Assembly (NCBI RefSeq): GCF_964204645.1
Contig: NC_134032.1
Location: 15,550,275 to 15,614,274, forward strand
DNA from: Tubulanus polymorphus
Taxonomy: Eukaryota > Animalia > Nemertea
Reading direction: 5' to 3'
DNA: 64,000 bases
Part shown: positions 1 to 64,000 of the stretch, piece by piece
Layout of the letters: each line of letters starts with the position of its first letter
Numbering within the stretch: position 1 is the first letter of the stretch
Notes under the pieces: model-generated
What the model saw: the letters and a program-made list of their open reading frames with translations, nothing else
What the model was told of the DNA's origin: nothing
The model's database searches: none
Translations under genes and position numbers: made by a program

Positions 1-600
1 GACTTGACTTTTTTTCTGAGGGTGCTTAAAACGGTCAACGCCAATCGTCTGCCGACTAGTATACAGGCCCGTACATAGGGGGCTCGATGGTTACAAATTT
101 TTAAAAAAAATTTTCTAAAACTCTGATTTTTTGCGTTTCAACTATGAACCATTTTTAAGAATTATAATAGTTCGTCACTTCTCGAAAATGAAGGGTGTCC
201 TAGTCGAGAACCAGAAAAAAAAATCGTAAAAACAAATTAATCAATATAGTAATTATCTATTATGTAATTTTCTATTATGATTATTGCGGCTTTGACCATG
301 GACTCAAAATCGTTTAGAGTATGTGTTAGTTTGACTGATGTGTCCGGTCGTGATGATGGCGGAGATCAACATGTTAATTAGTACTAATTGTCCCCTGTAA
401 TTAATTACAGACACGACTAAGATGAGTTGAGTAGTGCTCAATATAATACAGGTTTATTGTAGCCATTTCTATAATATAATATAATATAATATAATTTCTT
501 TATTTCGTGCCGAATCAATGAAAAAAATACGATATTTACATACAGATATTAGAAAAGTAATATTATTCAGTGTTTGTATCAACATATAGCAATACCAGTA

Positions 601-862
601 CAGGGTCCGATCTAAGGAATGAAATCCACTTTCCCGAGGGACAAGCATATCTGAAATTTCACTCGCCCCCTCCAAAAGCTACTTGCCCTACACAGGCAGT
701 CCGATTGGTGGCACAATTTATTCACCTTTGTATCGAGTGGGAAAAAAGCTTTCTGTCATAAAATTGCACTAGCCCGGGGGACTAATGATAATGAAAACCT
801 ACTTGCCCTGATGAGAATATACTTGTCCCGGGCGATCGGACAAGTGTTTAGATCGGACCCTG
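601..862. mobile_element. MITE with perfect 15-bp terminal inverted repeats
   Basis: CAGGGTCCGATCTAA at 601-615 and its reverse complement TTAGATCGGACCCTG at 848-862; non-coding interior; no clear TSD. Confidence 0.7.
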
Positions 863-3113
863 CAATATGTGACATTTTTAATACATACTTAACATGTGCA
901 AAAATAAACAGCTAAAACAGCCCTGCTTGATTAGGGGGCGATCCTTGATTCTTATAGTTTGTTGATCTCTGAATTAGGAGTTTAATTAACACTGCAACCA
1001 TTTCCATGGTATATGCAGCAAATAAACAGAAAACATGTATGCATTATTTACAAAACAATTGAAACTTTTCCTGATAAGATATTAGAAAATAAAAAGATTT
1101 ATAAAAACGATGTTTTTTATCCAGACAGCGTATTTCACTGGTCGCGTATTCAGGTATGTGTTAAAAGAATTAAGAGAATTATCCCCAAAAAAATCGATTT
1201 AACACAAAAAGAAATAGATCTAGACAAGATAATCTTTACTTTTTTTGATTGTTTGATTGCGGGTTCGCGATACTTTTAGCGAGTTTCTGTTTCTTAACGC
1301 GATTGTTATGAAATACGTCGTTACACAAGTTTTAAGATATTTAAAGGATTAAGATTTCCAGGGTTCGACCCGGCTATATCTTACATATGTATATATATAA
1401 GTCGTCTTATTATCATTCAAAGATTAAGTCCCGGATCGTTAAAATTGTCGTTCGAGTTCTTTTGAAAGAAGATTAATCATAAATTGTATGTGATTATATG
1501 CGCGGATTGAATAACGGGGATTTGAAAAGCGATTACGGCTTGAAGCCCGTTTATAACGTGTCCGAGCGCAAAACACTGACAAAACAATATCCTGCTGACC
1601 TCTGAAGTCCGTACGTACGTCTAACGGACCCCGGTTTTATATAGTCATGAACTCAGTTCATGCGCTGTCTTATATCTTAATGACTGGCGTCAAGTGATAT
1701 AGAACAAAACTGGTCAGAACCGAAATTAGTTTAGCCTAGTTTTAAGTTGTTAGATAGAACCAAAATTAGTTTAGCCTGGTTTTTGGTTGTTAGATAGAAC
1801 CAAAATTAGTTTAATGGCGAGTGTGTTTTAGAAGCCGCTAAACCAAAAAAGTGAGTTTAGAACTATTTCATAAAACGGAAGTCTGGATCCAAATTCCAAA
1901 TCGGAGTTTGTTTTTCTGACTCTGGGGAAATCGGTATTTACAAATCTGGTATTTAACATTTAACACTGGATGGTATAAATTGTATCGGGGGACAGCTTGG
2001 GTAAGGCAGGGAGGGGGTCCTACTCCTACTCGTGTGCTAAATGTTTGTAACAGTGTATAACAGTCTGGCGAGTTCACACGCGAAAAACAACTGACAACTC
2101 ACATAATTACTACGTCATCGAAATCTGTCGTGTGCCAAACACAAAACAACAGCAGACGACGTCATAGACTATTCCCATAATACCTCTGGTTTGGAGGTTG
2201 TTGCTATGATACGGCGTTGTTGTACGATTCGAATTTCGCTCAACAATATAAAGCGTATCCATAGCAACACACCCCTCTATCCACTAAAAAGGGGTATCAT
2301 TGGGAAGTTTTTGGGGGTATTTTACGATTTGCTCTTTTTCTATTTCACCGGGATATTATATCAATCATGAAAGTTTGTTTTATTTTTCCCTCAACGAAAT
2401 CTAATTTGAATTTCGTGTATGGAAAACTAAAAACTGGTTTGTAGAGATCGTTTATCCTCGGAGTATGATACAAAGATACAAATCGATGTTACATGAACCT
2501 CCTTAATATAGGAGAATAGAAAAAACAACTCGAAAAGCGTTTTTACTTTTTTGTCTTAACAACACAGCACCTGCGCGATCGTGTTTCCTTAAAGTACATT
2601 GGAGTGGAAAGATTATGCATTCAACATATCCAGAAATCAGACACTGAGAGACATATCACACAAATAAAATAAAAACCGCATCCACAGTTTTACAGTTTGC
2701 GCCGAGCCGAATTAAATTCATCTTAAATATGAGTTAAATCTCAGTCCACGCGTTTCCTGGTTGTTGAAATTCTCGTGGAATTTGTGTTTTTTTCATACAA
2801 AGCGCGGATGTTATGAGGTGTCTATATTGTTTAATATATCATTACACGGTTGAGGGGTCTACCCGTTCAGACGAAAGGGCGCCCGACTGAGACAAAAACT
2901 AATCTTATCAAACAAACAGAATACTCGTTAGTATCTACAAAAATTAATATTTAAACAAAGTTTTGCGGCAAAAAAACGCTTTACAATATATCAGATGGTG
3001 TTATATTACTATGACGTCACGCTCAGTCGCGGGGCAACATTCACGCAGACGTCTGGACCCTCTGTTGTAGACTTGTATTACTTAACCCCGGGACTAACTC
3101 AATTGACTCAATT

Positions 3114-3156
3114 AACTTTGACCAAGCAGCCAATTATTGGCTGCTTGGTCAAAGTT
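3114..3156. repeat. Perfect 43-bp palindrome (21-bp arms, 1-nt spacer)
   Basis: AACTTTGACCAAGCAGCCAAT-T-ATTGGCTGCTTGGTCAAAGTT. Confidence 0.95.
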
Positions 3157-6085
3157 GTTACGTCACGTTAAATACATTCATTCTATAGAACTGCATAGAT
3201 AAATAGATCCCATCCCCTCACCCAGTCCCAGAAGTGGTTTTATCCACCAGTGCCCCCCGTTGATGTCCATCCACCCAGACTCGAGCATTTAAATTATGTG
3301 ATACATCATAATATATAAGGGTCTTGGTGAAACTGGGTGTAACTTGGCTTTGGTTCATTCGAAAATTCAGACAAATCGTTTCTTAGTTTGTTTTTTTTTT
3401 TAAAGACCCGATCGACTCAAGTCAGAGATGATACAGAGAGAAAGAAAGAAAGGAAAGAGTCTGACACGGTGTAAACATAACAAATATACATCTCGACTTT
3501 GACGTCAGAGCGCGTGCGCGCGGTTTGAGATAAAAATCAATCCATCAAAAAATTCAACTAACTATTTATTAAACGCTCGTGCGTCGATCATCGTTTTCGA
3601 AGGGGGTGAAATATTTGAAGAATTTTTCTCGAATTCGCGCCGCAAATCACGTAAACATCGTCGAGTTCGTACAGAGATTGTTGTTGAATTTGTTTCCCAT
3701 AGCCTATACGCGCGTGTTGCTACGTAGCAAACATCACAACACTGCTGGCCGTTTTTTATTTTCTTACTAATCACCTTTTCAAACTAACCGTCGAGAATAT
3801 ATACTTTTGCGAAAATATTGATTCCACAAATTTGATTTTGTTCTGTTGGGATCATGATGACAAATTCAAATCATTCTTTATCAGAAAAAAATGAAAACAA
3901 ATTCTAACCATTAGCTAGAGAACTATATCCCTCCATTGATATTTGACGAGATTTGTTTGTCAGCGAAATTTGGGTTTAACTTTTAGACCCGAGGTAGACC
4001 CCAAACATTAAGAAGAAGAAGATTACTGTTCAATCAATGTTTAATGTTATCTGGAACCTTGTTCGGGCCGGCGCACTCTGTTTTTCACGATGGGCGCGTC
4101 CGAGTCAAAGACAAAAACAGTTGAGGTCAACAAGCGTTCATGCGAGACCGCCAAAAGACCAAACGACGGTCAGATCCGTCCACTGATCTCAATAACAACT
4201 TAGTCTTTTGTTCAAAATTAAAAATACGTCACGGTTTTGCCTTTAGCAGCGTCAGATCGTAATTACAATAATGTTAACGGTTATATATGTATTTCAAACG
4301 GCGACGAGTCCAGACACCGGCGGCATATCATTTCAAATTTCACGGAGTTTTAACTTTTGACTATCCAACGCACGTAGCCCACAAATAATGTACTAAAAAT
4401 GTCAAAATGCCCCTGGACACTACCGGTGTGGACAGCGTGAAATAAAACCCGTTAATTAAAGACATAATGTATGATTATTGGGAATGAAGCTTGACCAAGA
4501 GTCTCTTGGGGGTCTGTCGGAATATATACGGGAACTACAAAAAAAAAACTATTGCAATAGGGCAGTTCCTAGTTACCATGGCGCCATTTTGAGGCGGTTC
4601 CGCAGGTCCCGCATTATTGGACAGATCTTAACATTTCTTACATTAAAACCTCTAGCGCGATTAATTGTCATCCATCCCTCTTTTCTTTTGGCACAAAATC
4701 TAAACTTATGAATCGTTAGAAAGGTGTCAATTTCTATTTTCTGATGGGTGTTTATTTTTGTCGGCTGCAACAATCGAACACAAGGCATTAAGAAGTTTTA
4801 TGCTCAACTCAACTCAAGGTGCGCCGCCTGCTTTTGAGGTCGAGAGGGGCTTTCAGTGAAAATTTGAACAATCGTTACCTTGGGCCGATTTTGCTCGATA
4901 AATTTGATTGACGCTGGGCCCAGTACCATTTAACGAAGTACCCAAACTAAACCCCCAGAAACTCCTGGGGCCAGTTGCTAAAAATTTGATTAGAGTTAAC
5001 CAGTGGATAGTTTGACGCTGGGCCCAGTACCATTTAACGAAGTACCCAAACTAAACCCCCAGAAACTCCTGGGGCCAGTTGCTAAAACTTGATTAGAGTT
5101 AACCAGTGGATAGTTGACATTGTGACAATTAGAAGTTCATTGTTACTATGGTATGGTACTTCTGGGGGCAGAATACACGAAGTAAAAACAAAATCATCCA
5201 ACACCGTTTTGATATCCTCATTACTGAGACGCAAAGCTGGGGCTAGACTTCCTCACGGCACGTGAGATTCTCATCTCAAGGTTACGGTGCGTCCTTGAAG
5301 CGCCGAAAGAAATCATTTGGCCTGATCTTAACTTTTGACTCCTGAACAGTTGAATGTTTTCACTGTGTGCACGATACAAAATATCAGATCGCAATATCAT
5401 CAATCATGCCGCGATAGCAGACTGTTATCGATGACGTCATTACAAATCTTAACCGTCAAAATCAATTCGAATTTCGAAATTCAACGGCCTTCACTGTTGT
5501 TGTTGCTTATCGATCGTTAGCATCGATCGCGGGAAACGGCAGAACATATTTTTCATCTGTTCGGAACCGTTTCCTAGTCGTCATTTTATTAATGAGTTGT
5601 TGTGGATATCTCGGTGTTAAAACAGATAACTCATCGTAGATTTCTCTCTGAAGAAGAAAGTTTGATGAATGGTGAACTGTAGAGATTTGTAGGTTAATAA
5701 TTACCCGTTTATATGGGATACTCTGGAGCTCTTAACTTTGCTTCGGTCAAATTCTTTTTTTCATATACGTATAGGCCTAGTAAGAAGTCTTTAAGATGAT
5801 GTTTGGTTCTATATGAGTCTTGGAGGTATAGCTCTGTGAAAACTGGAATAGCTGATACAGTATAATAACATGAACCTTGCTCAGAGGCATGTTAACTTGA
5901 AAAAAGTTTATTTCTTCTTTTTTTGTATTTGTAAATGTCAGCCATTTTCAATAATACAGACTTTGAAGCTGTTTTTGTAAAGACTGTGAACTGAAGGAGA
6001 ACCTTCCAGCCGTTTGCTGAAGAATACCGCGACCCGGGAGTATGGTCGTCTCAGGCTGTGACCGGTTGCGCATTATGAAATGTGG

Positions 6086-6446
6086 TTGAATAAACTACAC
6101 TAGCTCAAGGTATACAGTATTCCTGAAGATTACTATTAGGATGAATACGTTGAATAAACTACACTAGCTCGAGGAATACAGTATTCCTGAAGATGACTAT
6201 TAGGATATAGTCGAAACGTTGAATAAACTACACTAGCTCAAGGAATACAGTATTCCTGAAGATGACTATTAGGATATAGTCGAAACGTTGAATAAACTAC
6301 ACTAGCTCGAGGAATACAGTATTCCTGAAGATGACTATTAGGATATAGTCGAAACGTTGAATAAACTACACTAGCTCGAGGAATACAGTATTCCTGAAGA
6401 TGACTATTAGGATGAATACGTTGAATAAACTACACTAGTTCAAGGA
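6086..6446 (+). ncRNA. Tandem array (69-bp unit) of minimal type I hammerhead ribozymes, Penelope/retrozyme-like; 3 intact and 2 degenerate cores
   Basis: Each intact unit reads TATTC-CTGAAGA-T-GACTAT-TAGGAT-ATAGTC-GAAAC-GTT-GAATA: stem I TATTC/GAATA, core CUGANGA, stem II GACTAT/ATAGTC, GAAA, palindromic AACGTT stem III, GUU cleavage triplet. Intact at 6182-6225, 6251-6294, 6320-6363; the first and last units lack the 3' side of stem II. Confidence 0.8.
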
Positions 6447-7510
6447 AACATTTCAGACTCTTTTCATGTTAAGTTTGCGTGCAGGGATTTTATATTATGT
6501 TTACAAAACGGACTCAGAAAGTGTTTCATGAATGGTTATAATTGTTAATGGCTCTCAGATTGCAGAAGGGTAACTAGTTACATCAGTCCAACGTGATGAG
6601 TTGAAGGGTCTTGGTTACACTTGACCTTTGAAAAAGTTCCTGCGGTGCCGGGGGTCACCTGTTTCAAACTGAAAATGCCAATTCATTTCATCCGTTAATA
6701 GCCTTCCCATTAACGCTAATTGAGTTAATTACTTTAACATCAGTCGTTGGTTCGTGAATTTGCGTATTATATACCTTGAGATAAACCACTTAAAATTCCA
6801 GGGGTCAATGGTCGCTTCGGCTATCCACAAATTAAGAGTTAATTCGGAAGCCTATAACTACCTGCCACCTTCAATCGGAACTGGACTTGAAACGTGGCCT
6901 CCTGCATCAGGGGCCTGCGAAATATAGTTTTGAGCTCAGTTCGAAATTGGGACGTATTAACTCTTAAAGTGATCTTGCGCCGTTTTAAGACTGATCTTGA
7001 TTTGTAAGATTGGCTTTACAGCTTATGGTCTAAGACTGGTCTTAAGTTGTTAGATTGGCTATAGAACCAAGATGAGTTTACACTGGTCTTAAGTTGTTAG
7101 TTTGGTTATAGAACTAAAACGAGTTTAGACTGGTCTTAAGTTGTTAGATTGGTTATAGAACTAAAATGAGTTTAGACTGGTCTTAAGTTGTTAGATTGGT
7201 TATAGAACTAAAATGAGCCTAGACTGGTTTTAAGTTATTGACTGTGGGGGTTATGAGTTAGTGTAATCTGTAGTACGATCGGGTCGCCTGGCCAAACGGT
7301 TCGAACCGCTCAGGACGATGTTGGAACGTAACAGTTTAGAGAATTTCGCCCCGAGTCCGTCACATTATCGAGACTCACGCTTCGCAATCACAACCATTTG
7401 TACTTAAACTAACGCTTAGACTAGAAATCTGGATAATTCTATTCAAGGCGTTACGATCCTCTGTCGGTGTTGGTCAATCAAATTAGCCGTCACAACAGAC
7501 TGGATATATC

Positions 7511-7583
7511 GGTTTCGTAGTGTAGTGGTTATCACGTCCGCTTTACACGCGGAAGGCCGCGGGTTCGAGCCCCGCCGAAACCT
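7511..7583 (+). tRNA. tRNA-Val(TAC): tRNA-Val, anticodon TAC
   Basis: GGTTTCG/CGAAACC acceptor stem, A-box TAGTGTAGTGG, anticodon arm TCCGC-TTTACAC-GCGGA, T arm GCGGG-TTCGAGC-CCCGC, followed by a TTTT run. Confidence 0.93.
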
Positions 7584-8357
7584 AGTTATTTTAAATATTT
7601 TGGTAATAGCCAAACATTTACATCCAAAAGTTTGAATAGGTTTTTTCCGTGATCGACACCGCAGTAAGATGTTAGTAATAGGATTTCTGAGGGGTTACTC
7701 ACTCTTGCCCCCATTGTTTTATGTCCAGGGATGAGAGGTATAACAGACACAATTAGCGGTATAAATCTTAACAATGTGTTTATGTTAGATATGTGTAAAG
7801 ATACTGCATAAACAACACGTTATATACAATTACTACAGGCATTCATAGGTGCCGGGTTCTAGAGCTGATCATTGCTTTGTGTTTGGTTTCCTCAAATATC
7901 GTGTAGCGAGTTCTGACCAAATTATTGTTATATGTAAAATTCCTGTTCCGAATTCTTTTCACAGGTCTGAAATTGAAATGGATAAGGCTGAAAAAACTTG
8001 ATGCCTGGTTTCTTATTTCTACTGAGCTTAAAAGTTGACCCGGCCCGTCGCCTATGTACCCTTAGTCGGTAACTTGTCTGTGGTTTAGTTTCACGATCGG
8101 ATATTTTCACAAACGCCCATCCGATTATAAAAAGCTTACCACCAACGATTAGGTTACTAACTAATCTACCTTGTACATCACCTTTTTAACAAAAAATATT
8201 ATCCGCACTGCTCTAGAAATAAACTGATTACAAATTTTATCTGGGCCGACCGCCTATCAAACCTGTACATAACGTGAAATAAGATAAAAACCCACTATCT
8301 ACAGATTAAAAGAATTAAAAACAAGAATTTATATATTCAATCTAAAATATACAGAAT

Positions 8358-8399
8358 ACACGACGTTTCGATCTCATCCTAGAGACCATCGTCAGGTGT
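8358..8399 (-). ncRNA. Minimal hammerhead ribozyme in a Penelope-like repeat remnant
   Basis: Minus strand ACAC-CTGACGA-T-GGTCTC-TAGGAT-GAGATC-GAAAC-GTC-GTGT. The flanking ~100 bp (8279-8397) is shared with 20668-20784. Confidence 0.72.
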
Positions 8400-9651
8400 G
8401 AGATATAGACTAAAAACAGGGGTATATATACTGAGGAGAACAGGTCAATTGAGTAAATTGGTGAGTGGGTAAATAATTAGTGTTTGGCTGTACATAACGT
8501 CTCTTTAAAACCATGATCAGACTTACAATTACGACTGTTATAGAAATGAACTAATTACAGATTCTATTGCGGTTTACAAAATTGACCCCGGCCGATTAGG
8601 AGAAACAGTTAGGTATCAACTTATTTCAGCCTGATCTTTATCCAAGGGCGTCGAGGCCCTATAAAACCCCCGCTCCCCCTCCCTCTGACTTGTAAGCCTT
8701 CCAGGTTCAGACCATCCTCTGATGTAGACCTATTATTGCCGACAGTAGGAGTTGTGTTCAGTCATCTTCAATATCAAATATCCATAAAAGAACAGACAGT
8801 TTCGTTTTCCATAATGTATAAATCATGTTAAGTCGAACGTTTTCGAGTTAACATATACCCCTTCTCAAGACAAGTAACAAATCATGCAAAAACTATACTG
8901 TACATTAAGAGTGCTGCTTGAAATAGCAGAAGATTACATAATCACATGGCAACAACCAGAACAGGCTAGATTAACGAAATACATTTAAAATGAATGAGGA
9001 TCCATTTTGGAACAATGTATGGATATTTAATTATCTGAAACCGAGGATTCATCTTCAATATGTTTTAGTTTTGCTGCCCCAGCTCTTTGGAATGCCCTGC
9101 CTGTCTCTGTTAGTCCATCAGTGCAATGTTTTAAGTCAAATTTAAAAACGTACCTTTTTAAAAGGACTTATATGTTTTAAGCTATTTTACTGTGTCTTTG
9201 CTCCTGCTGTTTTATCACATGCTATGTTATTAAGTTCTTCATTTTATGTAAATGTATTAACCCTTTGTACAGCGCATAGATTATTATTTTAGTTATGCGC
9301 TATATAAGAATATATTATTATTATTATTATCATTATTATTATATTATCATTCAATATGTTTTAGTTTTCATGTGTGCCGGCCGTATTTTCACGTTTACCG
9401 GGTTCCCCCGACTCCCAGCAGAGAGATCCTTGAAAACCACGGTAAACCCTCAATTCGGTCGGGTGAAGATCGTCATAACAGGGTCCCTTCCTAAGCGGGG
9501 GACCCTGTTGTTCTAAAAATGTGTAAAAGATAAAGAGCAATCCAGAAACAGGTTAAAGTTGACTTGTTTCGGCTGGCAACGCTTAGCAATCGATTGTAAT
9601 TAGTCAAATAGGTGCTTGCCATGAGATAAAGCCGCAATCAAAGGTTTAAGT

Positions 9652-9915
9652 ACACCGTATGGTGCTGCCGCTAAACTCGTCGTTAGCGGGATTTTCAAAC
9701 ACTAACGAGAATCGACACTGGCAAGCAACGTCTGGTATAACTGTACCGTGCGGTGCTGCCGGTCTGATAATCGATAGCGGGATTTTCAAACACTATCGGT
9801 AATCGACTCTGGCAAGCAGCCTGTGCTGCTTAAAGGCACCGTAAGGTGCTGCCACTTTGCTTATCGTTGACGGGGTTTTCAAACACTATCTGGAATCGAC
9901 ACTGGCAAGCAACGT
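9652..9915. repeat. Three diverged ~92-bp direct repeats with conserved hairpins
   Basis: GGTGCTGCC at 9661, 9752, 9845; shared TTTTCAAACACTA and AATCGAC(A/T)CTGGCAAGCA; each unit preceded by ACC-GTNN-GGT. Confidence 0.8.
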
Positions 9916-10340
9916 TCTACATAACGAATACGAATAATTACACTCTAACCATTTCGGTAGTAAATATATGGAGGAATTAACAGTATTTACAATTATTTAC
10001 AAAAACATGAAATAAAAGTATTTCAAAACTTGATAAACACAGTTTACAATACATATTTATATACAATATGATATATATTTACAATACATATACATACTAT
10101 TTACAATACATATCATTATTTACAATACATATTATTATTTACAATACATACACTGCTGGAGGGATTTATATACATCTAGACCTATCTTGATGAATTTATC
10201 CAAATTTAAAGTCGGATTTTTTAATACTATTAAAATACGAATATCAATATAAAAACAGTATTTACAATTAGTTACAAAAACAGTTTGATGCGAATTACGT
10301 TTATCAAAACCCTGATTACTTCAGACACCAGACCCACCAG

Positions 10341-10448
10341 GGTCCAGTTCCACAGTTCTGAGTTAAGATTTGACCCTGGGTTAAAACATTAAAAATGAAG
10401 TAACTGTAACTCAGAGTTAACTCTAACTCATAACTGTGGAACTGGGTC
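10341..10448. mobile_element. Short MITE, PIF/Harbinger-like (CAG TSD)
   Basis: TIRs GGTCCAGTTCCACAGTT / AACTGTGGAACTGGGTC, flanked by CAG on both sides. Confidence 0.7.
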
Positions 10449-10562
10449 CAGGGACTTTTAATAGTCCATGTCAACTATATCCACTTGTTAACTCTAACCA
10501 ATTTTTCAGCACCTGGCCCCTGAAAGTTAGAAAAAAGGCTCATAGGAACGACTGTACACCTG

Positions 10563-10689
10563 GGGCCAGTTGCTCAAAAGTTCGTTAACGATAACCGGCC
10601 GTTAAATACCATAGTAACAATGAAATTTCAATTGTCACCATATCAACTATCCACTGGTTAACTCTAACCAACTTTCGAGCAACCGACCC
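10563..10689. mobile_element. Short MITE, PIF/Harbinger-like (CTG TSD)
   Basis: TIRs GGGCCAGTTGCTC / GAGCAACCGACCC, flanked by CTG; related partial copies near 4965-5150 and 10460-10520. Confidence 0.7.
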
Positions 10690-10974
10690 CTGGGGACCAA
10701 TTTTTCTTTTAATTCGCCGATTTTGAGACTAGTTGACATAGTGGCAATCATAAGTTCATCCGCCGATTAGCGTTAATCCATTTTTGAATAACTCTGGCCC
10801 CGGCAAAATGGTTTAATTTCATAACTAACATATTTGTTCTATTCGTTATGAAATTGAACAAGAAATTCCTATTTGAGTAAGTCGACGATCAGCTTATCCG
10901 AAACACGCTGAATGAGCGAATCAATGCCTCAGCTGTTGGTCTCGGGGACTATACTGCGGTGAATACGACAGAAT

Positions 10975-11091
10975 CACTCTCTCTCTCTCTCTCTCTCTAT
11001 CAACTTCCTCGGAACACAGCATAATAACATCGACAGATGTACTGGAGAGTATGAGGGGAGAGACGTGTGTACTGCATCTCAGTGATCAGCA

Positions 11092-11125
<34 letters not shown>

Positions 11126-11225
11126 CCAGTATCTCAGAGATATGGTGACACTATTGCTATGAGTCATGTTTCATTAATACATCTAGGGATGGTGGTTTTG
11201 CTGTTGTAAATATCGTCAAATTAAG
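10975..11225 (+). other. Probable non-coding 5' exon of the Argos-like gene, containing (CT)n and (CAG)n microsatellites
   Basis: Strong donor AAG|GTAAG at 11225/11226; the next exon has an acceptor TTTTTCAG at 12592 upstream of the ATG. The start coordinate is a guess. Confidence 0.45.
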
Positions 11226-11460
11226 GTAAGCATTTCATAATCTCGAATTATCAGAATCTCAATATATCAAAAATACATCCCCTGTTTGTGTGTTTTTTGA
11301 TAATGCGCATTATCAATTGATTGATACAATGAAGAATTCGCTCATTGTCTCGGGTTACGCCAAATCCCTCCGTTATTATAAAGCTCTCCAAGCATTCAAT
11401 CGAAAACGCCCATGGGATATTGGGGTCGTTGGATCTTTAATTCCAATTTGTATAACAATT

Positions 11461-11584
<124 letters not shown>

Positions 11585-11587
11585 TAT

Positions 11588-12420
11588 GTGTAAATCATTT
11601 GGATAAAGTCGTCATATTACTGAAGTCATCTCTATTTTTAAGCCCTAATTTGTATTTTCAATTCCATTTACTAAGTGTAAGTCATCATTTGGATAAAGTC
11701 GTCAAATTACTGAAGTCATCTCTATTTTTAAGCCCTAATTTGTATTTTTAATTCCATTTACTAAGTGTAAGTCATCATTTGGATAAAGTTGTCAAATTAC
11801 TGAAGTCATCTCTATTTTTAAGCCCTAATTTGTATTTTTAATTCCATTTACTAAGTGTAAGTCATCATTTGGATAAAGTCGTCAAATTACTGAAGTCATC
11901 TCTATTTTCAAGCCCTAATTTGTATTTTTAATTCCACTTACTAAGTGTAAGTCATCATTTGGATAAAGTCGTCACATTACTGAAGTCATCTCTATTTTTA
12001 AGCCCTAATTTGTATTTTTAATTCCACTTACTAAGTGTAAGTCATCATTTGGATAAAGTCGTCACATTACTGAAGTCATCTCTATTTTTAAGCCCTAATT
12101 TGTATTTTTAATTCCATTTACTAAGTGTAAGTCATCATTTGGATAAAGTCGTCACATTACTGAAGTCATCTGTATTTTTGAGTCTCGATTTGTATTTCTA
12201 ATTCAATTTACTAAGTGTAAGTCGTCATTTGGATAAAGTCGTCACATTACTGAAGTCATCTCTATTTTTGAGTCTAAATTACTATTTCTAATTCAACTAA
12301 AGTGTAAGTCATAATTTGGATAAATTGTCACATTACTGAAGTCATCTCTTTTTAAGCCCTAATTTGTATTTCTAATTCAATTTACTTAGTGTAAATCATC
12401 ATTTGAATAAGTCGATTTCG
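11588..12420. repeat. 90-bp minisatellite, about 9 copies
   Basis: Unit GTGTAAGTCATCATTTGGATAAAGTCGTCA...TTTACTAA with period 90. Confidence 0.95.
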
Positions 12421-12632
12421 CTGCAGTCGCCTCTTAATAAGACATAATCTTAATCATCTTCATTCAGACATATTATGTCTCAATTTGTATTTCAAATGCT
12501 CAATGTAAATCGTCATTTGTAAAAGCCGACTTTCACTCAAAGAACCGTTTTACAGATCTCACGTGTTTTACTGTGATGAGTCCATTTTTCAGTTTTATAA
12601 ATTTCAAACATTCACGAGTAATCGATGAACTA

Positions 12633-15600
12633 ATGAGCTACGTCATGTACCGGAAGTTGTTATTGTTGACGTTGTCTGCGGCGTACTTGCTCGTCTGTTG
12701 CGCGACCGTTGTTGCCGGTGACTACGAGAATCCGATTGCCGACGAAGATGTAAGTTAAAAGAACCATTGTTGAATTTGTTAATTCGAACTCTGCCATGGT
12801 AACAGAAAATCCATAAACCGCAAGGGCTCGTATCAGAGTTTCTGGTACAGCCTGGATTTAACAGATTATATCATGCTTGCAGTAACAGCACCTCTGATAC
12901 GAGCCCTTGTGATACCAACCACATTTTCCAATTAGTAGAATTGGTTAATTAACACGTAGTTCCGGATTTTCTAATTAGTAAAAAACGGTTAACACGACGT
13001 TTTTGGATTATATTGCTCTCTACAATCAAAGAAATATTTAAACTACCGATTTAAACACGAACAAGACGCTTAGTCTCAGATTACAAGTGCTACATTTCAA
13101 GTTAATTACGAGCGAGTGTTTAATTACTAATCAACTATTTGATACGAACTAATCATTTGTAAATATTTTCCTCTATTGTTGCAATAATAAGAGCCGGCTT
13201 CAGCGGTTGTGTGAATTATCGCTAATGTTAGTGATATTTCGATCCGATAGATGGCGAACTAGTCGATGAGTGATCTGTGTATCCGTTCTTGTTTCAGTCT
13301 CAGTTGAGTGAATGTGATTTGAAGAACTACGTGTGCCGTACATTGATGAGAATATCGAGAGATGAAACAGATTCAGAAACGAGCGAAGATCAAGAGAATT
13401 GTAAATGTGAAATGTGTTCCTCGATTTGGGATGAATCCGACGGCTATTCCTTAACGTGGACCTCCTACGAAAGACGTAAGTTGAAGTCTTAAGATTTCAG
13501 AGATAACTCACTTACCAGGGCTTGGGATGGGGATTGTCATTGATTGACTTGACCAGTATCCAGTAAGAAGGGATTAAGAAAAATCCTTAGCCAGTGCCCA
13601 GTACATCAAACACCAGAGGCCAGTTCCAAACGTACCCTTAAATCTTAAAACTGGTCTTAAGTTGTTAGATTGGCTATAGAATCCAGTTGGTCTTAGACTG
13701 GTCATATAAGTCTAAGACAAAGACCAAAAGTTAGTTCTATAGAAAATCAAACAACTTAAGATCGGTCTTAAAGATTTAAAACCACGGACTTAAGTCACGA
13801 CTGTGAAACTGGCCCCAGTGACCAATTGCCCAAACATTGATTAAACAATGGATTCTGGAGTCCATGGTTAAAGTTTAGCGGTGGACAGTTCATTAAGTGA
13901 CAATTGAAATTGAATTGTTACTATTATTGTCGACCCGTTAATTCTAAAACAATGTTTGAACAACTGGCTCCTAAACGACACGAATATATATCGAACAAAA
14001 CGACTGTTATTGTTATATTCAAATTCTGAGGTCAAGTAAATATGATTCTTTTTCATTTGTTAGTCTTTGCTTATACAATATAACAATATACAAATACTTG
14101 AAAATACTGTGAAAATAATCTATACACACTATATGGCGCTCTGGCAGTCGAGGAATTCCAAAATTTAATCTATTTTTTGTTTATATCAGAGTTTCTGAAA
14201 TTCATTACATTTCATAAAGTTACATTTATACAACACAACAGCCACTGTAGATTCCTGACCTCTACTACAATGTAGTTATCTTCTGAAGAGTTTCTGATAT
14301 CTGTGACAAAGTCGTCATCTTATAGAGAGTTTCTGTGACAGTGTAGTCATCTTCTTGTAGCATTCCTGACATCTGAGCTTAGTCCATTGTTCCATTATCA
14401 TCTATATATCATAAAGAAAAGATAAGAAATAAATTCGAGCGTTGAGTTCATAATATAAGCGCGTAAATCCAGGAAAGGTTGCTTATGACAACCTAGGTTA
14501 GCATCCGCCCCTAAAACCCAACCTTACTTTTCCCTACAATAAAAACTTTAGAAAGGTTGGGTCCCGACCGCACCATCTCTCTGAGCCCACGGCTTACATA
14601 CATGTATCCGGCAATGTTTATGGGGGACCTCACTTTCTCTTTTGGTACTACATTATTTTTGTGTCGTGCCCTTCGCATCCACTAACCTAATTGTGGTCTT
14701 ATGCCATCTGGAACAATGTAGGTATCTTCTGGAGTGTTTCTGATATCTGGGACAACGTAGGTATCTTCTGGGGGGTTTCTGACACCTGCGACAACGACGT
14801 AATCATCTTCTGGAGGATTCCTGACACCTGCGACGATGTAGGTATCTTCTGTAGGGTTAGAGACACCTGCAAAAACGTAGGTATCTTCTGGAGGGTTCAT
14901 GACATCTGGGCCAACGTAGTCATCTTCTGGAGTGTTTCTGATATCTGGGACAACGTAGGTATCTTCTGGGGGGTTTCTGACACCTGCGACAACGACGTAA
15001 TCATCTTCTGGAGGGTTCCGGACACCTGCGACAATGTAGGTAACTTCTGTAGGGTTAGAGCCACCTGCAACAACGTAGGTATCTTCTGAAGAGTTTCTTG
15101 CATCTGGAACAACGTAGGTATCTTCTGGAGGGTTCCTGACACCTGGGACAACGACATAGTCATCTTCTGGGGGATTCCGGACACCTGCGACGATGTAGGT
15201 ATCTTCTGTAGAGTTCCTAACATCTGGGCCAACGTAGGTATCTTCTGGAGAGATCCTGTCGTCAGCTGAAGTAGTTGTTGGCTGAAAATAAATCGGTAAA
15301 CAATTAGGCCTAATAATATATTCGCAAATAAAAAAAATTGAAAACAATAGAAATGTATTATTTATATTGACAAACCTTAAGTGCAACAATGTAGGTATCT
15401 TCTGGAGGGTTCCGGACACCTGCGACAATGTAGGTATCTTCTGGAGGGTTCCGGACACCTGCGACAATGTAGGTATCTTCTGGAGGGTTCCGGACACCTG
15501 CGACAATGTAGGTATCTTCTGTAGAGTACCTAACATCTGGAACAACGTATTCATCTTCTGGAGGGTTTCTGACATCTGGGCCAACGTAGTCATCTTCTGG

Positions 15601-18600
15601 AGGGTTTCTGACATCTGCGACAAGGTTGTCATCTACGTCATCATCTGTAGAGTTCCATACATCTTCGTCATCATCTGTAGAGTTCCATACATCTACGTTA
15701 TCATCTGTAGCGCTCCTTACATCTACGTCATCATCTGTAGCGTTCCTAACAACTACGTCATTCTCTGCAACGTTCCTTACATCTACGTCATCATCTGTAA
15801 CGTTGCTGACACCTGCGACAACGACATCTACAATATCTACATCATCGTAGATTTCACCGTCATCTATGTCTTCGTAGATACCGTCCTGTGTTGTGTAGAT
15901 CCTACCACCAACTCCAGAAGACGAAGGCTGAAAATAAATCGGTTAAACAATTTACAAAATATTCACAAATAAAATAAAATTTAAAAAACAATGTTAATGT
16001 ATTTATATTTACAAACCTGATAGTACATTGCCCCTGGATCGGTCGTGTTGTTACCTATAAACAATAATAGAATGTTAGATAAAATATTACATGTATTTAT
16101 TCTTATTCAAAGAACTTCCTGTTCCCGAAATCAACAGTCAAAGTATATCCAGGAGCACTCAGTTCCATTGTTATCAAATCTAATTTAACTCAAATACCCC
16201 AAACAACCCTTTTACTCTAAAGTAAAACGATAAATTACAAACCAGTATTTCTGTTCCTCAAGATCCTTCGCTGTTTGAGCATTAAGACTGTAGCTATAGC
16301 AATCACTATTACTATAAACAGGAAACCGATCCCAATAACAACTGTCACAAAACTGCTTGTATCTGTATCTGTATCTGAAACACAGAGTATGAAACTCACC
16401 TATATCAAACAGTTTCAAATTACAGACTTAAGTTTATATATTTCATTTCTACTATCTTTATCTTAAGTTTATATATTATATGTTCAACCATTTATCGTTA
16501 AGCTACCTTTAACTTGTATGACCCGCCATAGAAGTATAAACCCAGCACCGCTCCTAGAGTTGTCTGATGTGAACTGTATTCTAATATTTCCAGTGTAGGA
16601 TCGATTACCTGGAGCAGCCGACCCGCAATACTGATAACTCCCTGATGAAGAAATAAAACTGATAAAACTTTATGAATCATGAAAATCATTCACGTTGCAA
16701 AGAGTGTTTAGATTTTTACCCGTTTCATTTTTTATCGTCAACGCGTCAGAGCAACTACCGTTACTATTGGGCTGTACTTGAAAATTCGAGTCAAATGATA
16801 TTTCATGAATCTGCAAAAAGTGTATAAATTCAGCGGTGAATATAATTCAAATGTCAACAGTTATCAGTTAAGAACTGAACCCCTGAGCCCGGTTACATTT
16901 AAATTCTAATTAGGTGATAATTCAAATTAAAAATGGTTAATTCGAGTTTGTTAATTCGATGGTTAAATCGGTTTCACAAATGAGAATTAACAAAAATTAA
17001 CTGATTCAAATTAACTCCAAAGTTAATTCCAAATTAGCTTCCCATAATGCATTAGTATTATAACAAAAACAAAGTATCTTTTATAAAGTTCCCCTGTCGC
17101 TAAGTATCTTAAGATGTTTTGGTGGTACGGGGAAATTTAATTGTTCGTATCCAGGTTTAAGTTAAAACTGAATTTAGCCCCAATTGAGCTCCTACTTGTG
17201 CGGAAAACCCAACAACATTACTTTTCTCATAGACCAAATATTTACCGTGTTTCCAGGTACTGCAATTAACCATCTACAGTCCAGATTGTGGTAGTAGTTT
17301 TCCGGGTAGTTAGGGCTGGATATGACGCCTGATCTACCATTCTGTATTATAGGTGTTTTACTACATGAATCAACTACAAATAAATATTGAATTGAATTGT
17401 TTTATATGTAATTTACTGATTCCATGATAAACTTCTCATTATGAGCTACCTTTCAAATGCCGCCAAAAGAGTTTAAACCCTATCCCGCTCTCAGAGGACG
17501 CGTCTGATCTAAACTGGATGATTACACGACCGGAATAGACACGTGTAGGTGGCGCTGTATAGTTGCAATATTCATTTACTGTAAAGATACCAAGACACAA
17601 ATCAATGACATATTTTTAGCTGGATTTGCAAACGTCTATCAGAAGCAGCCACACCGCAATATTCAATACTCCCTGATGAAAAAAAATAAATCTGATAAAA
17701 CTTTATATCATAAAAATCATTCACGTTGTGAAGAGTGTTTAGATTTTTACCTGATTCACTTTTTATCGTCAACGCGTCATAGCAACGACCTTTACTTGTC
17801 TGTATATGAAAATTCGAGTGAAATGATATTTCAACCACCTGCAAAAATATGAATTCAGGGGTGAATATTATTAAAATGTCAACAATCGTCTACAGAATGT
17901 AATATACCCGTTTATATAGATCAGTTTAAACGGTCAGTTCAGGACTAAACCCCTGAGCCCGGTTAACTTTAAATTCGAATTAGGTGATAATTCAAATTAA
18001 AAATGGTTAATTCGAGTAAGTTAATTCGATTACAATTAATCAAATTCAAATTATCTCCAAAGTTGATTCCAAATTAGCTTCCCATAATGTATATTTGTCC
18101 TATAACATCAACAGAGTTTCATTTATCAAGTTCCTCTGTCGCTATATCTCTTTAGATGTTTTGGTGGTACGGGGAAATTTAATAATGTTCGTTTCCAGGT
18201 TTAAGTTAAAACTGAATTTAGCCCCAATTGAGCTCCTACTTGTGCGGAAAACCCGACAAAATTATTTTCATCATAGACCACCAAATATTTACCGTATTTT
18301 CAGGTGTTTGGATTAACCATCTACAGTCCAGTCTGCGGTAGTAGTTGTTCGGATGGTTAGGGCTGGTTATGACGCCTGATGTACCATTCTGTATTATAGG
18401 TGTTTTACTACACAGCCGCGAGTCAACTACTAATAAATATTGAATTGAATTGTTTTATATGTAATTTACTGATTCTATGATAAACTTCTCACTAATGACC
18501 TACCTTTCAAATACCGCCACAACAGTTTAAACCCACTGTAGCTGATAGAGCTGTCTGATTTAAACTTGATGATTACACGACCGAAATAGTAACGTGTAGG

Positions 18601-21600
18601 TGGCGCTGTATTGCCACAATATACATTCACTGTAAGAATAAACACACAAATTAATGATATATTTTCTATCTGGATTTGAAAACACAAATCTATCAGTAGC
18701 AGCCACACCGCAATATTCAATACTCCTTGATGATGAAATCAACCTTATCTGAAACTTCATGAATCATAAAATCATTCACGTTATGAAGAGTGTTTAGATT
18801 TTTACCAGTTTCACTTTTTATCGTCAACGCGTCATAGCAACCACCATAGCCTCCGAATAAACGAAACTTCGAGTCGAATGATATTTCAACCATCTGTAAA
18901 AATATATGAATATTCAGCATTTAATTAAAGTATAACAGTGAACATGTATGTATTGTTTACAGGATGTAGGACCCGATATATACAGAGTGTCTCAGAAAAT
19001 GTGATACACAATTCATTAACTATTACATGTAATTATTTTCTTAGGGGGGGGGGGAGAATCTGATGAGTCAAAATTCTACGATGAAACGTCGATCTCAAGT
19101 GTGCAAACAGTTACCATATTGAACAAATCTGGAGCAGCTTAATTTGTAAAGAGGACCAACAATTTTATTCAGGAGAAATTTGTCTTAGTTAATCTAATCG
19201 TCATGTCTCAAATCATGTCATATTTGAGCAAGCGGAAATAACGACTGTTTAATTTTTAACGACTCGTTTAACAATTTAACGACTGTTGATGACTTAAGGC
19301 AGGCGTCGCGACTCAAGGCCGACTTACGCGCTCCTGCGACTATCTAGTAATACCGGGATTCGAGCCCACAGTGGTAATGAGATGCGTTTTGAAGTAATTC
19401 TATTGAAGGCTTCATAGAATTTCTTATCGAGAATTTAGGTCTCCATTTGTATTCATGCTGCTTCGCTCAAAAAGACCAGCGTCCAGTTCCGCAGTTGTGA
19501 GTTTACCCGGGCTTAGGTCGGCCTTGCGACAGCTTGTGACTCACTGCGACCGCCAGCGACGATCGCGTCGCAACGACTCACCGACCTACGCTACCTTGCG
19601 ACTGCCAGCGACGCCAGTCACAATGAGTCGCACATGTTCTACTTTCTGCGACACGACACGACCGTCGCAACCGACCTGCGCTACCTTGCGACTGGCAGCA
19701 ACTAGTCGCACACAGTCGCTGACAATCGCGTCGCAACCGACTTACGCCCCCACATGTGACGCAACGCGACGATCGCGTCGCGTCGCTAGGTCGACCTACG
19801 CCCGGCTTAAACAATATGCGTTTTTCTCATAGTCCAAATATTTACCGTGTTTTCAGGAGCTACAATCTCCCATCTACAGTACAGGTTATAACCATAGTTG
19901 CCCGGGTGGTTAGGGCTGGTTATGACGCCTGATGTACCATTCTGTATTCTAGGTGTTGCACTACAAGTCGAGTCAACTGCAAATAAATATTAGATTTATT
20001 GTTTTATATGTAATTTACTGATTCTATGATAAACTTCTCACTAATGAGCTACGTACCTTTCGAATACCGCCAAACGAGTTTAAACCCTTTGTAGCTACTA
20101 GAGTTGTCTGATCTAAACTGGATGATTACACGACCGGAATAGACACGTGTAGGTGGCGTTGTATAGCCGCAATATTCATTTACTGTAAATATAAACACAC
20201 AAATCAATGATAGATTTTCAGTAGCAGCCACACCCTGTAGCCAATAATCCCTGATAAAGAAACAAATCCGATAATTCAAAAAAATATCTTAGCAGCCACA
20301 CCGCAATATTCAATACTTCCTGATGAAGAAATAAATCTGATAAAACTTTATCTATCATAAAAATCATTCACGTTATGAAGAGTGTTTAGATTTTTACCGG
20401 TTTCACTTTTTATCGTCAACGCGTCATAGCAATGACTGCTACCGCGACGTTTGGGCTCTATTTGAAAATGCGAGTCAAATGATATTTCAACCACCTGCAA
20501 AAATATATGATTTCAGTGGTGAATATTTTTCCAATGTCAACAATCGTCTACAGAATGTAATATACCCGTTTATATAGATCAGTTTTAACTTTAACCCGGA
20601 GTTATCAGTTCAGAGCTAAACGCCTGATTGTACGATATCCTGTACACTCAAAAGTGGTGAATGGATAATAAGATAAAAACCCACTATTTACAAATTAAAA
20701 TAATTTTAAAGTGGAGAATTAATTTATTCAAAAAATACAAAAGACACAACGTTTCGATCACACCCTAGAGATCATCGTCAGGTGACGATGACCGTGGCGA
20801 GACCATTTGTACATAGTCATAGTGGGTTTATCATAGAACAAATATTTACCGTATTTTCAGGTGTTTGGATTAACCATCTACAGTCCAGTCTGGTGTAGTA
20901 GCCGTTCGGGTAGTTAGGGCTGGATATGACGCCTGATGTACCATTCTGTATTATAGGTGTTTTACTACATGAATCAACTACAAATACATATTGAATTGAA
21001 TTGTTTTATATGTAATTTACTGAATCCATGATAAACTTCTCATTATGAGCTACCTTTCACAAACCACCACAACAGTTTAAACCCTTTATGGTAGCTACTA
21101 GAATTGTCTGATCTAAACTGGATGTCTACCTCACCGGAATAGTAGCGTGTAGGTGGCGCTGTATTGCCACAATATACATTTGCTGTAAAGATAAACGCAC
21201 AAATCAATGATATATTCTTAGTTATTTCTGACATAATAAATCGCAGATATTTCTTCATTCATTCGTTTAACATCGAGTCTTAAATAGAATGATTCGATTC
21301 TTACTGGAATAGCCGACGTATATGTATAATGTGTCGCGGTAGCAATAACCACTAGATGTATTTGAATCCACTTCGAAAATAGGATCAAACGATATTTCTA
21401 ATATCTGAAATTAAAATTAGTCACGTGGTTATTTTATTATTGTTCAAATATTTCTGCTACATTCTAACTGCTAGTTGTCATTAAGGGTTACCCCTGTTTA
21501 TAATATGTGATGTAATGTAATAGTTAAACAGTTCAGCACCCGATTTGGTGCTGGTTCCAGTGGAGATATAAATTCCACACTTTTTACAATAGTAAAATTT

Positions 21601-24600
21601 TAATCAGTCCAAATTGGACTGATAAAAATATTTTTGATTATATTTCTAGTTTTCCTAACAGTGAAAGTTTTTCTAGTTTTCCAACCGTGAATATATTTCA
21701 GAACTTCTTGTATTTTATATTTACCATGTTTTGAGGTGTATCAATCCGCCATCTACAGAACAGATTGTCGCCATAGTTACCCGGGTAGTTAGGACTGGTT
21801 ATGACGCCAGAAGTTCCGTTCTGTATTCTACCTGGCCACCAGCGGCTACAACTCGAGTCGATGTCATCTGTCAATACTGTATAGAAAAATACCCGTAGAT
21901 CTATAAACTTATAAAGCGGTAGTTAGTAGGACTAACTCAACTGATAATGAATTTAGTTAGCCTTCGGGTCGAGGTTAATACCAGTCTATAAAAAAGAGAA
22001 CTGGTCATCAGTTCCCACACCACATTGATCACCAGGTCACCACAACTGACTAGTCATCAGTCACCATAACTAAATAGTCACAACACTGACCAGACAAAAA
22101 ATCAGTCATCGCTTTATGGTATAGTGGTTAGAGTGATCGCCCGGTTATCGTGAGGTCACGGGTTCGAGGCTGAGGTTAGGCTTGTTAACATCCTCTAGCT
22201 AGGTGCTGATGCTAAGTTCCCGGGATAAAAAATATCTTTTGATTTTGATTAATGAAATATGTTTTTAATCTTTTAAATCATGTATATTGTGGTTTTTAAA
22301 CCTATTGTCAATTCTCCTAACGTCAGTTTGACCGGTGCGATTCTACCAATAGGTAGTTGCTGTTTTGAGAAAATGTATTCATTTTTTGAAATAAACAACT
22401 GTCCTTGAAACGAGTTCCGGAACAACGCGTCATACTGGCCGTTTAGTGAGGTAATAAAGTGACCGTTTGAGACCATTAGTTTAGAGAGTTCCTCAGATTG
22501 GCACCCGCACCGCGGCATTGATCAAACAGTTCTAACCTATGTGACGGCACTGATCTCAATAATTTAACTCTAAAATTCATCTACATCAACAAATTTAATC
22601 AGTATTAAGTGATATTGATATTATTTGCGCGCTTACCTTGAGAATTCTCGACGAATAAAATTACAGCGACCACAAACAAACTCTTCATCATCAACTCCAT
22701 ATTCAAACAGATACTCGCGATAAATACTCAACAACTGAACTGTGAACTACTACCAAAAGACTGCGCCTTTTCACAGAGACCGATACGATCAGCTTTATGA
22801 ATCAGAAAACTGAGTTGGTCTTTAAATAGTAATTTCATTTCCTTGTTTCAATCTAGAAACGATAAGAATCGCTGTTGTCACTCCGCCAGCATCATCATCA
22901 TTTATCATCATTATATGTTCATGTAAATACTGGCTTTATTTAGAGAATTATTAAGGATTAAATTGTCTCTCCATCATCACACTCAGTGTAACACAAATAG
23001 ATAAAGCCAAAAAACCACATAAACAGGATCTTCCTTATGTACCTTTGATAAAGTTAATGGACGATGAATAGAATCAAAACTTCGAAGTAAAGAAAACTGC
23101 ATTTTAGATAATAGTTTAATTTCCTTAATTATCTCTCTGATTTATGGTATAATCACCAGGATAATTATCTGCCCATCAGGAAACACAGACACTGGTGCTG
23201 CGGGATATTTATTTATAAACTGATAAATCAAACTTTTAAATAAAAACCAATATTTCGATGACTTCACTATCAAACGTCGCGTGTCAATCTCACAATAAAA
23301 AACCCGAAATAAAACAAGGAAATACAAGTCTAAATTACTCCGAACATTCAGTTTTACATTAAGGGTTTGACATATATGTTGGTTTTATTTCTATGATACG
23401 TAAAGACAATAATTCAGTTTTCTCCTAAATACCATTCAGTTCAGTTGTTATCAACACGGTAATTACTGTTTGAAGTTTTTAGTGCGTTTTTGATATTTCT
23501 AAAATTTTTCATCGCGTCTTTAACATTGTTTTATTCCTATGATAGAATGTTAAGACAAAAATAGTTAACTGATTTACGGTGGATAGTGGTAGATTTGACT
23601 ACTTGTCTCATAAGTACAGCTCCATTACTCCGATGTAGCTGCTTTGTACTAATAGCGAAAGCTACATAATTTACCCGCGGAAGCTACTAATTAAGGCCAG
23701 TCAAATCAACTATGGAACTAAGTTGTTCTTAGATATTGATTATACCCTGGAGCCAGTTGCATAGTCGTGACTTAAGTCCAAAAGTGGTCTTAAATCTTAA
23801 GACTGGTTATATTAGCTACAGAACTAAGTTGGTCTTAGACTGGTCTTAAGTCTAAGCCATGACTATGCAACCAGCCCTGGTTGCACAGTCGTGGCTAAAA
23901 GTCCAAAAGTGGTCTTAAATCTTAAGACTGATCTTAACTTGTTAGTTTGGCTATAGATCCAATTTGGTCGTAGACTGGTCTTGTCTAAGCCCTGACTGTG
24001 CAAACAGATCCCAGGTTAACCAACAGCTCATCCAAAACTAAGCTAGTGAAAGTCTACATCTCGTTGAATCGACTCCGGAATTTTCCACTCTTCCAGGTGA
24101 CCAACAGTTTCAATACAAATTCTGTTCAAACATCACAAACACGCGACAGTGCCAGAACGAAACCATCGCTGCTCAGCTAATTACCGATGTGAAACGTTGG
24201 AATCCACGAATGGACGCGGTATTCTGTCGGTGTCCACGTGACGAGTATTGGTTGGACGGATGGAGACGAGACAATGGAGTCTGGAGTTACATTTACACCT
24301 GTTATAAGGTATTATCATATATACAGTCATTTATTATATCTAAGCAACGTTTCGGCATAGGGACTATAAGCCATCATCTGGCGTAAAATGAATTAACAAG
24401 ATTTGAGCCTGATGATTATGGCTTATAGTCTTAAGCCGAAAACGTCGCTCAAATATATAAACCTTTTACTCAATAATTTTACACTGTTGGCTGAATTATT
24501 GTAAGATCTACGTGTAGTGGTAAAAGTGCAGATCTGCACCTCTCCGCGTAAACGGTTCAATCAATTACATTAAATATCATTGTTTCAGATTCAAAATGTC

Positions 24601-25021
24601 ATCAGCAATTCATACTTTGCCATTGGTTAATTTTAAGATATCTTCACTAGAAAGATTTTTATCCTGGATTCTGTCATTCAGTAGATTGCGTCAATCACGA
24701 GAGGTGCGGATCTGCACTTTTACCCGTGTAGTTCATTTCAAGGTCATGACGAATGTCGCCAGTTTTTAAAATTGTTTAACGTTTTTCATTGTTGTGTCGT
24801 TGCAGCCGACTTGTGAGCGTCGATCGCCTTGCGTAAAACATTATTTCGATTACGACGGTAAAACGACGGCGTTCGAATTCGAATGCTCGTGCGATAACGG
24901 CTTCCATTGTCCGACCAATCAGAAACTGGGAGACGCGTTTTTCACCGATATCGATTCGGACGAGAAATTCATGTACGGCTATTGCGAACGTAATAATAAC
25001 CGGAAGTACGTAGAAGTATAG
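12633..25021 (+). CDS. argos: Secreted Argos/giant-lens-like cysteine-rich protein (about 240 aa, 4 coding exons)
   Basis: Exons 12633-12749, 13298-13475, 24097-24308, 24806-25021, all GT-AG and phase-consistent (0,1,0). Signal peptide MSYVMYRKLLLLTLSAAYLLVCCATVVAG. 16 mature Cys arranged 6+4+6, with motifs CKC..C..DGYSL..QYKFC, FCRCPRD..YTC and CERRSPC..CSC..FHCP..YGYC matching recalled Drosophila Argos motifs (DGHTI..HYKMC, HCRCPRN, CQRKQPC..CQC..HRCP..SGYC). AATAAA at 25433. Family-level call only; orthology untested. Confidence 0.85.
12821..12909. mobile_element. 89-bp MITE in an Argos-like intron
   Basis: 18-bp TIR CAAGGGCTCGTATCAGAG / CTCTGATACGAGCCCTTG. Confidence 0.7.
13617..13815. 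mobile_element. MITE of the GGCCAGTT family (CAG TSD)
   Basis: AGGCCAGTT...AACTGGCCC flanked by CAG; internal ACTGGTCTTAAGTTGTTAGATTGG motif shared with 7030-7240 and 23750-24010. Confidence 0.6.
14379..22700 (-). CDS. Type I transmembrane receptor: signal peptide, 5 CUB domains, TM, tyrosine-repeat cytoplasmic tail (about 1061 aa, 21 exons), nested antisense in the Argos-like intron
   Basis: Phase-consistent GT-AG exons: 22700-22637 (signal MELMMKSLFVVAVILFVENSQ); CUB1 21876-21725, 21404-21305, 21182-21054; CUB2 20977-20850, 20494-20398, 20182-20057; CUB3 19976-19846, 18893-18806, 18629-18504; CUB4 18426-18293, 17838-17751, 17578-17450; CUB5 17373-17246, 16810-16720, 16641-16507; TM 16374-16243; tail 16054-16017, 15927-15376, 15281-14687, 14401-14379. 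If the last intron is not spliced, the stop is at 14682. No internal stops. CUB signature C..SGVI(T/S)SPNYP..Y..L.C.W.I..P..EISF..F..C.D.L.I..YCG..F.SD..GF.L.W is present 5 times. Confidence 0.88.
14687..15927 (-). CDS. Two cytoplasmic-tail exons built from 39/42-bp coding repeats (VRNPPED[T/D]Y[V/I]VAG/PD)
   Basis: Exon 15927-15376 (184 codons) and exon 15281-14687 are open in the frame set by the upstream exons; repeat-length variation is in multiples of 3. Confidence 0.85.
16243..16374 (-). CDS. Transmembrane exon of the CUB receptor
   Basis: DTDTDTSS-FVTVVIGIGFLFIVIVIAIATVLML-KQRRILRNRNT: 25 uncharged, mostly hydrophobic residues followed by a basic stop-transfer cluster. Confidence 0.88.
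19505..19810. mobile_element. GC-rich MITE-like insertion in a CUB-gene intron
   Basis: Imperfect TIR CCGGGCTTAGGTCGGCC / GGTCGACCTACGCCCGG, with internal GCGAC/GTCGC repeats. Confidence 0.55.
20745..20784 (-). ncRNA. Minimal hammerhead ribozyme remnant (same family as 8358-8399)
   Basis: Minus strand CAC-CTGACGA-T-GATC..GATC-GAAAC-GTT-GTG; stem I is only 3 bp. Confidence 0.55.
22111..22200 (+). mobile_element. tRNA-derived SINE head or tRNA pseudogene
   Basis: A-box TGGTATAGTGG and B-box GGTTCGAGGC at tRNA-like spacing; no intact cloverleaf. Confidence 0.5.
23750..24010. mobile_element. Two adjacent MITEs of the GGCCAGTT family
   Basis: GAGCCAGTTGCATAGTC...GACTATGCAACCAGCC flanked by CTG, followed by a second similar copy. 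Confidence 0.6.
24344..24454. ncRNA. Inverted pair of hammerhead-like motifs (Penelope pLTR-like remnant) in the last Argos-like intron
   Basis: Plus strand 24401-24454: ATTTGAGC-CTGATGA-TTAT-GGCTTA..TAAGCC-GAAAACGTC-GCTCAAAT (8-bp stem I). Minus strand 24382-24344: GC-CAGATGA-T-GGC..GCC-GAAACGTT-GC (core mutated). Confidence 0.6.
24519..24724. mobile_element. MITE with 26-bp TIRs and 8-bp TSD
   Basis: TIR GGTAAAAGTGCAGATCTGCACCTCTC / GAGAGGTGCGGATCTGCACTTTTACC; exact TSD CGTGTAGT at 24511-24518 and 24725-24732. Confidence 0.88.
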
Positions 25022-25095
25022 TGTAAACTGACACTCGCGCGCCGTCTATAGGCCGATCACCGAACTATGGTCGCCTATTTTGGTACGCTGCCATG

Positions 25096-25232
25096 GGCCA
25101 CCTTCGGTTATCGGAGTTAGTCGACTATAGTCGAACTAAGGGAAACCGAATGTCCGTTAGTCGGAACTATAGTCCGGGTATAGTTCGAAGATTAAGCGAT
25201 TAGTCGAGTAGACACGAAAACCGAATTTGGTC
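25096..25232. mobile_element. MITE family copy in the Argos-like 3' UTR (other copies ~25767-26242 and 37961-38109)
   Basis: GGCCA.CTTCGGTT ... AACCGAA.TTGG(C/T)C termini; shared AGTCGACTA and AGTTCGAC motifs across the three copies. Confidence 0.65.
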
Positions 25233-25893
25233 AACGTTTTGTTACTGGAAGTTCGTCGTTTATTGGCGTGGAAAAAAGACATTGGCGCCATCATATTGTA
25301 AGGATTTTATTTGGTATTGCGTTCACTGTCTCAAATATTAGTAATTTCTGATTGGGTTAAAATGAGAATCAGTATTGAGATAATCGGAGAGAGATGTAAT
25401 GGTGAAATTGACGAATTTAATGACAAGAAAAAAATAAACTCTTTTTTGCTATTCAAAATATGTCCATGTTGTTTCCTTGAGGTTTAACACTTCGAGTGTC
25501 AGTCACACAAATCTCCCAACGCTTCACCATGCGTATATAACCGTGTTATTTCAGTGTGAAATATTAATTATGCCCATCAACAATTATGGCAAGCGCGTGT
25601 TAAAAAGGGAGGATTGTCCAACAGCAAACCACGCCATTAAGCGTCCGCACACGAGCGAATTCTGCGTACGTGCAGTGGACACCCGTCTGCAGCAAACAAG
25701 TATTTCGCAAGTTGATATATGACGTCATGCGCATAAAGCGCCAGTAATGAAATCAACGCGTCGCGCGGCCAAATTCGGTTTTCGCATCTAGTCGACTAGT
25801 GGTCGCAACTAATGTGCTTGATTTTCGAACTATTTCCGGAATATAGTTCCGACATTCGGTTTCATTTAGTTCGACCTTAGTCTACTAACTCAG

Positions 25894-26229
25894 AGGCGCT
25901 TTACGAGCATCCGATCTTTGCGATCGATTTCGTGAACGATTTGCTCCGATCGTACGATCGAATCGAACGTTCGTAAAAATGACGATGGATTTGGCTAATC
26001 ACATGACATAAATATGGCGACGTTGAGGAAAAAAAATGTATGGTTTTGAACTACCCGGTGCCGCCATCTTGGAAATCAAATCGCTCGCCGAGCGAGTTGG
26101 TCGATTTCAAAAATCGATCGAAAAATCGTGTTCGTAAAAACGCCGATCGTGAAATCGATCGCAAAAATCGGTGCTCGTAAATGCGTTCCTACGATCGATC
26201 GCAAAAATCGGATGCTCGTAAAAACGCCT
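25894..26229. mobile_element. Foldback MITE nested inside another MITE (CAG TSD)
   Basis: TIR AGGCGCTTTACGAGCATCCGAT / ATCGGATGCTCGTAAAAACGCCT; removing it with one CAG restores ACTAACTCAGATAACCG of the host family. Confidence 0.75.
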
Positions 26230-27439
26230 CAGATAACCGAGGCTAGAGGGCGAAGACCGGCAACCAGTCTAACCAAATCCGTTTCCAACTGGCCTGAAAC
26301 CGCAAAGGATCTTCACTCACCGGCCAAGGGCTTCGAACTCACTAAGCTCAAGCCATTCCCCAGACTCAATGACACGAGGTGTCCGACCAATCAGCGCTCG
26401 TGTTGGGGGTTTGCGAAAGCGAGTTCGGTAAGCGATACGAACCCCTGGCAAGCGAGGATGACCCGTGAAGTGGAAACGGAATCTTTTGTCTACGTAGTCC
26501 GAACCCGCAGTTCGCCACCGATACACCGGAACCAGTCCATATGACATTGGATAGTTTGGACGTGGGACCGGAACAAACGACAGCAATAACCGAGGGTTGG
26601 GACTTACAGAAAACACGTGCAAACTCTTTTCATCGTTTTCTAAAACCTGTCCAAAGCTAAAACTTGAAACGGGTTTTTGCGATGGAAGAGTGGTTTGAAA
26701 GTGTTTAATTGAAATCAGAAAGTCTGCGGCTGGGAATCGCAGTGATTGAAACTCACCACGGATCCCACGATAAACAAACAACACGATAATACATATATTT
26801 ATTGATGTACATAAAATTGATACAAGAATTTCATCATCTGGTGGAATTATTCCAACAGGTTTAGCAGCATCACAGATTACTACAAATAATACATATATAA
26901 CATTTATACAAATAAATACAAACTCAGATACAACGATTCATCGGATTTCAACAAATATATAGAATTTTGTCCCAAGTAAGAAAATTTGATAAATTCCACA
27001 CTTCATAAAACGTACTATCGCTTATAACTAACCGATTTTCTGGTCCCGCAAAATTGATTAAGCCTATGGTCCAAAATAACTATCTATAACAACCACCTTT
27101 TAACTGTAAAGGTTTAGTTAGGTTAAAGGATAATTAGTACTTATTTATGTTAGGTTTAGAAGAAATCAAAAGGTGGCTGTAATTGATAGGATTGAAGACA
27201 CGTGGCGGATGATTAAAGACAAGAGGACATGAGAAGTTTTGGTTGAGGGGATGAGTTGAGGTGGGGAGGGGGATGACTTGAGGTGGGGAGGGGGATCAGT
27301 TGAGGTGGGGAGGGGGATCAGTTGAGGTGGGGAGAGGGAGAGGGGATAAATGCAAGATGGTTGAGTCATCACATATACAAATTGACACAATGGCAGTTTA
27401 ATAGAATATTCTCATTTCAATGTCATTTGCAGTGTGATA

Positions 27440-30400
27440 CCGATGAGTTCACCAGACAGCTTCTCACAGGGGGTAGATTCTGCAGAGCTTGGAGGATGTT
27501 GAGTTCACCAAACAGTGTCTCACTGGAGGTAGATCCTGCAGCACTTGGATGTTGAGTTCACCAGACAGTGTCTCACTGGGGGTAGATTCTGCAGCACTTG
27601 GATGTTGAGTTCACCAGACAGTGTCTCACTGGGGGTAGATTCTGCAGCACTTGGATGTTGAGTTCACCAGACAGTGTCTCACTGGGGGTAGATTCTGCAG
27701 CACTTGGATGTTGAGTTCACCAGACAGTGTCTCACTGGGGGTAGATTCTGCAGCACTTGGATGTTGAGTTCACCAGACAGTGTCTCACTGGGGGTAGATT
27801 CTGCAGCACTTGGATGTTGAGTTCACCAGACAGTGTCTCACTGGGAGTAGATTCTGCAGCACTTGGATGTTGAGTTCACCAGACAGCGTCTCACTGGGAG
27901 TAGATGATCTCAGCGTGAATGATAGAAAAATAATGAAAAGAAATACATGTTAGAATATATTCATACAGTAGACAGAGTAAGGTTTAACTGCTTTGTGGTA
28001 AAAACATGTGCTTCAAATCAGGAATTATTTGTTCCTGAATCTCTTGTGTCAAATGATACATGTATTTCAAAGTGTGACAGTCCAGCTCGCATGTTTGAGT
28101 TCATTTCCACGAAATACATTACATGATGAGGCTGCTATTTAGAATTGAATCACATAAAATACTCAATTATTTCACCAGCTGATTTGTCCATTAAAACCTA
28201 GGAATTTCGAATATATTTCTAAGATGCCAAATTCCTCGTCTAAGCTAAACTCGCCCCTAGTGGTTTATAAAGACGACCGACACCTCTTTCTTTCTTTCTT
28301 TCTTTCTGTTTACTCTTTTTTTGCGCCCGTGAATTATGCTTAAACATGTTCGAGGTGATTTTTTCAAACTGTTTTAAGGTGCGTCCCCGCAGACAACTGA
28401 GGCTAGGATAGAAATGTCCGTATCTCTTGATGCACATGACTACCTTATCGAGTAAGTGATCATACACACGATACTCCCAGAGTCCGCGGTTCAGTAAAGG
28501 AGCGTCCGATGCCCTCATGCTATCGTCCTCCCCGGGTGGCCTTTCGCCATCCCTGTCACCGAGCATATTCACTTTAAGGGCTACCACCCCCCTTACCGCC
28601 ACCACTATTTTTCTTCCCGCCGTCTCGCAAAGACAGAAACGAGTTTAACTCAGAAAAGGAAGAACCCGAATGGATTCAATTTGATTTATACGTGTGGTCA
28701 GGTTTGGGTTCGGATCCCGAGGCACCGAGCACAGTGTATTTCAATGTGACCATTTTGTCACCTTGCGTCGCTGATTCAGAATAAGTTGCCAAAGTGAGAT
28801 TAGAAATAAATCAGCGATTTAAATCATTTAGAAATCAACAAATAAAAAATCTGGATTTCATGAATCCAATGAAAACCAATTCTAGACTTCGTGATTGAAC
28901 AAATGAATTTTGACAGTTATTACATAAGAAAAAGGTTTAGAAATATTGAGCCATTTGACAACCACACATTGAATCATGTATTTAATCAGAAATCACTCAA
29001 AACAGTCAAAAGTTCTCATCGACAACTGGTCAAATTGTTATCTTTACTTCACATCTATAGAATTTGAGGTTTTCAAAATCAAGGAGAATTCAAACCTCTG
29101 AAAAAATTCATATCAGCAATTTTTAGGTGTAATTTATCATTGCTTACCTTCTGTAGCGCATGGATGTCAAATTTATCAGTCTCACACAGATCATCTCCTT
29201 GGATGTTGAGTTCACCAGACAGTGTCTCACTGGGGGTAGATTCTGCAGCACTTGGATGTTGAGTTTACCAGACAGTGTCTCACTGGGGGTAGATTCTGCA
29301 GCACTTGGATGTTGAGTTCACCAGACAGTTTCTCACTGGAGGTAGATCCTGCAGCACTTGGATGTTGAGTTCACCAGACAGTGTCTCACTGGGGGTAGAT
29401 TCTGCAGCACTTGGATGTTGAGTTCACCAGACAGTGTCTCACTGGGGGTAGATTCTGCAGCACTTGGATGTTGAGTTCACCAGACAGTGTCTCACTGGGG
29501 GTAGATTCTGCAGCACTTGGATGTTGAGTTCACCAGACAGTGTCTCACTGGGGGTAGATTCTGCAGCACTTGGATGTTGAGTTCACCAGACAGTGTCTCA
29601 CTGGGGGTAGATTCTGCAGCACTTGGATGTTGAGTTCACCAGACAGTGTCTCACTGGGGGTAGATTCTGCAGCACTTGGATGTTGAGTTCACCAGACAGT
29701 GTCTCACTGGGGGTAGATTCTGCAGCACTTGGATGTTGAGTTCACCAGACAGTGTCTCACTGGGAGTAGATTCTGCAGCACTTGGATGTTGAGTTCACCA
29801 GACAGCGTCTCACTGGGAGTAGATGATCTCAGCGTGAATGATAGAAAAATAATGAAAAGAAATACATGTTAGAATATATTCATACAGTAGACAGAGTAAG
29901 GTTTAACTGCTTTGTGGTAAAAACATGTGCTTCAAATCAGGAATTATTTGTTCCTGAATCTCTTGTGTCAAATGATACATGTATTTCAAAGTGTGACAGT
30001 CCAGCTCGCATGTTTGAGTTCATTTCCACGAAATACATTACATGATGAGGCTGCTATTTAGAATTGAATCACATAAAATACTCAATTATTTCACCAGCTG
30101 ATTTGTCCATTAAAACCTAGGAATTTCGAATATATTTCTAAGATGCCAAATTCCTCGTCTAAGCTAAACTCGCCCCTAGTGGTTTATAAAGACGACCGAC
30201 ACCTCTTTCTTTCTTTCTTTCTTTCTGTTTACTCTTTTTTTGCGCCCGTGAATTATGCTTAAACATGTTCGAGGTGATTTTTTCAAACTGTTTTAAGGTG
30301 CGTCCCCGCAGACAACTGAGGCTAGGATAGAAATGTCCGTATCTCTTGATGCACATGACTACCTTATCGAGTAAGTGATCATACACACGATACTCCCAGA

Positions 30401-31335
30401 GTCCGCGGTTCAGTAAAGGAGCGTCCGATGCCCTCATGCTATCGTCCTCCCCGGGTGGCCTTTCGCCATCCCTGTCACCGAGCATATTCACTTTAAGGGC
30501 TACCACCCCCCTTACCGCCACCACTATTTTTCTTCCCGCCGTCTCGCAAAGACAGAAACGAGTTTAACTCAGAAAAGGAAGAACCCGAATGGATTCAATT
30601 TGATTTATACGTGTGGTCAGGTTTGGGTTCGGATCCCGAGGCACCGAGCACAGTGTATTTCAATGTGACCATTTTGTCACCTTGCGTCGCTGATTCAGAA
30701 TAAGTTGCCAAAGTGAGATTAGAAATAAATCAGCGATTTAAATCATTTAGAAATCAACAAATAAAAAATCTGGATTTCATGAATCCAATGAAAACCAATT
30801 CTAGACTTCGTGATTGAACAAATGAATTTTGACAGTTATTACATAAGAAAAAGGTTTAGAAATATTGAGCCATTTGACAACCACACATTGAATCATGTAT
30901 TTAATCAGAAATCACTCAAAACAGTCAAAAGTTCTCATCGACAACTGGTCAAATTGTTATCTTTACTTCACATCTATAGAATTTGAGGTTTTCAAAATCA
31001 AGGAGAATTCAAACCTCTGAAAAAATTCATATCAGCAATTTTTAGGTGTAATTTATCATTGCTTACCTTCTGTAGCGCATGGATGTCAAATTTATCAGTC
31101 TCACACAGATCATCTCCTTGGATGTTGAGTTCACCAGACAGTGTCTCACTGGGGGTAGATTCTGCAGCACTTGGATGTTGAGTTTACCAGACAGTGTCTC
31201 ACTGGGGGTAGATTCTGCAGCACTTGGATGTTGAGTTCACCAGACAGTTTCTCACTGGGAGTAGATTCTGCAACACTTGGATGTTGAGTTCACCAGACAG
31301 TGTCTCACTGGGGGTAGATTCTGCAGCACTTGGAT
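27440..31335. repeat. 1919-bp near-identical tandem duplication plus three blocks of a 53-bp minisatellite
   Basis: Unique segment ~27897-29198 is repeated at ~29816-31117 (identical ORFs at 28240 and 30159). The 53-bp unit TTGGATGTTGAGTTCACCAGACAGTGTCTCACTGGGGGTAGATTCTGCAGCAC occurs at ~27445-27903, 29199-29822 and 31118-31335. Confidence 0.95.
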
Positions 31336-31629
31336 AGTTTAACCCTGGGCTGAAGGCTGTAAAGGTAAAATTCCACGATTGAAATATCTAGTAAATCTCA
31401 TGATTTTATCCAATTTCACCGCATACATGCTCACCAGATCTGGAGTCAGCTTATAGGTCTTGGCTGTGGATTAGCGCTTAGTTCAGGCAATATCAACAAC
31501 TGAAATGTGAAAACAGACATTGCTTATATTCCAATTATTTCTCAAGATTTAAAGATGATTTCTATCCTGCACTCATGCTGAGTCAAAAAACATTTTTACA
31601 TTAGACACTCGTGAGACTCACGAGTGGCT

Positions 31630-34600
31630 AATGTAAAAATGTTTTATGACACAGTCTGATTTATGTCAGATTGTAACTGTAGAAGTTTCACTCATTGTTT
31701 CAGTTTAATAGAGATATAACTGATGTACATGTAACATTGACTGTGTAACACTGCTGTCATTTATTCACTTATTCCTCCTCAGTTGGAAGAATGTTTGTTC
31801 TCTCATCTTCATTAGCGATAAGAATCATTCTCATCCGTGCAACTACAACATTGTAACATTTCTACTTATTCACTCATAGAAGGAATGAGTATTATGGCGT
31901 TTGGGTATGGAATGGGGTAGGGCATGGTGTGATTGACATGTTAGTGGAGGATAGGACATTGTGGTAAGGTCAGGTCAGGTTGGATGATGCTGGGTTGTTT
32001 GATGTGGTTGGATTCGATGATGAGTTTAATATAGAACTGGTCGAGGTTGATGTATGTGGTAGTGTACGATGTATAGTTAGGGAGGTGTATGATGATGGAT
32101 TGAAAGGTTGCTGGTAGAGGGCGGTACCATTGTGATGCCGATATAGTTTATGTAGGGTAGGGGCTGGTGTACAGGGTTAAGGATAGGGTAAGGCATGGTC
32201 GGAGTGATGGGAGAGGAAAAGTGTGGGTAATGTGAGGAAGGGTATTTTGGTGTTGTTGAGGTGAGGATGATTTTGTTCAGATATCTGCACAGATGTTGGG
32301 GTGGGGCTAGGACAGTTGAGGTACGATGAGTGATAGTAGTGCCTCCCTTTAGACATCTCAATGTCTCTAATCCTTTCAAATCAATCCCTTATACCTTACA
32401 GCTATTCACATTTCGAATTTTCCATCATTACCGCGTAAGATAATAATTACTGGCTTTCGATTGAAAACAGCCAGATTTTCACGATTTACCCGAGGATGAA
32501 AATATATCGACATCTACTTTGACACATTTCATTATAGATAGCATCATCGGATAGGATTGGATTGTACATTCATGAGTAGTGGAAGGAGCTATGGATGTGA
32601 TGTCTAAGGCCTATAATGAACTACTAGTTGAAAAGTAGTCGAGGATGTAAATACCACCAGAATCAGATGATCTGGAATAAGCTATGAATGTGATTCATTT
32701 GAGATAAAATCTATAGGAAGAACAGACATAAAGAATTATAGACTAAAATCAATCAGATGATCTCAAACTAAAGCTAAAACAAGTTAGATATTTTAGTCCT
32801 ATCTCTCCATGCCTCCCGTTCACTCAAACTACTCCTCCATTCCATGAAATACTAGGAGACGATACCTGGAAGATATTGAACATTAAGACACCATCAAAAC
32901 AATGATAAATCAGTAACAGTATTTTGAATGTGTGTCACATTTTAACAAGTGAATGATTCATGAAGCAAATGACAACAAATCTTCAGGGATGGGTTTCATA
33001 GTTGTGGAACAGTAAAATAGTCCCTGGGAAAATTTTGAAATTATTCAGTTATAACCATGGTTTTAACTTTGATTCTCAGTCAATAACACTGGGCCCAAAT
33101 CTCAGATAGAATAGTTTTTACCCTACTACCAGCTTGGAAACAGCAAACCGTCGAGAAATAGACTCTGAACCCACAATAAATTCAGTTTGTAAATTCAAGG
33201 TTTACTGTAAAAATATTTCTTATATTTATCACTAAACACCCAGTGGTACTTGAAACTCACCGCCTCCTCTCTCTCACACTATCTTTCTCCCACACTAGCC
33301 ATTTTTTGTGAACATTTTTAAGCACATGAGGTAGGTATAGACCACTGCCCGCTCTCTAGGCCAGCAGGGGACTTTCCTCTGGACCCCACTTTTGTGCTTG
33401 GTGGCTTTAAGCTCACCTTTTCTTGAGTCGAGGTAGGAATAGACCACTGCCTACCCGCTAGGCAGACAGTGGACTAAACCTTCGAATTGCTCTCGGACCC
33501 CACTCTTTATATATTTTTTTCTTTTCTTTTTGAGTCGAGGTAGGAATAGACCACTGGACTAAACCCCCCACTCTTCATGTTCTTCATTTTCTTTCTTTTT
33601 CTTATGGCTATCTCTCCTGGCTATGTACCAGTACCACCCAGCAGTAAGTGTATATATAGGAAATATAGTAATTGAACTGGGTTTAAATCCATCTCAATCA
33701 GTGCTTTTAAAACCAGTAGTAGGGCAACAGTTTACTATAGTCAATCAGAATCATATCACTGCTCATTGTTAAATCATGTGTGCCATTTGTTCCATGAAAC
33801 AAGTTTCAATTCCTCAATGAATCGATGAATTCAATCTTCAATTGCATCATTCTCGATGTATCTCATGAAGAGATTTTGGAATAGCTAGCGCGGGAAGGAG
33901 GTCGAGAAGGTAAGGCTAGGTACGATACTGAAACCTGGCAGGAACCTAAATAATGTTTTTGTTTACCCTTGTATCGTATCCATCTACGGAGATGTAACGA
34001 TTAAGAGGTGACATTGAAATAACGCGCACTCACCGGGGATCAAACCCAGGTCTCGTTCATAGAAAGCAAACGTGCTAACCAGTAGATCAATAGTCCACTT
34101 GACCAGTGTTTTTATATCTAATTTGTCTTATACACATAACACGGTTACTTCGAAGCGCAACAGAACTGCTGAATATGCATATATTTTCTAATAAGACCTG
34201 TGCAGTCAACAGGACAGGCTGTCTATACGGGCTTAGAAACATTTAAATATCGAAATTTGAAATATGTGTCTGCTTAAGAAAATACAAATACAAGTGAGTA
34301 TTTTCAGTATACATGTATTTTGAGTGAAACCAATTTCAAAAATACCAATCACTCAAAATGATAGGCTATTCCACACGCGCTTGTATTGAATAAAATACCT
34401 GTGTCACTCCAACTCGAACTCCAAATCCAACTCCAACTACTCATGAACTTTAAATAGATGAATCTTTATAGCTATTTATTTCAGAAATGTGTCCCTGTAA
34501 TTTGTCTCAATTTTCTCATCTTGTCAACAATAGCTTTCGTCAGAATCTATTGAAAAGCCAAAATCGCTGGCTCCAACTTGTGAAATCCTTTAATACCCAA

Positions 34601-36152
34601 ATATCTCACTTAGTTTATCAAAAAGGTAACAATAGTCGAAAATGTTACGTGTGATATTGTAAATAATGCATCAAACGACCTGTGATACAACAAGCACCAG
34701 GCTATAGACTCAACAGCACCAGGCTATAGACTCAGTATATAAACTCACAGGACCGGCAGGATTGGTCAGACGATCTTCGCTCATTAAGTTCTGTATTTGA
34801 ATCGATTTCAAAAATATCCAAAAACGATGTAAAAAACCGTCAAAGTGATGACAAACTATCGGGTCGATAATCAACATAATAAACCTGTTCATTGCACCAT
34901 CTGGTGATGTTTAACAAAATCAATCAATCATCTCAATTTTCAATGTCAAATGAAGCTGTTTGTTACAGATATAAATTGATTTCATATTTGCTTTGCTGAA
35001 CTGTATTTTACACTCTTGGTTTTTTGCGTCTCTGCGCATCAAATCTATCAGTCGTTACTTGGCTAAATTATGAGCTTTCAAAATTCAGTTCCACTTTGCA
35101 GGATGGTCTGCCGAGTGACCAATAGTAAAAATAATAGATCCACCAGACCGAAGCACGTGCCCTAAATCCCATTAGCTGCCAACATAAACCTTGTCCTGTC
35201 CTACCACCACCTGTGCCATCACATCCAGACAAATCAGAAATAGATTCACTGTCCACAGTGACAGCTTCAACGTCTGAGCTTACATCGTCAGTGAAGTCCT
35301 TTCAACCAATCATCAGAATTCTACCAAATTCACCCAAATTTCAAAACTAAGGGTCCATGGACACCATGCCAACTGTGAAATTCTTGACAATCTGACAATT
35401 CAATATCATACGCATTATGAAAAATTTAAAACTTTCTCAAATAACTGTATTCCGTTTGCAGACAGATTGACAACGGATGAAAAGTGAACGCAACAGCCCG
35501 CTGGGACTTAAAGCCCAAGTGGACTGAAATACCCTTTCCCACATTAACCACACTTTTTCTCTACCATCACTCCGACCATGCCTTACTCCTTAACCCTGTA
35601 CACCAGCCCCTACCCTACATAAACCAAACCAGCATCACTATGGTACCGCCCTCTACCAGCAACCTTTCAATCCGTTATCATCATACACCCTCCTGAACAT
35701 ACACACCGTACACTACCACATACACCACTTACCCCCAAACAGTTCTATATTAAACTCATCATCTTATACAACCACATCAAATAACCCAGCATCGTCCAAC
35801 TGACCTTACTGTATCACATTACCCTATCCTACCCTAACTGTCAACTACACCATACCCTGCCCCATTCCATACCCAAACCTCATACTACACATTCCCTCTA
35901 GGATTAGATAAGTAGAAATGTTACGAGCTATAGTTACACGGATGGCAATGATTCTTATTGCTTATGAAGATGAAAGAACAAACATTCCTTCCAATTGAGG
36001 AGGAATAAGTTAACAAATGACTGCAGTGTTACACAGTCAATGTTACATGTACATCAGTTATATTTCAATTAGACTGAAACAATGAGTGAAACTTCTACAG
36101 TAACAATCTGACACAAATCAGATTGTGTCGTAGGCCTAAAACATTTTTACAA
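31630..36152. repeat. Two diverged ~600-bp copies in inverted orientation (31630-32235 and 35540-36152)
   Basis: TGATGTACATGTAACATTGACTGTGTAACACTGC at ~31721 is the reverse complement of ~36022-36056; the shared pseudo-ORF text LNPVHQPLPYIN..MVPPSTSNLSI appears on opposite strands. Confidence 0.85.
34026..34097 (-). pseudogene. tRNA-like sequence (SINE head or tRNA pseudogene)
   Basis: Minus strand GGACTATTGATCTACTGGTTAGCACG...CCTGGGTTTGATCCCCGG with degenerate A/B boxes and poorly paired stems. Confidence 0.45.
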
Positions 36153-36894
36153 TAGAAAACATTCTACAGCTTTTCTATTTTCTATGTGAATACAAATCTA
36201 CTTATCTTGTTTCTCTGCTATGCTTGTGATGCTGCTCTTGTTACTCCTATGATGCTGCTCTTGTTACTCATATGATGCTGATTTTGCTGCTCCTATGATG
36301 CTGCTCTTGCTGCTCCTATGATGCTGATTTTGCTGCTCCTATGATGCTCCTACTGCTCTGGCATTACACGCTGCTCCTAAAAATGCTCCACCGTTGCCCG
36401 AATAGTATTTCAAGCCGCGATGATAGTACGTGACATGACACCTGAAACAGAGAATATAATTTGATTTCACATCTGTTGATTGTAGACTATTCACACATCA
36501 CATACATCAGTTATAGACAATTGAATGAATCAGAAGAACCTTGGTTCATTCAGTGGTTCATTCAGTGGTTTCATTCAGGTTATCATCAATTCAAAAGAAA
36601 GAGAATTAGCTAGAATTGTGATACAGGGAACACTCGGATATCAGACATGTTCAACGTGGCATTTGGAAACATTTATGATAACCGCACGTTTCCTGTAACG
36701 TTCTCGTGACTCTGCTATACCTAAAATCAATAGCGTTTGATTGCTGCCCATTGGAACACTCGGGTATCAGACGTGTTTTACTCACAATTCAGGGGGTGAA
36801 ATTGATTCAATATTTCAATCATGAAACTAAACCACATCTACACCCGCCCCAGCTATTTGACCTCGCTTCCCCGACCCCTCCTCACTTGCCAGTG

Positions 36895-37190
36895 TTTGAT
36901 TGCTGCCCGCTGAAGCTCACGTCAACCCAAACCCGGCCGCAAACCGTGTATTGGTCTATTGCATTGCCCACGATTTCGACAGGTTCCCGCTTAATGCCCA
37001 CCAGTCTATATATTAGGCCAAACAGATGCATGGTACTTAAAGAGCAAACGTAAAAACAATGCTTCTGATTGGCTAGATATATAGACTGGTGGGCGCTGAG
37101 CGTTAACCTGTCCGCCCAAGAAATCGTGGGCGATGCAATGCACCAATGAAGGGGTTGTGTTGGCGTGAGCTTTGGTGGGAGGCAATTCAC
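36895..37190. mobile_element. Imperfect foldback element
   Basis: ATTGCATTGCCCACGATTTC vs GAAATCGTGGGCGATGCAAT, and AAGCTCACGTCAAC vs GTTGGCGTGAGCTT, in inverted orientation. Confidence 0.55.
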
Positions 37191-38709
37191 TGGGGCTCGT
37201 TAACTGGCTTGGATTTTACTACCAGGTTGTTGATAATCTCGCAAGAATGGCGCTAAATATGAACAGTAAATAAATTCAAAATATGGGCAGCTTCATAAGG
37301 TGGATTTATAGATTAACCTATCTATTCTGTTTTAGTTTCGCTCTTCACAGATTCTCATTTTTTATGTATCTCTTGGTGGACAGATCGACTTCCACGATCT
37401 TCACACAGCAGTCCGTCGAGAGTAAGGGTACGAGAGTTTATATTTGAATTGAATTTGCTCGAATAACACATTTGAACGGCTTTAAATTCTATTTTCGAGT
37501 AGATTTGAAAAAACAAACAGTAACAAATAAATGAGACTTTTTTCACTTACAGTTGCCATTGTGTTCAGAAATCTCAAATTGAACTTTAGAAATCGCTGAT
37601 TTGGTCCAAAAAGTTGGTTATTTATTTACGATCGATCAATAGCCGCCATCTTGAAAATATATGCAAATGAGCAGAATCGGAATCAGGCATATAAAGGCGG
37701 ATCCGGACGTATAGTCGGACGATCTGTCTCCCTCGGGGAAAAAACCTGTAGCAAGTAAAAAGCTTGATTTCTTCTCCAGAGTTGAGCCGAATTGTCGAAC
37801 TTTTCACGATGTGCTATTGAATCATTAATTATCTCATAAACCACCGAACCCCAGACTGACATCAGAAAGCTATGTCCAAAGTGGTTCAAATTGAACTCAC
37901 TAAGCTAAGCCAAAGCTGTTCAAGTAACTTCGGGAGCGTTACCGGAGCCCCAGCAACCTAGGCCAAATTCGGTTTTCGTATCTAGTTGACTAGCTGGTCG
38001 TAAGTAATAACCGAATGCGCTTAATTTCCGAACCATTCCGGACTATAGTTACGACTAACTGACATTCGGTTTCACTTAGTTCGACTAACACCGATAACCG
38101 AAGTTGGCCCTGGCAAGCGAGGATGGCCAATCACAGAATGAGGGTTAGAGAATTATAGAGGTCCTAGATATTGAGTAAAGTAAAAGGAGCGTTCATTAAA
38201 AAGCCAACTTAAATTCCTGATATCCCACTGTCATTTAGAAAAAAGGTCGATAGTATCAACCTTAATTTCCTCAAATCACTTTGTAATCCTCATGAAATGA
38301 GTGTGGTTCATCTGTCAAAGATATTGTGAAGAAAAGGCATGTCACAAGGAATGAGTATGTCATCTTTCTTAAACTAGAGGACCACTGCAGAGGAACTGTG
38401 TGCTGAAATCAAATTCTTAAAATCCAGAACCTGAAAAATCCCTTCATCAAAAACAAAATATTTATGAAATTCAACAATCATTTATTCAAGAACCTTTTAC
38501 AACATTTTTTCACTCTGAGGTTTTGTCACACAAATAAGAATTGAAATTTATCAGAAATGACATTCTTTACAATAAACCATTGTTTTTTATATTTAACATA
38601 AATCAATTCAACTTATGCACAGAAACAAATTACTGCACTGATCAATTGAACATGTCACCTAAAAACAGAAATTCTACCAATTCATGAATTACAACAAATT
38701 TAGGAATTA

Positions 38710-39870
38710 CTTAAACCCAAAGTGACCCAGAAGTTAAAACCTATTGATTTAATATCTGAAACCCAGAGATTAAAACATCAGATTTATACTTGTGAATCAC
38801 CTTATAACAGTTCTTGTGGATCAAGTTCAATAGTTATGAATTATAACTGCTGAACCTGATCGCGGATTATCATTGGAAAACTTGATCCAGATTATTAATT
38901 TGAATCAAGTTTTTCCACCTTTTAATCGGTTTTAACAGAACACAATAGGAACCATTTTTACCTTACCTAAACCTAAAGTGATCCAGAAGTTAAACCTATT
39001 GATTTAATCTCTGAAACCCAGAGATTAAAACATCAGATTTATACTTGTGAATCACCTTAAAACAGTTCTTAATAATTGTGGATTAAGTTCAACAGTTATG
39101 AATTATAACTGTTGAACCTGATCAGAGATTATCATTGGAAAACTTGATTCAAATTATTAATTTGAATCAAGTTTTTCCACCCTTTAATCAGTTTAACAGA
39201 TTACAATAGGAACCATTTTTAACTTACCTAAACCCAAAGTGACCCAGAAGTAAAAACCTATTGATTTAATATCTGAAACCCAGAGATTAAAACATCAGAT
39301 TCACACTTCTGAATCACCCTAAAACAGTTCTTGTGGATCAAGTTCAACAGTTATGAATTATAACTGTTGAACCTGATCAGAGATTATCATTGGAAAACTT
39401 GATTCAAATTATTAATTTGAATCAAGTTTTTCCACCTTTTAATCAGTCTTGACAGAACACAATAGGAACCACTTGTAACTTACCTAAACCTAAAATGATC
39501 CAGAAGTAAAAACCTATTGATTCAATCTCTGAAACCCAGAGATTAAAACATCAGATTTACACTTGTGAATCACCTTAAAACAGTTCTTAATAATCGTGGA
39601 TTAAGTTCAACAGTTATGAATTATAACTGCCAAACTTGATCGCAGATTATGATTGGAAAACTTGATTCAAATAATTTGAATCAAGTTTTTCCACCCTTTA
39701 ATCATTTTTAACTTACCTAAACCTAAAGTGATCCAGAAGTAAAACCTTTTGATTTAATCTCTGAAAACCAGAGATTAAAACATCAGATTTATACTTGTGA
39801 ATCACCTTAAATTCTTAAAAATCTCTGACAGAGTTCAACATTAATGAATTATAACTGTCAAACTTGATCA
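38710..39870. repeat. ~260-bp tandem repeat, about 4.5 copies
   Basis: Recurrent CTGAAACCCAGAGATTAAAACATCAGATTT and TTTGAATCAAGTTTTTCCACC. Confidence 0.9.
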
Positions 39871-40180
39871 GAGATTTCCTGTAGACGAGTCTAAACACAA
39901 CATAAAATCCTATAAATTTTGTTAACTTCAATATTTTCTATTTTTCATCCATTAATCATGAATTACATGCATCTCATTATTTTCTCATTACAACCTAAAC
40001 TCAATTCATTTACATTCAATCATTTTTTTAGTCTTTTTTTCTAGTCTTTGTTGATTCTGTTGGATGCGAACGAACGAAAGTCACGAATTATACTTAAACA
40101 GTTTCAACACCTTTAAACTCCTTCCACTTGATCCATTACACGATTACACAACACTATTACAACTTCCAATCATTATGAAA

Positions 40181-40700
40181 TTGCGGTTCTCAACACTGAA
40201 TTACACTGGTCCGGTTCATCGTTTAATTGCGGTTCTCGACACTGAATTACACTGGTCCGGTTCATCGTTTAATTGCGGTTCTCGACACTGAATTACACTG
40301 GTCCGGTTCATCGTTTAACTGCGGTTTTCGACACTGAATTACACTGGTCCGGTTCATCATCTAATTGCGGTTCTCGACACTGAATTACACTGGTCCGGTT
40401 CATCGTTTAATTGCGGTTCTCGACACTGAATTACACTGGTCCGGTTCATCGTTTAATTGCGGTTCTCGACACTGAATTACACTGGTCCGGTTCATCGTTT
40501 AACTGCGGTTTTCGACACTGAATTACACTGGTCCGGTTCATCATCTAATTGCGGTTCTCGACACTGAATTACACTGGTCCGGTTCATCATCTAATTGCGG
40601 TTCTCGACACTGAATTACACTGGTCCGGCTTATTAAATTATTGCAGTCAGCAACAATGAATAACATTGGTCTGGTTTATCGTTTAATTGCGGTCCTCAGT
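40181..40700. repeat. 46-bp minisatellite, about 11 copies
   Basis: Unit TTGCGGTTCTCGACACTGAATTACACTGGTCCGGTTCATCGTTTAA. Confidence 0.95.
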
Positions 40701-40754
40701 TGATCCAGTTATAATATCAAAGATATTAAGCTGATCCCGTTTATTGTTATCGCA

Positions 40755-41980
40755 GCAAATTGAAAACTGAAAAGAGAAAATAAACAATAAATAAATAAAG
40801 ATTTCATAGTCAACTTATTTGTAAGAAAACTTACAAGTAAATTTAGCATTTCATGCAAAACCATGAGATAATTACCTAATTTGCTTGTGAGATGAACTCC
40901 ATGTTGACAGTTGTATGAATAATTCATGAATAATCTTTTCGCAGGATTACTTAAATCTTTGCCAAATCAAGTCTTTGTTTTCTTAGTTTCCATTGTAACA
41001 GTTTTCTGACGACTGATATCGGCAAATTGAAAGCTGGAAAGACAAATAAACAACAAATGAAACATGATTTTAAACTCATTTAAACTTAAATGTAAAAATG
41101 CAAAATTATCATTTTATGCAAAATCATAAGACAATTACCTTATTTGCTTGTGCGATGGATTCCATGTTGACAGTTGTATGAACAATTCATGAATAATCTT
41201 TTCGCAGGATTTCTTCAATCTTTGCCAAATCAAGTCTTTGTTTTCTTAGTTTCCATTGTAACAGTTTTCTGACGACTGATCTCGGCAAATTGAAAACTGA
41301 AAAGACAAAATAAACAACAAATGAAACATGATTTTAAACTCATTTAAACTTAAATGTAAAAATGCAAAATTATCATTTTATGCAAAATCATAAGACAATT
41401 ACCTTATTTGCTTGTGCGATGGATTCCATGTTGACAGTTGTATGAACAATTCATGAATAATCTTTTCGCAGGATTTCTTCAATGTTTGCCGAATCAAGTC
41501 TTTGTTTTCTTAGTTTCCATTGTAACAGTTTTCCGATGACTGATCTCAGCAAATTGAAAGCTGAAAAGACAAAATAAACAACAAATGAAACATGATTTTA
41601 AACTCATTTAAACTTAAATGTAAAAATGCTAAATTAGCATTTTATGCAAAATCATGAGATAAATACCTAATTTGCTTGTGAGATGAACTCCATGTTGACA
41701 GTTGTATGAATAATTCATGAATAATCTTTTCGCAGGATTACTTAAATCTTTGCCAAATCAAGTCTTTGTTTTCTTAGTTTCCATTGTAACAGTTTTCTGA
41801 CGACTGATCTCGGCAAATTGAAAGCTGAAAAGACAAAATAAACAACAAATGAAACATGATTTTAAACTCATTTAAGCTTAAATGTAAAAATGCAAAATTA
41901 TCATTTTATGCAAAATCATGAGATAAATACCTAATTTGCTTGTGAGATGAACTCCATGTTGACAGTTGTATGAACAATTC
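40755..41980 (-). repeat. ~264-bp tandem repeat, each unit with exon/intron-like splice signals
   Basis: About 4.5 copies; on the minus strand each has a TTTTCAG-type acceptor and an AG|GTA donor; no frame stays open. Confidence 0.8.
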
Positions 41981-42897
41981 TAGAGTTGAGTGTGGTTGGT
42001 TTCCGAGTTGTGGATTTCGTTTCAGTAATTAACAGAGCTGATAAATAACTGGTTACTGCTTCCTCTGATGTTGTCGCTGGTTCTGTCGTCTTCCTGTCGT
42101 TTCGTTGATACAATATACTTTTTTTACAATATACTTTTTTTCTTACATCTATATTTTTTTCTTACATGATTTTCGATTTTCATTTTTCTTACGAACAATT
42201 ATTCACTCTTTTTTAACCAACATCTAATTTCTTTAGATTAATAGAAAAAAAGGTTTTAATTCTAATAATCAAGATGTCAAGTCAGACACTTCTATATTAA
42301 ACACTGGCAAATCGATTATAACCAATGCAGAGTGAATGATGGCAGTAACTCCAGTTGAATGAAGACTCAGAGAGCTGATGAGGACCTCAATAGTCCGAAA
42401 CTATTTGAATTTAAGATGGCTACTTAAAAGCAATGAGACGTTGAACAGCTCAAACGATACTACTGTGGTACGACACTGTCAACATCTGCGGCAGAAGAGA
42501 TCGAAATTGTGCCGAAGCATGACAGTAACCGACGCAGCAACGGCTCTTCGAGCAGCGAGGTCTAAAACGAAAGTTACGGAAGTTTCAGTCGACAAAATTT
42601 CCAACAAGATGCCTAGTCGAACAAGCGGGTCCAGAGCCAAACCTGGACAAGCGCTAACTAGGGATCCCTTCAAACCTTTTCATGGTCCTCCTGTACGGAG
42701 GATATATTTATGACAATTCATCGCGGCAAGCACGAACATAAACAAAGCTTCAATCACGCGCGTCGCGTATCAAATATTCAAATTCAGCGGAGAAATACGA
42801 TTACAAATTTCACGCTGCGATCGCCGTTCTACAGAGTGATAAGACGGTGTCGTTGAAAAGCACGAGTAAAACGGTTACTATGTCTGAATGTTTCTCA

Positions 42898-43112
42898 TTG
42901 ATAAGCCCAAGGGGGCTGCGCGTATGATGGATTGATAAGCCCACTGGGGCTGCGAATATGATAGACTGGTAAGCGCAAGGTGGCTGCACGTATGATGGAT
43001 TGGTAAGCCCACTGGGGCTGCGTGTATGATGGACTGATAAGCCCACAGAGGCTGCGCGTATGATGGACTGATAAGCCCACAGAGGCTGCGCGTATGATGG
43101 ACTGATAAGCCC
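42898..43112. repeat. 34-bp minisatellite, about 6 copies
   Basis: Unit GATAAGCCCACAGAGGCTGCGCGTATGATGGACT. Confidence 0.9.
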
Positions 43113-43641
43113 ATGCGCGTCCTTACAATACATAAGAGTCGTGAATAGCATAACGCCGCTTAAGTTCAGAATTCATATTGTTGAGATATAACTCTCGAGA
43201 CTCCCATGATACGACATGATAAGCGCATGATACGTTTAACAATGAACAGGGTCGATTCTTGATTTTTAGTCAAGTTTTTTCACTGTTAAGAAGTTCTTCT
43301 GAACGCACCTACAGTCGATTAGAACTGTGATAAGTCCTTTCACTTGTAATTTGAGACAAATTTGTACTAAGGTTTTTCACTATATTTGGCTTCATTTAAA
43401 TGATTCAATAACTGATTCATCTTATATCAAATTATCCTCAGGTGGAATAACTGTTGCAAGGTTCCTAACTTTACATCTACATAACCGGTAAGATATTTTT
43501 CATTTCCATGACTCTTTCACAAGATAGATTTTCCACCATGGAAATTATCTGATCATCTGAAATGGCCCGCATTTGCCAGAAAACACTAAACAATCTATGA
43601 TGAATACAACATCAAATATGTCTTCCAGTAAACCTTTGAAA

Positions 43642-44010
43642 TCGAGATTCAATACCGTTGATGTTTCAGTTCGAGATTCAATACCTCGATGATTCAGTTC
43701 GAGATTCAATACCTCAATATTTCAGTTCGAGATTCAATACCTTGATGATTCAGTTCGAGATTCAATACCTCGATGTTTTAGTTCGAGATTCAATACCTCA
43801 ATGTTTTAGTTCGAGATTCAATACCTCGATATTTCAGTTCGAGATTCAATACCTCGATGTTTCAGTTCGAGATTCAATACCTCGATGTTTCAGTTCGAGA
43901 TTCAATACCTCGATGATTCAGTTCGAGATTCAATACCTCAATGTTTTAATTCGAGATTCAATACCTTGATGTTTCAGTTCAAGATTCATTACATCGATTC
44001 TTCAGTTTGA
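43642..44010. repeat. 28-bp minisatellite, about 12 copies
   Basis: Unit TCGAGATTCAATACCTCGATGTTTCAGT. Confidence 0.92.
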
Positions 44011-44874
44011 GATCTGATGTTGAAACTAATTTTCAAACAGATGCCAGAATTAATTGATAAAGATGCAGCAGTGGTGAGCTGTGAATGGTGCTAAAGATGC
44101 AGAAGTGGTGAAGTGTGAATGGTGTAGTGCAGGTGCAAGTCGGCGCCTTGTGCAATAAATACGTGAAGTGAAGATGTGCATGAATCAACTTTCTTCTGGC
44201 ATCTTTCCAACAGCAGCATTTACCAAATTATAGATCACCTAATCAATATTAAGAGGATGAGCAATTTTCAAGATGAGAGTCTCTAGTGAGACCGAGCGTC
44301 TTTCAAGATTTTTAAATCGCTTTTAAACCCTTGAAATTCATAATTACTAATAATCTCTTTATATCAACGATAGTGAATCCTAACTTTCCTTGCAACAGTT
44401 ATATTCCTAGAATATTTTGATTGAATTTGATGTATATACCAATAGATATGCAATTGATTCAAGGTGGAAACAATTGATCTCGTTTAACACCAATGGGGTG
44501 TAGGTTTTCACCAGCTAAAAGCTGTTTTTGTAGCAGCATTTTGAGAGTTGATATTTGGCAGTCTCGGAGCAGCATTTTGAGAGTTGATATTTGGCAGTCT
44601 CTGAGCAGCATTTTGAGAGTTGATATTTGGCAGTCTCTGAGCAGCATTAACAAAACCGAGCCTGCGCCACATGGTTATTCTTTGTTATATGTGAGATGTA
44701 TTTCGATAGTTGCGATTACACACAACGATCTGCGTAAATATAAAACTGAAACGACAAAGAAAATGACAAATGAATAATAATGTCGAAGTAAATTCATTCA
44801 ATCGTTATAACAAATATGTAAAATAAGTAATTTCATACAGTAACAGCATAATTACCTGATTTGCATTGATTCGA

Positions 44875-45455
44875 TCTGATGAGAAGCTGTTGATGTTTAA
44901 CAAGGAGCTGTTGATGGATGACAGTGAGGAGCTGTTGACAAGGAGTTGTTGATGTTTAACAAGCTGTAGTGTGACGAGGAGCTGTTGATTTCCGATGAGG
45001 AGCTGTTGTGTGACGTGGAGCTGTTGAGTGACGAGGAGCTGTTGTGTGACGAGGAGCTGTTGTGTGACGAGGAGCTGTTGTGTGACGAGGAGCTGTTGAT
45101 TTTTGATGAGCTGTTGATTTCCGATGCGGAGCTGTAGTGTGACGAGGAGCTGTTGATTTCCGATGAGGAGCTGTTGATTTCCGATGCGGAGCTGTTGTCT
45201 GACGAGGAGCTGTTGATTTCCGATGAGGAGCTGTTGATTTCCGATGAGGAGCTGTAGTGTGACGAGGAGCTGTTGATTTCCGATGAGGAGCTGTTGATTT
45301 CCGATGAGGAGCTGTTGATTTCCGATGAGGAGCTGTAGTGTGACGAGGAGCTGTTGATTTCCGATGAGGAGCTGTAGTGTGACGAGGAGCTGTTGATTTT
45401 TGATGAGGAGCTGTTGATTTCCGATGAGGAGCCGTTGTTTGACGAGTCGTTGTAG
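44875..45455. repeat. 18/21-bp minisatellite, open on the minus strand (RKSTAP/RHTTAP or SSSEIN readings)
   Basis: Units GAGGAGCTGTTGATTTCCGAT and GAGGAGCTGTAGTGTGAC; coding status unresolved. Confidence 0.85.
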
Positions 45456-45569
45456 AGTTCTTCAAAAACATACATAACGGCGACCAATATGTGACCAAAG
45501 TTCAATTTTTATTAATCATTATTTATCAATTATTTTATATTTTAATTTTGCAGTGCGTTAATCTTACAA

Positions 45570-46170
45570 CAAACCAAGAACTTTAACAAGTTCTTTCAAT
45601 TGCATCTTATGACAGATTGAGAACTTAAACAAGTTCTTTTTTCAAATGCATCTTAGAGAGTTTAAGAACTTTACCAAGTTCTTTCAATTGCATCTTATGA
45701 CAGATTGAGAACTTTAACAAGTTCTTTTTTCAAATGCATCTTAGAGAGTTTAAGAACTTTACCAAGTTCTTTCAATTGCATCTTATGACAGATTGAGAAC
45801 TTCAACAAGTTCTTTTTTCAAATGCATCTTAGACAGTTTAAGAACTTTACCAAGTTCTTTTTCAAATGCATCATAGACAGTTTGAGCACTTTAACAAGTT
45901 CTTTTTTCAAAAATGCATCTAATGACAGTTTTAGAACTTTAAGAAGTTCTATTTTCAAATGCATCATAGACAGTTTGAGATCTTTAACAAGTTCTTTCAA
46001 TTGCATCATGCAACAAACTTACAACTTTAACAAGTTTTTTTCAATTGCATCATGCAACAAACTTACAACTTTAACAAGTTTTTTTCAATTGCATCTTACG
46101 ACAAACCTGAACTTTAAGAAGTTAAAGATGTTCTTTCAATTGCATCTTATGGCAAATTAAGAACTTTCAG
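45570..46170. repeat. ~40-bp degenerate minisatellite
   Basis: Recurrent AGAACTTTAACAAGTTCTTT..CAA(T/A)TGCATC. Confidence 0.85.
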
Positions 46171-46194
46171 ACTTTCAACTTAAATATTTAGGAA

Positions 46195-46955
46195 TCACAT
46201 CCGCAAATAAATCGGATGAGATGAGATTTTTAAAGATTTTATCATTTTTTTAGTTTTTAATTTTTTTTGGATGAATGACATGAATGGGTGCGATAGGAAT
46301 CGCACCCGCAAATAAATAAATTGGATGAAATGAGATGAGATTTTTTAAGATTTTATAATTTTTTTCTATTTTTTATTTTTTAAGATTTTTTTGATGAATG
46401 ACATGAATGGGTGCGATAGGAATCGCACCCGCAAATAAATAAATTGGATGAAATGAGATGAGATTTTTTAAGATTTTATAATTTTTTTTTATTTTTGATT
46501 TTTTGGATTTTTTTGATGAATGACATGAATGGGTGCGATAGGAATCGCACCCGCAAATAAATAAATTGGATGAAATGAGATGAGATTTTTTAAGATTTTA
46601 TAATTTTTTTTTCATTTTTGATTTTTTAGATTTTTTTGATGAATGACATGAATGGGTGCGATAGGAATCGCACCCGCAAATAAATAAATTGGATGAAATG
46701 AGATGAGATTTTTGAAGTTTTTATACTTTTTTTTTGTTTTTAGTTTTTAATTTTTTTTTGATGGATGACATGAATGGGTGCGATAGGAATCGCACCCGCA
46801 AATAAATTGGATGAAATGAGATGAGATTTTTGAAGTTTTTATACTTTTTTTTTGTTTTTAGTTTTTAATTTTTTTTTGGATGAATGACATGAATGGGTGC
46901 GATAGGGATCGCACCCGCAAATAAATAAATTGGATGAAATGAGATGAGATTTTTA
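46195..46955. repeat. ~120-bp tandem repeat, each unit carrying a 9-bp-stem hairpin
   Basis: GGGTGCGAT-AGGA-ATCGCACCC in 6 copies, separated by T-rich tracts. Confidence 0.92.
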
Positions 46956-47576
46956 TTTTTTTTAATTTAAAATTTACCCCAGGGAACACCGGCTAGAAGA
47001 GCAAGCGCCACCTGCACGGATGATGAGCTGAAGAAGGTAATCAGAGAGGAACCCTACACTAACCCAACCCCACCACCATCCCCCCGACTTCGAACGGCTT
47101 CAATTCCGGATTTTTGAAAATGGAAATCAACCATAACATGTACCAGAAAAACATGGAAAAAGAATGGCCTGAAAGAAATTAAATTGATTTTGGAAAATTG
47201 GTATTATAGTGAATTCAACCCGTTAAAGCCCGTGACACTCTAGGAAACTTATCAAAGGAGAGTGTGTGATGGCACCTTTCCCATCACCTGCCTTTGATAA
47301 GCTCCCAGAGCGAGCACCTTTTCGAGTCAACAACCAGTATGCTGGGCGGGATACAAAAATGGAAGAAAACAGGCCCGATTCCCGGCCACCTTCATACTGG
47401 ATGTTGAGTCAAAAAGGTGCTTTGGGCTTTAAAGAATTGAAGACACTATTGAAAGCCGAAATAATTGTGGAATTGGACTAAAATTAAATCAAAAAATATG
47501 TGGTACATGTTATAGTTGATTTTTTTTCAGTGAAGGCATATTAGGCGCACATGAACGACTCATGCGTTCAAGGCAC

Positions 47577-50500
47577 CTAATATCCCTTCACTGAAAGAAT
47601 ATTTTTTAAATCAGTTAACAAATCCGGAATTGTCCCCGAACGAAGCCGCTCCTCCCACATTCCATCCGTATGTCGGGCCACCACCTCTACCTCTCGGGCC
47701 ACTCGATCACTCGCCAGCTTTTTGGCGAGTGAACGAGTGACCGCCCGAGATACGGATGGAGGAGCAGGAGGAGCAGGACCCGCACCATCCCCAGCCCCAC
47801 CACCATCCCTCCTCGGCCGCTTCCTATTTATCCCCTCCCCTTCCTCCCGATTACCTTCGTCAGCCGCACCATCCGCCGGGACCACTCTTGCTCCTCCTCC
47901 CTGCGGAGCCACGACGACCGCAACTTTTCTTTTCCTTTTTGTTCTAGTTTTTTTTGGCGGTGGTCGTGTCTGTAAAGAGAAAAAGTGAAAAATTTGTTTA
48001 GTATAAAATCAAACACGAGTATAAAAAATCAGAATGAGAAAACCAGCGATTCAGCAAATAAACACCTATATGTAGTTAGGATATCGTGCCACAAGGTGGC
48101 GTTTAGGTATAGCTACGAGTGACGCTTATAGAAATCTGATATGTAAAGCCATCAGAGTTCTCGTTACTTTTTTGAAAAAGTATCCATTAGACCAGGGACT
48201 TCGGGGACCGTTTCAATATAAAACGACTTCTGGAATTGATTTCGTAGTTCTGTTTGAACGTGTCATCCGTTAAATCCAGACTCGAACAAAACATGATATT
48301 TTTGGTGAATAAGAACATTGCTTGAAATCACGAGCACGCCAGCGTTTATATCCAATACAACGGAATAAGCATCTGGTGTATCATCCTCCCTCTACAGGGA
48401 CTCGAACCTGATGGCATCGCTACACTCAGCCACGGCACGAACCCCTGCATCAGTAGACCGACTGCGCAGGTACATGCGCAGCTTTCCGAACGAAAACTGG
48501 CGGCACCAATCAGATTGCTCGTTGTATAATCGTTGAGGCAAATTTCAAGGAAGAACTATAAATGGGAAAACCCGGGATAAAATAAAACCGGATTTCTGAT
48601 TGGCTAAAAATCACATCATCTGAACTGCGCATGTATCTGCGCACACGGTCGATTATGGCAGGGTTTCTTGCCGTGGCAATCTCGATGCCATCAGGTTCGA
48701 ATCCCTGCCGGGGGAGGATGCTGATGTATGTGTGTCGGCTTATTACCGGGCCGAGAGGTCACACGATACAAATATCAGCCGCCTTCTTGACGTACACAGC
48801 CAATTATTTGCGGAACAAAATTTCGACAAAAAATCAACTCATAAACACATTTTTCCGATGAGTTACAACAAAATCAAATGTTGTCGGGAAATATGTGATA
48901 TGTTAGATATTCAGAGACGTGTCTGCTGCACGTGTAACACCGAATAATCGTCACCACGGTAGACGAGCATTTCAGCCAATCACCAGTCAGTCCGCTATGA
49001 CCGCCGCAGATGGCGCTCATGGTCAAAAACAGTATTGTATTCCAGTGATAGGAAACGGTAAGTCACGCATAGTATACTGTACGCGTTACCATGGATACAA
49101 TCAAAGTTTGAGCGATAAGTTTTCGCACTCGTGTGTACAACCATTGGTCTTAAGCAGATATAGATCAATAACCCGAAGGTTTTCGACTATGGGGTTTTAC
49201 CCGCAAACGGAAATTTATAACTTCTTTTCCGTTAACAGGTTTTTGTTGAATTAGTGGCTAACTGTAGACATATGGGTAATTTATTTGCTGAACTTCAACT
49301 GATATCCTGAATAAAATATGAAAATAAATTCAGATTCTTACCTCCGTCAGATCTCCTTCAAACAGCCGTCCCCGGACTCTGTCTGACGAACGAGTGGCGG
49401 CCGGGGGCGGCTGTCTGACAGGCCGCTGCTGAGGCGAATTTAATGGACGTGGGGGAGGGGCAGCAGCGGGCGACATAGGATTAACCGGTGGTGGTAATAT
49501 CCTATCGGGAACCAAGTTTCTTTTAAATTCCCCCACCAAATCCTCGAATGGGCAGTCGTTGATCATATCGAGCACTGTAAAATAAAAATAGAGAGAAATA
49601 CATTAAACAACAAGTCAAATGGTTTTGATGCTATGAATGCTTTTCCAAAAGGGGGCGCCTGATGTTATTTATTTCAATGTAATCGTGTTGGTCTGGCAGC
49701 GATCGCTGATTGGACTGTTTTAGCGTTTTTGGAATTGCCAGGAAAAGAATACTAGAGGACCAAAGGTCCAGTTGTCTCCTGTTTTGATAAACACAGTACA
49801 ATTGTGATTTTTTTAAGTAACACAATTAATTATTTTTTCCTCTCAATGATTTGCAACTTATTCATACTGAACAAAATTTTAATTAGATTTGAAGTTTGCG
49901 CTGAATGAAATGAAATTCGATTTGTTTGTTTAAATCTGAATGAAATTGAATCGAATTTTTATGCTTCTTCGGCAACTACTCGAGAAAAAACACTATTTAT
50001 TGGTTTTATTCTGATTGGTTCTATTCTGATTGGTTCTATTCTGATTGGTTCTATTCTGATTGGTTCTATTCTGATTGGTTCTATTCTGATTGGTTCTATT
50101 CTGATTGGATCTAATCTAGGGTGGATACAAGCTTCCACTGTTTTCCAGAATATAGTCAGAAAATGTGACTAACATAACTTCTAGAAGTAACTAATCTGAC
50201 AGGTCCGTACAGCTAACTCAGTCAGGTTGTGAGCCATAACAACCTATAAAAAGACTCTGGCCGTCTCTTAAGACCCACTAGGGTTACACTGTTACTTGCA
50301 GTTGATAATTCCGCAACTATTTCTTTATGCAAATGCATTCAAATAGACAGATATAACAGGCTACATATCGTCATTATAGCATTAATTTGTTGAATGTTTT
50401 TATTAGATTTTGAGGAGATATCACAGGCGCGGATCCAGGGAGGGTTTCAGGGGTCGTGACCCCGCTGATCAGCTACCAAAAATTCTAAAAATTCGTTTTC

Positions 50501-53500
50501 TTGAAGGAATGTAAATGTTTACTCGAGACAAGCCAAAAAACCGGTACCATATGATCTTATGTTTGGCCAAAAAATATGCCGTATAGGCCCCGGCTATCAT
50601 TAGAGATTTTAGTCAGGAATCTTATGAACCCCGTCTTGGAAACATTCCTGGATCCGTGCCTGAATCAGTAACACACGTCACACTAGATGATATTGTATGA
50701 AAATAGTTAAACTACTTACACTCCGGGAGAAACAAACGTACGAACTCCTCCCGCCGGAACGCACGACTTAACCGAAATGCCAAAGCTGTAAAACAAAAAA
50801 TACAATTCATTATAATCACATACATTAATTACAAACTCAAATTCTAGAGCAGTTTGAACTGTGTCTCATGAAACTGAACCCAGATGAATCCAGTTCATTC
50901 AGGAATGAGAATTTGTAGTTTTTTCTAAATCTTTTTAAGCTTGCCGACAAGACGAGCGAATTAACAGGTGACCCGAACACCGGCGTAAATATCGAACACG
51001 TTAAATGTCGGCGGGCGACGAAATCACCGTGATGGCCGGTTTATAAATTCACCGGCAAATTTAATCGTCGCGATCGGGCGAAAAAATGGATACGCTCGTG
51101 TCCTTCTAGCTTTATATAATATTACTATTTAGTAACGTTAAACACGAGCTTCCAATATTCTTAGGATCGAAATCTCTTTTGGAAATCTATTGGTTTAATT
51201 CATTCAAAATTGCTAAATTCATCGGTATCGTCTCAAGGTTTAAATATCTATTCCCTAAACCTGACTTACTGGAATTGTATCACATCGGTATCATCTCAAG
51301 GTTTAAATATCTATTCCCTAAACCTGACTTACTGGAATTGTATCACATCGGTATCATCTCAAGGTTAAAATATCTATTCCCTAAACCTGACTTACAGGAA
51401 TTGTATTATATCGGTATCATCTCAAGGTTTAAATATCTATTCCCTAAACCTGACTTACTGGAACTGTATAACATCAGTATCATCTCAAGGTTTAAATATC
51501 TATTCCCTAAACCTGACTTACTGGAATTGTATCACATCGGTATCATCTCAAGGTTTAAATATCTATTCCCTAAACCTGACTTACTGGAATTGTATCACAT
51601 CGGTATCATCTCAAGGTTTAAATATCTATTCCCTAAACCTGACTTACTGGAATTGTATCACATCGGTATCATCTCAAGGTTTAAATATCTATTCCCTAAA
51701 CCTGACTTACTGGGATTGTATTACATCGGTATCATCTCAAGGTTTAAATATCTATTCCCTAAACCTGACTTACTGGAATTGTATCACATCGGTATCATCT
51801 CAAGGTTTAAATATCTATTCCCTAAACCTGACTTACTGGAATTGTATTACATCGGTATCATCTCAAGGTTTAAATATCTATTCCCTAAACCTGACTTACA
51901 GGAATTGTATCACATCGGTATCATCTCAAGGTTTAAATATCTATTCCCTAAACCTGACTTACTGGAATTGTATTACATCGGTATCATCTCAAGGTTTAAA
52001 TATCTATTCCCTAAACCTGACTTACTGGAATTGTATCACATCGGTATCATCTCAAGGTTTAAATATCTATTCCCTAAACCTGACTTAATGGAATTGTTAA
52101 CTGGGGTTTAGAATATATAACGAGACAAGTAGTACTTTATAGGACGTGTAACTAGTTTATTTGACACACAAGCTTTGGGTACTAATGTATAGAAGCTTCA
52201 TCAGGTGAATGAGTGAAGTCAATGGAAACACTTTCGGATATCAACACATTTCAAATTGCTCTCAATTCATGCATTCAAATTATAAGCTCCTAAATAATTT
52301 TAAAAACTTCTTCCACACAGCATGCAATCCATATAATATCATAATTTTTGGAAATAAAATTTGTATTTCCGAGTAGTGCTTTACCCTTTCCTATGGTTTT
52401 AGGTAATATTCTCTGAGAATTTGGAGATTGCCAGAGATTGCATTTAGCCACAGGCGTGACCGATAACTAGCCGTCCTCGCGGTTGTTGTAAATACCGCTA
52501 TACAGCTTCTTGAAGATTGGCTACTCGAGCCATGGACGGAAAGACCGTGCTAATCCGGAGATCCAAGTCCATGCCCAGATATGTGAACTGTTGGGACGGC
52601 ATCAAGTGAGATTTAACATAGTTTACCCGGGACCCTAACTGGTGAACTAAGTCTACGACAGCGGTCGACAGCGGTCACCGCCTCCTGACATTCTATAGTC
52701 GAGTTTGGTACTAGTAACCAGTCGGCGAGGTAAACCAACAGACAAATACTTGGTTATAATCGCCAATCTGGGTGACAACCACGATAGCAACAATGAGAAA
52801 CCATGGTTATAACTGACAAATTTCAAAATGTTCCCTGGAATTATTTTTCTTCCATATCTATGAAACCTATGACTGTAGTCTGGACTTGACCCAAGCTGAT
52901 AAATACCCAGGGCTGTACTGAGGCTGACTGGAAGAGACCGGAATTGGAACTGGCGGCCTTTCCGCTTTATTCCGTGAAATTGACGAGTTCTCTGGTGAAT
53001 AGGAACTTCCCGGTCCAATGAAGCTGCCCATTGACCTGGGCGGAGAATTACCATCCTGGTTTGGTCATTGGAAACCTCGGGATATCCATGTGCCGATTGA
53101 GGAATGACAGGTCTATTATTAAAGTTCATTGACGCCCTGTGGCCTACGGGAGCATAAATATTCGTGAAAACCATCCGGGTGTGGCTTCGTCCCATACCGG
53201 TTTTATTGCTCTCTGTTTGGCCAGATCTTCGAGAGCCGACGAGATTAGAGTCTCGTGACCTGCTTTCGGACGCGTGTCGGGAGGTGACCGCGTAGACTAT
53301 AGAATTGAAGACAGTAGCCGCCGTGATACGACCCGGGAACGCCGGACCAGTGGGTGGCTGCTCGTTATAGACAACCTCTCACTGGCCCCGAGCATTCATT
53401 TTGAGTTTCTCCGAGAGGAAGAGCTCCTTTTAGGAGCATTCCCTGATATGAACTAGAATTATTCTGACCAGAAGGGGCACGAGAATGTTGGAGCTATCCG

Positions 53501-56500
53501 CTTGTTCTCCAACCAGCATTAGTAGCCGCTTGAGAAAGTACGGATGCTTGAGCTGGCATTGTTTGAGTCGGGAACCTTGAGCCACCAGAACACTTCTACG
53601 GAGTCCGTCCGCACGGTAGACTTGAATCTTCACCTCTCGAATCTTCCTCCGTTTAGTCAAAACTGGAGCACTCCAACCGGAGAAGAGACGTGAAGAAGAA
53701 CCTAATTGAGCTCTTAATACTCTACGTTCGACTGTGGCAATCGAGGATTCCAATTGTGGCAATCGTGGACCCACCAGGTGCCGCTAATGTGCATTCAGAC
53801 AACTCCCGGATTTCTTCTCAGATTCAATTCAAATCAATCCATAATTTCTCAAATTCTTTGAACAGTGATCAGTAAAAACCACCTTAAATATGAACCTAAA
53901 GATCATCTGAGGAGAATTTGCCTAATTTCTCATAAGGGAGGCTAAAAATCTAGATGAAAGTTCATTGAAAATGAACTAGATTTTGACAAGGTTGTCGCAC
54001 TGATCACACACACGCCATCTAGTGGGATAACTGGTGGTACAGAGAGTCCTAATTGAGTCCATATCTAGCAGACAGACCTTAGACCCGCTGTCCAAGTCTG
54101 ATTGGCGGGAAGCTAAAATAAGATTAACCTGACCCCGAAATGATAATGGACAGACGGAGCCAAGGATTGAATAACCTGGGTAACTGACTCAGGCTCGGAG
54201 CCACCCATCTCAGGCTCGGAGCCACCCACGGATGGCTGCGAGTCTCACGTAGCTCACTTGTTAATACAGCTATATCCTGGAACGAACTATAAACCCTGGT
54301 AAGGTTATCCAGGATTGATGTTACTACCACCAGACCAGACTTAGGCAGAGGAATACCAGACTGGAGTTGAACCGCTATGTGGGCAGATGAGACTCTAGTC
54401 CATAGCACACGGAGGTACACAATAATACGAGCGCAATGCTCCTAGAAGAGTTTCTACAATGGATGTCTGAGTATAGTCAGCATCCACAGCAAGACCCCTA
54501 CAGAGGTTCTACAATCGATGTCTGAGTATAGTCAGCATCCACAGCAAGGCCCCTACAGGGGTTCTACAATCGATGTGTGAGTATAGTCAGCATCCACAGC
54601 AAGGCCCCTACAGAGGTTCTACAATCGATGTGTGAGTATAGTCAGCATCCACAGCAAGGCCCCTACAGAGGTTCTACAATCGATGTCTGAGTATAGTCAG
54701 CATCCACAGCAAGGCCCCTACAAAGGTTCTACAATCGATGTGTGAGTATAGTCAGCATCCACAGCAAGGCCCCTACAGAGGTTCTACAATCGATGTCTGA
54801 GTATAGTCTGCATCCACAGCAAGGCCCCTACAGAGGTTCTACAATCGATGTCCGAGTATAGTCAGCATCCACAGCAAGGCCCCTACAGAGGTTCTACAAT
54901 CGATGTCTGAGTATAGTCTGCATCCACAGCAAGGCCCCTACAGAGGTTCTACAATCGATGTCCGAGTATAGTCAGCATCCACAGCAAGGCCCCTACAGAG
55001 GTTCTACAATCGATGTCTGAGTATAGTCTGCATCCACAGCAAGGCCCCTACAGAGGTTCTACAATCGATGTCTGAGTATAGTCTGCATCCACAGCAAGGC
55101 CCCTACAGAGGTTCTACAATCGATGTCTGAGTATAGTCAGCATCCACAGCAAGGCCCCTACAGAGGTTCTACAATCGATGTCTGAGTATAGTCAGCATCC
55201 ACAGCAAGGCCCCTACAGAGGTTCTACAATCGATGTCTGAGTATAGTCAGCATCCACAGCAAGGCCCCTACAGAGGTTCTACAATCGATGTCTGAGTATA
55301 GTCTGCATCCACAGCAAGGCCCCTACAGAGGTTCTACAATCGATGTCCGAGTATAGTCAGCATCCACAGCAAGGCCCCTACAGAGGTTCTACAATCGATG
55401 TCTGAGTATAGTCTGCATCCACAGCAAGGCCCCTACAGAGGTTCTACAATCGATGTCCGAGTATAGTCAGCATCCACAGCAAGGCCCCTACAGAGGTTCT
55501 ACAATCGATGTCTGAGTATAGTCTGCATCCACAGCAAGGCCCCTACAGAGGTTCTACAATCGATGTCTGAGTATAGTCTGCATCCACAGCAAGGCCCCTA
55601 CAGAGGTTCTACAATCGATGTCTGAGTATAGTCAGCATCCACAGCAAGGCCCCTACAGAGGTTCTACAATCGATGTCTGAGTATAGTCAGCATCCACAGC
55701 AAGGCCCCTACAGAGGTTCTACAATCGATGTCTGAGTATAGTCAGCATCCACAGCAAGGCCCCTACAGAGGTTCTACAATCGATGTCTGAGTATAGTCTG
55801 CATCCACAGCAAGGCCCCTACAAAGGTTCTACAATCGATGTCTGAGTATAGTCAGCATCCACAGCAAGGCCCCTACAGAGGTTCTACAAAGTAACATGTC
55901 GAAATTTTGGACTGGACGCTATGGAACGTGTTGATCAATAAAATCAATCTTTTGTTGTCAAATTTCCATTGTTGCCGTTGTATAACGTCCAACATGGCGG
56001 TCATAATCAGTTGCTATAGTGACATGACATCATCGACGAACTTCTATAGGCAGTTCCATCGTACTGCCTGAATATTGCGTATCTAATCGAGTCTCTTGTT
56101 CTCTTGAAACCGCTGAAACCGGAGGGGGGGATTCACCGGGGACCTGCTGAGGGCATAGCACGAGTTGCTCCACGTTAAATAAACTAGACATTAACCCTCG
56201 ACCAGTGAATCATGTAGGGCTCATCCTCCGACCACCATAAATAAACCACAATTCAACTATGAATGAAATTATATAGTCTAAACCTGTACACCTTAGAGAT
56301 GTAACAAGCTCCAAGTCGGCTATTTAAGACACTGATATAACTGTGGTGGCCATCTTTGATGACCTACACACATCAAACACAGTAGAGTTCATCCTCCTTG
56401 TGCTCGAGTCACAAGGAAATCAAACAAAAAAGTCTGTAGAGCGGGAATAAGCTTCAAAATAGCTATTTCACACATCAAAACGACTGTGGCGGCCATCTTG

Positions 56501-59500
56501 GATGACGTATATTTGTCAAAAACAATAGGGCTCATCTTCCTCACACCTAAAATAAACATACCTAGTCACAAGAAAATCAACGAAAAACTGAAGCCTGCAG
56601 AGTGGGAACAATAGCTGCACGCCCGTCTGCCCACGCCCGTACGGACACACGTGACAACAATACCCCTTGCGTCCTACGGCTGAGGGGTAAAAAGCTTATT
56701 GCAGCAGGAACAAGATCCTCGTTGAAATCAGAAATTCAGTCAGAATTCTGAATAACTGATGAGTGGGTTGGTGAACTTCTAACCGGGCAATTAGGAATAG
56801 GCTTACCTGTGACTGCGGTAGCTTAGATGAAAATAACAAGTTTAAAATCTTACTTTCGAAATCGCGGAAATCCGGATTCTTGTGACGACTTCCTAAACGG
56901 TCCCTCGACGTGAAAGACGTGAACTTCCTTAACGGTCCCTCGACGTAAAAGACGTGAACTTCCTAAATGGTCCCTCGACGTGAAAGACATGAACTTCCTA
57001 AACGGTCTCTCAACGTGAAAGACATGAACTTCTAAAACGGTCCCTCGACGTGAAAGACATGAACTTCCTAAACGGTCCCTCGACGTGAACTTCCTAAATG
57101 GTCCCTCGACGTGAAAGACATGAACTTCCTAAACGGTCCCTCGACGTGAAAGACGTGAACTTTCTAAACGGTCCCTCGACGTGAAAGACATGAACTTCCT
57201 AAACGGTCCCTCGACGTGAACTTCCGAAAACGGTCCCTCGACGTGAACTGATGAATGATGATGGTTTCTACAGAATCAATCATAATCCCTCGATCTCGAT
57301 CTCCGTGAAGTTGACCTTACTCCTGCATCTGGTAGGAGAGCGCCCTCTACCAAAACTGGAGCCATGATAACTATGTTTCAAATTTGAAACATCAGAATCA
57401 AATGAATCGCACAAAACCGATGTTTAGTACCGGGTGATGCCTGGACCGGCCCGGTGCACGGAGCTGACCGGATGTTCAGTACCCGGTGATGCCTGGACCG
57501 GACCAGTGCACGGAGCTGACCAGATGTTCAGTACCCGGTGATGCCTGGACCGGCCCGGTGCACGGAGCTGACCGGATGTTCAGTACCCGGTGATGCCTTG
57601 ACCGGCCCGGTGCACGGAGCTGACCGGATGTTCAGTACCCGGTGATGCCTGGACCGGACCAGTGCACGGAGCTGACCAGATGTTCAGTACCCGGTGATGC
57701 CTGGACCGGACCAGTGCATGGAGCTGACTGGATGTTCAGTACCCGGTGATGCCTGGACCGGACCAGATGTTCAGTACCCGGTGATGCCTGGACCGGACCA
57801 GTGTACGGAGCTGACCGGATGTTCAGTACCCGGTGATGCCTGGACCGGACCAGTGCACGGAGCTGACCAGATGTTCAGTACCCGGTGATGCCTCGACCGG
57901 TGCATGGAGCTGACCGGATGTTCAGTACCCGGTGATGCCTGGACCGGACCGATGCATGGAGCTGACCGGATGTTCAGTACCCGGTGATGCCTCGACCGGT
58001 GCATGGAGCTGACCCGATGTTCAGAACCCGGTGATGCCTGGACCGGTGCTAGGAATAGCCCGGACCGGACTGGTCATGTGCAGGTAATACCAGTCAGAAA
58101 CTGAACCAGATGAACCGTTGATTGACCGGTGAACCATGGATCTTCCGAACAACAAAACGCAAGTCCAGGAAGGATTAACTCTGAACGCCCGATTTAGCCC
58201 AACACCACGAACACAGAACGTAATCAGGGCCCGAACAGATGACCGCATCCCTCACGACGACGACGACGGACTTTAGCAGGGAGCGGCATTATCCCATTCA
58301 AAATACAACAATTAAATATTCGCTTTAGATATAACAGATATTTGATAACATACACGCAATTCAAGAAAGATGCATTGATTTGATTTGATTATAATAAATT
58401 AAATTAGACCAAACAAACGTAAAATTCACGAGGGAACAAAAACAGGACAAACTCACTGTATAGAGAGTACAAGTACTCACTGTTTAGAGAGTGCAAGTCT
58501 CTCTTGAATTCCTAAATCCCATAGAGACAAAATCAAACACCTTCTTATAAAAAACGCCAAGAAAAAGGAAGGCTAAATGCAATACAGCAGAGCCAGGTCG
58601 TATAGAAAAACCGCTGGCGATCATTCAATCAAAATTTAGAAATATTGGCAAAAACCGTAGGAAAATGTCCACAGTACTCGAAGGAAATATGATATTGTAT
58701 TTTGTCCTACACCGAACCTGACGTCACAGAGTTATGAAAACTGGTCACAACTTTAACTGTTTTAACACCATACAAAAAATTGAATGCATTGAAATTGTAT
58801 TTGAAGACTGAACTTACTTCGTGCTTGGAAGTCTGGAGGCGTCTCCGGCGGGAGGGGTGCGCTGCTGCTGCTGCTGCTGCTGCTACTGTTGTTTAGGTCA
58901 GACTGTAAATAGAAATAATATAAAAATCAATGCAATAGAAAATTAACACATCAGGCACTAATTACACAATAGTTCACAGTAGAATGAAGGGGTCTGGGTA
59001 CAAAAACGTGTATTCTAAGATTATCAGTATATATTTTCTTGAGGAATTTCATAAGAACCAGTACACTAGGAGGAAAGTGAGGCATGTGAGATTGAGGGCG
59101 TCACTGATACTTACATTAAGAGACGGAGACGGTGCAAGGCGACCGATATGACCCTAGAAATGAAAATAATATAAATATATTAGTCAAATTCATAAACGGT
59201 TGAACTTTTCAACATTTTTCATATGATGTTCATTAGTTCAAGGTGCAGCTTTTTTAAACAATTTTAATAAGAAAAAAGTATTCAGGTATAGCTAGCACTA
59301 TATCAGGGACGTAGCTTGAAGCGGTTCAGGGGGGTTCGAAAATTCAGTTCCTCGCAAAGAAAAATTAAACAGAGATAACAATATTAAAATTTGTTCATTT
59401 AATCAAACCTTCGTTTATCAAAAGGAATCTACCAGAGGCAATTTATCTGGGCACGTTTTCAAAATTTGTTTTGGTTAGCGGGCCCCGTTCTGTTCCAGCC

Positions 59501-62500
59501 AAACGCTACGGACCTGTCTATGGCAATAGCTAATCAACATTGATATAATTATCACCGGTCGCTGTGGTCAATACACCGTGCATTGTTAAACTTGATAGGC
59601 GTTCATTTCCTGTAAATGAGGGCGCTGCTGGTTACCTCGCTTCAGTATTAGGGAATAGATGGAGCCACTTGTCAAATCATACTCGATTTATTAAGCTAAC
59701 TCCACTGTATAGATGGCGCCACTAACCATGATTTCCACGGAAACAAGAATATATACTTAGTAAGCAGAATACGAGTGGGAAGGGTTTCAAGCGTAATATC
59801 AAAATATTGATTTGATTGGTTTAAAAATCTCCAAAACGCTTTCGGTACTCAACGAAGTTAAACATCCGTTTCCTAACTTTACTTTATCACACGCCAAAGA
59901 ATGGGTTACCGGCAGTCTTACTGTGGCAATCGAGGATTCCATGCACGGCAGGCGAGGATCCACCAGGTGTCGCTAGGAGATAATTGGTCGTCTGCGTTCG
60001 ATTTTCTTGTACATTTCAATTAAATCTGAATGAATTGTTCTCTTAAATGAATCAATTATTAATGAAAACTAAACCGATATCAGAGTAGAAGAATGAAAGT
60101 ATTTCTTCTTCAAACCAGTTCAAAGTTCATCGAAAATGAATTAATTTTGACAACGAACGACCTACTACTCGTTGCGCCATCTGGTGGAATAGCTGGTTTT
60201 GCGGGTATCCCATAAATCAAATATCACACTTATGGCGCCATCTAACGGTAAAAGTAATACGCACAGGTTTTTAAACACGGAGGATATTAATATAAGGTGA
60301 CGAACACCTTTTAAACATTGGAACGAGGAAATACAACAGATTGATATCATACATTGACACGCGAGACCAAAGACTCTTATACAACAGACCCTTAACTCAA
60401 AAAGTCAATATGAAAAATAACAATTTCATTACATTTATCACAAATCTATTGATTCACAGCAGGTTCATATTTGCTGTGTTTTGATCTGTTTGATGATTGT
60501 TGATCCAATTACAAGACCGATATCAATGTATGGTATATCAATATATTCTATCAAATAAAAATATTAATGTATTATTAAAATATTAACGGTATAACTAGGG
60601 GTGCAGGGACCCACTTTGGAAGTGGTCTGAAATGCTCGACGATCTGACATTTTCAAATTTAACTCCCCCTGGTTTAAAAGGAACCAAAGACAATGAAACT
60701 CACTACACATATACAGAACATGTCATGAGATTATTTATAACTTTATTTGTAACTAGAGCAAAAACCTGCTCTATACCGATATATATTAAACTCTGATTTC
60801 AATGTAATATAACAACAGAATTGATCCTTAAAATCTGCTAAAGTGCTGATTTTGCCGGGGAAAAAAAATGGACATACAAGTCCGCCATCTTAATTCCAAT
60901 TGCGCCGATATTTTGAGTTTGAGTAGTTTCAGTATATAAACCAATTATCAACACGATAAATCAAAAACTACCCGAGACAACTGGACGCAAAGTGAAAGCA
61001 ATAACTATAGTCCCGAGTGAGATAAAAAATAAATTAGTTTGAACTTAAAATTCAAGATCAATGTTTAATGTCTTACATCCACGTGCTGTATGGGTGATAT
61101 GTTCTGTAAAGATAAAATAAAACAAAATATTAGATGGATATTCATGAATGCATGTATCACTGATTCGGGTTTTCAATAAAAACTGATTAACGAATGATAA
61201 GAATTCCTAATTAGCATAATTTATGCAAAACAGCTACTACCCTCTATTTTCAAATTACAAATTGAAATAAGCGTGATTTATTAGAAAATAGTTATCACTT
61301 ACCGGCGTAGTAGGCGGTGAACCGCTGGGCGGCGTTGTCGGCAAAAACTGAAAATACAATCAAAGACAATGTTAAAAACCTGATCTGATTTGTATAGTGT
61401 AAGTAAATGGTTTTGGGGTTCGGACCGTCTGCCCACACGAAAAAACCCGACCCTCGCGCTACTGCTGCATATGACTGCTCGGTGCGTCTGAGGAGCCTTG
61501 ATGGACAGAACACACCATTGATGGAATAATGGTTAATTCAGTCTAACCTCGTTAAAACTCTGTAAATGTGAGTTAAACTCATTGAAATTCCCTTTTGTTT
61601 ACCATGAGGTAACATTGGACTGGTTTTTCAGTTTTTCTCCACTCGTCTATAACGGGCTATCAATCAATATGGTCGAATGTGCAGAATGTTCCAGCTGATA
61701 AAAACTGGGTTCCAAAATAATCAGCCCTTTGCATGTGATGATGCGAACGATCAGGCTGGGTGCACCCTGGTATAGATTTGACGATGCAGTAATGTATGAC
61801 GGACATTACCTGTCAGTAGCAGAAGCAGGGTTTAATATTCTATATATATAAATTTCGGTTTCAAGCTCAAGAATGATGACTTCAAACAGGCGTTTACGAT
61901 AACTTACGTCAATCCCAGACATTGAAATGTTGAAACGTTGTTGGTCATTCTGTTGTTGTTGTTGCTGTTGTTGTTGTTGTTGTTGAGTTCTCTATAAAAG
62001 AGAAAACATATTTCATACAATGACAAGAAATAGGACGAACACGAAATCAGAGTTTATCTAACAGTTTATCTCCAGGACGGATGTGGCTGTGAAATCAGAC
62101 AGTTTATCTCTAGGACGGACACGTCTGTTAAATGTTGCCACTGGTTACCTCGAAAAAACCGTTCCCGATATAACAAAATAGTTTCCATAGCAACCAGACG
62201 AGGTCAAACAATGCAAATTGAGAGATAATAAGGTAATGGATTCGAGGGGGCAGCAGACTACAGTAGACTCGGCCACCCTACTCGGTACCCGGTTGATATT
62301 GCATACACAATTTCTGATCCTTAAAGTAAAAATCCTAAAATTTAAAAAGTCGGTATTCGGTTAATTAATGGTCCAAATAGAACAGAGTTAAGCGGAGTCT
62401 GCTGTATCATCATTTTGATATTGATGCCTATGATTTTAGAGAATGTCGATATTTAATGGAACAATACATTTAGCCGATCCAGAAAAATTTTATAAACGTA

Positions 62501-63217
62501 ATTCTAACCATTTTTTCCTTTTTTTTCATTTAATTTTTTTTTTCATTAGTGGTGAGACGAAAATGACGTCATCGACTCACTACCATCTTACGTCATGAAG
62601 GTCAAAAATAGGATAAATGTTCTCATGTATCGCCATGGGAACGTTGGGACCCATAATTGGTGCCACGACCTAAACGTTACTGTTGCCATGGATACCACAA
62701 AGAAACTTAAATAAATAGTTTCCATAGCAACCAGGCAATGTTAAACAATGCAAATTTAGAATGGAGAGAAATGAGGCTATGGGTTGGGCAACAACTAGCA
62801 GCGCATACAGTAACTAATCGCGATTCAATACAATATTTTTATTCTTATATCTTTACTTTTAGAGAATATCGATATTTTACTAAACGATGCATTGAGCAGA
62901 AATCCAGAAAGATCCAGAAATATTTCACCAACGTTATTTTCAATATTTTTTTTTCTTTTTTTTCATTCTAGATGCAATTCAGGGCCCAGTTTCACAAACA
63001 GGTTTAACTCTTAAATCGATTTGATTTCTTCATTAATTCAGTTTATCTTAAATCGATTTAGGCGTTAATCCTTTTTGTGAAACTGGACCCAGGGGTACAA
63101 AATACTAAGTATGGGATGAATAAATAAGCATGGAAGCAGTAAATTTGTACTTACTTTATTGTACGGGCTTGAGGTTGAGGGCCCCGCGCCCCTGGTTTTG
63201 GTTGTGGCTTTTGGCAT
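47577..63217 (-). CDS. Uncharacterised ~345-aa Pro/Ser/Gln-rich, predicted disordered nuclear protein encoded by small exons
   Basis: Phase-consistent exons with polypyrimidine-AG acceptors and GTAAG donors: 63220-63155 (K-MPKATTKTRGAGPSTSSPYNK), 61991-61908 (poly-Q), 61347-61303, 61103-61077, 59153-59115, 58902-58818, optional 56821-56807, 50785-50720, 49574-49342, 47969-47577 (stop). The frame is open throughout. Basic clusters PKKTRTKRKRK and RKRPRR. The start Met is uncertain and upstream exons may lie beyond the window. Confidence 0.72.
48378..48730. mobile_element. Imperfect foldback element in an intron
   Basis: CAGGGACTCGAACCTGATGGCATCG vs CGATGCCATCAGGTTCGAATCCCTG, and TGCGCAGGTACATGCGCAG vs CTGCGCATGTATCTGCGCA, inverted. 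Confidence 0.65.
50007..50110. repeat. 15-bp tandem repeat, about 7 copies, containing ATTGG/CCAAT
   Basis: (TATTCTGATTGGTTC)n. Confidence 0.95.
50424..50662. mobile_element. MITE
   Basis: TIR CAGGCGCGGATCCAGG / CCTGGATCCGTGCCTG. Confidence 0.7.
51221..52097. repeat. 63-bp minisatellite, about 14 copies (source of the spurious 310-aa ORF)
   Basis: Unit ATCGGTATCATCTCAAGGTTTAAATATCTATTCCCTAAACCTGACTTACTGGAATTGTATCAC. Confidence 0.95.
52430..54040 (-). mobile_element. Decayed DIRS1-type retrotransposon (reverse transcriptase fragments)
   Basis: Minus-strand fragments IIDLSFLNRHMDIPRFPMT, LRPGQWAASLD and LGSRVNYVKSHLMPSQQFTYLGMDLD resemble DIRS1-group RT motifs; stops and frameshifts are present. 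Segment ~53730-54040 recurs at ~59920-60200. Confidence 0.72.
54451..55889. repeat. 55-bp minisatellite, about 26 copies
   Basis: Unit GTTCTACAATCGATGTCTGAGTATAGTCAGCATCCACAGCAAGGCCCCTACAGAG. Confidence 0.97.
56887..57248. repeat. ~35-bp minisatellite
   Basis: Unit ACTTCCTAAACGGTCCCTCGACGTGAAAGACATGA, with internal deletions. Confidence 0.93.
57415..58050. repeat. 52-bp GC-rich minisatellite
   Basis: Unit GATGTTCAGTACCCGGTGATGCCTGGACCGGACCAGTGCACGGAGCTGACCG. Confidence 0.95.
62983..63089. mobile_element. Short MITE (CAG TSD)
   Basis: TIR GGCCCAGTTTCACAAA / TTTGTGAAACTGGACC, flanked by CAG. Confidence 0.72.
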
Positions 63218-63288
63218 CTTCTAGAAAAACAAGTAAAAATATTAAATCATTTGAAAATATATCAGTCAGTCTTATTCTGGTTCAGTGA

Positions 63289-64000
63289 ACTAATTCTCTA
63301 TATGGTGCATGTAGGGGTCCAGGAACACCACATCCACTAATTCTCTATATGGTGCATGTAGGGGTCCAGGGACACCACATCCACTAATTCTCTATATGGT
63401 GCATGAAGGGGTCCAGGGACACCACATCCACTAATTCTCTATATGGTGCATGTAGGGGTCCAGGAACACCACATCCACTAATTCTCTATATGGTGCATGT
63501 AGGGGTCCAGGGACACCACATGCACTAATTCTCTATATGGTGCATGTAGGGGTGCAGGGACACCACATCCACTAATTCTCTATATGGTGCATGTAGGGGT
63601 CCAGGGACACCACATCCACTAATTCTCTATATGGTGCATGTAGGGGTGCAGGGACACCACATCCACTAATTCTCTATATGGTGCATGTAGGGGTCCAGGG
63701 ACACCACATCCACTAATTCTCTATATGGTGCATGTAGGGGTGCAGGGACACCACATCCACTAATTCTCTATATGGTGCATGTAGGGGTCCAGGGACACCA
63801 CATCCACTAATTCTCTATATGGTGCATGTAGGGGTGCAGGGACACCACATCCACTAATTCTCTATATGGTGCATGTAGGGGTCCAGGGACACCACATCCA
63901 CTAATTCTCTATATGGTGCATGTAGGGGTCCAGGGACACCACATCCACTAATTCTCTATATGGTGCATGTAGGGGTGCAGGGACACCACATCCACTAATT
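63289..64000. repeat. 47-bp minisatellite, at least 15 copies, running off the window end
   Basis: Unit ACTAATTCTCTATATGGTGCATGTAGGGGTCCAGGGACACCACATCC. Confidence 0.97.

Follow-up and report, generated by a model that had tools for sequence, protein, structure and literature searches.

An Argos-like gene of Tubulanus polymorphus carrying an antisense CUB-domain gene in its second intron

Gene structures at the locus

The window analysed here, a stretch of 64,000 nucleotides from the nemertean Tubulanus polymorphus, contains a four-exon Argos-like gene on the plus strand and, entirely within the second intron of this gene, a minus-strand gene for a CUB-domain protein with a long tyrosine-bearing tail. 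We refer to the former as the host and to the latter as the guest. The host gene (LOC141910135, contig C8) encodes 240 amino acids and has the following parts, with positions numbered from the first letter of the window and a slash marking each exon border.

12633-12749, plus strand: Argos-like exon 1; ATG, signal peptide, 39 codons, identical to residues 1-39 of the public protein P0001; donor GAT/gtaagt
13298-13475, plus strand: Argos-like exon 2; 59 codons and 1 nt, first two-finger domain; acceptor tttcag/, donor GAC/gtaagt, the exon ending in phase 1
13476-24096, plus strand: Argos-like intron 2; 10.6 kb, containing the entire antisense CUB gene
24097-24308, plus strand: Argos-like exon 3; 2 nt and 70 codons, 100% identical to residues 100-169 of P0001; acceptor ttccag/
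24806-25021, plus strand: Argos-like exon 4; 71 codons and the stop TAG (25019-25021), third domain

The spliced host product agrees letter for letter with the public Tubulanus polymorphus protein XP_074656956.1 (P0001, 240 aa). This exact match bears out the proposal of the first-pass annotation that the exons at 13298-13475 and 24097-24308 are joined in frame across the long intron, and the join from 13475 to 24097, which reads ..SYER-R-DQQFQYKFC.., sits within a motif conserved among homologues (TW.H.ER.DW.VQYRFC). An intron is present at the matching position in the Argos-like homologues of Lineus and of the chiton Liolophura. As judged by eye, the hydrophobic N-terminus of the host protein comprises residues 1-28 and is followed by a Cys-rich body with no transmembrane segment, which is the make-up of a secreted protein.

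The guest gene consists of 20 coding exons on the minus strand between 22700 and 14682. All of its introns have GT-AG borders and the phases are consistent; the joined exons (3168 nt) are read through 1055 codons before the first stop. The intact antisense gene reported in the first-pass annotation was thus recovered, with 20 coding exons instead of the 21 exons counted there, and an untranslated exon may have been included in that count. The predicted protein of 1055 aa comprises a signal peptide, five CUB domains, one transmembrane (TM) helix and an acidic tail of 407 aa, which are distributed over the exons as follows.

22637-22700, minus strand: CUB gene exon 1; ATG at 22700, signal peptide MELMMKSLFVVAVILFVENSQ, donor CAAG/gtaagc
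21054-21876, minus strand: CUB domain 1; exons 21876-21725, 21404-21305 and 21182-21054; Pfam CUB E 9.8e-7
20057-20977, minus strand: CUB domain 2; exons 20977-20850, 20494-20398 and 20182-20057; Pfam CUB E 1.7e-6 and 8.7e-4
18504-19976, minus strand: CUB domain 3; exons 19976-19846, 18893-18806 and 18629-18504
17450-18426, minus strand: CUB domain 4; exons 18426-18293, 17838-17751 and 17578-17450
16507-17373, minus strand: CUB domain 5; exons 17373-17246, 16810-16720 and 16641-16507
16243-16374, minus strand: TM exon; FVTVVIGIGFLFIVIVIAIATVLML followed by KQRRILRNRNT; weak donor G/gtttgt
16017-16054, minus strand: 38-nt mini-exon; NNTTDPGAMYYQ; links the TM exon to the tail exons in frame
15376-15927, minus strand: tail exon A; 184 codons, acidic D/V repeats and then PPED[TDE]Y repeats
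14682-15281, minus strand: tail exon B; 199 codons and the stop TAG (14684-14682), with 39-nt repeats encoding PPED[TD]Y[IV]V motifs

We ran the Pfam searches of the guest exon by exon and used the joined model for the frame check and the motif counts. The exon pieces matched Pfam CUB with E values of 1e-6 to 1e-3, and PF00431 reached 29.5 and 28.7 bits against a cut-off of 21.4. The signal peptide, CUB matches above the Pfam cut-off and a single TM helix together characterize a generic CUB type I membrane receptor, and the domain order given in the first-pass annotation (signal peptide, five CUB domains, TM helix, multiple tyrosines) is supported by these matches and by the translated 20-exon model. 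The guest exons are conserved one by one among the paralogues described below; exon 1, for example, has 100% amino acid identity with paralogues B, C and D. Three sequencing runs of unrecorded type were compared with positions 13250-19249; their contigs cross the introns without joints at the predicted exon borders, so the runs behave as genomic DNA.

Relationship of the host protein to Argos

Direct searches with the Pfam Argos family, PF11581, stayed below its threshold: the full-length host protein gave no match at E<=1, and exon 3 alone scored 13.2 bits (E 0.096) against a gathering cut-off of 25. A six-frame scan of the whole genome with the Pfam Argos model gave no match, and the controls were equally silent. 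Sequence searches of the PDB with host exons 3 and 4 singly gave chance matches only. Around the host protein we found a conserved lophotrochozoan family of Argos-like proteins, and when a profile of 21 family members was compared with the PDB, Drosophila Argos (3c9a/3cgu) was the sole match (E 1e-7, 35 bits), profile positions 80-221 being aligned with chain residues 70-221. The nearest named Atlas cluster to the host protein bears PF11581. A profile search of a 5.8-billion-protein set for named arthropod Argos had a Biomphalaria homologue as its sole addition. A protostome Argos-like family has already been described in 2025 (PMC12514838), and the Capitella protein R7U7Q8 given there as Argos-like is present among our homologue matches (P0034).

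The predicted fold matches Argos. The AlphaFold (AF2) model of the host protein has a pLDDT of 85.7, and in a Foldseek search with this model four Argos chains were the only matches with E<0.001 (1e-7 to 3e-6, over 207-214 columns). VIA-align of the model with Argos gave Z scores of 7.5 and 7.4 over 164-166 aligned residues, in comparison with 4.3 for a conotoxin of the two-finger (2FTX) fold and at most 3.1 for all others. The global TM score against Argos is 0.34-0.39, a low value that we attribute to a presumably different orientation of the domains. On the basis of the family profile and the predicted model, the first-pass naming of the host is correct: the protein is genuinely Argos-like, and its three two-finger (2FTX) beta-sheet domains are arranged as in Argos.

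By homology, the secreted host product would most likely act as an extracellular clamp on a small disulfide-rich ligand, such as a growth factor of the EGF type. It is possible, if rather doubtful, that the protein shares with Argos the two-finger fold alone and has another task, for instance that of a secreted factor resembling a toxin or a neuropeptide, and does not bind an EGF ligand. The identity of about 20% to Argos and the Pfam score under the cut-off would be in keeping with this, cone-snail toxins have the same fold, and the authors of PMC12514838 call the function of protostome Argos-like proteins unknown. However, all three host domains align to Argos, including the third domain (D3), which Argos needs for binding Spitz and which is absent from the toxins. 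This recently recognised and still uncharacterised family gains a nemertean member with an exact gene structure, the four-exon layout being conserved in nemertean and chiton members.

The tail of the guest protein

According to the motif count, the 407-aa tail contains 26 tyrosines, 19 of which follow two acidic residues and nine of which lie in YxxP. These motifs make the tail, most likely, a candidate multivalent docking platform for SH2 adaptors, which would act downstream of a kinase of the Src/Abl type.

The joint between the TM exon and the tail deserves attention in this connection. The donor G/gtttgt is poor, and when it is left unspliced the frame runs into a TAA stop 5 nt on (16238-16236), giving a tail-less product; because of this weak donor, a tail-less isoform may dominate. 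We think it unlikely, nevertheless, that the CUB gene is right in outline while the long tyrosine tail lies outside the main product (a tail-less receptor or decoy ending at 16238) or this copy is silent. Tail exon A does have a pN/pS of about 1, as such a reading would lead one to expect, but the frame is restored exactly by the 38-nt mini-exon, which is 100% conserved in paralogues B and D, and the tail frames are open over 184 and 199 codons, with comparable open frames in the paralogues. The weak donor form gtttgt also recurs after the mini-exon and after tail exon A. The guest belongs to a CUB receptor family that is specific to this lineage, expands in tandem and has very long tails with tyrosine motifs; its members are candidate multivalent SH2 docking receptors.

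The nest in relatives and in duplicated copies

At the homologous loci of Lineus, the closest genome compared, and of Liolophura, we found neither a nested gene nor a CUB-coding signal. A compact Argos-like paralogue in the same genome, called P here (C8:12.5555-12.5569 Mb), likewise has no nested gene. In Lineus and Liolophura the intron homologous to host intron 2 spans roughly 0.5 and 4 kb, respectively, and in paralogue P about 0.36 kb.

Within the Tubulanus genome, the nested pair lies in a segmental duplication that spans 27 kb or more. Three further copies of it exist (B, C and D), and their collinearity with the window extends from about 11.7 kb to a point past 38.5 kb. The segment 23.67-26.37 kb, in which host exons 3 and 4 lie, is missing from all three. 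Three near-identical relic copies of host exon 2 are found elsewhere on C8, and in copies B, C and D the relics of exons 1 and 2 are damaged by a stop, by deletions and by the replacement of a Cys with Phe. The CUB gene of copy B projects to an open frame of 1266 aa; the heuristic projections of paralogues C and D lose frame, possibly through a fault of the heuristic and not through real damage. The pN/pS between copies A and B is about 0.64, with an alignment that is uncertain because of the repeats. The adjacency of host exon 2 and the CUB 3' end is repeated at three other loci, and that of the CUB 5' end and exon 3 at a fourth; since both adjacencies recur elsewhere, the layout is not an accident of assembly.

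Origin and meaning of the nesting

The locus probably holds two independent intact genes, head-to-tail on opposite strands, with an Argos-like host and a CUB-Tyr guest, the nest being most likely a historical by-product. We propose that the nest was formed within the Tubulanus lineage, once the host and the compact paralogue had separated, and was then copied in the segmental duplication, the host gene being whole in the present copy only. An accident of insertion, which the first-pass annotation had offered as its alternative, fits best with the absence of the nest in relatives and the decay of the host in the three sister copies. Guest and host appear not to be functionally tied, because the nest has been duplicated and the host has decayed in three copies.

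The physically coupled signalling module that was also suggested in that annotation is not supported. In this scheme a ligand trap and a phosphotyrosine scaffold receptor stay together because they serve one tyrosine-kinase pathway, with nesting as the means by which their expression is coordinated or kept mutually exclusive. A part in receptor-tyrosine-kinase signalling is plausible for both proteins, and the host/CUB adjacency has been copied several times; furthermore, transcriptional interference by antisense transcription, which antisense nesting can produce according to PMC5174743, is the one interaction that the layout itself would predict. We nevertheless consider such a module very improbable, because Lineus, the chiton and paralogue P have no nest, and because three of the four block copies have no host exons 3 and 4 and decaying exons 1 and 2 while CUB paralogue B stays open. 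In genome-wide searches, moreover, the other CUB-Tyr family sites on C8 and C2 gave no match to Argos-like exons 2-4, and the CUB gene has no specific link to CDCP1 or EGFR.

At this single locus a regulatory link may exist, given that one copy has preserved the nest and that the block as a whole persists in four copies. That the antisense nesting serves here as a switch, in which transcription of the Argos-like trap across the CUB gene, or of the CUB gene across the trap, makes the two products mutually exclusive in each cell, is extremely unlikely; if it did, some cells would weaken EGF-type signals in their surroundings and others would carry a multivalent phosphotyrosine scaffold receptor on their surface, and the three sister copies without the host gene would have been freed from such control.

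Returning to two independent genes as the preferred reading, the four block copies, in three of which the host has decayed, constitute a natural experiment on nested genes. Current views are not overturned, and the main use of the locus therefore lies in annotation and as a worked example: taken as a whole, this is a nested pair of the ordinary sort whose duplication history is instructive.

Comparison with known systems

Drosophila Argos (giant-lens; PDB 3C9A and 3CGU) is, like the host product, a secreted protein with three two-finger beta-sheet domains and conserved cysteines. The fly protein has 444 aa, whereas the Tubulanus protein has 240 aa and no counterpart of the long flexible inserts of fly Argos. 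The identity between them is about 20%, and the host falls under the cut-off of PF11581.

CDCP1, with which the guest had been compared in the first-pass annotation, combines a CUB-like ectodomain with a single TM helix and a tail that bears tyrosines and serves as a Src substrate. The guest likewise has a CUB ectodomain, one TM helix and a tyrosine-bearing tail, but the two differ in domain number and tail motifs. We rejected the guest as a member of the CDCP1 family and find no specific relationship, since PF23665 (CDCP1_CUB_6) is sub-threshold (E 0.054; 13.5 bits against a cut-off of 27) and the generic CUB family PF00431 scores better (E 1.7e-6).

Like the guest, the vertebrate scaffold receptors DCBLD1 and DCBLD2 (ESDN) are type I membrane proteins that combine a CUB ectodomain with many YxxP motifs in the tail; in DCBLD, Fyn/Abl phosphorylate these motifs and CRKL binds to them (PMC6029619). 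In contrast to DCBLD with its one CUB domain, the guest has five, which account for its whole ectodomain, and exon-wise Pfam scans found no LCCL or discoidin domain. Its tail differs from that of DCBLD in the 39-nt tandem repeats and the acidic PPED[TD]Y core, and the resemblance is a likeness without demonstrated orthology.

As in other nested antisense pairs of animals, the guest is completely enclosed by an intron of a gene read from the other strand. According to PMC3814207 and PMC5174743, nested genes are frequent and their usual source is the insertion of duplicates into long introns. The present case, in which a young member of a duplicating family occupies an enlarged intron, matches this route. 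Unlike the usual nested pairs of animals, however, the Tubulanus nest has been duplicated again, leaving relics of host exons beside the guest paralogues, and the order of events has thereby been recorded in the genome.

The Argos-like host gene

The gene that carries the nest in its second intron (13476-24096) is a plus-strand Argos-like gene, LOC141910135, which encodes 240 aa in four exons. The window occupies C8:15,550,275-15,614,274 (C8 being contig NC_134032.1) within a 268-Mb genome, and the source organism on record for the host protein is the nemertean Tubulanus polymorphus.

Exons of the host gene (window positions)
12633-12749, plus strand: exon 1, canonical borders
13298-13475, plus strand: exon 2, canonical borders, phase 1 at its end
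24097-24308, plus strand: exon 3, canonical borders, first two bases completing the codon split from exon 2
24806-25021, plus strand: exon 4, canonical borders

With the phase-1 end of exon 2 completed by the first two bases of exon 3, the join reads ..SYER-R-DQQFQYKFC.., and the in-frame connection from 13475 to 24097 read in the first-pass annotation is confirmed by borders, phases and a database entry. When exon 3 alone was searched against 1.84 billion representatives, a 240-aa protein was found with 100% identity at residues 100-169, and the four-exon model equals this entry, XP_074656956.1 ('uncharacterized protein LOC141910135'), in every letter; therefore, the 10.6 kb splice is already within the public gene model. 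A motif conserved in host relatives spans the same junction. Contigs from three sequencing runs of unrecorded type cover the introns and have no joints at the predicted exon borders, so these runs behave as DNA.

In host intron 2, a very high-copy element lies at 13637-13818, where the summed contig depth reaches about 1e5, as against about 1e2 in the neighbourhood. Loose ends are numerous, back-joints occur at 13637, 13681 and 13818, and the element is probably an interspersed (short) or foldback repeat.

The Argos-like identity proposed for the host was upheld by several comparisons, though not by Pfam, whose Argos model gave 13.2 bits on exon 3, below the cut-off of 25, and no match on the full-length protein. 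Members of the host family are secreted, measure about 230-290 aa and occur in Lineus, a chiton, Capitella, gastropods and others; a profile of 21 of them, compared with the whole PDB, matched solely Drosophila Argos (3c9a/3cgu; E 1e-7, profile positions 80-221). An AlphaFold model built on the family alignment was confident (pLDDT 85.7, pTM 0.75); with this model, Foldseek listed below E 0.001 only four Argos chains (E 1e-7 to 3e-6; 207-214 aligned columns, 20% identity), the next entry being uPAR at E about 0.4, and VIA-align gave Argos Z scores of 7.5 and 7.4, with the two-finger conotoxin Tx33.1 at 4.3 and all others no higher than 3.1. The nearest named cluster in ESM-Atlas comes from arthropods, and a third of its members carry PF11581.

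About 1800 protostome Argos-like 'two-finger' proteins were described in 2025, including Capitella R7U7Q8, and the authors stress that no function is known for any of them (PMC12514838); R7U7Q8 is also one of the host's homologues in our protein search (P0034). The host gene thus adds a new member to a family already known but uncharacterised. Judged from homology with Argos, which extends over all three domains, its product would be an extracellular clamp on an EGF-type or similar ligand.

The nested CUB gene

On the minus strand of the intron, reading of the sequence gave a guest gene, CUB-Tyr, of 20 coding exons, all with AG/GT borders and an unbroken chain of phases, which total 3168 nt (1055 codons) with a single stop at the end.

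Features of the guest gene (window positions)
22700-22637, minus strand: signal exon, translated model
Five CUB domains, minus strand: three exons per domain, phases 1-0-1-1 repeated, exon-wise model
16374-16243, minus strand: transmembrane exon, translated model
16054-16017, minus strand: 38-nt mini-exon, 100% conserved in two paralogues
15927-15376, minus strand: tail exon A, open frame
15281-14682, minus strand: tail exon B, open frame

Pfam matching was run on exon pieces, the joined model serving only for the frame check and motif counts, and the pieces match Pfam CUB above cut-off. The intact antisense gene for a signal, five CUB domains, a transmembrane segment and a multi-tyrosine tail, noticed at first pass, thus holds. 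Membership in the DCBLD or CDCP1 family was rejected on exon-wise Pfam scans.

The tail of 407 residues (22% Asp+Glu) is encoded by degenerate 39-nt tandem repeats and contains 26 Tyr, 19 of them shortly preceded by two or more acidic residues; its motifs are YxxP (nine), Y[IV]VA (eight) and YVVV (three). Since the transmembrane exon ends in a weak donor, G|gtttgt, with a TAA 5 nt beyond, a tail-less isoform is possible; the mini-exon and tail exon A are likewise followed by a gtttgt donor.

Several further traces were seen around this gene. Short open stubs (..SGSIEYCGVAA..) at 20290-20345, 18700-18745 and 17640-17690, in introns of CUB2-4, look like the beginning of the third CUB5 exon (16641-16507). 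A CUB3 intron holds a GC-rich insert (19455-19832), unlike its surroundings in composition, with long open frames in both orientations (125 aa on the plus strand, 78-82 aa on the minus strand). A decayed tail-like stretch (..DDDFVTDIRNSSEDNYIVVEVRN..) lies downstream of the stop at 14215-14400, and the stop itself is overlapped by a good donor-like site, TTAG|gttagt (14682-14690); the stretch may be a former or alternative 3' exon.

Segmental duplication and fate of the copies

Members of the CUB-Tyr family are numerous on C8, with some also on contig C2. Argos-like exon 2 recurs in three extra, nearly identical copies, each some 1.2-1.3 kb past the 3' end of an opposite-strand CUB-Tyr paralogue; exon 1 is likewise copied. 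DNA comparison shows window positions from about 11.7 kb up to 38.6 kb or more to be one copy (A) of a large segmental duplication of at least 27 kb, whose right end lies beyond the sequence compared.

Other copies of the duplicated block
C8:16276633-16300000 (16.277 Mb): copy B, collinear with A
C8:15097700-15120000 (15.098 Mb): copy C, collinear with A
C8:15873515-15850001 (15.873 Mb): copy D, inverted, collinear with A
C8:9313564-9320267: copy E, partial, inverted, matching window 19.06-26.63 kb

Copies B, C and D are 87-92% identical to A, and all lack window 23.67-26.37 kb (about 2.7 kb), which holds host exons 3 and 4. Copy E, probably a dead fragment, joins the CUB 5' end with Argos-like exon 3 (99% aa identity) and the 3' part of exon 4 (residues 36-66 only); the A-type order is accordingly ancestral, and B-D stem from a copy that had undergone a deletion.

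The orphan copies of exons 1 and 2 show ongoing decay: a TAG at codon 6 in B, a 15-nt deletion in the signal peptide plus a Cys-to-Phe change in C, and a 6-nt deletion in D. The non-coding DNA flanking them is equally alike (95-100%), so their similarity is due to recent exchange rather than selection. In copy B, projection of the CUB gene gives a 1266-aa frame free of interruptions that encodes seven CUB domains; the projections for C and D lose frame, of which the projection heuristic may be the cause. Between A and B, pN/pS is about 0.64, suggesting weak constraint or diversification.

Repeats also differ among the copies. A 90-bp tandem repeat just upstream of the Argos-like start codon (12000-12414, 4.7 copies) is a single unit in B-D, and arrays of an about 53 bp repeat downstream of the gene (27444-27905, 29198-29824 and 31117-31335) are much longer in B and D. 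In the same downstream region, ORFs 28240-28605 and 30159-30524, about 1.9 kb apart, are identical 121-aa open frames.

Coupled module or incidental nest

The nest's anatomy is real, and both genes look functional. The nesting, whose conservation the first-pass annotation had proposed to examine, is not conserved: in Lineus longissimus the homologue shares the four-exon layout, with an intron 2 of roughly 0.5 kb, intron 2 of the chiton homologue is 4 kb, and both loci are devoid of a called nested gene and of any CUB-coding signal. Paralogue P, a compact, divergent Argos-like gene of T. polymorphus (C8:12555531-12556885, minus strand), whose exons 2-4 share 38-43% identity with the host and span no more than 1.4 kb, its introns being about 0.4-0.5 kb, has no nested gene either.

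The same annotation had raised a physically coupled tyrosine-kinase-signalling module of host and guest. The sole interaction between them that the layout itself would predict is transcriptional interference. The guest family flourishes where the host is no longer intact, host-family genes elsewhere have no guest, and nested antisense pairs are a common outcome of duplicates landing in introns (PMC3814207, PMC5174743); we therefore consider a functional module very improbable.

Comparison with known systems

As predicted from its motifs, the guest would be a receptor with a CUB ectodomain, and its repeat tail would turn into a multivalent phosphotyrosine platform. By analogy, the functionally closest systems would be DCBLD1/2 (PMC6029619), along with the substrate domain of p130Cas.

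Follow-up and report, generated by a model that had tools for sequence, protein, structure and literature searches.

A CUB-domain receptor of the nemertean Tubulanus polymorphus with a tandem-repeat tail of putative phosphotyrosine docking sites

Introduction

Multivalent phosphotyrosine tails, such as those of LAT, nephrin, p130Cas and DCBLD, lie at the heart of current thinking on membrane condensates and on how signals are amplified, and the natural examples carry 3-15 degenerate sites. The condensate-driving tails of LAT and nephrin have 3-9 sites and no tandem repeats. In p130Cas, a separate kinase-docking phosphotyrosine site adjoins the array. Bacterial effectors of the EPIYA type (CagA, Tarp, AnkA, Beps) use tandem tyrosine motifs as multivalent SH2 docking arrays. 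CDCP1 combines a CUB-only ectodomain and a transmembrane (TM) helix with a short non-catalytic tail whose tyrosines are Src-family substrates and docking sites. The vertebrate scaffold receptors DCBLD1 and DCBLD2 (ESDN) have a CUB-containing ectodomain and, inside the cell, 7-8 YxxP motifs, which Fyn and Abl phosphorylate and to which the CRKL SH2 domain binds (PMC6029619). The substrate domain of p130Cas (BCAR1) is disordered and contains 15 YxxP pseudo-repeats of conserved spacing, which are phosphorylated by Src-family kinases and recruit Crk and Nck (PMC3983058).

We analysed a gene within a 64,000-nucleotide stretch of Tubulanus polymorphus DNA (the window). Its product, P0054, would resemble DCBLD1/2, CDCP1 and p130Cas by analogy rather than by homology. 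This kind of receptor is already known, with DCBLD1/2 and CDCP1 as the closest precedents; what is new is its scale and the way the repeats are organised. Neither precedent was mentioned in the initial annotation of this DNA. Like DCBLD1/2, P0054 is a type I, non-catalytic protein with a CUB ectodomain and a predicted disordered, multi-tyrosine tail that includes nine YxxP motifs. It differs in lacking LCCL and discoidin domains (only CUB-clan matches were found) and in the absence of tail sequence similarity. The motifs of its family are near-identical minisatellite units, 20-34 in each protein, built around the core E-D-x-Y-[V/I], and the majority are not YxxP. With CDCP1 it shares the CUB-only ectodomain, the TM helix and the non-catalytic tail, whereas CDCP1 has five scattered tyrosines, no repeats and no tail similarity. 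The CDCP1 profile PF23665 (CDCP1_CUB_6) matches P0054 partially (44 bits, positions 10-59 of 115), below the generic CUB match; we rejected CDCP1 membership, as there is no full-length CDCP1-type domain and the tail has no relatives outside Tubulanus.

The motifs IYEDI and IYDDV beside the array may parallel the kinase-docking site of p130Cas, although p130Cas lacks both TM helix and ectodomain, being an SH3-containing adaptor of the cytosol, and its repeats are degenerate where those of P0054 are near-identical and far more acidic. The likeness to LAT and nephrin lies in a membrane-anchored, disordered, acidic tail with several candidate phosphotyrosine docking sites: IYDDV is similar to nephrin's Nck sites (YDxV), and a YVNT motif of some paralogs resembles the YxN Grb2/Gads sites of LAT. 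However, LAT and nephrin have fewer sites, no tandem organisation and no homology to P0054. EPIYA effectors differ as secreted bacterial mimics of host sites, with the motif E-P-I-Y-A and no homology.

Results

The gene lies on the minus strand, and its last four coding exons occupy positions 14379-16054 of the window. The RefSeq model P0054 (1062 aa, with the automatic label "cubilin-like") is identical to the exons in the window. Exons were searched singly, and whole-protein analyses were run on the database protein. The first coding exon (22638-22700) encodes the signal peptide, with a 100% tblastn match to residues 1-21 of P0054 and P0032 and an AlphaFold helix at residues 2-18. The ectodomain (16507-21877) comprises five CUB domains, each in three exons; the exons map at 95-100%, and single exons score 28-29 bits against the Pfam CUB profile. 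The TM exon (16243-16374) encodes an acidic DTDTDT linker, the TM helix and a basic stop-transfer segment, KQRRILRNRN, and ends in a phase 1 donor. It was delimited by sequence, Kyte-Doolittle hydropathy, AlphaFold and a splice joint in contigs of the run X4, of which one (record 29) splices CUB5, at 16642-16507, to this exon.

Direct splicing of the TM exon to the first repeat exon was rejected because a stop is met in both possible phases; a 38-nt micro-exon (16017-16054; GNNTTDPGAMYYQ; phase 1 to 0), which opens the tail cassette, resolves this. Its joint to the next exon (15927|16017, CT..AC) has an X4 depth of 557. Repeat exon A (15376-15927, 552 nt, phase 0 to 0, bounded by the joints 15927|16017 and 15281|15376) contains a conserved RIYTTQDGIYEDIDDGEIYDDV segment, six tyrosine-less 10-aa acidic units (15630-15811) and six tyrosine units (15379-15612). 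A 94-nt intron (15282-15375), skipped in an X4 contig at CT..AC, separates it from repeat exon B (14687-15281, 595 nt, phase 0 to 1, joints 15281|15376 and 14401|14687), which encodes 14 tyrosine units in a 5-unit higher-order repeat. The terminal coding exon (14379-14401) encodes the end of the protein (...QL-DDNGTMD), identical to the P0054 C-terminus, and the stop codon; its joint (14401|14687, CT..AC) has a depth of 474. Exon phases are consistent. The limits proposed in the initial annotation coincide exactly with exon boundaries: the micro-exon starts at 16054, exon A starts at 15927 and the stop codon ends at 14379.

X4 is a public run that, like the other runs used, is not recorded as RNA; its type was deduced from the splice joints, and its contigs serve as splice evidence only, without expression level, tissue or strand. 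They omit 15928-16016, 15282-15375 and 14402-14686, each bounded by CT..AC on the plus strand (GT..AG on the coding strand), and we infer transcription because introns are skipped at these GT..AG sites. The initial annotation depended on a tail free of early stops and frameshifts, and the spliced contigs join all tail exons with the tyrosine frame kept. The gene is thus real, transcribed and spliced in the tyrosine frame.

Pfam PF00431 matches P0054 above its gathering score in five stretches (253 bits, E 3.7e-76), in agreement with the five CUB domains claimed before. The TM helix coincides with a Kyte-Doolittle maximum of 3.10 (residues 628-648) and an AlphaFold helix (622-655). The type I topology is borne out by the signal-peptide exon, by CUB domains that precede the TM helix and by the basic residues that follow it. 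Cubilin is a peripheral protein without a TM helix, in which 8 EGF repeats precede 27 CUB domains. P0054 has a TM helix, a 414-aa tail, five CUB domains and no EGF match in Pfam; we therefore rejected cubilin identity, and its RefSeq label mirrors CUB similarity only. Neuropilin has 2 CUB, 2 FA58C and a MAM domain with a short tail; FA58C and MAM are absent from both P0054 and the paralog P0037, which bears that label, and this identity was rejected as well.

The tail had been described as about 400 aa with some 26 tyrosines and no catalytic domain; we counted 414 aa past the TM helix and 26 tyrosines, and found no Pfam domain. Translation recovers the 20 tyrosine repeat units reported earlier (17 of 13 aa and three of 14 aa; six in exon A, 14 in exon B), and the core E-D-x-Y-[V/I] is invariant in all of them. 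Tandem Repeats Finder reports two arrays, one with a 39-bp unit (14713-15623; 23 copies, score 552, with a higher-order period of 198 bp) and one with a 30-bp unit (15630-15811). Eight units are YxxP, as stated in the initial annotation (YVVP four times, YVGP three times, YIVP once), and IYEDI and IYDDV are located at residues 690-694 and 699-703. Tyrosine makes up 6.3% of the tail versus 6.7% of the ectodomain, so the tail is not enriched; its non-random features are the strict 13-14-residue periodicity of tyrosine and the invariant context. The tail, with a net charge of -65, is predicted to be disordered: AlphaFold2 gives a pLDDT of 20-28 and no secondary structure for residues 656-1062, and charge-hydropathy places it on the disordered side of the boundary. 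A beta-solenoid-type fold of the 13-aa unit is unsupported by AlphaFold2 (from an alignment of only 11 rows).

Nine genes form the family, which in the databases is found only in Tubulanus polymorphus, and deep conservation therefore gives function no support. The earlier statement that no described family was recognised agrees with the absence of relatives outside this species and with the purely automatic RefSeq names. Weak matches from other organisms (P0004 and P0007-P0031) were rejected as relatives: they are unrelated repeat proteins that lack both TM helix and CUB domain, together with one, P0008, that resembles a bacterial tandem tyrosine-motif protein. ESM Atlas look-alikes scored at chance level (0.76-0.78). 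Six of the genes, on C8, have ectodomains with 2-8 CUB domains and three, on C2, are of FN3/discoidin type, and the TM helices differ between the two types. Juxtamembrane residues are invariant across 11 family sequences. All nine paralogs share the cassette of 38-nt micro-exon, homologous intron and repeat exon(s); in the FN3-type genes the micro-exon has the same length (38 nt), the same donor and the same intron start. [IV]YEDI was found in all nine tails, YVNT units (Grb2-type YxN) occur in the FN3-type paralogs, and each protein has 10-34 near-identical tyrosine sites. The intron at 15282-15375 duplicates the one that precedes exon A, with about 82% column identity to 15928-16016 plus flanks.

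We assessed selection on the repeat units using a PSSM scan in which the assessed column was left out, replacing a HMMER full-length domain filter that returned 70 units only and used tyrosine in detection. Tyrosine was retained in 146 of the 148 true units, an apparent conservation that is inflated because the units are non-independent (recent duplication, higher-order repeats). The tyrosine column has a piS of 0.38 and a piN of 0.011, and the resulting ratio of 0.03 is the lowest among the 13 columns; piN/piS exceeds 1 at -8, -5, -1, +3 and +4. The initial annotation had named as a check whether tyrosine is more conserved than neighbouring positions, and by piN/piS it is the most constrained column, with -1, +3 and +4 varying freely. 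Tyrosine is under purifying selection.

Discussion

The notion of a non-catalytic receptor with an amplified tyrosine array holds in gene model, frame, topology, domain-free tail and array. We consider it probable, on the basis of sequence, that this receptor is a scaffold whose tail becomes multiply tyrosine-phosphorylated and docks SH2 proteins. Its functional class would be that of the non-catalytic tyrosine-phosphorylated receptors, transmembrane proteins without a catalytic domain whose cytoplasmic tyrosines are phosphorylated by cytoplasmic (Src-family) kinases on triggering (PMC11399299). P0054 has the structural part of this definition, being a TM receptor without a catalytic domain. 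Indirect support for phosphorylation of the tyrosines comes from the purifying selection on them, from their motif context and from the SH2 genes of the genome (at least about 30 loci). Eleven of the 20 units fit pY-[VIL]-x-[VILP]. In nine units +3 is Ala, which suits the well-known SH2 classes poorly. The ITAM pattern Yxx[LI]-x(6-8)-Yxx[LI] has no matches in the nine tails, the nearest being YEDI-x5-YDDV, and ITIM/ITSM patterns ([SIVL]xYxx[IVL] or TxYxx[VI]) have none in P0054, where -2 is Asp.

Two details of the initial annotation call for revision. Its assignment to Src-family kinases was over-specific: the -1 residue of the units is T, D or E, whereas most tyrosine kinases favour an aliphatic residue there (PMC11136658), and the sequence thus does not imply this family. 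Its comparison to a YxxP array stands for 8 of the 20 units but not for the other 12, of which nine have Ala at +3; Crk and Nck are speculative partners suggested by motif.

Under the docking reading, ligand would cluster the CUB ectodomain and so enable phosphorylation of the array by a cytoplasmic tyrosine kinase. Such a kinase would probably be acid-tolerant, and its initial docking site may be the conserved pYEDI, in the way that Src docks on p130Cas. The numerous phosphotyrosines could then recruit SH2 proteins multivalently, with the choice of SH2 set by the variable +1 to +3 residues (YIVA, YVVP, YVGP and YVVV here; YVNT in FN3-type paralogs). Valency would evolve by slippage of 39/42-nt units and by duplication of the phase-symmetric exon with its intron.

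The tail might instead have a physical role independent of phosphorylation (aromatic stickers that drive self-association or condensates, binding of cations or of basic or cytoskeletal partners, or a long entropic spacer), with tyrosine serving as an aromatic contact. The predicted disorder, the high negative charge and the regular sticker-spacer pattern suit this explanation, as does the constraint on the hydrophobic +1/+2 columns (piN/piS 0.34-0.41). However, just one of the 148 units has Phe in place of Tyr, even though one nucleotide change (TAC to TTC) would be enough; this points to a need for the hydroxyl, and the acidic -2/-3, hydrophobic +1, pYEEI-like IYEDI and YVNT are classic phosphotyrosine signatures. 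We regard a phosphorylation-independent role as fairly unlikely.

It is unlikely, too, that this is the endocytic or sorting tail of a scavenger-type receptor, in which tyrosine and acidic-cluster signals would bind clathrin adaptors for uptake of CUB ligands. Arrays of CUB domains do characterise endocytic ligand-binding proteins, and the tail matches Yxx[LIMFV] five times and has numerous acidic clusters. Yet a bulky hydrophobic +3 residue is present in only three of the 20 units (the others have A or P), no NPxY or NxxY was found in the tail (Asn lies at -6 from Tyr), and the protein is not cubilin. Sorting needs one or two signals, which leaves 20-34 copies unexplained.

Quite improbable, in our estimate, is a functionally neutral minisatellite within the coding sequence: a 39-bp repeat prone to slippage would have expanded in a disordered tail that tolerates it, and its uniformity would reflect recent amplification and gene conversion alone. 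Higher-order repeats do include 100% identical units, and 39-nt skip variants are present in four of four runs. Directly past the stop codon, two decayed units (14267-14375, minus strand, 75% DNA identity to exon B) lie in the 3' UTR, one intact in another frame and one frameshifted; they are a relic of a once longer array, and equivalents follow four paralogs. Glu(-3) and Asp(-2) are frozen at synonymous sites as well (GAA in 132 of 133, GAT in 129 of 133), and part of the conservation may therefore concern DNA or RNA, through gene conversion or a splicing enhancer, and not the protein. Against neutrality, piN/piS spans 0.03 to about 2 by column inside the same units, and no frameshift or stop breaks the frame in any of the nine genes, which together have more than 150 units. 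The cassette also recurs on a second ectodomain class with 70% DNA identity and E-D-x-Y intact, and a genome-wide DNA search found the repeat not scattered elsewhere, excluding a dispersed satellite.

An opposite topology, with extracellular or lumenal units that are tyrosine-sulfated or N-glycosylated at NxS/T, is extremely improbable: acidic residues near tyrosine are the context of TPST and the tail has eight NxS/T sequons, but the signal peptide, the disulfide-rich CUB domains before a single TM helix and KQRRILRNRN directly after it place the tail in the cytoplasm.

Beyond the docking tail itself, we tentatively raise a wider possibility, that a portable "phosphotyrosine-array cassette" (the 38-nt micro-exon with phase-symmetric repeat exons) arose in the lineage of this nemertean and came by shuffling to sit on two or more unrelated ectodomains, with a valency of 10-34 tuned by slippage and exon-intron duplication, and underlies an independently evolved immune-type recognition receptor system of extreme multivalency, possibly with condensates. 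If true, this would be the largest tandem phosphotyrosine array known in any transmembrane receptor. The family is a first candidate for lineage-specific recognition receptors in Nemertea, whose receptors are, to our knowledge, essentially unstudied. It offers a natural allelic and paralogous valency series of 10-34 near-identical candidate sites, with the tail as a clean modular cassette on differing ectodomains. It also illustrates a concrete genomic route by which a signalling scaffold can be built and tuned, from a minisatellite in coding sequence, an exon of symmetric phase and an intron duplicated along with it. The repeat unit yields an ideal tryptic peptide, NPPEDTYIVAGVR, for phosphoproteomics.

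Gene structure and transcripts

The tail is encoded by a split, animal-type gene on the minus strand. Translation of this strand gave two long repeat-bearing blocks in different frames, with a stop-filled stretch between them. Reading the exon junctions yielded a phase-consistent model of five 3' exons: a transmembrane (TM) exon (16374-16243, donor phase 1), a 38-nt micro-exon encoding GNNTTDPGAMYYQ (16054-16017, phase 1 to 0), repeat exon A (15927-15376, 552 nt, phase 0 to 0), repeat exon B (15281-14687, 595 nt, phase 0 to 1) and a terminal exon that includes the stop codon (14401-14379). Positions 16054, 15927 and 14379, already named in the initial annotation, are exact exon limits in this model.

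We aligned contigs of four public sequencing runs, none recorded as RNA, to 13900-19899. Contigs from one run (X4) skip 15928-16016, 15282-15375 and 14402-14686, and all three skips are bounded by CT..AC on the plus strand, equivalent to GT..AG on the minus strand. In another X4 contig, the TM exon is connected directly to the last CUB exon (16642-16507). X4 therefore contains spliced minus-strand transcripts, whose tail exons follow one another in the Tyr frame. The initial annotation had considered a stop or frameshift before 15927; the X4 contigs keep the Tyr frame.

Some X4 contigs link distant CUB exons (16642-18808, 16805-18293 and 17373-18504, one joint having CT..AC ends). These may be isoforms missing at least one CUB module; alternatively, the contigs may be chimeras of near-identical CUB exons or of paralogs. 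A gap of exactly 39 nt, the length of one repeat unit, also occurs at 15161-15204 in some contigs of each of the four runs, with non-canonical ends; it may be an in-frame allele differing in copy number, a paralog contig that cross-maps here, or a collapse in the assembly.

Protein architecture and topology

As the whole-protein reference we used P0054, the 1062-aa RefSeq product of this gene (named 'cubilin-like'), and exons were also searched individually. P0054 maps to every exon in the window, and its C-terminus, ...GIRPQLDDNGTMD, is exactly that predicted by the spliced model. The protein has a signal peptide (encoded at 22700-22638, minus strand), five CUB domains (Pfam, 253 bits; CUB was also matched by single exons) and a TM helix at residues 628-648 followed by KQRRILRNRN. 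The tail (residues 649-1062, 414 aa) contains 26 Tyr; Asp and Glu make up 22.5% of it, and its net charge is -65. No Pfam domain was found in it, in agreement with the initial description of a tail of about 400 aa with some 26 Tyr and no catalytic domain. Given the signal peptide, the CUB domains, the TM helix with its basic flank and the domain-free tail, P0054 is a type I, non-catalytic protein with cytoplasmic repeats. Tyrosine sulfation of the repeats was therefore ruled out. AlphaFold2, run with an alignment of 11 family sequences, predicted five beta-rich modules and a helical segment (622-655), and left residues 656-1062 without secondary structure (pLDDT 20-28). By its position relative to the charge-hydropathy boundary, the ectodomain classes as folded and the tail as disordered.

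A coding minisatellite encodes the tail repeats

Tandem Repeats Finder (TRF) detected 23 copies of a 39-bp repeat at 14713-15623 (higher-order periods of 81, 120, 159 and 198 bp) and a 30-bp array at 15630-15811. Translation confirmed the 20 Tyr units proposed initially, each with an E-D-x-Y-[V/I] core (17 of 13 aa and three of 14 aa), as well as the count of eight YxxP sites among them. The residues from Tyr onward read YIVA in seven units, YVVP in four, YVVV and YVGP in three each, and YIVP, YVFA and YVVA in one each. Exon A contains six of the Tyr units; the other 14 lie in exon B, which shows a five-unit higher-order repeat (units B8 and B13 are identical). In exon A, the Tyr units are preceded on the 5' side by six acidic 10-aa units that lack Tyr (VRNxTDDDVD), and these in turn by RIYTTQDGIYEDIDDGEIYDDVDIVDVV, which is invariant in 11/11 aligned CUB-type sequences.

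Directly past the stop codon (14267-14375, minus strand) are two decayed repeat units, one intact in another frame (DIRNSSEDNYIVVEVRN) and the other frameshifted. Equivalent relics follow the stop in four paralogs on the same contig (C8), so the ancestral array was longer and was cut off by the present terminal exon.

A nine-gene family restricted to Tubulanus polymorphus

An exhaustive profile-free search with exon B returned 31 matches among 1.84 billion representatives, the strong ones being RefSeq proteins of T. polymorphus, a palaeonemertean ribbon worm. With a paralog tail as query, a word-index search gave seven clusters, and each of them came from T. polymorphus. Neither search found relatives in other species, which bears out the suggestion that five CUB domains combined with a Tyr minisatellite constitute an undescribed family. 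One weak match, P0008 (476 aa), has four ~76-aa repeats in tandem, each dense in Tyr motifs (EDDYTDM, EYVDM, TYQNV, PAYAEV and IYEDP among them); it resembles a bacterial tandem phosphotyrosine-mimic protein of the EPIYA type and is an analogue and not a relative.

The genome has nine genes with a Tyr-repeat tail. Six are CUB-type and lie on C8 at 11.92, 14.87, 15.10, 15.56 (this gene), 15.87 and 16.28 Mb; they encode 2-8 CUB domains and tails of 219-609 aa with 15-39 Tyr. The RefSeq names 'cubilin-like' and 'neuropilin-1-like' are mislabels based on CUB similarity. Three tandem genes on another contig of the assembly (C2, 4.37-4.39 Mb; 4372000-4394500) are FN3-type, with FN3 and discoidin-like domains, a different TM helix and a 204-aa tail in which EDDYVNT units alternate with EDTYVVA units. 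RefSeq labels them 'receptor-type tyrosine-protein phosphatase delta/Lar-like'; Pfam detected no phosphatase domain in any of the three.

The micro-exon is also 38 nt in the FN3-type genes, its donor and intron start (GTTTGTAAATATAAATACAT) are identical, and the intron before their repeat exon can be aligned to the CUB-type one. Within the gene studied here, the introns preceding exons A and B are ~82% identical, which indicates that the phase-symmetric repeat exon and its intron were duplicated together; three such exons are present in the 14.87-Mb paralog. A genome-wide DNA search placed the 39-bp repeat only at the nine loci, in two tiny fragments and in the post-stop relics of this gene and the four C8 paralogs, and thus excluded a dispersed satellite.

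Selection on the repeat units

We detected units with a position-specific scoring matrix (PSSM) from which the assessed column was left out. Of 154 units, six belong to the 10-aa class without Tyr; in the remaining 148, Tyr is retained 146 times, the exceptions being one Y-to-D and one Y-to-F change. The near absence of Phe argues that the hydroxyl at this position matters. Codons were analyzed in 133 high-scoring units, in which the Tyr column has 122 TAC and nine TAT. The initial annotation had raised the question of whether the Tyr codon is more conserved than its neighbors: its piN/piS of 0.03 (piS 0.38, piN 0.011) is the lowest of 13 columns, among units that are non-independent and have likely undergone gene conversion. 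The ratio is 0.24-0.41 at columns -7, -6, +1 and +2, counted from Tyr, and exceeds 1 at -8, -5, -1, +3 and +4.

Glu(-3) and Asp(-2) are frozen even synonymously (GAA in 132/133 and GAT in 129/133). Across >130 units at eight loci, synonymous changes are almost absent from the 12-nt core GAA-GAT-ACC-TAC, and neighboring codons vary (14687-15927 in this gene). This near lack of synonymous change suggests an extra DNA- or RNA-level constraint on the core, on top of protein selection; a gene conversion tract might account for it, as might a splicing enhancer, rich in purines, within these unusually long exons.

A candidate multivalent docking tail

The best-supported reading of the sequence is a scaffold receptor whose tail is a candidate for multivalent SH2 docking. 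The initial interpretation was partly upheld, in that the architecture (a CUB receptor with a non-catalytic tail) and selection on Tyr are supported; Tyr phosphorylation and docking remain candidate functions. Receptor clustering would make the array accessible to a cytoplasmic Tyr kinase, after which SH2 proteins could bind the candidate pTyr units multivalently. Docking-primed processive phosphorylation is known from p130Cas, and [IV]YEDI, present in 9/9 family tails and likened to a Src-type SH2 ligand, could prime the array in the same manner. The pY-[VIL]-x-[VILP] pattern, of the PLC-gamma/SHP2-type class, fits 11/20 units; YxxP is of the Crk/Abl type, and each FN3-type paralog has five YxN sites (YVNT, Grb2-type). 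A motif scan found no canonical ITAM, ITIM, ITSM or NPxY motifs. At least about 30 SH2 loci are present in this genome. The -1 residue in the Tyr units is T, D or E; most Tyr kinases favor an aliphatic -1 residue, and acidophilic kinases exist (PMC11136658).

This kind of receptor is already known. In the non-catalytic, CUB-containing receptors DCBLD1/2, Fyn and Abl phosphorylate seven or eight YxxP motifs on the intracellular side, which bind the CRKL-SH2 domain (PMC6029619); p130Cas has a disordered substrate domain in which 15 YxxP form an array (PMC3983058); and non-catalytic Tyr-phosphorylated receptors are a recognized class (PMC11399299). Unlike DCBLD1/2, the Tubulanus CUB-type proteins have no LCCL or discoidin domain beside the CUBs, and tail homology is absent as well. 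The nine-gene family, with relatives confined to T. polymorphus, falls outside DCBLD1/2 and p130Cas; as non-catalytic transmembrane receptors, its members are candidates for the third, functional class. What is new is the scale (20-34 sites), the near-identical tandem units derived from a coding minisatellite, and an exon cassette common to two ectodomain classes.

Other elements in the window

A very high-copy element lies inside a CUB-region intron (19500-19899), where summed contig depth in one run (X1) is ~20,000, versus tens to hundreds elsewhere. At 27467-31387, read on the minus strand, an extended tandem array with a 53-bp unit has every frame open (the unit translates to ...STPSETLSGELNIQVLQNLPPVRHCLVNSTSKCCRIYPQ); it sits in a ~1.9-kb segment that is itself duplicated, with identical ORFs at 28243-28644 and 30162-30563. 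Outside the studied gene, a serine-rich minisatellite at 44808-45508 is open in three frames (SSSEINSSSSHYSSS...).
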